Below are positions 1 to 30,440 of a stretch of DNA of 30,440 nucleotides, piece after piece; the stretch's first letter is position 1, and each line of letters starts with the position of its first letter. Origin of the DNA: Candidatus Sigynarchaeum calidifontis (lineage in GTDB: Archaea; Asgardarchaeota; Lokiarchaeia; Sigyniarchaeales; Sigyniarchaeaceae). Where the stretch lies: positions 1 to 30,440 of the forward strand of contig JAUQYZ020000165.1 of assembly GCA_030587475.2 (NCBI GenBank). The letters are read 5' to 3'. The position numbers were made by a program, and so were the translations under genes. The notes under the pieces are model-generated. The model ran no database searches. It saw only the letters and a list, made by a program, of their open reading frames with translations, and had not been told where the DNA came from.

Positions 1-287
1 AACCTCTGGTCGGCGATTTCATCTCCCGTTAACTGCTTTTCCTGTTGTGTGGCAGCCGAAGCGATGTCGCCGATATACTTCGCGGAAATTTGCTTGACCA
101 CGCGCGCCTGGAACGGTATGGATTGGCGCCGCAGTGCCATCGACATGATCGCACCTGCCGAGATCCCGTCCGCGTCGTGATGCGTCACGAGAAACACTGT
201 TGCCTTCTCGTGTTCGAGCTTTTTGAGGAACTGGTCCTTGATCTTGCCTATATAATCAAGAAACCCGTTGTAATCGGGTGCTGACAC
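1..287 (-). CDS. DHH-family phosphoesterase, GAN/RecJ/Cdc45-like (5' part; runs off left edge)
   Basis: Not in the ORF track. Manual translation from GTG at 287 (in-frame TGA upstream, GGAG just upstream): MSAPDYNGFLDYIGKIKDQFLKKLEHEKATVFLVTHHDADGISAGAIMSMALRRQSIPFQARVVKQIS... It has DHH motif I (H-x-DADG) and the F-x4-VKQ segment seen in archaeal GINS-associated nucleases. Confidence 0.8.
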   Translation of the reverse strand, partial: MSAPDYNGFLDYIGKIKDQFLKKLEHEKATVFLVTHHDADGISAGAIMSMALRRQSIPFQARVVKQISAKYIGDIASAATQQEKQLTGDEIADQR

Positions 288-552
288 TCGTGATCTCCCT
301 AACCTTCATGAGCAAGAATGGCGAGCAGGCCATCGCCACGCCAGGCGGGCATTCAACCAGCCGGCCACCGCGGGCATGTTCCCGCCACCTCCGATGCTAG
401 ATATATCTTGGTGTTTGTCCTATATCACGCTTTACAGCTCGTGTTTCTGGTTCCTCGTGGCAACCGCGCCTTCGGGAACAGATCCCACCATTGCATGAAT
501 GTATTTATTTCACGAAGGCGATTTGTCCTAAAGGACACGAGGTCATGAACCG

Positions 553-1545
553 ATGGGAAACATACCAAGCGTGAACACGCTGGCACTCGCTATTTTCATG
601 GACTTGAAATCCAACGCGAGAAATCTTGGCTTGAAAGCGGAGAAATTACCAGCAGGTCCAGTCGTCATCGATGCGACCGGCGGCAACTACGTCGCCGGCG
701 CCAAGATCGGCGAGATCTGCATGGGCGGGCTCGGCAACGTGGAGATCACGAGCATGCGCGTGGACGATATCTACCTGCCCGCGGTGAACGTGCACACGTC
801 CAGCCCGGTCATCTCGTGCATGGCTTCGCAATACGCGGGCTGGCAAGTCAAGGTCAAGGACGAGCAATCGGGCAAGAGCTGGAAGGCAATGTCGTCGGGC
901 CCGGCGCGCGCCAGGGCCAGGGTCGAGAAGGAGCTGTTCGAGCGTATCGGCTACGCGGACGAGGCGCAATGCGCCGTGGCCATTTTCGAGACGTCGACAC
1001 CGCCCACGGCCGAGGTCATGGACTACGTGGCAAAGAAATGCAACGTCGATCCCAAGGACACGAACGCCGTGTGGGCGCCGACCAAGTCGATCGTCGGCTC
1101 TGTGCAGATCTCGGCCCGCGTCGTCGAGACCGCCATCCACAAGTTGTTCGAGGTCTCGCACCAGAAGGGGTTCAAGATCGAGGACAAGATCCGCGCGGGT
1201 CATGGCATCGCGCCCATCGCGCCGCTTGCCAAGGACGATCTCAAGGCGATGGGCCGCACCAACGATGCCATCCTCGCCGGCGGGAACGTGAACCTCACGG
1301 TGGATGTCCCGAAAGAGGACGAGGACAAGCTCTGGGAGGTCATGGCCAGCGTGCCATCGTCCACGGCTAAAGGATACGGCGAACCATTCTACACGGCATT
1401 CAAGGCCGTGGAGTTTGACTTCTACAAGATCGACCCGGGCATCTTCGCCCCCGCCGTCGTGATCGTGAACAATATACAAACAGGCAAGGCAAAAGTCTTC
1501 GGCAAGCTCGACGCAGAATTGCTCAAGAAGTCCTTTTTTGACTGA
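553..1545 (+). CDS. mch: Methenyl-tetrahydromethanopterin cyclohydrolase
   Basis: Mch signature segments ICMGGLG, CMASQYAGW, SGPARA, APTxSIVGSVQISARVVETAIHKL, MGRTNDAIL and DFYKIDPGIFAPA; 330 aa. Confidence 0.95.
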   Translation: MGNIPSVNTLALAIFMDLKSNARNLGLKAEKLPAGPVVIDATGGNYVAGAKIGEICMGGLGNVEITSMRVDDIYLPAVNVHTSSPVISCMASQYAGWQVKVKDEQSGKSWKAMSSGPARARARVEKELFERIGYADEAQCAVAIFETSTPPTAEVMDYVAKKCNVDPKDTNAVWAPTKSIVGSVQISARVVETAIHKLFEVSHQKGFKIEDKIRAGHGIAPIAPLAKDDLKAMGRTNDAILAGGNVNLTVDVPKEDEDKLWEVMASVPSSTAKGYGEPFYTAFKAVEFDFYKIDPGIFAPAVVIVNNIQTGKAKVFGKLDAELLKKSFFD

Positions 1546-1574
1546 AAAAGTAGAAAATCAAATTATTTTCTTTT

Positions 1575-2654
1575 CTACAGCAATATAAACAACAAGCAGA
1601 TGCCGATGGCGAGCGAGTAGAGCCCGATCCCGATGAAGATCGACATGGGGAGCCCGGGCATGATCTTGTTTTTTTTGACGAGCTCGAACGAGATCCGCGC
1701 ACCTATCAATATTCCAACTACTGCCGCGGCGAACGGGATGATGTACAAGAAATAATTTCCAGACACCGCGACTAGCCAGGGACCACCCCATTCCGTGCTT
1801 ATGAGGGTGATGCTCGTGAGCATGGAATAAAAAGCCAGGTCGCCGATGCCGATGTCGATGATGATGTCGTCGATATCCGCTCCGGTCAAGTCCCCGCTGC
1901 TTTCGCCCGGGTCTGCATGCTGCATCATCTCCTTGATGGGACCCTTTCGGACCGAGTAGATGTCGTAGATCGCGAACCCCATGAGGATGATGAGGGAGGT
2001 CCACGTCCCGATGAGCGATGCGAGGTAGCTGCCAATGAGAATACCAAAGATCACGACGACGATGTTGTGGATGCCTTGTCTTTTGGCATACTTGGGTGAC
2101 GCGTAAAGCCACACTAGACAGAACGTGATGCAGAACGATGCGGCCATCCACACGTACGACCACGCGATATCCAAATTCTGGTTAAACAAGTTGATGTCGA
2201 TGATCACGAGCACATACTCGCCATAGATATAAATGATAAACGTGCCCAGCACGAGAAATGCCAAAGTCAAGACCTTCTCCAGGGCGTTGATACCCTTTTT
2301 CCTGACAATCTTGATGAGGATGAACGCAGCAACCGCCCCGATCCCGATGAAGACGATGGCGTCGATGAGGCTGGCACCAACGCCAAGGCTAGGATCCGCG
2401 ATCTGGTACTTCGGCAGCAGCGCCACCCCTACATTGAGGCATATTGAAAGCAAACCTGCCCCCACGATGCAAATGACGATGGGCACCCAGAGCCGCTTGG
2501 GACTTGTCGAGTACACGGGCAGCTTGGGCCCGCGCCTCTCGCCTTCGTCATCCATGTTGTCGGGGGACGGAGTGTCAACCGTGTCTGCATCACGATGACC
2601 GGAAACGCCACCCGGGGCGCCTGGCTCCCCGCTATCACCAGTAAACGTGCTCAT
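1575..2654 (-). CDS. Presenilin-family (A22) intramembrane aspartyl protease
   Basis: About 9 hydrophobic segments, YD (IYDIYSV), GxGD (IGIGDLAFYS) and a PAL-equivalent PGLP near the C-terminus. Confidence 0.9.
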   Translation of the reverse strand: MSTFTGDSGEPGAPGGVSGHRDADTVDTPSPDNMDDEGERRGPKLPVYSTSPKRLWVPIVICIVGAGLLSICLNVGVALLPKYQIADPSLGVGASLIDAIVFIGIGAVAAFILIKIVRKKGINALEKVLTLAFLVLGTFIIYIYGEYVLVIIDINLFNQNLDIAWSYVWMAASFCITFCLVWLYASPKYAKRQGIHNIVVVIFGILIGSYLASLIGTWTSLIILMGFAIYDIYSVRKGPIKEMMQHADPGESSGDLTGADIDDIIIDIGIGDLAFYSMLTSITLISTEWGGPWLVAVSGNYFLYIIPFAAAVVGILIGARISFELVKKNKIMPGLPMSIFIGIGLYSLAIGICLLFILL

Positions 2655-2678
2655 GTGTGGATCAAAGGTTCCCTTCCA

Positions 2679-2686
2679 TTATAAAA
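2679..2686 (-). promoter_or_regulatory. Putative TATA box (TTTTATAA) for the presenilin gene
   Basis: Lies 25-32 nt upstream of the ATG at 2654, the spacing expected for an archaeal leaderless transcript. Confidence 0.45.
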
Positions 2687-2789
2687 TCGAGCATGACAAG
2701 GCAATGTAACCTCGTATTGATCTTGGTAATCCTTTTTTTGTTGTAGCCAGACCGATCCTCTTGAAATCGACTCTATCGAGGTTTCCTCA

Positions 2790-5153
2790 ATGCTATTCGA
2801 CACGCTCACGGACATCTACGTCTTTTTCCTGGACAACTTGAAAGTCATGATCACCACGAACTTGCTCGTCGCGTGTGTAGCAAGGGCGGTATTCGTGTTT
2901 TTCTTCAGCCTGGATTATATCACGATCGTCCGGGGGAAGGATACCCCACTCGCAGTCAAGGAACTGCGCAAGATGGGCGTGGCGGACTGGGCGTGGTTTT
3001 TCACCAAGGAGGCATTGCTCATCGGCGTGGGCTTCATGCACATGGTTTTCGCGATCGCGATCGCCGGGTACTCGCTCATGCTCGCGGGCTCGCACGTGGT
3101 CGCTTGCGCGAAGAGGAGCAAGTTCAAGATAAATCTCGTCTTCGCTTGGATCATCGCTATACTCGCAAAATACGCGGTGCCTGTTCTCGGGATCCTCGCG
3201 GCGATTGTCATGATCTACCTGGACACGGATCCATCGGCGTGGAACATCTTGGGTGGGGCAGCTCTAGCCATCGCCGCGTTCTCGACGCGGTCGGTCGCAG
3301 CTCTGGTCTTGAGGCAGCGAGGCTCGCGAGAATTATCGATGGAAACCGCACTGCAAGCCGCCAAGCGCCGCATCGCGGGCAAGATCCCGAGGATATTCAA
3401 GGTCGTGCTTATCGCGTGCATTTTCACGTTCCCGGTGGGCTTCTATTTTTATCTTGATGCGAACGCCGGTATCCAATACTGGACGGAGACAATTACAACA
3501 CCAGATGGCATTCAACTTTCGACGGACGTGTACCGTTTGAAGTCCGCAACGGGTCCCCAACCCGTGCTACTCGTGCGGCACCCGTACGACAAGGGAGACA
3601 TGGTTTCTCGCGGAAAAGAAGTCTATCCATTCTTGTTGCAAGGCTTCACGGTCGTCTATCAAGACCAGCGTGGCCGGTATGATTCGAGCGGGAAATTCAT
3701 CCCGTTCATCGATGATTACAAAGATGGTGCGCTCACGGTCTCCTGGATCAAGAACCAGCCGTGGTGCAACGGCAAGATCGCATCGTTTGGCGGCTCCGCG
3801 GGAGCAATCAACCAGTATTTTTACGCCGACGAGCCGACTGGCGCGCTCAAGTTCCAGACCTTGCTCGTTGGCTCGCCTGAGTACTACGATTACATGATTT
3901 TCCAAGGCGGGGCATTCCGCAAGGGCATGATCGAGTCGTGGCTCTACATGATCAGCGAATCGAACAAGCCCAAGCGGCCGACCGAGTACAGCGATGCCAT
4001 CGCGTGGTACTTCGGGCACCCGCTCAAGGACAACGCATGGAACGGCACGTCGCTCTCGTTAAATAACAGGTACGCGAACGTGAAAGTAAGCGCGCTGCAC
4101 GTTGGAGGCTGGTATGACATTTTTAGCCAAGGGACGCTCGATGGCTTCGTGGGCTACAATTATAACGGTGCCGCGTCCGCGCTGGGCAAGCAGCGCTTGG
4201 TCATGGGGCCGATCGGGCATGGAAAATTCGGGGAACTGAGCGCCGCCTTTAACCACGCGTCCACCCTCAGGTTCCCGGATGCCGATGCCAGCCGACACGC
4301 GAACTGGGAGGCCGAGATGCGAAACGCGGCCATCTTTGGAGGGGACATTAATTGGTCGGGCCCCCGCGTTGCATATTACTTGATGGGCGACGTGAATGAT
4401 CCTTCGAGCACGGCGAACAAGTGGTATTACGCAAACGACTGGCCCGTGCCGCATTCGGATACAACATATTACCTCCATGGAAACCGGTCGCTTGCCACTG
4501 TCGTGCCGGGCACGAACCAGACCATATCTTACGTGTACGATCCAGATGATCCAGTACCGACACGCGGCGGGAATAACCTGATCTCGACGGTTGCCTCCTT
4601 GGAGCCCGATGCCTTGGGACTTCCCCAAGGTGGCCGGGTGCTGCAGTACGAAGGTATAGGGCCTTACGACCAGCAAGCCGCCGGGAACCTCGGCCGTTCG
4701 GACGTGATCGTGTTCCAGTCCCCGGTATTAACTGCACCCGTTTCTGTCGTCGGACGGGTCATGGTGAACTTGTGGATTGCTTCAAATTGCTCTGACACCG
4801 CTTTCACGGCGATGTTGATGGACCAGTTCCCAAATGGCAGCTGTTATAACGTGCTCGATGGCATCGCCGTTACTAGATATCGGGAGGGTTATGACCACGT
4901 GGCCTCGGATCTCCAGGACGGCCGATATTACAAGATCTCCATCGATCTCTGGAGCACGGCATGGCAATTCAACACGGGACATCGCATCAAGATCGCCATC
5001 AGTTCAAGCAATTATCCACGCTTCGAACGCCATCCCAACAACAGCTTGCCGCTCACGAACCACCCGGGCAGCTTCAACGTCGCACGCAACACGATACTGT
5101 GCGGTACTGGGATGTACAACGCGTCGATCGTGCTGCCGACCGTCGTTCTATGA
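2790..5153 (+). CDS. CocE/NonD-family (S15-like) serine hydrolase with N-terminal multi-TM anchor
   Basis: DGIQLSTDVY, PVLLVRHPY, QDQRGRYDSSG, WIKNQPWCNGKI, nucleophile elbow GGSAG, GGWYD, GPIGH, and a PepX_C-like C-terminus (YDPDDPVPTRGG, GHRIKIAISSSNYPRF). The first ~220 aa are hydrophobic. Confidence 0.87.
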   Translation: MLFDTLTDIYVFFLDNLKVMITTNLLVACVARAVFVFFFSLDYITIVRGKDTPLAVKELRKMGVADWAWFFTKEALLIGVGFMHMVFAIAIAGYSLMLAGSHVVACAKRSKFKINLVFAWIIAILAKYAVPVLGILAAIVMIYLDTDPSAWNILGGAALAIAAFSTRSVAALVLRQRGSRELSMETALQAAKRRIAGKIPRIFKVVLIACIFTFPVGFYFYLDANAGIQYWTETITTPDGIQLSTDVYRLKSATGPQPVLLVRHPYDKGDMVSRGKEVYPFLLQGFTVVYQDQRGRYDSSGKFIPFIDDYKDGALTVSWIKNQPWCNGKIASFGGSAGAINQYFYADEPTGALKFQTLLVGSPEYYDYMIFQGGAFRKGMIESWLYMISESNKPKRPTEYSDAIAWYFGHPLKDNAWNGTSLSLNNRYANVKVSALHVGGWYDIFSQGTLDGFVGYNYNGAASALGKQRLVMGPIGHGKFGELSAAFNHASTLRFPDADASRHANWEAEMRNAAIFGGDINWSGPRVAYYLMGDVNDPSSTANKWYYANDWPVPHSDTTYYLHGNRSLATVVPGTNQTISYVYDPDDPVPTRGGNNLISTVASLEPDALGLPQGGRVLQYEGIGPYDQQAAGNLGRSDVIVFQSPVLTAPVSVVGRVMVNLWIASNCSDTAFTAMLMDQFPNGSCYNVLDGIAVTRYREGYDHVASDLQDGRYYKISIDLWSTAWQFNTGHRIKIAISSSNYPRFERHPNNSLPLTNHPGSFNVARNTILCGTGMYNASIVLPTVVL

Positions 5154-5169
5154 ACCCAACCCATGGCCC

Positions 5170-5184
5170 TTCTTTTCCTTTTTT
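5170..5184 (+). terminator. Oligo-T archaeal terminator candidate
   Basis: TTCTTTTCCTTTTTT about 16 nt after the CocE stop codon. Confidence 0.45.
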
Positions 5185-5232
5185 CACGCGTGCAGAAACG
5201 AATTATAGCAAGTACTACTTGTCATCCGTGGC

Positions 5233-5877
5233 ATGCAGACCGGGGACTTGACGCGCATCGAATTACAACTCGTCGTGTTCGGGCAAGCACAGGTGCAGCT
5301 CGAGCGGCACTTGAAGGAGAGGCTCCAAGACGTGTTCGGTGCCAACGGCGCATCGCTGGACATCTACATTTCCCATTATGCCCGGATCGACGGCTCGTTC
5401 GACGTGGATCGCCAGCAACATGCCAGCGGCCCGTACTTGCAGTTTCTCGACGCGTTCAACCCGAACGAGCCGCATTCGATCAAGCTCGGGGTCATCGACG
5501 AGGACTTGTATTCTGACTCCCACCCGTCCCTTAATTTCATCTTCGGAGAAGCGCGGGTGGGCGGCGATAGCGGTATCATCTCCACCGCGCGGCTCGACCC
5601 GCGCTTTTATAGGCTGCCGTACCGCGAGAAGCTGTACTTCGACCGTGCCGTGAAGGAAGCAGTGCACGAGCTCGGTCACGTTTTGGGCCTGGCGCATTGC
5701 AATGACGTGCGGTGCATCATGCACTTCTCGAATTGCATCGAGGATACCGACATCAAGCATGTCCAGCCTTGCATCTCGTGCGCGGGAAACTTGAAGGGAA
5801 ACGTGAAAAAAAGGGGAAAGTTGCGGGTCACTCGTGCACCGGGATCTGAACCAGGCTCACGATCTTGTAATTCTTGA
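5233..5877 (+). CDS. amzA: Archaemetzincin (M54 zinc metalloprotease)
   Basis: NFIFGEA, ISTARL, KEAVHELGHVLGLAHCNDVRCIMHFS (HExxHxxGxxH plus Cys4 zinc site), and D-x-K...CxxC. Confidence 0.87.
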   Translation: MQTGDLTRIELQLVVFGQAQVQLERHLKERLQDVFGANGASLDIYISHYARIDGSFDVDRQQHASGPYLQFLDAFNPNEPHSIKLGVIDEDLYSDSHPSLNFIFGEARVGGDSGIISTARLDPRFYRLPYREKLYFDRAVKEAVHELGHVLGLAHCNDVRCIMHFSNCIEDTDIKHVQPCISCAGNLKGNVKKRGKLRVTRAPGSEPGSRSCNS

Positions 5878-6367
5878 GCTGGTCGCGGCCGTGGAGCGTG
5901 CCCGTGAGCTCTATGACGCAACCGATGCCTGCCACCACGCCGCCGAGTTTTTCAACCAGCTTCGTGGCGGCGAGGAACGTCCCGCCCGTCGCGAGCAAGT
6001 CGTCGATGACGAGGATGCGGTCACCCTTGCTGATCGCGTCGACGTGCACCTCGATCGCGTCCTTGCCGTACTCGAGTGAATATTCTGCCCGCTCCGTTTT
6101 CGCCGGGAGCTTGCCTGGCTTGCGGGCAAGGATAACGCCCTTGCCTAGCTTGAGCGCGATGCCCGTTGCGAAGACGAAGCCCCGGGATTCGATGCCGATC
6201 ACCTTGTCCACCTTCGCGTCCTTGAACGCGCTGGCAAGGTCGTTCACGGCGTTTTCCAGTCCCTTGGGATCCTTGATGAGCGTCGTGATATCCTTGAATT
6301 GGATGCCCTTTTTGGGGAAATCGGGCACGTTGCGGATGAGTTTTTCGTAATATTCTGGTTTTTGCAT
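5828..6367 (-). CDS. apt: Adenine phosphoribosyltransferase
   Basis: IRNVPDFPKKGIQFKDITTL, GIESRGF, RKPGKLP, YSLEYG and the PRPP motif VIDDLLATGGT. Confidence 0.95.
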   Translation of the reverse strand: MQKPEYYEKLIRNVPDFPKKGIQFKDITTLIKDPKGLENAVNDLASAFKDAKVDKVIGIESRGFVFATGIALKLGKGVILARKPGKLPAKTERAEYSLEYGKDAIEVHVDAISKGDRILVIDDLLATGGTFLAATKLVEKLGGVVAGIGCVIELTGTLHGRDQLKNYKIVSLVQIPVHE

Positions 6368-6395
6368 GATTCTCGTCTCTTCACTTTTTTTTTGT

Positions 6396-7262
6396 TCACA
6401 AGATCGCGCCGAGCAGTGACTTCCCGCAGTTGCAGTGGCGCTCCTTCGGGATGTTGGGGATCGCGATCTCGATGAGTTTTTTCAAGTTCTTGGCGTTATG
6501 TTCCATGGTCTCGAGGATCTCGTCGACCGACACGGCGAGGGGCTTGATCGGCCCGCTGCACGTGGGGCAAGCCGGGCCGATGGGCACGACGCCGCACTTG
6601 GGACAAGAGGCGGCCCACACGTCGAGGTCGGTGACGGTCGCGATCGTGCTGTAACACATGGAGAGCTCGGCCGCGAGCACGACCTCAGGGTAAACCGTCA
6701 TGCCGATGACGTCGGCACCCCACTGGTGGAATACCTTTGACTCGGCACGGGTCGAGAACCGAGGCCCCTCGATGCAAACATACGTGCCGCCGTTGACGAT
6801 CTTCTTGAGCCCCGTTACTTTCTTGCCGGCTTCGTAGAATATCTTGTTCAACTCGGGACAGAACGGGTCTGACTGGGAAATATGACATACTTGGCCACCT
6901 TCATAGAACGTGTCGAGTCGCTTGCGCGTGCGGTCGATGTATTGGTCGACGATGACGAAATCGCCCTTGTCGAGCTCCTTGCGGAGCGAACCGACTGCGC
7001 ATGGCGAGAAGACGCGCGTCACGCCGAGCTCTTTTAAGGCCCACAAGTTCGCCCGGTAATTCAACATGTGCGGGGGAATCTGGTGGCCGGGCCCGTGGCG
7101 GGCGAGGAAAGCAACCTTGTGCCCCGCGAAGAATCCCACGTGGACGAAATCGCTCGGCTGGCCGTAAGGTGTGTAAGGTTTCACCTTCTTGACATCCTGG
7201 AGCTCGATGTCCGCGCCGGTGCCGCCGATGATGCCTATCTGAACGTCTTTCGGTACTTCCAT
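6396..7262 (-). CDS. mtnP: S-methyl-5'-thioadenosine phosphorylase (MTAP) with a CxxC..CxxC insertion
   Basis: Start reassigned to the ATG at 7262 (MEVPKDVQIGIIGGTG). Motifs TPYG, ARHG, NYRANLWAL, AVGSL, EGPRFSTRAES, IGMT, TDLD and a C-terminal CxC. Co-oriented upstream of apt, consistent with adenine salvage. Confidence 0.93.
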   Translation of the reverse strand: MEVPKDVQIGIIGGTGADIELQDVKKVKPYTPYGQPSDFVHVGFFAGHKVAFLARHGPGHQIPPHMLNYRANLWALKELGVTRVFSPCAVGSLRKELDKGDFVIVDQYIDRTRKRLDTFYEGGQVCHISQSDPFCPELNKIFYEAGKKVTGLKKIVNGGTYVCIEGPRFSTRAESKVFHQWGADVIGMTVYPEVVLAAELSMCYSTIATVTDLDVWAASCPKCGVVPIGPACPTCSGPIKPLAVSVDEILETMEHNAKNLKKLIEIAIPNIPKERHCNCGKSLLGAIL

Positions 7263-7425
7263 GATTTTATCACACTTTTTGTTTGATGTTGGAAATTCAA
7301 CCGGAGGATTCTTAATGCTTATCTTACAATCTAACCGTGGCCGGCCCCCTTTTTTCTCATGCGAGAAACCGGGAACGGCTTGTATTCTCGTTCCGGGCAT
7401 TGCCGGGCGAGCGGGTGCGTGCATC

Positions 7426-8778
7426 GTGGTGAAACTGGAAACAATAGGCGCATGTCGCGAGGTGGGCCGGTCAGCGTTCAGGCTCACAAGTGCAGAAGGC
7501 GATCAAATCATCCTTGATTATGGTTTGTCGATGAAAGAGGACAGCAAGGAAAATTTCCCCGGAGATGTCGAACCACGAAAGATCAAGGCCGTGATATGCT
7601 CGCACGCGCACATCGATCATTCGGGTGCATTGCCTTACTTTTACATCTCTGCGAGGCCAAATTGTTACATGAGCGCTGCCACGCGCATGCTCGTCAAGTA
7701 TTTACTCGACGACATGCTCAACATCTCCGGCGACAAGTTGCCATTCGAGGATATCGAACTCAAGAACCTCATGCGAACCATCCAGATAATCAACGATTAC
7801 AAGGCATCCATCAAGGTGCCTGGCATGGATGCTTACTTTACCTTCCACGATGCGGGTCACATCCCTGGATCCGTGATGACCGTCGTGTCCATCGACGGGA
7901 AGAACGTGCTTTACACGGGCGACATGAACACGATCGACACGCGCATCCAGTGGGCTGCCAAGCTAACCAAGTTACCGCCTATTGACGCTGTTATCATCGA
8001 AAGCACGTATGCGAAGACGGTACATCCACCTCGATTAGAAACGGAACAAAAATTCGTCCAAGCAATAAACGAAGTACTTGATGGTGGCGGTCAGGTGCTC
8101 ATTCCCGCGTTCGGCGTGGCGCGCAGTCAAGAGATACTCTCGATCTTGCAAGTATATGGCTTGCAGAGAAAGAAAATCATCGTGGACGGCATGGCGCGAG
8201 ACATCTCCACCAATCTTCTCAAGTACCAGGCTGACTTGCGGTCGGTCTACTCGATCGACAAGGTCACGATGGTCAAGACCAACCACACCCGCTCGGATCG
8301 CCAGAAAGCCATGGAAACGGGAGACATTATCATCGCGCCGTCTGGCATGCTCAAGGGCGGGACTGCCAGGTACTACGCGGAGAATTTCCTCGAGGATCCA
8401 AAGAATGCCTTGTTCCTCGTGTCGTTCCAGGTGCCAGGAACGCCGGGTAGGGTGCTCCTGGACGAGCATCGCTACGAGCTAAACCCCGACGAGGAATCCT
8501 ACCAGATGAGGCTGCCGCCCGGGGCACCACGGGGTGCGAAGGTCGAGATCCCCGTGAAAGCCCGCGTGGAGCAGTTCCCTTTTTCCAGCCATAGCGACGG
8601 GCCCGCGCTGATAGCATTCCTCAAAACCCTGCCATATAACAATAACGGCTCAGAGCCGAAGATATTTTGCATCCACGGCGACGCCGATAATTGCGAATAC
8701 CTCGCGTCAACCATCGCGGAGCAGATCAAGGGGGTCACGGCGATCGTGCCGAAGATGGGAGACGAGTTCCAGGTCTGA
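7426..8778 (+). CDS. Beta-CASP metallo-beta-lactamase ribonuclease (aCPSF2-like, no KH domains)
   Basis: Start reassigned to GTG at 7426/7429. Motifs GACREVGRS, SHAHIDHSG, AGHIPGS, YTGD, IIESTY, PAFGVARSQE, FSSHSD and IHGD. Confidence 0.87.
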   Translation: MVKLETIGACREVGRSAFRLTSAEGDQIILDYGLSMKEDSKENFPGDVEPRKIKAVICSHAHIDHSGALPYFYISARPNCYMSAATRMLVKYLLDDMLNISGDKLPFEDIELKNLMRTIQIINDYKASIKVPGMDAYFTFHDAGHIPGSVMTVVSIDGKNVLYTGDMNTIDTRIQWAAKLTKLPPIDAVIIESTYAKTVHPPRLETEQKFVQAINEVLDGGGQVLIPAFGVARSQEILSILQVYGLQRKKIIVDGMARDISTNLLKYQADLRSVYSIDKVTMVKTNHTRSDRQKAMETGDIIIAPSGMLKGGTARYYAENFLEDPKNALFLVSFQVPGTPGRVLLDEHRYELNPDEESYQMRLPPGAPRGAKVEIPVKARVEQFPFSSHSDGPALIAFLKTLPYNNNGSEPKIFCIHGDADNCEYLASTIAEQIKGVTAIVPKMGDEFQV

Positions 8779-8869
8779 AAGAGCCCGGGCGCTTTATCTC
8801 GCGGCAAGTCTGGAGGGAATTCATCGCGCTCGAGGAACGAGTTGTCCATGTTTGTATGAAATAGTATGG

Positions 8870-8897
8870 TTATCATGATAAATCACAAACCTATAAA
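8870..8897 (+). promoter_or_regulatory. Perfect 12-bp palindrome TTATCATGATAA next to a TATA-like CTATAAA
   Basis: Palindrome at 8870-8881, CTATAAA at 8891-8897, in an AT-rich intergenic region upstream of ORF 8961. Confidence 0.45.
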
Positions 8898-8960
8898 CCC
8901 CAAAATTACCCCTCTTACACATAGCCGAGCGATGGTGGCGAGAAGGTACCACTAACTGGA

Positions 8961-10094
8961 ATGGAGCAAGAAACGGCCATGTTTAGTAAAAAAGTCGACA
9001 AGTGGCGGATGGGTGTAAAACCGGAGGAGAAACCAGAAATTTCGGACAATGCCTCCAAGAAGTATCGCGCGGCGGTCGATAAGAACACGTCCATAGAGAT
9101 CATCAAGGATAGGGAAGTGATCTACTGGATCATAAAGAAAGATCTCCTGGACTACGAAACTTTCATCAGCGCATCGGAAGCGCCCGTGTCCAATGCTTTC
9201 GCGAAGGAGCCGGACTCGTTCGAGGCGTGCATTGCCGAGCGCGCTATCCTGGAAAAGGAGATATTCCCCATCGCCGATGCGATCAAGACCGTGTTTGGCC
9301 AGCAGCCAATGGAGCTCGACAAGATCTCGCTCACGATCGGCTCGGGCGAAAATGATTACGTGTCCCTGGACGAGACCGACCTCAAGAACATGCGCGTCGA
9401 GCCAACGCTCTTCGGGCTGCAAGATTTCATCGAGAAAAACAAGGACGGCATACTGGGCTTCGGCATCAGGGAGTTCGAGACGGACAAGGGAAACCTCATA
9501 TTCCTCAAGACCAAGCTCGTGCGTCCGACCAAGAACATCATCTCGATAGAGATCAACGTGATCTCTTCGATCCAGCAGCGTGGCTTCTACTTGCAAAAGG
9601 AATCGCACACGTGGGTCGGGCTCCAAAAGTACGTGATCATCAAGACCACCCAGATCGACGACGAGAAGCTGCTGTCCTTTCTCAAAGAACTCGACATCAA
9701 CTGGGAAGTCATGTTCTTGCGACGCACCCTGGCCGTGAACGATTGGTTGGAGATCGAGTGCGAGCGCAACACGTCCAACTTGAAATCGTATTTACGATTC
9801 GTGTATCCGATCCTTGGCTACATGGACATCCAGAACATCGTCAAGGTCGTCGAAGCGAACAGCTTGAACTTCAAGATCGCCTCGCGAACGGCCGAGTTGC
9901 TCTCCAAGCAGAAAAAAGAGGTACTCAACAACGAGAACGTCGACGTGACCTACCAGCCCATCGAGATGGCCGAGATCGTTGCAGCGGCGAGGCTCGCGGC
10001 AGCGTACCACGGCTTGAAAAGGGAGATCAAGCTCGATGCGGACGTGCGGCTAGAAGATGTCCTTCGTTTCGAGAAAATCCTCGCCAATTATTGA
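8961..10094 (+). CDS. Hypothetical soluble protein (377 aa)
   Basis: Long ORF with strong C/G third-position bias like its neighbours, an upstream promoter-like region and a downstream T-tract. No recognised motif. Alternative start at 8979. Confidence 0.8.
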   Translation: MEQETAMFSKKVDKWRMGVKPEEKPEISDNASKKYRAAVDKNTSIEIIKDREVIYWIIKKDLLDYETFISASEAPVSNAFAKEPDSFEACIAERAILEKEIFPIADAIKTVFGQQPMELDKISLTIGSGENDYVSLDETDLKNMRVEPTLFGLQDFIEKNKDGILGFGIREFETDKGNLIFLKTKLVRPTKNIISIEINVISSIQQRGFYLQKESHTWVGLQKYVIIKTTQIDDEKLLSFLKELDINWEVMFLRRTLAVNDWLEIECERNTSNLKSYLRFVYPILGYMDIQNIVKVVEANSLNFKIASRTAELLSKQKKEVLNNENVDVTYQPIEMAEIVAAARLAAAYHGLKREIKLDADVRLEDVLRFEKILANY

Positions 10095-10103
10095 GGATCC
10101 AGA

Positions 10104-10110
10104 TTTTTTT
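10104..10110 (+). terminator. T7 tract between convergent genes
   Basis: TTTTTTT about 10 nt after the stop at 10094. Confidence 0.4.
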
Positions 10111-10115
10111 ATTTG

Positions 10116-10805
10116 TTAAAAGGAAACAATGCCTTGCTTGCACATGTAGCGCAAGATCGACGCCACGCGGGCAGATTCCATACCCGACAGCTTGGCTATC
10201 TCGTCCGCGCTGGTCTTGCCATCGATATATTTGACAACTTTCTCGTGCATCTCCTCGGTGAAGTTGAACACGCAGCGGATATCGTCCGCGGGCATCAGCA
10301 ACCGCGGCACGAGCCCCTTTTCCTTTGGTGTCCCGGAGTGTTCCTGCCGTAATTCCTTCGACAACAATTCTCTCTGGACAATCGCCTCGAAGCCTTCGTA
10401 ATGACGCATGTTGATCATGTTCGTGTGCAATATATGATCGCCGTAGACTTGCAAAAACCGTGCCGAGATGTTTCGGAGGAATCGCTCCACCAGAGTCTCT
10501 TCCATGTTGCCATCGGTGCAAATGACGAAAAGCAATGACTCGACCTGATAGAACGTGAAGCGGACATTGCTGGACGTGACCAGCGTTCGCATCTCGCCGA
10601 AATCCTTCATGTCGTGGAGGAACGCCGTCAACGCCGTCAAGAACCCACTGACGAGCGTTTGGTTACCTTCCCCCGATGTCGACGGGGAGGGCACGAGGTC
10701 CCGCGTGAAGACCGGCAGCCCATTCTTGAGAATGTAAAGGCTACGAACAGGACACGCGTCTGCCGCACCTTGCACGGCCATGCCGGTTCTGTCGCTCGCG
10801 ATCAT
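10116..10805 (-). CDS. Longin-like domain + C-terminal winged helix (NPRL2-like architecture)
   Basis: N-part SLYILKNGLPVF...LVSGFLTALTAF...LLFVICTD...FL..I...F...Y fits the longin/roadblock-like pattern. C-part VP...YIDGKTSADEIAKLSGM...ILRYMCKQGIV fits a winged helix. Start uncertain (10814, 10805 or 10781). Confidence 0.72.
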   Translation of the reverse strand: MIASDRTGMAVQGAADACPVRSLYILKNGLPVFTRDLVPSPSTSGEGNQTLVSGFLTALTAFLHDMKDFGEMRTLVTSSNVRFTFYQVESLLFVICTDGNMEETLVERFLRNISARFLQVYGDHILHTNMINMRHYEGFEAIVQRELLSKELRQEHSGTPKEKGLVPRLLMPADDIRCVFNFTEEMHEKVVKYIDGKTSADEIAKLSGMESARVASILRYMCKQGIVSF

Positions 10806-10937
10806 TGCATTCAATCCCAGTGGTCGAATGTTATAGAGCGGCTATATCATCGAGCGATATATGTTGCCGCAATCCTTGTATGTCCAGCGTGAACGACTTT
10901 ATATGCCGCCTTGTGCATCAACGTTATAGTGAACAAA

Positions 10938-12059
10938 ATGATTCTCCAGCCATCCGGACTTGCTATCATGAGCGCGCTCTACCCTTTCCTCGCCATCACG
11001 CCTTTATCCGTGTTTCTCGTGCTTTTCCTTGCGAAATTCTTGAAGACCAGGCAGAGGATGTTTTTACGTCTCTCGTTCTTGTTCATCTCCACGATCCTCA
11101 ACCAGGCATGCTTGATCCTCATGGTGATCTCGAGCTCGCGCGTCGTGGCGGAGAGGCTCTTCGTGGGGGCTCAAGTACTCGAAGTGACGAGCATGCTCGT
11201 CATGGTCACCGTGCTCGAAGTATTCGAAGAAAACCAACCATTCTCCCCGCGTGTCGCGGGATTCACGGCCATTGCCTCGATGATCGTCGGAACCTTGATT
11301 TCTGGCCCGAAACTTGATGCGATCGAGATCACGACACCGATCGGAGCGGGTTACTTGGTTCATTTCATCCGTCCCGATGTTGCAGGCTTCTTCATGGGCA
11401 TCTTTCCCGTTCTCGTCGGGATCTGGGTCATCAAGTCCTTTTTCACGAAACGCAAGCTCACGAGGAGCAAGGACCAAGGACGCCTTCTCTTCTTGTTGTA
11501 TTTGGGCATCTTCGTCTCCCAGTGCGCAGGCACGTTTGCACCCGTGGCCATCGAGACCGCGGGCAGCATCACCCTTAAAGACATCGCGTGGAACATCGGG
11601 ATCTTGCGAGTGGTCGGCATCGGGATCATCGGCATCGCCTTCTACCAGGTGGCGAAAAAGCCATGGCTTTTGCAGTTGCAGCGTATCCACTTGCTCTTGG
11701 TCTACGCGAAGAATGGCATAACGCTGTTTTCCCAGCGTTTCCGGGCGGACATATCCGATGATGATGTCCAGCTACTCGCCGGTGCAATAACCGCGGTGGC
11801 GTCGCTGTTCCGGGAATCGACAAAAGAAACGAGCCCCATCGAGGCGATTCAATTCAAGGGCAAAGCCGTCCGCATCATCGACCGTGGCGATTTCACGTGC
11901 GCCATCATGGTCGATTACGCGTCACAAGCCTCGGACAGCGCGCACAAGCTCTTCGTCCAGGAATTCGAGGCGGTTTTCGCCGCGGAAATAGCCGGCTTCA
12001 CGGGGGAGGTTTCCAAGTTCGAAAAAGCGGAAGCTATCACGGCCAAGTACTTCGCGTGA
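10938..12059 (+). CDS. 7TM membrane protein with C-terminal longin-like domain
   Basis: About 7 hydrophobic helices, then IHLLLVYAKNGITLFS...LLAGAITAVASLF...F...F...I..FTGEVSKF. TTTATA at 10898-10903 supports a start at 10938. Confidence 0.75.
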   Translation: MILQPSGLAIMSALYPFLAITPLSVFLVLFLAKFLKTRQRMFLRLSFLFISTILNQACLILMVISSSRVVAERLFVGAQVLEVTSMLVMVTVLEVFEENQPFSPRVAGFTAIASMIVGTLISGPKLDAIEITTPIGAGYLVHFIRPDVAGFFMGIFPVLVGIWVIKSFFTKRKLTRSKDQGRLLFLLYLGIFVSQCAGTFAPVAIETAGSITLKDIAWNIGILRVVGIGIIGIAFYQVAKKPWLLQLQRIHLLLVYAKNGITLFSQRFRADISDDDVQLLAGAITAVASLFRESTKETSPIEAIQFKGKAVRIIDRGDFTCAIMVDYASQASDSAHKLFVQEFEAVFAAEIAGFTGEVSKFEKAEAITAKYFA

Positions 12060-12087
12060 TTGAAGCCATTCGCTGTCCGTGTTGTCC

Positions 12088-12095
12088 TTTTTTTT
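12088..12095 (+). terminator. T8 tract terminator candidate
   Basis: Lies between the convergent 7TM-longin and vWA genes. Confidence 0.45.
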
Positions 12096-12102
12096 GGTTG
12101 CT

Positions 12103-14475
12103 TTAACAAAGCGCCGCGGCGAGATTTTTCACGAGATAGATTAACTTGTTCGTGATATCCCTCGGGTCATCGAGCACGATGTAATTGGCACTTCCATAGA
12201 TATCTTTCAAGTAATCGCGGCCCTTCTGGTCGATGGAAATGGCGAAAAGCTTGATTCCTTGCTTCAAGAATTGAATAGCCTTGGCAGTCATGGTCTCGGC
12301 GACCTCGCCCACGTATTCCGTCCCGCCATGGTGCGGCTCCCCATCAGAAATGATGATCATGACCGGCAATCTCTTTTGAAGGGCTTTCAAGTAACGAGCG
12401 GCGATTGCCTTGAATGACGTGCCATCCCGGTTTTCTCCACTCTCGAACGAAACCCAGATGCTGCCGAGTTTCCGTGGATCCGGTGCTTCATCAAGGCGCT
12501 TGTAGATTTTTTCCACGATGATGTTTCTTCCAGCGATCGCGGAAAAACCGATAACGCCAAAATCGATACATGTTCCTTTCAATGCCTCCGCGAGGATGAT
12601 GGCGGATTTCTTTGCGATGTAGATGGGCAAGCAGCTATTGTTGTGTTCCACCCCGCATGCGTTCTCGCTATTGGAAGCGGACGAGGTCATGGAACAAACA
12701 TCCATCATGCGGCATTCCACGAGGGAATCTTTCGGCCACGCTCCAGAAAAGTTGCAAGAGTCGCGGTCTGGGCATTCCTTGTAAACGATGCATCTGCTGG
12801 CCTTGGGACAGCACCAGTCCCCCTCATCGTTCTCGAAAAACTTGAAACCGTCATCGACGCTCATGGAAGCAGATTCATCAATGAGGATGAGTAAGCTTGC
12901 TCCCCTTTTCTCGAAGTTGGTTTTAAACGGGCGGTTGAATTTGCCCTTGCTCGAGACGACACGTGGCAGGTCCCGGTCGCAGAGGATGCCGCGCCGCGCA
13001 CCCCGTTGCATGAGCGGGTTGATCTTTATGCGCTCGAGCATTTTCCGCAATTGCTTGATGGTATACCCGTTATCGCGCACGATCGTGGAGTATTCCTTGA
13101 GTGGATCCTCGATGCTATTGAATTCCCGGAGCCTGACGACGTCATCGATCGAATCAACGATCACGGCTTCGCTATCGTTGGCGCCCTCATCATCGCTCAC
13201 GGTGACGTTTGCTTCGATCGTATCATCTGGTTCCGGCTCATCACGCCCGGGGGCCTTGATGATGTCATCGAGCCGCTTGGCCTCCTTCTTGACGAGCGAT
13301 TTCAAAGCCTTCTGCAGTTTTTCCGCGTTATCACCGGCCGCCTTGAGTTTCTTCATCATCTCGCCAATTACCTTGCGATCCCGCTTCTCCACGTCGTCGA
13401 TACCAATCCCGCTTTCGACGAGGGTCATGGTGATGACCTGGTTCGCGAGTGCCCGGGATTGCCGCTTTCCATTGGAATCATACGATTTGCTCCCTGAAGG
13501 CGATTCACGCGTCCCTGGTGGACGGGGAAATTGCAAGCGTCGAGCATCCTCGGGATTACTCGGTTCATTTTTGCCGCGTGGGGAAATTGACAATTCTGGA
13601 CCGCCATTGGCTACCAGCCGTGGATCCTCATGCACTGCTTGGTCTCGCAAGTCCCGCCCTTGCTGGTCCTTTTCGTTTCCACGTGGCTCGTTGAAAGTCT
13701 CTCGATCTTTTTCCGCGTCCAGCTTTTCAAGCAAGTTTTTTAATGCATTGATGACCCGCTTTGACGAGATGACGGTCGCTGGAAAGGTCAGTTCCTCGTG
13801 CAGATACTCGCTGGCGGCGATGTATTCGCGCCAGAATGCACCGAGAGGCTCCGCGGCGTACTTGAATCCGCCGCTAGCATCCCTCAAAGCATCGGAATAA
13901 AGCAGCTCCGCGTGGCCAGTGGAGTGTGCGCTCATGAGGTGCAAACAGAGATCGACCGTCCGCTGCGAGTGGAGGATTTCCTTGCCATCGGCAGAGAATC
14001 GCTGGAGATTCGCCTGGACCTGGCGTACATTCGCTTTATCGAGGTCCATCCAGAACCCGTAGTAGGTCTCCTTGAGCAGTGTCTCGATGCGGGCGTCCTC
14101 GAGAATGTTAAGCACGGCGTGGCCGATCAAGGGATTCTCCGGGCACACGAGCTCGTGTATCTTCGTGCCGAACACCGTCTTGAAACGGATATGCGCTGCC
14201 TCGTGAGAGGCGATGCCCACCTTCTCGTCAAACGAGTAAGCAGGCGTGGTGATGGGCAGCCACACGTTGTATCCGTCCGTTCGCGGCACACCATCGAATA
14301 TCTCGTGTATTTTCTTGTTCGCAACGCGTTTCGTGACGATCTTGAGCAGTTTCACTGCGTGGGACGGCACGTTCAATGCCTTGTGAAGGGGTTGTCTCGT
14401 GTTTTGATGCAAGAGAAGATGCACCGGATCTTTTGGCCGCCGTGTTCCAACGGCAGCCTTGCATTTTATAGACAT
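12103..14475 (-). CDS. vWA-domain protein, NorD/CbbO/CobT-like, with N-terminal HExxH and a Cys-rich insert
   Basis: SHEAAHIRF and NILEDARIE near the N-terminus, a low-complexity charged linker, MIDAS LIDESASM, ENRDG and IISDGEP. Exact start uncertain. Confidence 0.85.
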   Translation of the reverse strand: MSIKCKAAVGTRRPKDPVHLLLHQNTRQPLHKALNVPSHAVKLLKIVTKRVANKKIHEIFDGVPRTDGYNVWLPITTPAYSFDEKVGIASHEAAHIRFKTVFGTKIHELVCPENPLIGHAVLNILEDARIETLLKETYYGFWMDLDKANVRQVQANLQRFSADGKEILHSQRTVDLCLHLMSAHSTGHAELLYSDALRDASGGFKYAAEPLGAFWREYIAASEYLHEELTFPATVISSKRVINALKNLLEKLDAEKDRETFNEPRGNEKDQQGRDLRDQAVHEDPRLVANGGPELSISPRGKNEPSNPEDARRLQFPRPPGTRESPSGSKSYDSNGKRQSRALANQVITMTLVESGIGIDDVEKRDRKVIGEMMKKLKAAGDNAEKLQKALKSLVKKEAKRLDDIIKAPGRDEPEPDDTIEANVTVSDDEGANDSEAVIVDSIDDVVRLREFNSIEDPLKEYSTIVRDNGYTIKQLRKMLERIKINPLMQRGARRGILCDRDLPRVVSSKGKFNRPFKTNFEKRGASLLILIDESASMSVDDGFKFFENDEGDWCCPKASRCIVYKECPDRDSCNFSGAWPKDSLVECRMMDVCSMTSSASNSENACGVEHNNSCLPIYIAKKSAIILAEALKGTCIDFGVIGFSAIAGRNIIVEKIYKRLDEAPDPRKLGSIWVSFESGENRDGTSFKAIAARYLKALQKRLPVMIIISDGEPHHGGTEYVGEVAETMTAKAIQFLKQGIKLFAISIDQKGRDYLKDIYGSANYIVLDDPRDITNKLIYLVKNLAAALC

Positions 14476-14572
14476 TTTTAAACCCCCCTCCCCTTAGCAA
14501 GTGCGCCTCGCTCGAAATGCTCGGCCGAGACGGACGGGGCGCGGCTATACATTCCGAAAGGACGGGAGCATC

Positions 14573-15610
14573 ATGGCATCATCGAAGGGAAAACAACAAG
14601 CCAAGCTAGCGGGGGGTATCGATAACGACGCGGCATCGCGCTCCCCTGGCCTAGCAAAAACGATAACCACGACCGAGCTCGGCACGAAAAGCGTCGTGCA
14701 CAATGTCATCTATCCGTCCGGTGACGAGCAAGAATATTTCGCCATGCAAGAATATCATTCGGCAGGCCACGTGTACACGGAAATCGACGTGATACGCCTG
14801 GCCTTGGAGCGGGACGCGAGAAACGAATCAAGACGGGTGACGACCGTGTATTTCATGAGCCCCCCTGGTCTTGGGAAGACCGTGCTCGGCGCGTGGCTGG
14901 CACGCGAGTACAATTGCCCCTATCAAGTCATCAACTGCGTCTCGTCGATGACCGACCTCGACTTGCTCGGGTCGCACGTGCTCGTGGGTCAAGAGACGAT
15001 CTGGCAGGACGGGCCATTGCCGTCCATCATCAGGGCGACCAACGAGCACGCCATGGGCATCTTGATCATCAACGAGCTCAACGCGCTCACGACGAACGCG
15101 CAGCTCGGTCTCAATCCCTTGCTCGACAAGCAGCAATGCGTCATCTTGACGCAAAACAACAACGAGCGCGTGCAAGTGCAGCCCGGGGCTCATCTCTTGA
15201 TCCTGGCATCGATGAATCCGGACATCCTCGGCGTGAACGAGTTGCAAGAGGCCGTGCGTGACCGGTCCAACATGGTGCTCTATTTCGACTACCCGACCGT
15301 TGAAAAGGAGGCCGAACTCGTGCACAAGCTCACCGGGCTCGACGTGGAAACGGCGACGCGCTTCACGAGCGTGATTAGCGAGTGCCGGCTGCTCAAGACC
15401 CGGGATCGCCAGATCACGCAAGCTCCGAGCACGCGGGGGCTGCTCGACTGGATCAACTACGCGCCTGTCCTCGGCACCGAGGTCGCCTTCGAGCTCACCA
15501 TCGTGAACCGTTACGGGACGACGGAGGACGAACGCAACGCCTTGAAGATGATCGCCAGGGGAAAGCACATCGCCAACCTCGTGCTCACCCATGATTCTTT
15601 CGGTCAATAA
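14573..15610 (+). CDS. MoxR/CbbQ/NorQ-type AAA+ ATPase
   Basis: Walker A SPPGLGKT, DLLG, WQDGPL, Walker B ILIINE, ASMNP, EAVRDR, FDYP and PSTR. Start at ATG 14573 with GGGAG upstream. Confidence 0.88.
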   Translation: MASSKGKQQAKLAGGIDNDAASRSPGLAKTITTTELGTKSVVHNVIYPSGDEQEYFAMQEYHSAGHVYTEIDVIRLALERDARNESRRVTTVYFMSPPGLGKTVLGAWLAREYNCPYQVINCVSSMTDLDLLGSHVLVGQETIWQDGPLPSIIRATNEHAMGILIINELNALTTNAQLGLNPLLDKQQCVILTQNNNERVQVQPGAHLLILASMNPDILGVNELQEAVRDRSNMVLYFDYPTVEKEAELVHKLTGLDVETATRFTSVISECRLLKTRDRQITQAPSTRGLLDWINYAPVLGTEVAFELTIVNRYGTTEDERNALKMIARGKHIANLVLTHDSFGQ

Positions 15611-15722
15611 AGCCCCCTTTCTTTCCTTGGGGCAAATCTTGAGCTCCTAGATGGTGATTGTGGGGGAAATATTAAAGCCGTGCAATAGGTTTAGATAGGA
15701 ATGTCGCGCTCGTTATCACGGT

Positions 15723-16259
15723 ATGGACGACATGACCATGTGCCCAGGCGGCAAGTGCCCGCGGAAGTATGGCTGCATGCGATACATCGGCAAGATCGAG
15801 GGCCGCCAGGACTTCTTCACGGTTCCCCCGTTCAAGGACGCGGAAACTTGCGCGCATTACATTGATGCACGCGTCGAGCTAGCCAGAAATTTCACTCACG
15901 AGCAGATTGCCGCCCGTGCATACGAAATATTCAAGGAAAACAGGACATATCACGACTATTCGTGGTTCCTGGCAGAAGCATTGCTGGTGATCGAGCAAGT
16001 AATTCGTGGAGATCCCGCCGTGATCGCGCCGGATGCATGTCTCGCGGATCCAAACGCTTGGACGTTTAACAAGCGCGCGATCAGCCAGGACATGATACGC
16101 ATCGCCGCGCGGGCAGTCGCCGGGAAACGTGCACCCGTCCAGGACTTGCACTGGTCGCTCGCGGAGGCTTCCTTGCTCCTGCGAGCACTCGAGGAGCGGT
16201 TCCGCGATGTCATCTTGCGGGAGCGCCGAAACCCGACATTGGAGCCAAGCACGCGGTAA
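15723..16259 (+). CDS. Small protein: Cys-rich N-terminal module + two DUF2934-like helical repeats
   Basis: MCPGGKCPRKYGCMRY...C. Repeats EQIAARAYEIF...SWFLAEALL and DMIRIAARAV...HWSLAEASL match the I-x-x-RAY...W-x-x-AE pattern of DUF2934. Confidence 0.68.
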   Translation: MDDMTMCPGGKCPRKYGCMRYIGKIEGRQDFFTVPPFKDAETCAHYIDARVELARNFTHEQIAARAYEIFKENRTYHDYSWFLAEALLVIEQVIRGDPAVIAPDACLADPNAWTFNKRAISQDMIRIAARAVAGKRAPVQDLHWSLAEASLLLRALEERFRDVILRERRNPTLEPSTR

Positions 16260-16304
16260 TTCTTCCAGCCGGAAGAGATCTTCGGACAACATAGGACGCT
16301 TTTT

Positions 16305-16354
16305 ATGGACAACGACGAAAAATGATCTGATGGACTACGACGAAAAATGATCTG
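16305..16354 (+). repeat. Tandem direct repeat, 2 x 25 bp (1 mismatch)
   Basis: ATGGACAACGACGAAAAATGATCTG / ATGGACTACGACGAAAAATGATCTG, immediately upstream of the MTase at 16378. Confidence 0.9.
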
Positions 16355-16377
16355 ATGCTGGTGAGCTGCAAAGAGCT

Positions 16378-17190
16378 ATGGAGAATGATGTAAAGGAAAG
16401 CAGTTACGAACTCGTGCTCGGCGACGTGCTGGAAACGTTACCCAGATTTCCCGAGAAGTTCAACCTCATCATCGCGGATCCACCATTTGGTCTCGAGTTC
16501 GATAAAAGTAGCCACGAATATGGCGCAGATAATTATATCCTTTACGATGACAAGTTCTCCGGCAATGAATACGAGGAGTTTTCGTTCAAATGGATTTCTA
16601 CTTGTTATGGTGCCCTTAAATCAAACGGGACCATGTACGTGATCAGCGGCTGGACCCGGATAGGTGAAATCCTGAACGCGGTCAAGCGCACGCGGTTCCA
16701 TCTCATCAACCACATCATCTGGCATTTTGGATGGGGCGTGTTCGCCCGCAAGAGATATGTCACAAGCCATTACCACATACTTTTTCTCGCGAAGGACAAG
16801 AATGACTATTGTTTCATCCCGCAATTTTCTAACCCGTACACAAAGCGAAAGGGGGAGAAATATGAAGAGGATGTTTGGTATTGGCCAGAATATAACAGGG
16901 GCAACGACCCTGACCGCGTTTATGGCCATCCATGTCAAATTCCCTTAGCCGTCCTCGAAAAGATCGTGTCAATATCTTCCAAGCCCGGCGACTGGGTGGG
17001 TGATGTCTTTTCCGGGAGTGGCGGGACGATCCTCGCGTGCCGGCGCCTCGGGCGGAACGTGATCGGGTTCGAGAAGAACGAGGCCTACAAGGACGTGATC
17101 AAGCAAAAAGCCAAGTTTGGCGAACGGATCGTCCCGAAAACCGATGTAAAAGCTAAGAAATCGAGCCTCGATGCGTTCATGAAAAGCTAG
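16378..17190 (+). CDS. Beta-class N4C/N6A DNA methyltransferase (MTase A)
   Basis: Catalytic ADPPF precedes IIW, DVW, HPCQIP and the SAM motif DVFSGSGGT, followed by IGFE. Confidence 0.92.
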   Translation: MENDVKESSYELVLGDVLETLPRFPEKFNLIIADPPFGLEFDKSSHEYGADNYILYDDKFSGNEYEEFSFKWISTCYGALKSNGTMYVISGWTRIGEILNAVKRTRFHLINHIIWHFGWGVFARKRYVTSHYHILFLAKDKNDYCFIPQFSNPYTKRKGEKYEEDVWYWPEYNRGNDPDRVYGHPCQIPLAVLEKIVSISSKPGDWVGDVFSGSGGTILACRRLGRNVIGFEKNEAYKDVIKQKAKFGERIVPKTDVKAKKSSLDAFMKS

Positions 17191-17191
17191 A

Positions 17192-18313
17192 TCATTTTTT
17201 TTCCAGGAACTCGTCCAGTGACGAGGTTTTTTTCTTCGAGGCCGAGACCTTGACCTTCTTGAGTCGTTCCTTGACCGCTGGCGATATGATTTTTTCGTCG
17301 AGGAGGCGCGAGAGCACGAGATCCAAGAACTCCTGCTCATCAACGCTTTTTAAACCGAGTGCCCGCGCGGCATCAAGACTTATCGCCAGGACATTCTGCA
17401 AGGCCTTGTATCCCATCGTGACATAGCCATCATCGATCGGCGGGGGGTGCCAAGGCTCCACGACGCGTGCCTTGATCTTGTCGCGGTAATCGGGGTTGAT
17501 CTCGTAACCGATGCCCTTCCGCCTCGTGATCCGGGCGACCTTCAGCGTCGTTCCCGAGCCCACGAACGGGTCGAGCACGGTTTCCCCCTCGACCGTGTGC
17601 ATGCGGATGAGCCGGTAGGGGATGTCCTCGGGAAACGGGGCCCCGTGGCCGTATACGTTCTCGCCCTTGGAATTGATCTTGATGACGGGTTGGATATCGT
17701 CCCAGATGCACCGGACTGCCCAATGTCGCCATTCCTCCTTGGAGAGAAGGTTCTTGTCAAGAACATCCTTGGAGATCTTGCGCGTCTCGCCACGCTTGAC
17801 GAAGGTGTAGACTTGTTCGAACGACGTGTTGGTCGCGATGTTCGTCGGCTTCGGGTAGGAGCCCCACGAGACGTTGTTGACATAGGCCGCCTTGTTCCAG
17901 AATGCCATGCCGCTGAGGAAGCAGTCGTGCTCGCGGAAAAATGCCTGGACATCGTGCATGATGTCGCAGATCACGCGAAAGCCGAACCCGGACTGCTCCG
18001 ACGGGATGGGCAGTGGCTGGATGTTGATCGCGATCTTGCCATTGGGCTGGAGCACCCGGAGGCATTCTTTCCAGACACGGTTGAGCGCGCCGATGTATTC
18101 CTTGTAGGATTGCCCGAAACCGATTTGGTCACCGCCGTAATCACGTACGTTCCAATACGGGGGTGACGTGACGACGAGGGTAACAGATTCCGATTCTACC
18201 GCATCCATGTGTTCCGATGACCCGAAATACACGGTCTGCCCCTCGATCTCCAGCTTGTCCATGGTCTTTGCCTGTCGATGGCTGGTGTGGTTCGCGCTAG
18301 GTATGGTGTCCAT
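17192..18313 (-). CDS. Beta-class DNA methyltransferase, probably N4-cytosine (MTase B)
   Basis: VTSPPYW, HGAPFPEDIPYRLI, VLDPFVGSGTT and IGYEIN. Alternative start at 18262. Confidence 0.92.
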   Translation of the reverse strand: MDTIPSANHTSHRQAKTMDKLEIEGQTVYFGSSEHMDAVESESVTLVVTSPPYWNVRDYGGDQIGFGQSYKEYIGALNRVWKECLRVLQPNGKIAINIQPLPIPSEQSGFGFRVICDIMHDVQAFFREHDCFLSGMAFWNKAAYVNNVSWGSYPKPTNIATNTSFEQVYTFVKRGETRKISKDVLDKNLLSKEEWRHWAVRCIWDDIQPVIKINSKGENVYGHGAPFPEDIPYRLIRMHTVEGETVLDPFVGSGTTLKVARITRRKGIGYEINPDYRDKIKARVVEPWHPPPIDDGYVTMGYKALQNVLAISLDAARALGLKSVDEQEFLDLVLSRLLDEKIISPAVKERLKKVKVSASKKKTSSLDEFLEKK

Positions 18314-19841
18314 TTTGTCGCCGGGGTTCTTGAATCCTTGGAGGAAGACGCCCTCGCGATGGCCGGGATGCTTGCCCCAACCTGGCCTCGATGTCGGGTA
18401 TATATCGCTCGTCGATCTCGAACCCGATCGCCGGCCGGTTCAGCTCCCATGCGGCGGCGATCGTGGTTCCGGACCCGAGGAACGGGTCAACGACGAGCCC
18501 GTCGTGTTTCGATTCCGCCAAGCAGACCTTCACGACTTGCTTCGGATAAATGGCCGGGTGGATCAATCGCGCCCTCTCCCGCGAATTTCCCTTGAGAATG
18601 GGGATGTAATAATCCTGGAGGTACCGGTGACCCTTCGGGTATGAGATCTTGCCGCGAGTAAACCGAAGGATCCACTCGTAATATGGCTTGTACTTGCCCT
18701 TCGCGGGATCGTAGCTGATATCGTATCGCCAGATGATGATGTCCGACAACAACCAAGCCGGAGGCACTAATTTCGCGATCCAGAATGGCGGGATACATTT
18801 TCCACCAGAATAGCTGTTTTTCATGTTGATAAAGGCATCTGCAGAAACGGGATTCATTTTTTCATCGATGACGGCCAGCGTGCGCTTGATCATGCCATGG
18901 TATGCCCCGCGTGGAAGATCGTCCCGGTATCCTTCTTTCCGTGGCGCGACGAGCTTTCCGCTTTTGGGATCCGGCTTGGGCACGTTGAACGGATCGTAGC
19001 CGATGTTGTACGGCGGGCTCGTGACCACGTCATCGATGGACATGTTCACGTGCAATGGTATCCCCGACTGCGCCTCCTGGATGTAATAACGTGCCGGTGG
19101 ATGGTTCCTGGATCCTTGCTTGACAGCGCGCGCGTCTCTTTCGTTTAAATTACCGCTCGTGCTTGTGCCCGAGTCATCCACGTCGATGTGAGCCTCCACA
19201 AACGGATCGGGGTTCCCGGCGGGGACTGCACGGAATCGGCGCTTGAGCTTTCCGACTACGGTTCCGATGCAATCCGCATCCTCACGCGATGACCACGTGT
19301 ACACGGTATCGCCTTCCAATGTGTGGCACTGGATAAGGCGTTGCACCGCTGCCGCCTCGACATGCGTGGCAACGCGAGGGACAGGCATCGGAGCAAGAAG
19401 CGGCCGCTGGAACCCGGCTTTCCCGTCGTGGAGAGGCTCGGAAAAAGACCACACGTTCCCGGGATTCTTGCCGATCGGGTTGTTCCTCGGGTCGGTCTTC
19501 CGGGTATGAGCGATTCGAACCGAATCGATATCATAGGTCGAATCGGGCCAGTTCCAGAAATAAACCAGGCAAAAATTGACGGGCGGATCTTGATCATTGC
19601 TTGCTATCTTCAACAAGATGATATCTCGCAACCGGAAGAATTGATCGACGATCGAAAGATCCACGCCGTGTTGGTAATGGAATTCGGAAAACGCCTTCGA
19701 GTCGAGAGACCCGTCCGGTTTGACAGATGGAATGTAGAATGACGCGACCGTCGCGTGCCGATCCTTGATGATCGACCGCACCTCGCGCGCGTCAGGGTGG
19801 CTACCGGCGGAATCGGGAAGGAGTAACACGAGATCCGTCAT
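18297..19841 (-). CDS. Tandem beta-class DNA methyltransferase: degenerate N-terminal copy + intact C-terminal copy (MTase C)
   Basis: C-half has VVTSPPY, DIIIW, HPAIYP, VVDPFLGSGTT and IGFEID. N-half has LRDII, YDIDSVRI, GKNPGNVW and RLIQCHTLEGDTV but lacks PPY and FxGxG. Start reassigned to ATG 19841. Confidence 0.87.
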   Translation of the reverse strand: MTDLVLLLPDSAGSHPDAREVRSIIKDRHATVASFYIPSVKPDGSLDSKAFSEFHYQHGVDLSIVDQFFRLRDIILLKIASNDQDPPVNFCLVYFWNWPDSTYDIDSVRIAHTRKTDPRNNPIGKNPGNVWSFSEPLHDGKAGFQRPLLAPMPVPRVATHVEAAAVQRLIQCHTLEGDTVYTWSSREDADCIGTVVGKLKRRFRAVPAGNPDPFVEAHIDVDDSGTSTSGNLNERDARAVKQGSRNHPPARYYIQEAQSGIPLHVNMSIDDVVTSPPYNIGYDPFNVPKPDPKSGKLVAPRKEGYRDDLPRGAYHGMIKRTLAVIDEKMNPVSADAFINMKNSYSGGKCIPPFWIAKLVPPAWLLSDIIIWRYDISYDPAKGKYKPYYEWILRFTRGKISYPKGHRYLQDYYIPILKGNSRERARLIHPAIYPKQVVKVCLAESKHDGLVVDPFLGSGTTIAAAWELNRPAIGFEIDERYIPDIEARLGQASRPSRGRLPPRIQEPRRQNGHHT

Positions 19842-19867
19842 TATCGAGATAACCGGATGCCACCGAT

Positions 19868-19954
19868 GTAAAAAAACGCGATGCTTGTTGCGCAGCCAGC
19901 AACATGTTGACGTGGTCAATGTATAAATTCTGCCCACCCGGATCCCTTGACGTG
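19868..19954. promoter_or_regulatory. Divergent promoter between MTases C and D with nested inverted repeats
   Basis: TATAAAT at 19922-19928 (+) and TTTTTTTAC (-) at 19868-19876. Inverted repeats TGTTGC-N7-GCAACA, CAACATGTTG and TTGAC-N3-GTCAA span 19886-19919. Confidence 0.5.
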
Positions 19955-21682
19955 AATAGAAAAACGGCCACCCGCCAGTTTACCGGCGATGCCCGGGTCG
20001 CCGACAAAAACGCCAAAAGGAACCTCGGCCAGTATTATACCGATCCCGCGATCGCCGAGTTCATCGTGTCAAAGCTTGATGCCATTTCGGAAGAAAAGGT
20101 CGTTCTCGATCCTGCATGCGGCGCGGGAGAGTTCCTCTCGAGCTTCTCGAAAGCCCTGGTAAAGGCCATGCGCGAGAGAGGCGCGAGCGAGGCCGACGCT
20201 CGCAAGGCGGTCGCATCGAACGTGTGGGGATTCGACATCGATGCTCTCGCCACGCAGCAATGTACCACGAGGCTCGTGAATGAAGGTTTGGTGGGGTCAG
20301 AGCACGAGCTGCATGTCTACACCATCGATGCGCTAGACGAGCACGTCGACCCGAACACGCGCGTGGTATCCATAATCGATGATTCGATCCACACGAAAAA
20401 ATTTGATTACATCATAGGAAACCCGCCGTTTTTCGTCGTGGACAAGGAGAAAAAGCCGTTTCGCACGATCCTTGGCCTAGCCGAGTACAAGGCAATCGAC
20501 AGCCATAACCTGAACATCGCATCGATGTTCGTGTACAAGTTCATCCACAGGTTAAGGCCAGGGGGGCAGCTCGCCTTCATCCTCCCGCGGTCAGTGCTCC
20601 ACGTTTGCTCGTTCGCGAGCCTCCGGCAGGCAATGTTGAAGGTGAAAATACAATATATATTCGATCTCGGTAAAGCTTTCGAGAATGTTGGCCTTGAACA
20701 ATGTATCATCGTTCTCAAGAATGAGAACAGCGAACACAATGTCGTACATTATGCATTGCTCGGATGCACGAGCAAAGGGATCATCGAGACGGTTTCATAT
20801 GACATTCCACAAGATTATCTCGCAACCACGGCGGATCACGTGTTCGAGGTCTTCAGCGGGGAGAAGCCAGGCCAACCGACGACTTGGGCCGCGTTGAAAG
20901 GCAAGATCGAGAAGCGAGCAGCTGGAAACGACATCATGCAGTATTGCATCGATATTCAGCGCGGCATTGGCTTGCAGCGCGAGGCGAGCAGCACCAGGAT
21001 GGCACCGGGAGATATCGCAGTGATGGGGGGCCGTTCCATTTTTAATTACGGCAAAAAAGGCATCGAAACCTATCGATATCTAGCCGAGAGCCGGATCGTC
21101 AAGGAGAAAATGGCGCGGAAGGAACTAACTAACCTCCGCTCCCCGAAGATCATGCTGCAGAACCTCGTTTCCTCGAAGATCCGCATCGTGGGTTGCTATG
21201 ACGACGAGTTGCAGCGTGCTGGTGATGGGCCCGGGGAAGATCTCTACTTCATGACGTTCGACACGATCACCAACTTGTACCTCGCAGATCAGCGCTATGC
21301 CAGGTTTTTGCTCGCCATTTTGACAAGCGAGCTCGTCACTTGCTTCTTGCGAGACATCGTTTTCGTGCGGGCCAAGCTTACGATCCACCTTGACAAGAAA
21401 TATCTCAAAAAAATTCCCATTCCCCACCCGACCGACTCTCAACTTAGCGAGATAACGAGCGTCGTCAAGGAACTCGAGCGGTTCGCCCTAGATCACCAGA
21501 AAATGGAACCCGTGGGCGAACGCGACGTGCCGAGCTGGGAGGAACCAGGTCATGCGGATTATCCCCAATACGAGCAGCTGATCCGCACGTTGAACAGGCT
21601 CGTGTACAGCCTTTACGGCGTTACCGAAACCGAGCGCCGCTTCATCTCCGGACAGTTGAAGGAATTCGATGATTTCTACTGA
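19952..21682 (+). CDS. Gamma-class N6-adenine DNA methyltransferase, M.TaqI/Eco57I-like with C-terminal TRD (MTase D)
   Basis: GQYYTD, VLDPACGAGEFL, WGFDID, IIGNPPF, AFILP and a TaqI_C-like tail (LLAILTS, YLKKIPIP, LNRLVYSLYG). No nuclease domain. GTG 19952 chosen from TATA spacing. Confidence 0.9.
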   Translation: MNRKTATRQFTGDARVADKNAKRNLGQYYTDPAIAEFIVSKLDAISEEKVVLDPACGAGEFLSSFSKALVKAMRERGASEADARKAVASNVWGFDIDALATQQCTTRLVNEGLVGSEHELHVYTIDALDEHVDPNTRVVSIIDDSIHTKKFDYIIGNPPFFVVDKEKKPFRTILGLAEYKAIDSHNLNIASMFVYKFIHRLRPGGQLAFILPRSVLHVCSFASLRQAMLKVKIQYIFDLGKAFENVGLEQCIIVLKNENSEHNVVHYALLGCTSKGIIETVSYDIPQDYLATTADHVFEVFSGEKPGQPTTWAALKGKIEKRAAGNDIMQYCIDIQRGIGLQREASSTRMAPGDIAVMGGRSIFNYGKKGIETYRYLAESRIVKEKMARKELTNLRSPKIMLQNLVSSKIRIVGCYDDELQRAGDGPGEDLYFMTFDTITNLYLADQRYARFLLAILTSELVTCFLRDIVFVRAKLTIHLDKKYLKKIPIPHPTDSQLSEITSVVKELERFALDHQKMEPVGERDVPSWEEPGHADYPQYEQLIRTLNRLVYSLYGVTETERRFISGQLKEFDDFY

Positions 21683-21743
21683 ATTTCGTGCCACCGTCGA
21701 TGCATTGCATGATTTTATATACATGTCATGCGAAACTGGTCTC

Positions 21744-23396
21744 ATGGCAGAACCGAGCAAAAAAACCAAACCGGAGGCACCGCCGAAGGCCATCCCAAGG
21801 TGGTGGCGGCCGTTCCGCTTGTTCGGCCGCACCCTCATGTTCTTGTTTTTCCTGGTCGTCGTTGCGTTGCCGATCGTGGCGATGGCTCTATTCTGGGATG
21901 ATTTGACCTCGCCGACCGCGACTTACGACTTTTTCAGCGTGGAGCTTCCCGTGGTGGCCATCGTGGCCATCGTCGCCGCGATCTGCTTCTCGCTCGGCAC
22001 CTTCGGGCTCTTGAAATCGATCGAGATGATCATCAAGGCCATCAAGAAAGTGCGGTTCAAGTTAACATGGAAGCCGATCGCGAGCGCGCTTGCGCTGCTC
22101 GCCATCATCATCGCCGCGTTCTTCTATTACGTGCCCTACTGGTACCTCTACCTCGGCATCAAGCCCACCTTCGGGCCGCACCTCGCGATCCACGGGGGTG
22201 GCGGGATGCAAGTGTCGTGGGACACGCCGTCCGCGGCCCCGTCCATCGTGAAATGGGGAACCAGCCCGTCGAGCTTGAGCAATGAAACCCGCGGTGGCGA
22301 GTTCTTCTGGCAAATTAGCGGTGCTGATTCCTACCACCATTGTGTCTTGCTTACAGGGCTCGTGCCGGGACAGAAATACTACTATCAAGTGCCGAGCCTC
22401 GGGTCCACCATCTACTCGTTCTCCGCGCCGCCATCGCTTTCATCGGGCGAGAGGGTCACGTTCACGATACTGGGCGACACGCAAGGCGCGCTGAACATCC
22501 AGCGACGGAACATCGCCAACATGATCAATCGGCTGGGCATCGACGGCATCGACTTCACCATTCTCTGCGGGGATAACGTGAACCGCGATGACGATATCGG
22601 CGAATGGGCGATGCTTTACGATTCGTCATCTTATGGCCGCATCATCTCTCATGTCCCGTGGATGGCTGCATCGGGGAACCACGAGACCTCGTCTAATGCC
22701 GACGACTGGCCCATCCGCAATAACTTTAAAACCTTCCACCAGAACTCGTATCTCACGAACGGCGCGCCGCTGCCGCCTGATGCCTTGGATGTCGGGGTCT
22801 TTTACTCGTTCAATTACTCGAACGTGCACCTGACGATCCTCGACACGCACCAGCTCGCGACGACGAGCAATTTATCCGCGGTGCAGCTAGCGTTCTTGGA
22901 AGCGGATCTCACGAGCGTGAATTCGACGGCCATGTGGAAATTTCTTGTATTTCACGTGCCCATGTACTCGACGTCCGTGCGTGGCGGCAGCAAGGCCGAA
23001 GAAGACCTGGCCAAGCAGCTCGAGCCCATCTTGTGTAAATATCAAGTAGATGCCGTTTTCTACGGCCATGACCACATCTTCGAGGCCTGGCACGTGAATC
23101 GAACGGCGCCATACGGCGGCACGTATGCGTTCTTGTGCTCCGGTGGCGGCGGGAGCATCAAGGACGTCAAGAACCCTGCCAAGCACACCAACCCGCTGCA
23201 CGCGTGGGTGTCGGACATCAACATCGTGAACGCTTCCGGCGGGCGTTATGATGACATATATGGCCACGAGTGGCAGCTCTACGGCGAGGCAACCTTCCAC
23301 TACATGGTCGTCGACGTCAATGGTGATACAGCAACGTTCAGCGCGTACCGGACAAGCGATAACTCGCTGATCAAGTCCTACACCACCGCCCGGTGA
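21744..23396 (+). CDS. Membrane-anchored metallophosphoesterase (purple acid phosphatase-like, FN3 + calcineurin-like)
   Basis: 3 TM segments, FN3-like VSW...HHCVLLTGLVPGQKYYYQV, then GDTQ, GDNV, GNHE, FHVP and GHDH. TTTTATAT at 21713-21720 supports the ATG at 21744. Confidence 0.88.
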   Translation: MAEPSKKTKPEAPPKAIPRWWRPFRLFGRTLMFLFFLVVVALPIVAMALFWDDLTSPTATYDFFSVELPVVAIVAIVAAICFSLGTFGLLKSIEMIIKAIKKVRFKLTWKPIASALALLAIIIAAFFYYVPYWYLYLGIKPTFGPHLAIHGGGGMQVSWDTPSAAPSIVKWGTSPSSLSNETRGGEFFWQISGADSYHHCVLLTGLVPGQKYYYQVPSLGSTIYSFSAPPSLSSGERVTFTILGDTQGALNIQRRNIANMINRLGIDGIDFTILCGDNVNRDDDIGEWAMLYDSSSYGRIISHVPWMAASGNHETSSNADDWPIRNNFKTFHQNSYLTNGAPLPPDALDVGVFYSFNYSNVHLTILDTHQLATTSNLSAVQLAFLEADLTSVNSTAMWKFLVFHVPMYSTSVRGGSKAEEDLAKQLEPILCKYQVDAVFYGHDHIFEAWHVNRTAPYGGTYAFLCSGGGGSIKDVKNPAKHTNPLHAWVSDINIVNASGGRYDDIYGHEWQLYGEATFHYMVVDVNGDTATFSAYRTSDNSLIKSYTTAR

Positions 23397-23457
23397 TCGC
23401 GCCGACCTCCAGGCCACCACGTTAACCTTTTTATCGTTTCCCGATAGCATTCAATTC

Positions 23458-24726
23458 ATGGCAAACGAAATAACGGCCGGCTCGGCCGGCAAGAAGCTCA
23501 TCGAGGAAATATGCGGAGTCGCGTGGACGCGGCTCCCGGGGTCGGATGGCGAGAAACGGGCGCAAGCATTCATCGGCGAGAAGATGAAGGCACTCGGCGC
23601 GGATACCGTCGAAATCCAAACGTTCACGGTGCATGCCGGGTTCTTCCGGTGGTGGCCCGTCATCAGCATCGTCTTGTTCTATGCCAGCATGGTCTTGTAC
23701 CACGTGTTCCCGATAGGCTCGCTGGTTGCAGCAGTGCTCGCGATCGCGAACGTGTTTCTCAAGCTATTCTCCTACGAGTTCCTCGACGTGCTCTTCAAGG
23801 CAAAACTCTCATCCAACGCCGTCGCCAGGGTCGCGCCCCGGGACGGGCGGCCGCCGAAGCGGATCCTCCTCATCGGCGGGCACGCGGACTCGAATTACGA
23901 GTATCCGATAGGGAGCCGGTTCGGGACCAAATTAATACCCCTCTTGATCCCCGTGTTCGTGTCCATGGTGGCGGGTGCTCTGGTCGCGGGGATAAAGGCC
24001 GGCACGTCGCTGGCGAATGATGGGTTCATTGCCGGGCTCGATGCGGCCGCGTGGCGCGCGTTCACGTCACCAGGTTGGCTAGACGTGCTCTATTTCATCG
24101 TCCTGGGAACTGTTCCCTATGCCAGCTGGATGGGCTTCGGCATGGTGTCATCGAAACCAGTTCCAGGCGCGAACGATAACCTGTCGGGGGTCGCCGTGGC
24201 CTTGCTCCTGCTGGAACGGTTTGCGAAACCCGATCAGCGGCCCAGGAACGTCGAGCTGTGGTTCGTGTCCTTCGGCAGCGAGGAGGGGGGGATGAAAGGA
24301 AGCAAACACGCGGCGCGACTCGTTCGCGATGCGCTGGACGCGGGCAAGCTTGGCGCACCATCGGTCTGGGTCGTGAACTTCGACAGCATCGCCGCGAAGG
24401 GGCCGATGCTCGTCGCGACCAAGGAACCTCTCTACCGCTGCACCTACATTCCTGACGTGTACACTCAGATGGAAGCCTCGGCGAAGAAAGCTGGCGTCGA
24501 TGTCGTCGTGAAATCGCTTGCCGCAGGAACGGACTCGGCACCATTCGGGCGACTGGGAATCCCCGCGACGGGCATCGTGTGCATGGGGGAGGGACACTCG
24601 CCCGCGAACTGGCACAGCCTTGACGACACGCCGGAGAACATCGAACCCGCCGGGATAGAGCATTGTGTGAAGCTCGGGGCGCAGTTCATCCGCGACGTGG
24701 ACGAGTTGCTGGACGGGGCGAACTAG
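23458..24726 (+). CDS. Membrane M28-family metallopeptidase
   Basis: GHADS, GANDNLSG, GSEEGG, NFDS, GTDSAPF and WHSLDDT, with inserted TM pairs. Confidence 0.9.
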   Translation: MANEITAGSAGKKLIEEICGVAWTRLPGSDGEKRAQAFIGEKMKALGADTVEIQTFTVHAGFFRWWPVISIVLFYASMVLYHVFPIGSLVAAVLAIANVFLKLFSYEFLDVLFKAKLSSNAVARVAPRDGRPPKRILLIGGHADSNYEYPIGSRFGTKLIPLLIPVFVSMVAGALVAGIKAGTSLANDGFIAGLDAAAWRAFTSPGWLDVLYFIVLGTVPYASWMGFGMVSSKPVPGANDNLSGVAVALLLLERFAKPDQRPRNVELWFVSFGSEEGGMKGSKHAARLVRDALDAGKLGAPSVWVVNFDSIAAKGPMLVATKEPLYRCTYIPDVYTQMEASAKKAGVDVVVKSLAAGTDSAPFGRLGIPATGIVCMGEGHSPANWHSLDDTPENIEPAGIEHCVKLGAQFIRDVDELLDGAN

Positions 24727-24727
24727 C

Positions 24728-25612
24728 ATGGCACGGCCACGGTTTCCGCGCGAGGAGTATGGCGCGCTGTTCGATGCCCACGTGCACACGTGCTACGACT
24801 TGCACGACGGGCGGCTCTCGCCCGCGGAGCTCGTCTCGCTCGCGAAGCGCCACGGCTTCAACTGGTTGCTCGCAATGAACCACGACACCACGCGTGGTTT
24901 CGCGAGGGTCAAGAGGCTTGCAAGGGACGCGGGAATCCCGTGCATCACAGGCATCGAGGTATCCACGATATACAACCATATCCTCGCGTACGGCGTGCAA
25001 GAATGGAAGCTCAGGGACTATTCATGGGAACCAGAGGTGGTCATCGAAAACTTGCGAAGCCAGGGCTGCGCGATATTCCTTGCACACCCGTGCAACAACC
25101 CCTGGCATGGCCATTGGACGCCGGAGATCGCCCGGCGGCTCGACATCGATGGTATCGAGTGGACCAACGCGTCGAACTCGATCTTGAACCGCAAGACCTG
25201 GTCAGCTTTTGCTAGTTTTCCCCGCGGGCGACGGATCGCGGGGACGGACGCCCACACGCCCTATGTCTACGGGCATGCCTACACCCAGGTTGCCACCGCG
25301 TCCGACAATCCAGACGACCTCGTGTCGGCCATGAAGCGGGGGCGGTGCGCGCCCCGAGGCCGCTACGTCCCGCTGGTGTGCGTCGGTATCGAGCAGCTAG
25401 CAATCACGGTCAAGAACAAGGTCGTGAAGCGCGTGCATGCCGGTAACAAATGGATCGAAACCCTCGAGCAAGATCCCAAAAGCATCGCCCCGGAAGGATT
25501 TCCCCCCGCCAATGCATTGAACCATCGCGAGCTCAAGGCTTATACCAAACCGAAAGCCAAAGCATGGAAGCGCGCGATCCTGGAGGCACCGCCGATGCTG
25601 GGATACTGGTAA
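24728..25612 (+). CDS. PHP-domain metal-dependent phosphoesterase
   Basis: DAHVHT, NHD, GIEVS, HIL, AHP and GTDAH. Starts 1 nt after the M28 stop. Confidence 0.88.
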   Translation: MARPRFPREEYGALFDAHVHTCYDLHDGRLSPAELVSLAKRHGFNWLLAMNHDTTRGFARVKRLARDAGIPCITGIEVSTIYNHILAYGVQEWKLRDYSWEPEVVIENLRSQGCAIFLAHPCNNPWHGHWTPEIARRLDIDGIEWTNASNSILNRKTWSAFASFPRGRRIAGTDAHTPYVYGHAYTQVATASDNPDDLVSAMKRGRCAPRGRYVPLVCVGIEQLAITVKNKVVKRVHAGNKWIETLEQDPKSIAPEGFPPANALNHRELKAYTKPKAKAWKRAILEAPPMLGYW

Positions 25613-25624
25613 AGCATCCAGAAC

Positions 25625-25639
25625 TTTTTTTTTCGTTTT
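25625..25639 (+). terminator. T9 tract terminator candidate
   Basis: TTTTTTTTTCGTTTT 12 nt after the PHP stop. Confidence 0.55.
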
Positions 25640-25728
25640 ATTCGATGGGAGTAGAAATCGTGGTGTTTTAATAATCTCTACCCGCTTCTAAAAGGAAATC
25701 CGTTAATGATAGAAAAAAATAAATGCCT

Positions 25729-25745
25729 TGTATGCCAAGCATACA
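25729..25745 (+). promoter_or_regulatory. Operator-like inverted repeat TGTATGC-N3-GCATACA
   Basis: Perfect 7-bp arms between an AT-rich TATA-like tract (25712-25724) and the antitoxin start. Confidence 0.6.
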
Positions 25746-25755
25746 TCGGATGCAC

Positions 25756-26031
25756 ATGGAAAAATATACATCCGTGAAGGTCTCTACCCAGACGTTAAAG
25801 AAATTACACCACATGGCTTCCAAGTTATCAATTGAAACAGGAAAGCGGTTGAATTTGGACGAAACCATCGTGATGATCATGGATATCGTGGAAAAAGATG
25901 CTGAACGAGCGAACATGGCCTCAAACATGCTGGAACAAGATAGAACCGATTTCCTGGCACTTGTCAAGCGCAAGATCAAATCGGCGGGGCCGGAAGACTA
26001 CGTTCCCTATGATTTCGAGGACATCGCGTGA
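25756..26031 (+). CDS. Putative VapB-type antitoxin (RHH-like)
   Basis: N-terminal beta strand YTSVKVS, then helices (TLKKL...LDETI) and an acidic C-tail. Directly upstream of a PIN gene. Start at 25750 or 25756. Confidence 0.72.
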   Translation: MEKYTSVKVSTQTLKKLHHMASKLSIETGKRLNLDETIVMIMDIVEKDAERANMASNMLEQDRTDFLALVKRKIKSAGPEDYVPYDFEDIA

Positions 26032-26057
26032 ATGAAAACGCGTGGTGGAGCCTAGGA

Positions 26058-26534
26058 ATGATATTTATCGACACGCAACTCTGGATCTATGCCCAGAAGG
26101 AGCCAGATCCGAACCGATTCCCTACCAAAGTCGAATACGAGCGAATGCTCGGTTTTCACCAGAAAGCAGATTCATTCTTGCAACGACAAGTAAAACAGAG
26201 CGTGATAGCCATGACCTATCACCAGCTGGCCGAGATCTACCATGACCTCGCGTTTCAAGGGCAACGGATAGATAATGACTTCTGCGCTCAATTTTGCAGC
26301 ACCATGCTGAGGAGCAGGTTTATGAAGTGGTTTCCGATGACTGAAACACACATTCAGGAAAGTCTTCGATTGAGCACGAAATCAGGCATCCATGTCTGGG
26401 ATTATCTTTGCATCCTACCGGTCATCCAGAACGTGGATGTCTTGTACACGTGCGACAGTCACTTTCAACACGAGACGTTTACGAGTTTCCAGCGACCTAT
26501 TCACAATCCGGTAGGAGAATGGATCGCGATCTAA
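26058..26534 (+). CDS. PIN-domain (VapC-like) toxin
   Basis: MIFIDTQLWIY (first Asp), LAEIY (Glu), IHVWD (Asp), LYTCDSHF (T-x-D) and IHNP. Alternative GTG start at 26028 overlaps the antitoxin stop. Confidence 0.85.
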   Translation: MIFIDTQLWIYAQKEPDPNRFPTKVEYERMLGFHQKADSFLQRQVKQSVIAMTYHQLAEIYHDLAFQGQRIDNDFCAQFCSTMLRSRFMKWFPMTETHIQESLRLSTKSGIHVWDYLCILPVIQNVDVLYTCDSHFQHETFTSFQRPIHNPVGEWIAI

Positions 26535-26538
26535 ATTT

Positions 26539-26592
26539 CGATTTTACACAAATCGTGATTTAATAAGACTCATAAGTATGAACAAGTATGAA
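26539..26592 (+). promoter_or_regulatory. Promoter/operator of the abrB-like gene
   Basis: CGATTT-N5-AAATCG (26539-26555), TATA-like TTTAATAA (26559-26566), TCATA-AG-TATGA (26570-26581), and direct repeat AAGTATGAA x2 at a 10-bp period (26574, 26584) overlapping the ATG. Confidence 0.55.
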
Positions 26593-26857
26593 TTCACGGT
26601 CAGAACAAGCGAGAAACGTGATCATACACCGCAAGATCGGCCCGCGGGGGCAAATCGTCCTGCCCAAGGATGCCCGCGAGTACCTGGGCTTGAAAGTCGG
26701 GGACGAGATCTGCATCGAAATCGAGGGTAATGCCATTAAAATTAGCCCGGCAAGCGCCCGAGATGATTTCTTGAAGAAATTCCTGGAGACCCCGAAAAAA
26801 CTTCACGAGCGGATCGACATCCAGAAGGCTATAGACGAGCAATACCAGCGTGATTGA
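26588..26857 (+). CDS. AbrB/MazE/SpoVT-family DNA-binding protein
   Basis: RKIGPRGQIVLPKDAREYLGLKVGDEI. Confidence 0.9.
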   Translation: MNSRSEQARNVIIHRKIGPRGQIVLPKDAREYLGLKVGDEICIEIEGNAIKISPASARDDFLKKFLETPKKLHERIDIQKAIDEQYQRD

Positions 26858-26962
26858 TCCAATCGAGTGGTCAAGTCGCTTGTTAACTTGTTAATTTCTC
26901 CATGTTTATTACCGCGAAAAGGGGGAAGATCTCAAGACAACATCTGGCGGGATCGATCGACC

Positions 26963-27472
26963 ATGAGCATGACGTTCATCGTGGACGGGGTGGAAAAGCG
27001 AAAAACAAAGGCGGGCGCCGACTACCTGGCGCTAAAAATCGGGGACAAAACAGTTTCATTCTTTGATGCATCCGATGTCGCGGTACCGGTGAAGGCAGGC
27101 GATGCTATCACGTGCAATCTCAAGCAGGTGCGCAATTTCTGGAACGGGAAGAACTTGCGGGTCGTCGACGCGAAGACGGCGGTCGTGACGCCGTTCCCCG
27201 GGGACGCCGCTGCCTCCACACCCACGGCCACCACGCCCGCGGCAAGCACGGTCGTGATGGAGCCAACCCAACCGGGCGAAAGCAGCCAGGTGATCAAGGC
27301 AGGATCAAGAACATACGCCGTCGACGTGAAAATTGGTAAAAATGGCCAGAAATACATGACCATCACGGAATCTGGTGGCAAAGATGGAGAGACCCATCGC
27401 ATCATGGTGTTCGCGGATCACGTCGATGATTTCGTCGACGCCGTCGAGAAAGCGAGGAAAGCCATGAAATAA
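26963..27472 (+). CDS. OB-fold + PUR (DUF3276/Pur-alpha-like) single-stranded nucleic-acid-binding protein
   Basis: N-part KRKTKAGADYLALKIGDKT...FD...KAGDAI is OB-like, followed by an Ala/Thr/Pro linker. C-part SQVIKAGSRTYAVDVK...KYMTITES...HRIMVF..HVDDFVDAV matches the PUR repeat. Start reassigned to 26963. Confidence 0.72.
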   Translation: MSMTFIVDGVEKRKTKAGADYLALKIGDKTVSFFDASDVAVPVKAGDAITCNLKQVRNFWNGKNLRVVDAKTAVVTPFPGDAAASTPTATTPAASTVVMEPTQPGESSQVIKAGSRTYAVDVKIGKNGQKYMTITESGGKDGETHRIMVFADHVDDFVDAVEKARKAMK

Positions 27473-27619
27473 GGCTGCTGTTCGATCCAAGACGACGACG
27501 CCCACTCGATTCTTATGCCATTTTTCCCGTCGATTAATTGCATGTTAGCTCATTCGGATCTCTTGGAGACCTTAAAACCAAGGTAGGGACACCCAGGGAT
27601 CTCCGCGAGGCAGAAACGA

Positions 27620-30440
27620 ATGGCAACGCCCTTCGATAATATCGATGCGCTGAAATCCTTTCTACAAAGCAAAGGTGTTACTTGCATCGACGACATATCG
27701 GAACCAGAATTCAAGGGATTGACCGCCCATGTCGATGCTTTTGGAAGCACCGTGCATTTTATCTTCCATGATACCTTTTCCAAGAAAATGAAAAGATACA
27801 TCCCGAATCTCGTGCGCGTGAGTTTTGAGGGAACGTTATACGTTTATAAAGAAAACGACGAGACGGTTTACAAGAAATTTAATATTGCTTCGTCCAGATG
27901 CCTGGCACAGTTCCTTTCGAATTTCACGTATGAAGGAGAACGGCGCTCTGGCCATTTGAGCGCGCTGTATAATTTGGAGGATCTCCGTGCCCGGTACTAT
28001 GTCCAGTATCTGGAAATTGCAGAATCACTGATCTCGCGCCTCGCGAGCAAATTGACTACCACGCGGAAACAAGAAATCGAGGAATTCGTGCACGTCGTTC
28101 TCGAACGTATTATGTTTCTAGCGTTCTTGGAGAAAATCAATGGTTTCCCGCAAGAAGTGCTAATATTTCAGCCTTATTTGCCAGGAAACTATTATGAACT
28201 TGTACTAGTCCCCGTCATGTTCTGGTTCCGCGAACCCCACGTTATCGGCACGAATTTACTCGTGAACGGGAAAGACTATGGAGGGATGTTCAAGCTCCTT
28301 CCTTTCTTGAATACAAGTCTCTTCCGGGAGGTCGCTTTCGAAAGGGTGCACGTCACGCCGTGGATTCAATACGACGCCACGAAAGGAAACCTGAGCGTTC
28401 ACCTCCCCGCCGAAATTATATCGAACGAGGACATGACTGAATTGTTCATACTTGCTGGAAAAAATGGCAGCGCTTCAATACCACGATTTTCATTGGTTGC
28501 CGGGGAAAATTCAACCGAGGAGGGCATTAATCCAGAGATTCTAGGTTACATCTTCGAACAAGGGCTGGATCGGAACGCGTTTGGCGCGTTCTACACGCCC
28601 CGGGGGGTAACCTCTCGAATGGTGAAGACGAGCCTCATGAACTGGCTCTGGCAATGGCTTCCCGCGGACGTGCAATGCAAGCTCGTGGAGCTCTCCAGCA
28701 CCACTTCACGGCGGCTCCAAGCCGATTATCCCCCCGGTGCGGATCTCCAAGCCGCTTGCGCCGAGAAGCTGGAACGCGCGATATACAATCAAGACGAGGT
28801 GCCGAAAGATCTCGCCGACGCCGTGAAACGCGTTGTCTTGGAAAAAATAAAGAATGTAAAGGTTATCGACACGTCATGTGGTTCCGGGGCATTTCTCCTG
28901 GCTATGTTCAACGAGTTAATGGCACTATACATGAATTGTAGCCCGTCCATCCCGAGCAAGAAAGCCATGTACGATCAAGCGATTTCCATTATCGTCAACA
29001 ACTTGTTCGGCGTGGACATCCTAGCCGAGGCCACGGAAAAAGCGATCACGCGACTCTGGCTCGCGGCCACAGAAAAATGTCCCGATATCAAGGATCTCAA
29101 GCCTTTTCAGGACCTAGATTTCAAGATCTACAAGGGAAACGCGATCATCGGATATGCAAACCGCCCCCTTGCCCAGCACACCCTGGCTGTCGCTCCCCTG
29201 GTACACGACGTGCATCCCCCGTTAATGAATAATTGCACCAGGAACATGATGATCGACAAGGATCTCCGTGAATACAATGCCAGGTTCAATGATGCAATCT
29301 ATCAGCTCGTCATCGCCAAGAGAAAAGCGGTTTTCGATTCGATCAAGCAATCATTCATAGATAGCTGTCAAACCGGGGATAATGTAGCTGCGAAACGAAT
29401 TTTATCGAAAATTCGCAGTAACCCGGCAGAGAACATCGGGCATTTGCTGACCCCGGTGGAGATGGATCTGGTTTTCGAACGTGTCAAGATACCGTTCAAG
29501 TTTTCCGACCCGTATGGGCACCTCTCGCCGTTGGAAAAGAAACGGATGCTCGGCATCAAATACAAGAACCACGATGTCGATCCTGTCATCCTCAGGTGTT
29601 TCGAATGGATGAACCCGTTCCATTGGGCATCCTTCTTCGATGCCAACGTGTTCCCGGCGGCCAAGTTCGATATCCTTATCGGCAATCCCCCCTACGAGGG
29701 TGCCCGTAAGGAATCCACGCGTGACGCCGCGATGCCAATCTGGAATCGGCTGCAGCGGCTGTTCATCATCGGCCTTCAAGAACAAGGTATTTACAAGCGG
29801 ATCACGGGCGCGTGGGACTTGTGCATGCCGTTCGTCGAGAGGGCATTCGATCTCGTGAATGAAAGCGGCGTGATTTCATTGCTCTTGCCGAAATCCTTTG
29901 GCACGACCGAGTACACCAACATGCTACGGGAGCACATCTCCAACCAGCACTTGATGATCCAGATAACCAAGTTCGACCCGAAAGTTTCCTTGTTCCACCG
30001 GTTCGACAGCGCGACACGGCGGATGGTGCACGTCGGCATCCAGAACATCATCTTCACCATGCGGAATCGCCCGATCGAGGACAAGCGCCACGCCGTCATC
30101 GAATACTTTACAGATGATCTCGATGACCGGGCACGAGACACACCAGAAATCCGAACCGATTACGAATTGCAATGCCACCCCTTTGCAAAAGACAAGCTAG
30201 ATGGTATACCACTAAAATTCCTGTGCTGTATCGTCAAGGGAATGCAAGTTACCACCAAGGCGGATGATGCAAGGTTCCGGCGAGCTTTCACGCGTGATGA
30301 CATCGTCAGCGCGACCCGGGATGCTATTCACTCGATGCCATTGTATTCAACAAGACATGTTGCACCGTTCAACGTCGTCGGGAATGCATGGCTTGAATGG
30401 GGAACGGACCGGGTACCGGCACGGCTCCACCGGAAGCGGC
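27620..30440 (+). CDS. Large Eco57I/type IIG-like N6-adenine DNA methyltransferase (runs off right edge, >940 aa)
   Basis: Not in the ORF track. Manual translation from ATG 27620 is open to the end: ERIMFLAFLEK, LPFLNTSLF, INPEILGYIFE, GAFYTP, VIDTSCGSGAFL, NNLFGVDI, RLWL, IYKGNA, PFHW, FDILIGNPPY, DLCMPFVERA and WLEWGTDR. Confidence 0.9.
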   Translation, partial: MATPFDNIDALKSFLQSKGVTCIDDISEPEFKGLTAHVDAFGSTVHFIFHDTFSKKMKRYIPNLVRVSFEGTLYVYKENDETVYKKFNIASSRCLAQFLSNFTYEGERRSGHLSALYNLEDLRARYYVQYLEIAESLISRLASKLTTTRKQEIEEFVHVVLERIMFLAFLEKINGFPQEVLIFQPYLPGNYYELVLVPVMFWFREPHVIGTNLLVNGKDYGGMFKLLPFLNTSLFREVAFERVHVTPWIQYDATKGNLSVHLPAEIISNEDMTELFILAGKNGSASIPRFSLVAGENSTEEGINPEILGYIFEQGLDRNAFGAFYTPRGVTSRMVKTSLMNWLWQWLPADVQCKLVELSSTTSRRLQADYPPGADLQAACAEKLERAIYNQDEVPKDLADAVKRVVLEKIKNVKVIDTSCGSGAFLLAMFNELMALYMNCSPSIPSKKAMYDQAISIIVNNLFGVDILAEATEKAITRLWLAATEKCPDIKDLKPFQDLDFKIYKGNAIIGYANRPLAQHTLAVAPLVHDVHPPLMNNCTRNMMIDKDLREYNARFNDAIYQLVIAKRKAVFDSIKQSFIDSCQTGDNVAAKRILSKIRSNPAENIGHLLTPVEMDLVFERVKIPFKFSDPYGHLSPLEKKRMLGIKYKNHDVDPVILRCFEWMNPFHWASFFDANVFPAAKFDILIGNPPYEGARKESTRDAAMPIWNRLQRLFIIGLQEQGIYKRITGAWDLCMPFVERAFDLVNESGVISLLLPKSFGTTEYTNMLREHISNQHLMIQITKFDPKVSLFHRFDSATRRMVHVGIQNIIFTMRNRPIEDKRHAVIEYFTDDLDDRARDTPEIRTDYELQCHPFAKDKLDGIPLKFLCCIVKGMQVTTKADDARFRRAFTRDDIVSATRDAIHSMPLYSTRHVAPFNVVGNAWLEWGTDRVPARLHRKR

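Follow-up and report, generated by a model that had tools for sequence, protein, structure and literature searches.

Two convergent DNA methyltransferase genes of Candidatus Sigynarchaeum calidifontis encode PIP-like C-terminal tails that may dock on PCNA

Eukaryotic DNMT1 is a C5-cytosine methyltransferase that has its PIP motif in the N-terminal region and depends on UHRF1-based reading of hemimethylated DNA. A PCNA-binding motif recruits it, and newly replicated DNA should be its favoured substrate (Iida et al. 2002, as cited in PMC9690074). How the methyltransferases of prokaryotes get to new DNA is commonly ascribed to diffusion, with coupling to the clamp regarded as a peculiarity of eukaryotic DNMT1. 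Archaeal PCNA clients, namely FEN1, PolB, PolD DP2 (cPIP), RNase HII, NreA and NucS, carry an L-x-x-F-hydrophobic motif at the extreme C-terminus behind a flexible linker (PMC4929162). The nearest hint of a methyltransferase among them is a putative adenine methyltransferase of P. abyssi that co-purifies with NucS and PCNA (PMC4929162). Bacterial clients of the β-clamp follow the consensus QL(S/D)LF (PMC9690074), and no DNA methyltransferases were found listed among them in the limited library available to us. Likewise, no description of a PIP- or β-clamp-tailed prokaryotic DNA methyltransferase was found in the literature, where our coverage of subscription journals is thin. Solitary amino-methyltransferases are represented by CcrM, M.BceJIV and persistent archaeal m4C/m6A orphans (PMC10609329). 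In Asgard archaea, methylation has been little studied (PMC11529989).

We analysed a stretch of 30,440 nucleotides, here called the window, of Candidatus Sigynarchaeum calidifontis (contig JAUQYZ020000165.1 of assembly GCA_030587475.2). Two DNA methyltransferase genes, A and B, meet tail to tail in it. MTase A is encoded at 16378–17190 on the forward strand (270 aa, ending KAKKSSLDAFMKS, stop codon TAG at 17188–17190). The open reading frame of MTase B occupies 17192–18313 on the reverse strand (ending KKKTSSLDEFLEKK, stop codon at 17192–17194). Its start is probably at 18262, because the closest homologues are about 356 aa long and begin at that Met; the gene would then span 17192–18262 on the reverse strand and encode 356 aa. 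A single base, 17191, separates the two stop codons. The layout and endings given in the original prediction were reproduced from the sequence, and the use of different synonymous codons for the motif in A and B was confirmed. An origin of the shared motif as a DNA inverted repeat was rejected, as there is no inverted repeat of at least 10 bp within 17050–17350. Recent duplication was rejected as well, since A and B can be aligned over just 67 aa at 34% identity. Tail-to-tail adjacency was seen only in Sigynarchaeum-like genomes; elsewhere the two genes lie on separate contigs or, in a closed chromosome, 1.3 Mb apart. A conserved A–B pair was therefore rejected, and the adjacency is a local arrangement and no two-part system.

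Both proteins belong to Pfam family PF01555, A with an E value of 6.5e-45 (N6_N4_Mtase domain at residues 29–242) and B with 1.7e-37 (residues 44–280 of 373). The catalytic motif is N-terminal to the SAM-binding motif in both (DPPF before FSGSG in A, SPPY before FVGSG in B), which is the beta-class order of (D/S)PP(Y/F) before FxGxG. Judged by these sequence features, A is a beta-class N6-adenine/N4-cytosine DNA methyltransferase, and B, with its TSPPY motif, is a beta-class amino-methyltransferase that probably makes m4C. The fold of A is like that of CcrM and M.BceJIV, the closest structure to B is TTHA0409, and the closest named homologue of each protein is one of Ca. Sigynarchaeum springense with 92% identity. 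With CcrM, M.BceJIV and the persistent archaeal orphans (PMC10609329), A and B share the fold, the motif order, the solitary state and persistence in some families. They differ from CcrM-type orphans in a score below the CcrM equivalog cut-off (96.8 versus 830 bits) and in that no clamp motif was found reported for those enzymes. Neither protein has a C5-cytosine methyltransferase fold. As small beta-class amino-methyltransferases with C-terminal tails A and B are no relatives of DNMT1, and the likeness that had been drawn between them would hold for recruitment only, not for ancestry.

The basic linker and tail of A (17149–17187, forward strand) include the PIP-like octamer KSSLDAFM (17158–17181, forward strand) with L264, F267 and M268. 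The basic tail of B (17195–17236, reverse strand) includes the octamer TSSLDEFL (17204–17227, reverse strand). Both tails lie past the N6_N4_Mtase domain, i.e. beyond the catalytic fold as had been claimed. In the AlphaFold2 models residues 257–270 of A have pLDDT below 50 with a one-turn helix at 264–268, and in B a helix at residues 349–354 of 356 follows a linker. The hydrophobic residue at position 4 and the aromatic residue at position 7 are Leu and Phe in both tails, and both have flexible terminal placement outside the fold and lysine-rich flanks. The canonical Gln at position 1 is replaced by Lys in A and by Thr in B. Its absence rules out the canonical form only, since Gln is missing in 34% of validated PIP motifs; basic flanks raise affinity (PMC6881253). 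A second aromatic residue at position 8 is likewise lacking (Met in A, Leu in B), and Leu or Ile at this position is frequent in FEN1 and NreA tails of the host lineage too. The cPIP of DP2 is Q-less like the tails of A and B, and the motif is also present on FEN1, NreA, PolB and DP2 of the host. What differs from the described archaeal PIP clients is the carrier, which here is a DNA methyltransferase.

How common such an ending is in the host proteome was addressed with a profile. A loose PIP regular expression had been uninformative (54 matches versus 37 expected) and an independently trained profile was used instead, built on 59 FEN1 and NreA tails that all come from other genomes of the order. 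It was scored on 4,215 non-overlapping host ORF ends; note that the ranks are approximate because the ORF calling is crude. The top nine are NreA, a DUF72 protein, FEN1, MTase B (rank 4), two further methyltransferases (C150 and C266), a RadA-like protein, PolD DP2 and MTase A (rank 9). Twelve ORFs reach at least 12 bits, as compared to 1.8 expected; these are 4 of the 24 methyltransferases versus 8 of the 4191 other ORFs (Fisher p 4e-7). By this ranking, SSLDxF-like ends are not equally common among unrelated host proteins. Indeed, none of the observations that the original prediction had named as speaking against it was made where they could be sought. Host PolB, with the Q-less ending KKLDSFF, is at rank 18. 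Endings of the form QxxLF are found in four host ORFs only, and three of these are RNase HII and two further methyltransferases, so the PIP and β-clamp forms overlap.

Several other host proteins deserve mention in this connection. Terminal or near-terminal clamp-like motifs were seen in six host methyltransferases besides A and B (C150:4405–5265, C266:3466–4536, C135:4298–5104, C234:8299–10008, C18:6007–6975 and C213:18970–21714; motifs KSLDEFF, APLDEFI, QKKLF, QSSLF, TLLDFS and QTTLYSF). The DUF72 protein (C222:9488–10381, tail QKTLGDFL) has one of the strongest PIP-like tails, and the RadA-like protein (C140:66937–67833, tail RTLDDF) is encoded beside a second PolB; both are candidate PCNA clients. 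NucS was not found in the host genome, which is 89% complete, and the tail of the RFC large subunit was not located there; one open frame of 332 codons is probably the small subunit.

The tails are conserved among orthologues. For A, 120 homologues were collected, 97 of which continue for 10 residues or more beyond the last conserved anchor. The box was counted as hydrophobic-x-x-aromatic within the last 14 residues, and 1000 shuffles served as the null. It is present in 83 of the 97 tailed A homologues (shuffle mean 5.0, maximum 13) and in 42 of the 67 tailed B homologues (mean 3.0, maximum 9), far above the shuffles in both cases; an alignment of orthologues was among the checks that the original prediction had proposed. 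When 80 A tails are aligned on the box, Gln occupies position 1 in 37, Leu position 4 in 78 and Leu position 8 in 61, position 7 being Phe or Tyr, and thus many A orthologues have a near-canonical PIP. Gln at position 1 is found in 4 of 52 B orthologues. In close relatives LDAFM is fixed with synonymous changes and the linker varies. About a third of the A homologues and over half of those of B have no scoring tail, so the tail is dispensable. According to a quick version of the tail tree, clades without the tail include a Thermoplasmata-type group and one Promethearchaeota group. On the strength of these alignments, the motif of A and B is shared beyond chance.

A scan of named genomes recovered orthologues of A together with a sister family, the latter at 36–41% identity. 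In bacterial members (WOR-3, Elusimicrobia, Bacteroidota) the catalytic domain ends in QISLF, QIDLF, QTSLF, QLNLF or ELSLF; thus, bacterial relatives of A carry a motif of the β-clamp client type at the position of the archaeal tail. The pattern Q/E-x(1-4)-LF is present in 19 of 28 bacterial and 0 of 31 Asgard A copies, with the reservation that inspection of the tails preceded the definition of the patterns, that the sequences are related and that the bacterial family shares only 39% identity with A. The PIP form, also defined after the tails had been inspected, is found in 27 of the 31 Asgard copies. The host methyltransferase on C266, which ends APLDEFI, is 50% identical to the bacterial sister family. 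These comparisons suggest that the form of the tail follows the clamp of the host, PIP in Asgard archaea and the β-clamp motif in bacteria. Immediately downstream of several bacterial sister methyltransferases there is a 205-aa gene; its closest named match in the atlas is the ThaI restriction family, and therefore a clamp tail is no proof of independence from restriction–modification (RM). Bacterial beta-class methyltransferases with β-clamp endings, several of them beside a ThaI-like nuclease, are located at L225:3001–3699, L231:2890–4306 and L262–L288. The phage collection yielded distant methyltransferases only.

In relatives of the host the tail of A has been exchanged. In assembly GCA_040960625.1 (L177) about 3.4 kb of lower GC content (0.33–0.46 versus about 0.6) lies between A and B. 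The insert (L177:930–4584) gives A a new end, KKTDLTTFL..., and its insertion point corresponds to a position near 17086 of the window, so that the displaced 3' segment of A is 17086–17187 on the forward strand, with an approximate left border. The protein encoded by the insert has 1052 aa and combines repeats with a Zn ribbon and a Vsr-like nuclease, the nearest atlas clusters of which are DUF4379/DUF723/NUMOD1 phage proteins. The nuclease ORF reads on, without a change of frame, through the 3' end displaced from A and ends TVGLDAFMGK, with its stop codon one base from B, as is the case for A in the window. Genome G281 (C167/C44; L003, L033) repeats this arrangement with a nuclease of reduced length and the displaced end RSGLDAFMKG, on two contigs joined by a 6-base overlap, which is weak evidence alone. 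In a third assembly (L178) the replacement tail is present and the nuclease ORF begins as in the others. L-x-x-F is preserved in the replacement tails DLTTFL and DLTSFL and in the displaced GLDAFM, seen twice; changes within it are synonymous, and the flanks drift; on the profile the replacement tails score low, 2.3–5.3 bits.

From its sequence the insert would be a homing-endonuclease-like element. With homing endonucleases of the Vsr-like (EDxHD) kind, for example I-Bth0305I (PMC3239194), it shares repeat arrays, a Zn ribbon, a Vsr-like nuclease and sporadic multi-copy occurrence. It differs from them in replacing the 3' end of the host gene and in capturing the displaced PIP-like tail in its own ORF. 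A search for full-length homologues of the inserted nuclease returned only itself; a profile-free search of representatives turned up a large family. The distribution of this nuclease family is sporadic: of the 151 genomes examined from the order, 44 have it. Out of 24 other loci inspected (L290–L313), 12 have a PIP-like box of their own at the end of the nuclease, e.g. QKKMDNYL or QKNLDDYL. Capture of tails by an invading nuclease is a route by which docking modules can spread.

The PIP-box-like reading of the tails in the original prediction is supported by their conservation, by the enrichment of such endings on DNA-processing proteins and by the swap for a β-clamp motif in bacterial relatives; of the canonical form, the Gln and the second aromatic residue are lacking. 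The host has one PCNA gene (C143:18998–19915), and the C-terminus of the protein is a stretch of 38 residues, 19 of them acidic and none basic. This PCNA is only about 30–36% identical to that of other families in the order and its acidic tail is longer than theirs. A complex model of PCNA (residues 1–272) with residues 238–270 of A scored 0.36 versus 0.02 for the best control, with contact agreement between runs of at least 66% and partner pLDDT of at least 46. In the calibration, the mark used is passed by 58 out of 80 solved complexes and by 2 out of 110 mismatches; at values up to 0.60 there are just 7 of these solved complexes, but both mismatches. As PIP and PCNA are a textbook pair, the pass may also reflect likeness to solved structures, and the structure prediction proposed for the tail peptides lends weak support for A. 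The Q-less precedent that the original prediction had named for DP2 is right: the cPIP of P. abyssi DP2 was crystallised in the PCNA pocket (10.1101/2020.01.29.925263). This motif binds primase better than PCNA, at 4 µM as against 49 µM for the peptide alone with PCNA (10.1101/2020.01.29.925263; PMC8096248). With no Gln and one aromatic residue only, the affinity of the A and B tails may be low.

We consider it fairly likely that A and B are clamp-tethered orphan beta-class amino-methyltransferases that re-methylate new DNA from PCNA. The docking peptide for the sliding clamp would in each case be a Q-less PIP box, flanked by basic residues and placed on a flexible tail. L-x-x-F-(L/M) may form a short helix that plugs the PCNA pocket, and the lysines, facing the acidic PCNA surface and the 38-residue acidic tail, could assist docking. 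The enzymes would thus gather on PCNA that stays behind on freshly synthesised or repaired DNA, and short sites would quickly regain full methylation. Any preference for new DNA would be a matter of localisation and would not come from a hemimethyl reader of the DNMT1 type. The tail itself may be an optional portable module, gained and lost by many DNA-acting enzymes, both orphan and restriction-linked. If this is true, clamp-matched tails (PIP in one case, β-clamp motif in the other) add DNA methyltransferases to the prokaryotic clamp interactome.

Two other explanations of the tail itself can be compared with PCNA docking. The shared ending could have arisen by chance, or as a side effect of terminators that overlap where the two genes converge. 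The terminal Lys codons of B do form the T8 tract directly behind the A stop codon, and there is a terminator-like stem at 17210–17225. Against this, the motif is kept with synonymous variation in orthologues that are not adjacent, and terminator-like sites are near shuffle levels (10 versus 6.9 ± 2.6). Profile ranking, bacterial comparison and the shuffle test had already countered this explanation; it is largely refuted and we regard it as very improbable. It is somewhat less improbable, though still far from likely, that the tail binds another replisome hub, e.g. primase (PriL), instead of or besides PCNA. The preference of the DP2 cPIP for primase (4 versus 49 µM) makes this worth considering, the tails of A and B being equally Q-less. 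However, the canonical Gln is restored in 37 of 80 A orthologues, and the β-clamp motif of bacterial relatives points to the clamp.

The purpose of the methylation is a different matter. The original prediction had seen in A and B maintenance methylases rather than RM partners. In a strong version of this reading they would be dedicated, DNMT1-like enzymes with preference for hemimethylated DNA, unrelated to RM and part of a heritable epigenetic system. No nuclease is recognised beside A and B here or among the annotated recurring neighbours elsewhere, which makes them orphans. According to the rule of Anton and Roberts, an orphan methyltransferase is persistent when present in at least 75% of a taxon with at least five genomes (PMC10609329). 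One family of 22 genomes reaches this level (A in 19, B in 18), so that A and B are locally persistent in the sense of that rule; the host family, where both genes occur in 4 of 4 genomes, has four members, and elsewhere they are rare. B is found in 10 of 14 genomes of another family. In P. syntrophicum-type Lokiarchaeota there are 11 Type II methyltransferases and no Type II restriction endonuclease (PMC10609329), and four-base palindromes are little avoided in the host (O/E 0.89–1.27), both of which fit a maintenance role. Yet phylum-wide the genes are patchy and below that level: A is present in 35 of 400 Asgard genomes and B, counted as clear orthologues, in 37 of 400, with the provision that these metagenome-assembled genomes are incomplete; a further 18 weaker matches to B, at about 43%, fall into a separate group. 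A hemimethyl-reading domain was seen in neither A nor B, and the fold is that of an amino-methyltransferase, not C5. Moreover, clamp tails are found on nuclease-linked bacterial methyltransferases and on mobile Vsr-like nucleases, and the tail is therefore no marker of an epigenetic role. Dedicated maintenance methylation is unlikely in our opinion. The claim that A and B are not RM partners is unsupported given the clamp tails on bacterial sister enzymes beside a ThaI-like nuclease. The same applies to the claim of an archaeal epigenetic system, as the genes are patchy, many orthologues are tail-less and the pair occurs only in Sigynarchaeum-like genomes.

Alternatively, A and B may shield the chromosome from restriction nucleases that are unlinked, phage-borne or mobile, the tether only shortening the unprotected period after replication. 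This is compatible with PCNA docking as the best explanation of the tail; the difference is one of purpose. The frequent linkage of the bacterial sister family of A to a ThaI-like restriction endonuclease, the presence of about two dozen amino-methyltransferases and IIG-like genes in the host genome, and the clustering of methyltransferases here and in another Asgard family speak for protection. On the other hand, no ThaI-family nuclease was found in the 89% complete host genome, and the neighbourhoods within families are stable and of housekeeping type. Such a protective role is possible, and less doubtful than maintenance, but we would not call it probable. A broader proposal would start from docking on PCNA: several Asgard methyltransferases may ride PCNA and copy heritable m4C/m6A patterns behind the fork, as a convergent functional forerunner of DNMT1 maintenance, clamp tethering being a general unrecognised trait of prokaryotes and the tails being hijacked by mobile nucleases. 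We find this proposal, taken as a whole, doubtful. Palindrome avoidance gave no usable signal for the target site. The most avoided palindromes in the host are GGWCC (O/E 0.54) and TACGTA (0.55), and TAGCTA is enriched (1.59).

Regarding the surroundings of the pair, A and B are part of a four-methyltransferase cluster in the window. MTase C (SPPY; 18297–19937, reverse strand) has no PIP-like tail (profile rank 3041), and the tail of MTase D (19904–21682, forward strand; gamma-class, NPPF, TaqI-like C-terminal domain) is weak at most (rank 96, 5.3 bits). Of the flanking ORFs scanned, none was recognised as a restriction nuclease, so the orphan label given to A and B holds locally. A Type IIG-like restriction–methylase gene lies about 9 kb away (27620–30440) and runs off the contig end. 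In other genomes A adjoins housekeeping genes or further methyltransferases, and B has an endonuclease IV-like gene and a flavin reductase next to it; these recurring neighbours include no recognised restriction nuclease. In another Asgard family (L015–L031) A stands between two different methyltransferases, DUF1156/HmaB-like and TaqI-like, so orphan methyltransferases cluster repeatedly with varying partners. Behind the A stop codon, at 17195–17233, there is a T8 tract followed by a small stem-loop and T7, possibly an A terminator inside B. Upstream of A, there is an ORF of 178 aa (15723–16259) that begins Cys-rich and contains the segment AYEIF...W.LAEA in two similar copies; it has no Pfam or PADLOC match and is retained at this place in S. 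springense. MTase C, compared with its counterparts in relatives (among them L172:9389–10929 and L174:4320–5861), is a single ORF in the window and also in one assembly of S. springense type (513 aa), and is split into two genes of 231 and 247 aa in two other assemblies.

Follow-up and report, generated by a model that had tools for sequence, protein, structure and literature searches.

A conserved archaeal fusion of a degenerate and a complete class-β methyltransferase domain, predicted to form a single-chain pseudo-heterodimer

We analysed a window of 30,440 nucleotides from the Asgard archaeon Candidatus Sigynarchaeum calidifontis (contig JAUQYZ020000165.1), in which a reverse-strand gene (18297–19841) is predicted to encode a dead N-terminal and an active C-terminal class-β methyltransferase (MTase) domain in one chain. 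The frame is translated without stops into 514 amino acids from an ATG at 19841, and the MTD start and a length of 491–514 aa are shared by 17 of 17 full-length homologues. A longer frame from a GTG at 19937 (546 aa) was rejected as the gene because all homologues start with MTD, the extension is not conserved and it would overlap the divergent gene. The N-half (residues 1–210; 19212–19841) has the degenerate fold of a class-β MTase without catalytic or SAM motifs. Every string quoted from the translation by the initial annotation lies where it had been placed: DLVLLLPDS at residues 3–11, LRDII at 71–75, YDIDSVRI at 103–110, NPIGKNPGNVW at 121–131, RLIQCHTLEGDTV at 168–180 and YTWSSRED at 181–188. 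The polar linker and the complete second domain that it described are also present. The linker (about residues 211–255; 19077–19211) is poorly conserved and variably aligned, and is modelled with low pLDDT (below 50 at residues 225–237). The second domain, or C-half (residues 256–490; 18372–19076), is complete and presumably an active class-β MTase of the N4CMT type.

The gene is surrounded by further MTase genes. Downstream lies the gene of a β-class MTase with an SPPY motif (17192–18313, reverse strand), whose position next to the fusion gene is conserved in the Asgard clade; homologue lengths of 356–358 aa make 18262 its probable start. The divergent gene (19904–21682, forward strand), also conserved as a neighbour in this clade, encodes a γ-class N6-adenine MTase (N6_Mtase/Eco57I/TaqI_C), and a third β-class MTase with a DPPF motif (16378–17190, forward strand) completes the conserved cluster. 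When the N-half was compared by BLASTP with the 373-aa MTase neighbour, only an RLIxxHTxEGxTV stretch matched, and the hhalign alignment with the 270-aa neighbour is a weak match in the motif X–I region only (E = 0.056). Restriction endonuclease models found no match in the cluster of the window. In the haloarchaeal clade, a conserved protein of roughly 500 aa is encoded convergently to the fusion gene and could be a cognate restriction endonuclease; it matches no Pfam, NCBIfam or PADLOC family and, used as a query, was not found in the genome of the window (89% complete). PADLOC models matched only the C-half, as generic Type II/orphan MTases, and none of the 178-aa, AAA_5 and 790-aa neighbours, and the NCBIfam matches were all far below their cut-offs.

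Within the 514-aa protein, the match to PF01555 is confined to the C-half, in which residues 270–484 correspond to model positions 2–219 of 221 (94 bits, with a cut-off of 26.7). The catalytic motif IV, SPPY (residues 275–278; 19008–19019), and the SAM-binding motif I, DPFLGSGTT (residues 452–460; 18462–18488), are both invariant, and their order, IV before I, is that of the β class. The nearest solved relative is the rotifer N4-cytosine MTase, N4CMT, which is matched end to end with a profile E-value of 3e-28; CcrM is matched at 9e-12. Besides SPPY, the SAM contacts of N4CMT are found in the C-half, which carries HPA/IGFE: Glu256 (Asp in other members), His428 and Glu475 align with Asp88, His253 and Asp301, respectively. 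The 'mortise and tenon' interface residues are matched as well. The hairpin of the canonical dimer surface (residues 364–397; 18651–18752), which is predicted to hold the N-half, includes the invariant Tyr384, the equivalent of the 'tenon' Phe206 in N4CMT. The C-half shows the two features of the N4-cytosine subgroup, an SPP(Y/F) motif IV and nearest similarity to proven m4C enzymes. Because it keeps SPPY, FxGxG and three N4CMT SAM-contact residues, its most likely product would be N4-methylcytosine in DNA, although the step from SPPY to m4C is a rule of thumb only.

The N-half has no Pfam match above threshold. PF01555 scores 11.8 bits on the N-half of the window protein, below the curated cut-off of 26.7, and sub-threshold matches occur in 11 of 17 N-halves, with an E-value of 1.6e-4 for the best family member. 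A profile of the 17 N-halves, searched against 177,635 PDB sequences, found M.MboIIA (E = 1e-4) and M.RsrI (E = 4.5e-3). The predicted N-half has a seven-stranded MTase fold with β-class topology according to two structure searches. In Foldseek, the top matches are all β MTases, namely RsrI, MboIIA, BceJIV, HpyAVI, N4CMT, PvuII and CcrM, with E-values from 1.4e-7 to 4e-4. VIA, which is independent of Foldseek, places 16 β or MT-A70 chains before any other fold (Z 10.0–7.3, 129–165 residues aligned), the best with a Z of 10.0 and an rmsd of 4.6 over 159 aligned residues. The resemblance of the N-half to a β-class MTase exceeds chance. Thus, the β-class scaffold that had been read in this half is borne out by the profile matches and by both structure searches, and the objection that the half might have no MTase fold falls away on the predicted fold. 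Pfam does not at present recognize this region of about 210 aa, for which a degenerate MTase-like domain could be defined.

The elements of catalysis and SAM binding are missing from this fold. First, the motif IV position reads DLVLLLPDS (19809–19835); the strand is retained, (D/N/S)PP(Y/F) is missing, and residues 9–15 are variable across the family. In the structural matches, the DLVLLL strand and PDS occupy the place of the strand and DPPY, and model residue 1 corresponds to residue 23 of M.MboIIA. The N-half begins at the motif IV strand and therefore lacks the preceding segment, which bears Asp88 in N4CMT. Second, the motif I position, DTVYTWSSREDAD (19272–19310), has no FxGxG, and the HMM alignment to M.MboIIA places TVYTWSSRED opposite LVLDCFMGSGTT. 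Finally, the motif II acid, the acidic residue ending strand β2, has no conserved counterpart. None of the 24 full-length N-halves retains motif IV, motif I, the motif II acid or the N-terminal SAM-binding segment, and D.F.G.G[TS] occurs in none of them. Every one of these 24 proteins carries a single catalytic motif IV and a single motif I, and in each case the two lie in the C-half. The loss of the catalytic position and the SAM loop proposed for the window protein is therefore confirmed throughout the family, and, judged from these sequences, the dead state is ancestral to it.

Two parts of the N-half are retained. The β-hairpin, FRLRDIILLK...NFCLVYFWNWP (residues 69–99; 19545–19637), in which Leu71 and Ile74 are invariant, is predicted to pack on the C-half. 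The most conserved stretch, WNWPDSTYDIDxVR...TDPRNNPxGKNPGNVWxF (residues 96–133; 19443–19556), contains invariant columns, shows dN/dS values of 0.09–0.19 in the closest pairs and constitutes a TRD-region loop inherited from canonical MTases, since the motif recurs in P0030 (a canonical DPPY enzyme), M.RsrI and a Nitrosopumilus MTase. This motif may be structural rather than sequence-reading, because it is common to RsrI, MboIIA and P0030, which differ in specificity. The conserved loop 110–152 is modelled at a pLDDT below 50.

To describe how the halves would pack, we co-folded them with ESMFold2. The ipSAE value is 0.87, compared with 0.00 for the best of three controls; in calibration, 58 of 80 solved complexes and 2 of 110 mismatched pairs attained the ipSAE mark. 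This pass may nevertheless reflect the memory of the predictor, because the PDB holds class-β homodimers. The runs have at least 76% of contacts in common and a partner pLDDT of at least 77. The full-length AF2 model has a pTM of 0.77, and the models are of moderate confidence (mean pLDDT 72–74). On the N-half, the predicted interface comprises residues 70–76, 78, 86–90, 95 and 99 of the hairpin together with residues 121 and 125–130. On the C-half, 8 of 10 mapped homodimer-interface residues of N4CMT, including Phe206 (Tyr384), fall at predicted interface positions (20% expected), so that the surface used by the N-half is predicted to be the canonical β-class dimer interface. The N-half contributes the corresponding hairpin of its own, and the modelled arrangement is pseudo-twofold. 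The intramolecular interface that the initial annotation had expected, like that of other β-class dimers, is thus predicted in silico.

Alternatively, the N-half could serve as an accessory domain for DNA binding or regulation, situated off the canonical dimer surface, with the protein homodimerizing through its C-halves as ordinary β-class enzymes do. Extra domains are common in β MTases, for example the C-terminal domain of CcrM (PMC7544214), the interface described above is a prediction, and conserved C-half residues are not over-represented in it (48% versus 47%). However, the placement on canonical interface positions, with controls at 0.00, and the pseudo-twofold use of the equivalent hairpin argue against a position elsewhere, and conserved N-half residues are over-represented in the predicted interface (42% versus 21%, p = 0.005). 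We therefore regard an accessory domain as unlikely, and prefer a dead half that occupies the dimer surface.

The selection acting on each half was compared using dN/dS values (NG86, 10 pairs), which are approximate because dS is 0.4–1.4 in the pairs used. The values are 0.17–0.40 for the N-half, 0.10–0.20 for the C-half and 0.21–0.62, mostly 0.37–0.62, for the linker, for which dS could be measured in nine pairs. Although its rate is 1.5 to 2.5 times that of the C-half, the N-half is, by these ratios, under purifying selection and not decaying; the neutral evolution that would have spoken against the proposal of the initial annotation is not seen. Across sequences down to 35% identity, 33 columns of the N-half are invariant, and the invariant polar residues are Asp117, Arg119, Asn120, Asn121, Lys125, Asn126, Asn129, Arg168, His173, Asp178 and Arg201. 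Purifying selection and this polar set are also what would be expected if non-canonical residues still allowed the N-half to bind a ligand or to act as a catalyst, for example to sense SAM/SAH or to carry out a second methyl transfer of an unusual kind. Yet motif IV, motif I and the β2 acid are without conserved counterparts, the N-terminal adenine-binding segment is missing, and the positions of the former pocket are variable across the family, which makes such a role very improbable compared with that of a catalytically dead partner domain.

At least 24 full-length proteins, drawn from several archaeal lineages, share the conserved fusion, which is thus not unique to this assembly, a possibility that had been allowed for. 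It is rare and patchily distributed, occurring in a single Asgard family (3 of 400 Asgard genomes), in haloarchaea and in metagenomes. No split or stand-alone N-half was found among proteins shorter than 282 aa at E ≤ 1e-3. C-half matches with at least 47% identity and fewer than 400 aa are all fragments or lie on contigs of at most 1.4 kb; the only full-size close match, P0028 (453 aa), is itself a fusion, and true stand-alone enzymes do not exceed about 35% identity to the C-half. The N-half has no match in PLSDB plasmids or INPHARED phages, and IMG/VR gave distant matches only, all confined to the C-half. A few short N-half matches in the representative search (75–216 aa) look like truncated gene calls. 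We also considered an internal or tandem duplication and dropped it; neither BLASTP between the two halves nor hhalign of their alignments returned a match (hhalign probability 0.1, with a Neff of only 2.7). Because the halves have different nearest relatives and so stem from different β lineages, the gene is a fusion and not a tandem duplication. The least probable explanation treats the N-half as a relic without function, left from a two-domain methylase that was once active, or the fusion as an artefact of assembly or gene calling. It could draw on the lost catalytic motifs and the faster evolution, but is already largely refuted by dN/dS values far below 1 and under those of the linker in most pairs, by the invariant columns, by the intact frame and by the same architecture in independent JGI, ENA, NCBI and Logan assemblies and different archaeal lineages.

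Fold, selection, distribution and predicted interface thus support the reading of the initial annotation, and we regard the gene product as a probable single-chain pseudo-heterodimer, in which two class-β amino-MTase domains are combined, the C-domain as the enzyme and the N-domain dead. In this arrangement, the C-terminal domain (about residues 256–490) would be the enzyme of the chain. The N-terminal domain (residue 1 to about 210) would come from a different, RsrI/MboIIA-like β lineage, stripped of everything for SAM binding or base flipping while retaining the core fold, the dimerization hairpin and the TRD-region loop. It would sit on the surface of the C-domain that homodimeric relatives give to the second subunit; the chain would therefore be a 1:1 'dimer' that is permanent and has a single active site. 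Class-β enzymes are believed to depend on a second protomer, which completes the DNA-binding surface that the active site faces (PMC7544214). The dead half may take the place of this protomer as a scaffold, and probably also makes part of the DNA contact; whether it contributes to sequence reading as well is about evenly balanced. As the initial annotation suggested, the substrates might be asymmetric, hemimethylated or single-stranded.

We compared this architecture with known systems. Class-β MTases are described as obligate dimers with a division of labour, established between protomers for EcoP15I and CcrM, and METTL14 is an eroded partner (PMC7544214), in agreement with the background given initially. 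The fold and motif order of homodimeric N4CMT (rotifer/bacterial), CcrM, M.MboIIA, M.RsrI, M1.HpyAVI, M.PvuII and M.EcoP15I Mod2 are those of both halves. These homodimers have two identical chains and two potential active sites, whereas the second protomer of the fusion would be hard-wired, non-identical and dead. M.FokI-type Type IIS enzymes carry two active MTase domains per chain, each methylating one strand; in the fusion, catalytic motifs are present in one domain only. METTL3–METTL14 (RNA m6A) and the ciliate MTA1–MTA9/AMT1 complex (DNA 6mA), like the fusion as modelled, pair an active with an eroded domain via the canonical dimer surface, and their dead partner, with a degenerate motif IV, is needed as a scaffold or nucleic-acid binder (PMC7544214). 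However, they consist of separate chains of one family (MT-A70) and produce m6A, whereas the fusion joins two prokaryotic PF01555 lineages in one chain and its likely product is DNA m4C. The proposed likeness to METTL3/METTL14 therefore stands in its logic, but not as membership of the MT-A70 family, whose model gave no match at E ≤ 1 for the whole protein or E ≤ 10 for the N-halves; in the fold search with the N-half, these complexes (Z 8.5–5.8) rank below bacterial β MTases. PRMT7, and probably PRMT9, has tandem MTase domains in one polypeptide, one of them dead yet required, and forms a pseudodimer that mimics the homodimer of the family (PMC10908127). PRMT7 thus shares with the fusion two MTase domains per chain, one dead, the packing in the fusion being predicted. 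It belongs to another MTase class, acts on protein and has a C-terminal dead domain derived from internal duplication, whereas in the fusion the dead domain is N-terminal and from another lineage than the live one; the analogy is architectural and implies no PRMT ancestry. In the open-access literature we found no report of a single-chain dead-plus-active β-class DNA MTase, which is not proof of absence.

A bolder interpretation, to which we give somewhat less than an even chance, is that the fusion is an independent archaeal version of the METTL3–METTL14/MTA1–MTA9 principle, in which two different β-class methylases were fused and one was then stripped of catalysis and kept as a hard-wired protomer for both recognition and clamping. 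If so, the protein would be an obligate monomer whose single active site methylates one strand each time the enzyme binds, and a dead paralogue would hold part of the sequence specificity. It would also provide the first proof from nature that class-β enzymes need their second protomer for something besides catalysis. A 2020 review holds that class-β amino-MTases must dimerize, with the active site of one subunit facing the DNA-binding part of the other (PMC7544214), a claim that is hard to test in most homodimers because both subunits are identical. A chain with one 'subunit' permanently dead yet conserved would separate the two roles genetically, so that mutations in one half could address catalysis and those in the other scaffolding or DNA contact. 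Such a chain would also offer a monomeric, asymmetric β-class enzyme for structural work. In summary, the active/inactive pairing of the eukaryotic m6A writers and of PRMT7 would have arisen in archaea too, via fusion and not duplication.

The fusion gene (18297–19841, − strand) runs from the ATG at 19841 and encodes a protein of 514 residues. This ATG, and not the GTG that opens a longer frame from 19937, is the start, because all 17 close homologues (17/17) begin with MTD. Every sequence string quoted in the initial annotation is found at its position in the translation. The sole Pfam domain is N6_N4_Mtase (PF01555; residues 270–484, 94 bits), and on sequence grounds the protein is a PF01555 member via its C-half. 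This half (~256–490) is a class-beta amino-methyltransferase with a complete motif set, as initially annotated: SPPY (275–278) and DPFLGSGTT (452–460) are invariant across the fusion family in both alignment and motif scan. The rule that links SPPY at motif IV to an m4C product is established for class-beta enzymes. We infer that the C-half is an active enzyme, and its product is probably m4C. With a profile of 17 C-halves, the best match is N4CMT, the rotifer N4-cytosine DNA methyltransferase, aligned from one end to the other (E 3e-28); CcrM follows (E 9e-12), matched only in its C-terminal part. In the N4CMT alignment, whose register was verified against published residue numbering, the sinefungin contacts D88, H253 and D301 (PMC10406627) correspond to E256, H428 and E475; position 256 is Glu in this protein and Asp in at least 90% of family members. 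An invariant C-half loop, GGxCxPPFW (residues 346–354, window ~18780–18806), resembles motif IV, with NPPF or DPPF at this place in several members of the family; it aligns with the N4CMT loop holding the interface residue R172, not with the catalytic site.

The N-half shows almost no BLASTP similarity to the C-half or to the neighbouring methylases. A profile of 17 N-halves searched against PDB sequences matches M.MboIIA (E 1e-4; profile 89–202 on chain 118–237) and M.RsrI (E 4.5e-3), and 11 of the 17 give sub-threshold PF01555 matches. A full-library phmmer search recovered with it P0030, a canonical 256-residue DPPY enzyme carrying ...DEVRIPH..PDKRNNPIGRNPTDVW..., nearly identical to the most conserved N-half motif; NPKGKNPGNVW is present in a Nitrosopumilus methyltransferase. 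The AlphaFold2 model (pLDDT 74) has Foldseek matches to M.RsrI, M.MboIIA, M.BceJIV, M1.HpyAVI, N4CMT, M.PvuII, TTHA0409 and CcrM (E 1.4e-7 to 4e-4). Structure search by VIA, which does not rely on Foldseek, ranks only class-beta and MT-A70 enzymes among its first 16 chains (Z 10.0–7.3), with an unrelated fold first appearing at Z 6.2. The beta-class fold proposed for this half is thus borne out, and it belongs to the PF01555 superfamily as a degenerate branch. Its chain opens right at the motif IV strand (TDLVLLL), and the region upstream, home of the adenine-binding Asp in N4CMT, is absent. The residues following TDLVLLL (PDSAGS here) vary across the family; TVYTWSSRED is the counterpart of M.MboIIA LVLDCFMGSGTT in the HMM alignment, and the acid ending strand beta2 of canonical enzymes is without a conserved counterpart (consensus I-P-x-G). 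As the annotation of a dead N-half implied, the 24 full-length members scanned each have a single catalytic motif IV and a single motif I, always in the C-half, so the loss predates the diversification of the family.

The N-half is not decaying. Among sequences down to 35% identity, 33 of its columns are invariant. Pairwise Nei–Gojobori dN/dS from codon alignments of this gene and four Asgard orthologues (10 pairs), approximate since dS is 0.4–1.4, is 0.17–0.40 for the N-half, against neutral evolution, and 0.10–0.20 for the C-half. The linker gives 0.21–0.62 (mostly 0.37–0.62), and the conserved TRD-region loop (100–160) gives 0.09–0.19 in the closest pairs and up to 0.63 in pairs with the related Asgard contig L046.

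The initial annotation anticipated an intramolecular dimer interface like those of beta-class enzymes, and one is predicted. Co-folding the halves as separate chains, each with its own family alignment, gave an ipSAE of 0.87 (best of three controls, 0.00), with at least 76% of contacts in common between runs and a partner pLDDT of at least 77. Of 80 solved complexes, 58 reach this ipSAE mark, as do two of 110 mismatched pairs; a pair similar to a solved complex can reach it through predictor memory, and beta-class homodimers are already solved, so the score measures likeness to them and is not proof of binding. The N4CMT homodimer interface comprises R172, E186, I191, D194, the 'tenon' F206, R207, W215, F229, L234 and E236 (PMC10406627). 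Through the C-half profile alignment, eight of these ten map to predicted interface positions (20% expected), F206 being the invariant Y384. On the N-half side, the predicted interface consists of the corresponding hairpin (70–78, 86–99) together with conserved-loop residues 121 and 125–130. Conserved residues are enriched at the predicted interface in the N-half (42% versus 21%, p 0.005) and show no enrichment there in the C-half (48% versus 47%). The full-length AF2 model has a pTM of 0.77. A single-chain dead-plus-active pseudo-dimer is therefore an interpretation that the models support in silico.

Tandem duplication as the origin is disfavoured, since the halves have different relatives (RsrI/MboIIA/P0030-like for the N-half, N4CMT-like for the C-half) and profile–profile comparison of the two finds no match; these results point to fusion of two different beta-class genes. 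Identity to this protein ranks homologues alike in both halves, as expected for one old fusion. No stand-alone N-half occurs among the shorter proteins searched. C-half matches of at least 47% identity and under 400 residues are fragments or lie on contigs of at most 1.4 kb; the only full-size close match, P0028 (453 residues), is also a fusion, and genuine stand-alone C-half-type enzymes reach at most ~35% identity.

The fusion is not unique to one assembly: the N-half occurs in three of 400 Asgard genomes, all from the same family as this one, in one Halococcoides MAG and on metagenomic contigs, and was not seen on the plasmids, phages and IMG/VR contigs searched. Contig WJJB01000483.1 (L003; G282:C425) is recorded as Candidatus Bathyarchaeota, and a genome search places its genome in that same Asgard family. 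The Asgard clade conserves a four-methylase order (window 16378–21682; related contigs L046 3749–9005, L045 5008–10658 and L043 1038–5495): a divergent gamma-class methyltransferase, the fusion, a same-strand SPPY beta methyltransferase and a convergent DPPF one. Family-model searches recognised no endonuclease next to it; in L046, as in the window, genes for a 172-residue unknown, an AAA_5 protein and a 750-residue protein follow. Read from 18313, the downstream SPPY frame (373 residues) would overlap the fusion stop by 17 nt; because its homologues have 356–358 residues, it probably begins at the Met at 18262, which would place 34 nt between the two genes. A fifth methylase-like gene of Eco57I/MmeI type (27620–30439, + strand, >940 residues), 6 kb downstream and extending past the window end, is possibly a Type IIG/IIL fusion. 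The 5-Mb genome has 30 PF01555 matches; several long frames match only half of the domain or carry its N- and C-terminal halves far apart (for example C234:6926–18456, C62:54287–55099, C209:26260–27885), and this organism may have further beta-class proteins of unusual or degenerate architecture. In the haloarchaeal clade (L048 11487–13001, L049 2005–3552, L050 1962–3470, all − strand), the fusion and the gene for a conserved ~500-residue protein (42% identity, L048 versus L049) always converge, and a UvrD-helicase/PD-(D/E)xK pair comes next, with two genes for TBP. Annotation searches assign the ~500-residue protein to no known family, and it was not found in the genome carrying the window (89% complete); it could be a restriction or other partner. 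Its Halococcoides counterpart (L002) is seemingly split (344 + 189 residues).

Class-beta enzymes pair up as homodimers or heterodimers whose subunits divide the work, MettL14 and MTA9 being eroded partners (PMC7544214); that review makes no mention of a single-chain version. PRMT7 is an established single-chain active/inactive pseudodimer, but of another methyltransferase class and arising by duplication (PMC10908127). Searches of the open-access literature returned no description of a beta-class DNA methyltransferase that joins a dead and an active domain in one chain. Of the METTL3/METTL14-like logic first proposed, the active/inactive pairing holds in silico, whereas MT-A70 membership is rejected by Pfam searches and the fold ranking.
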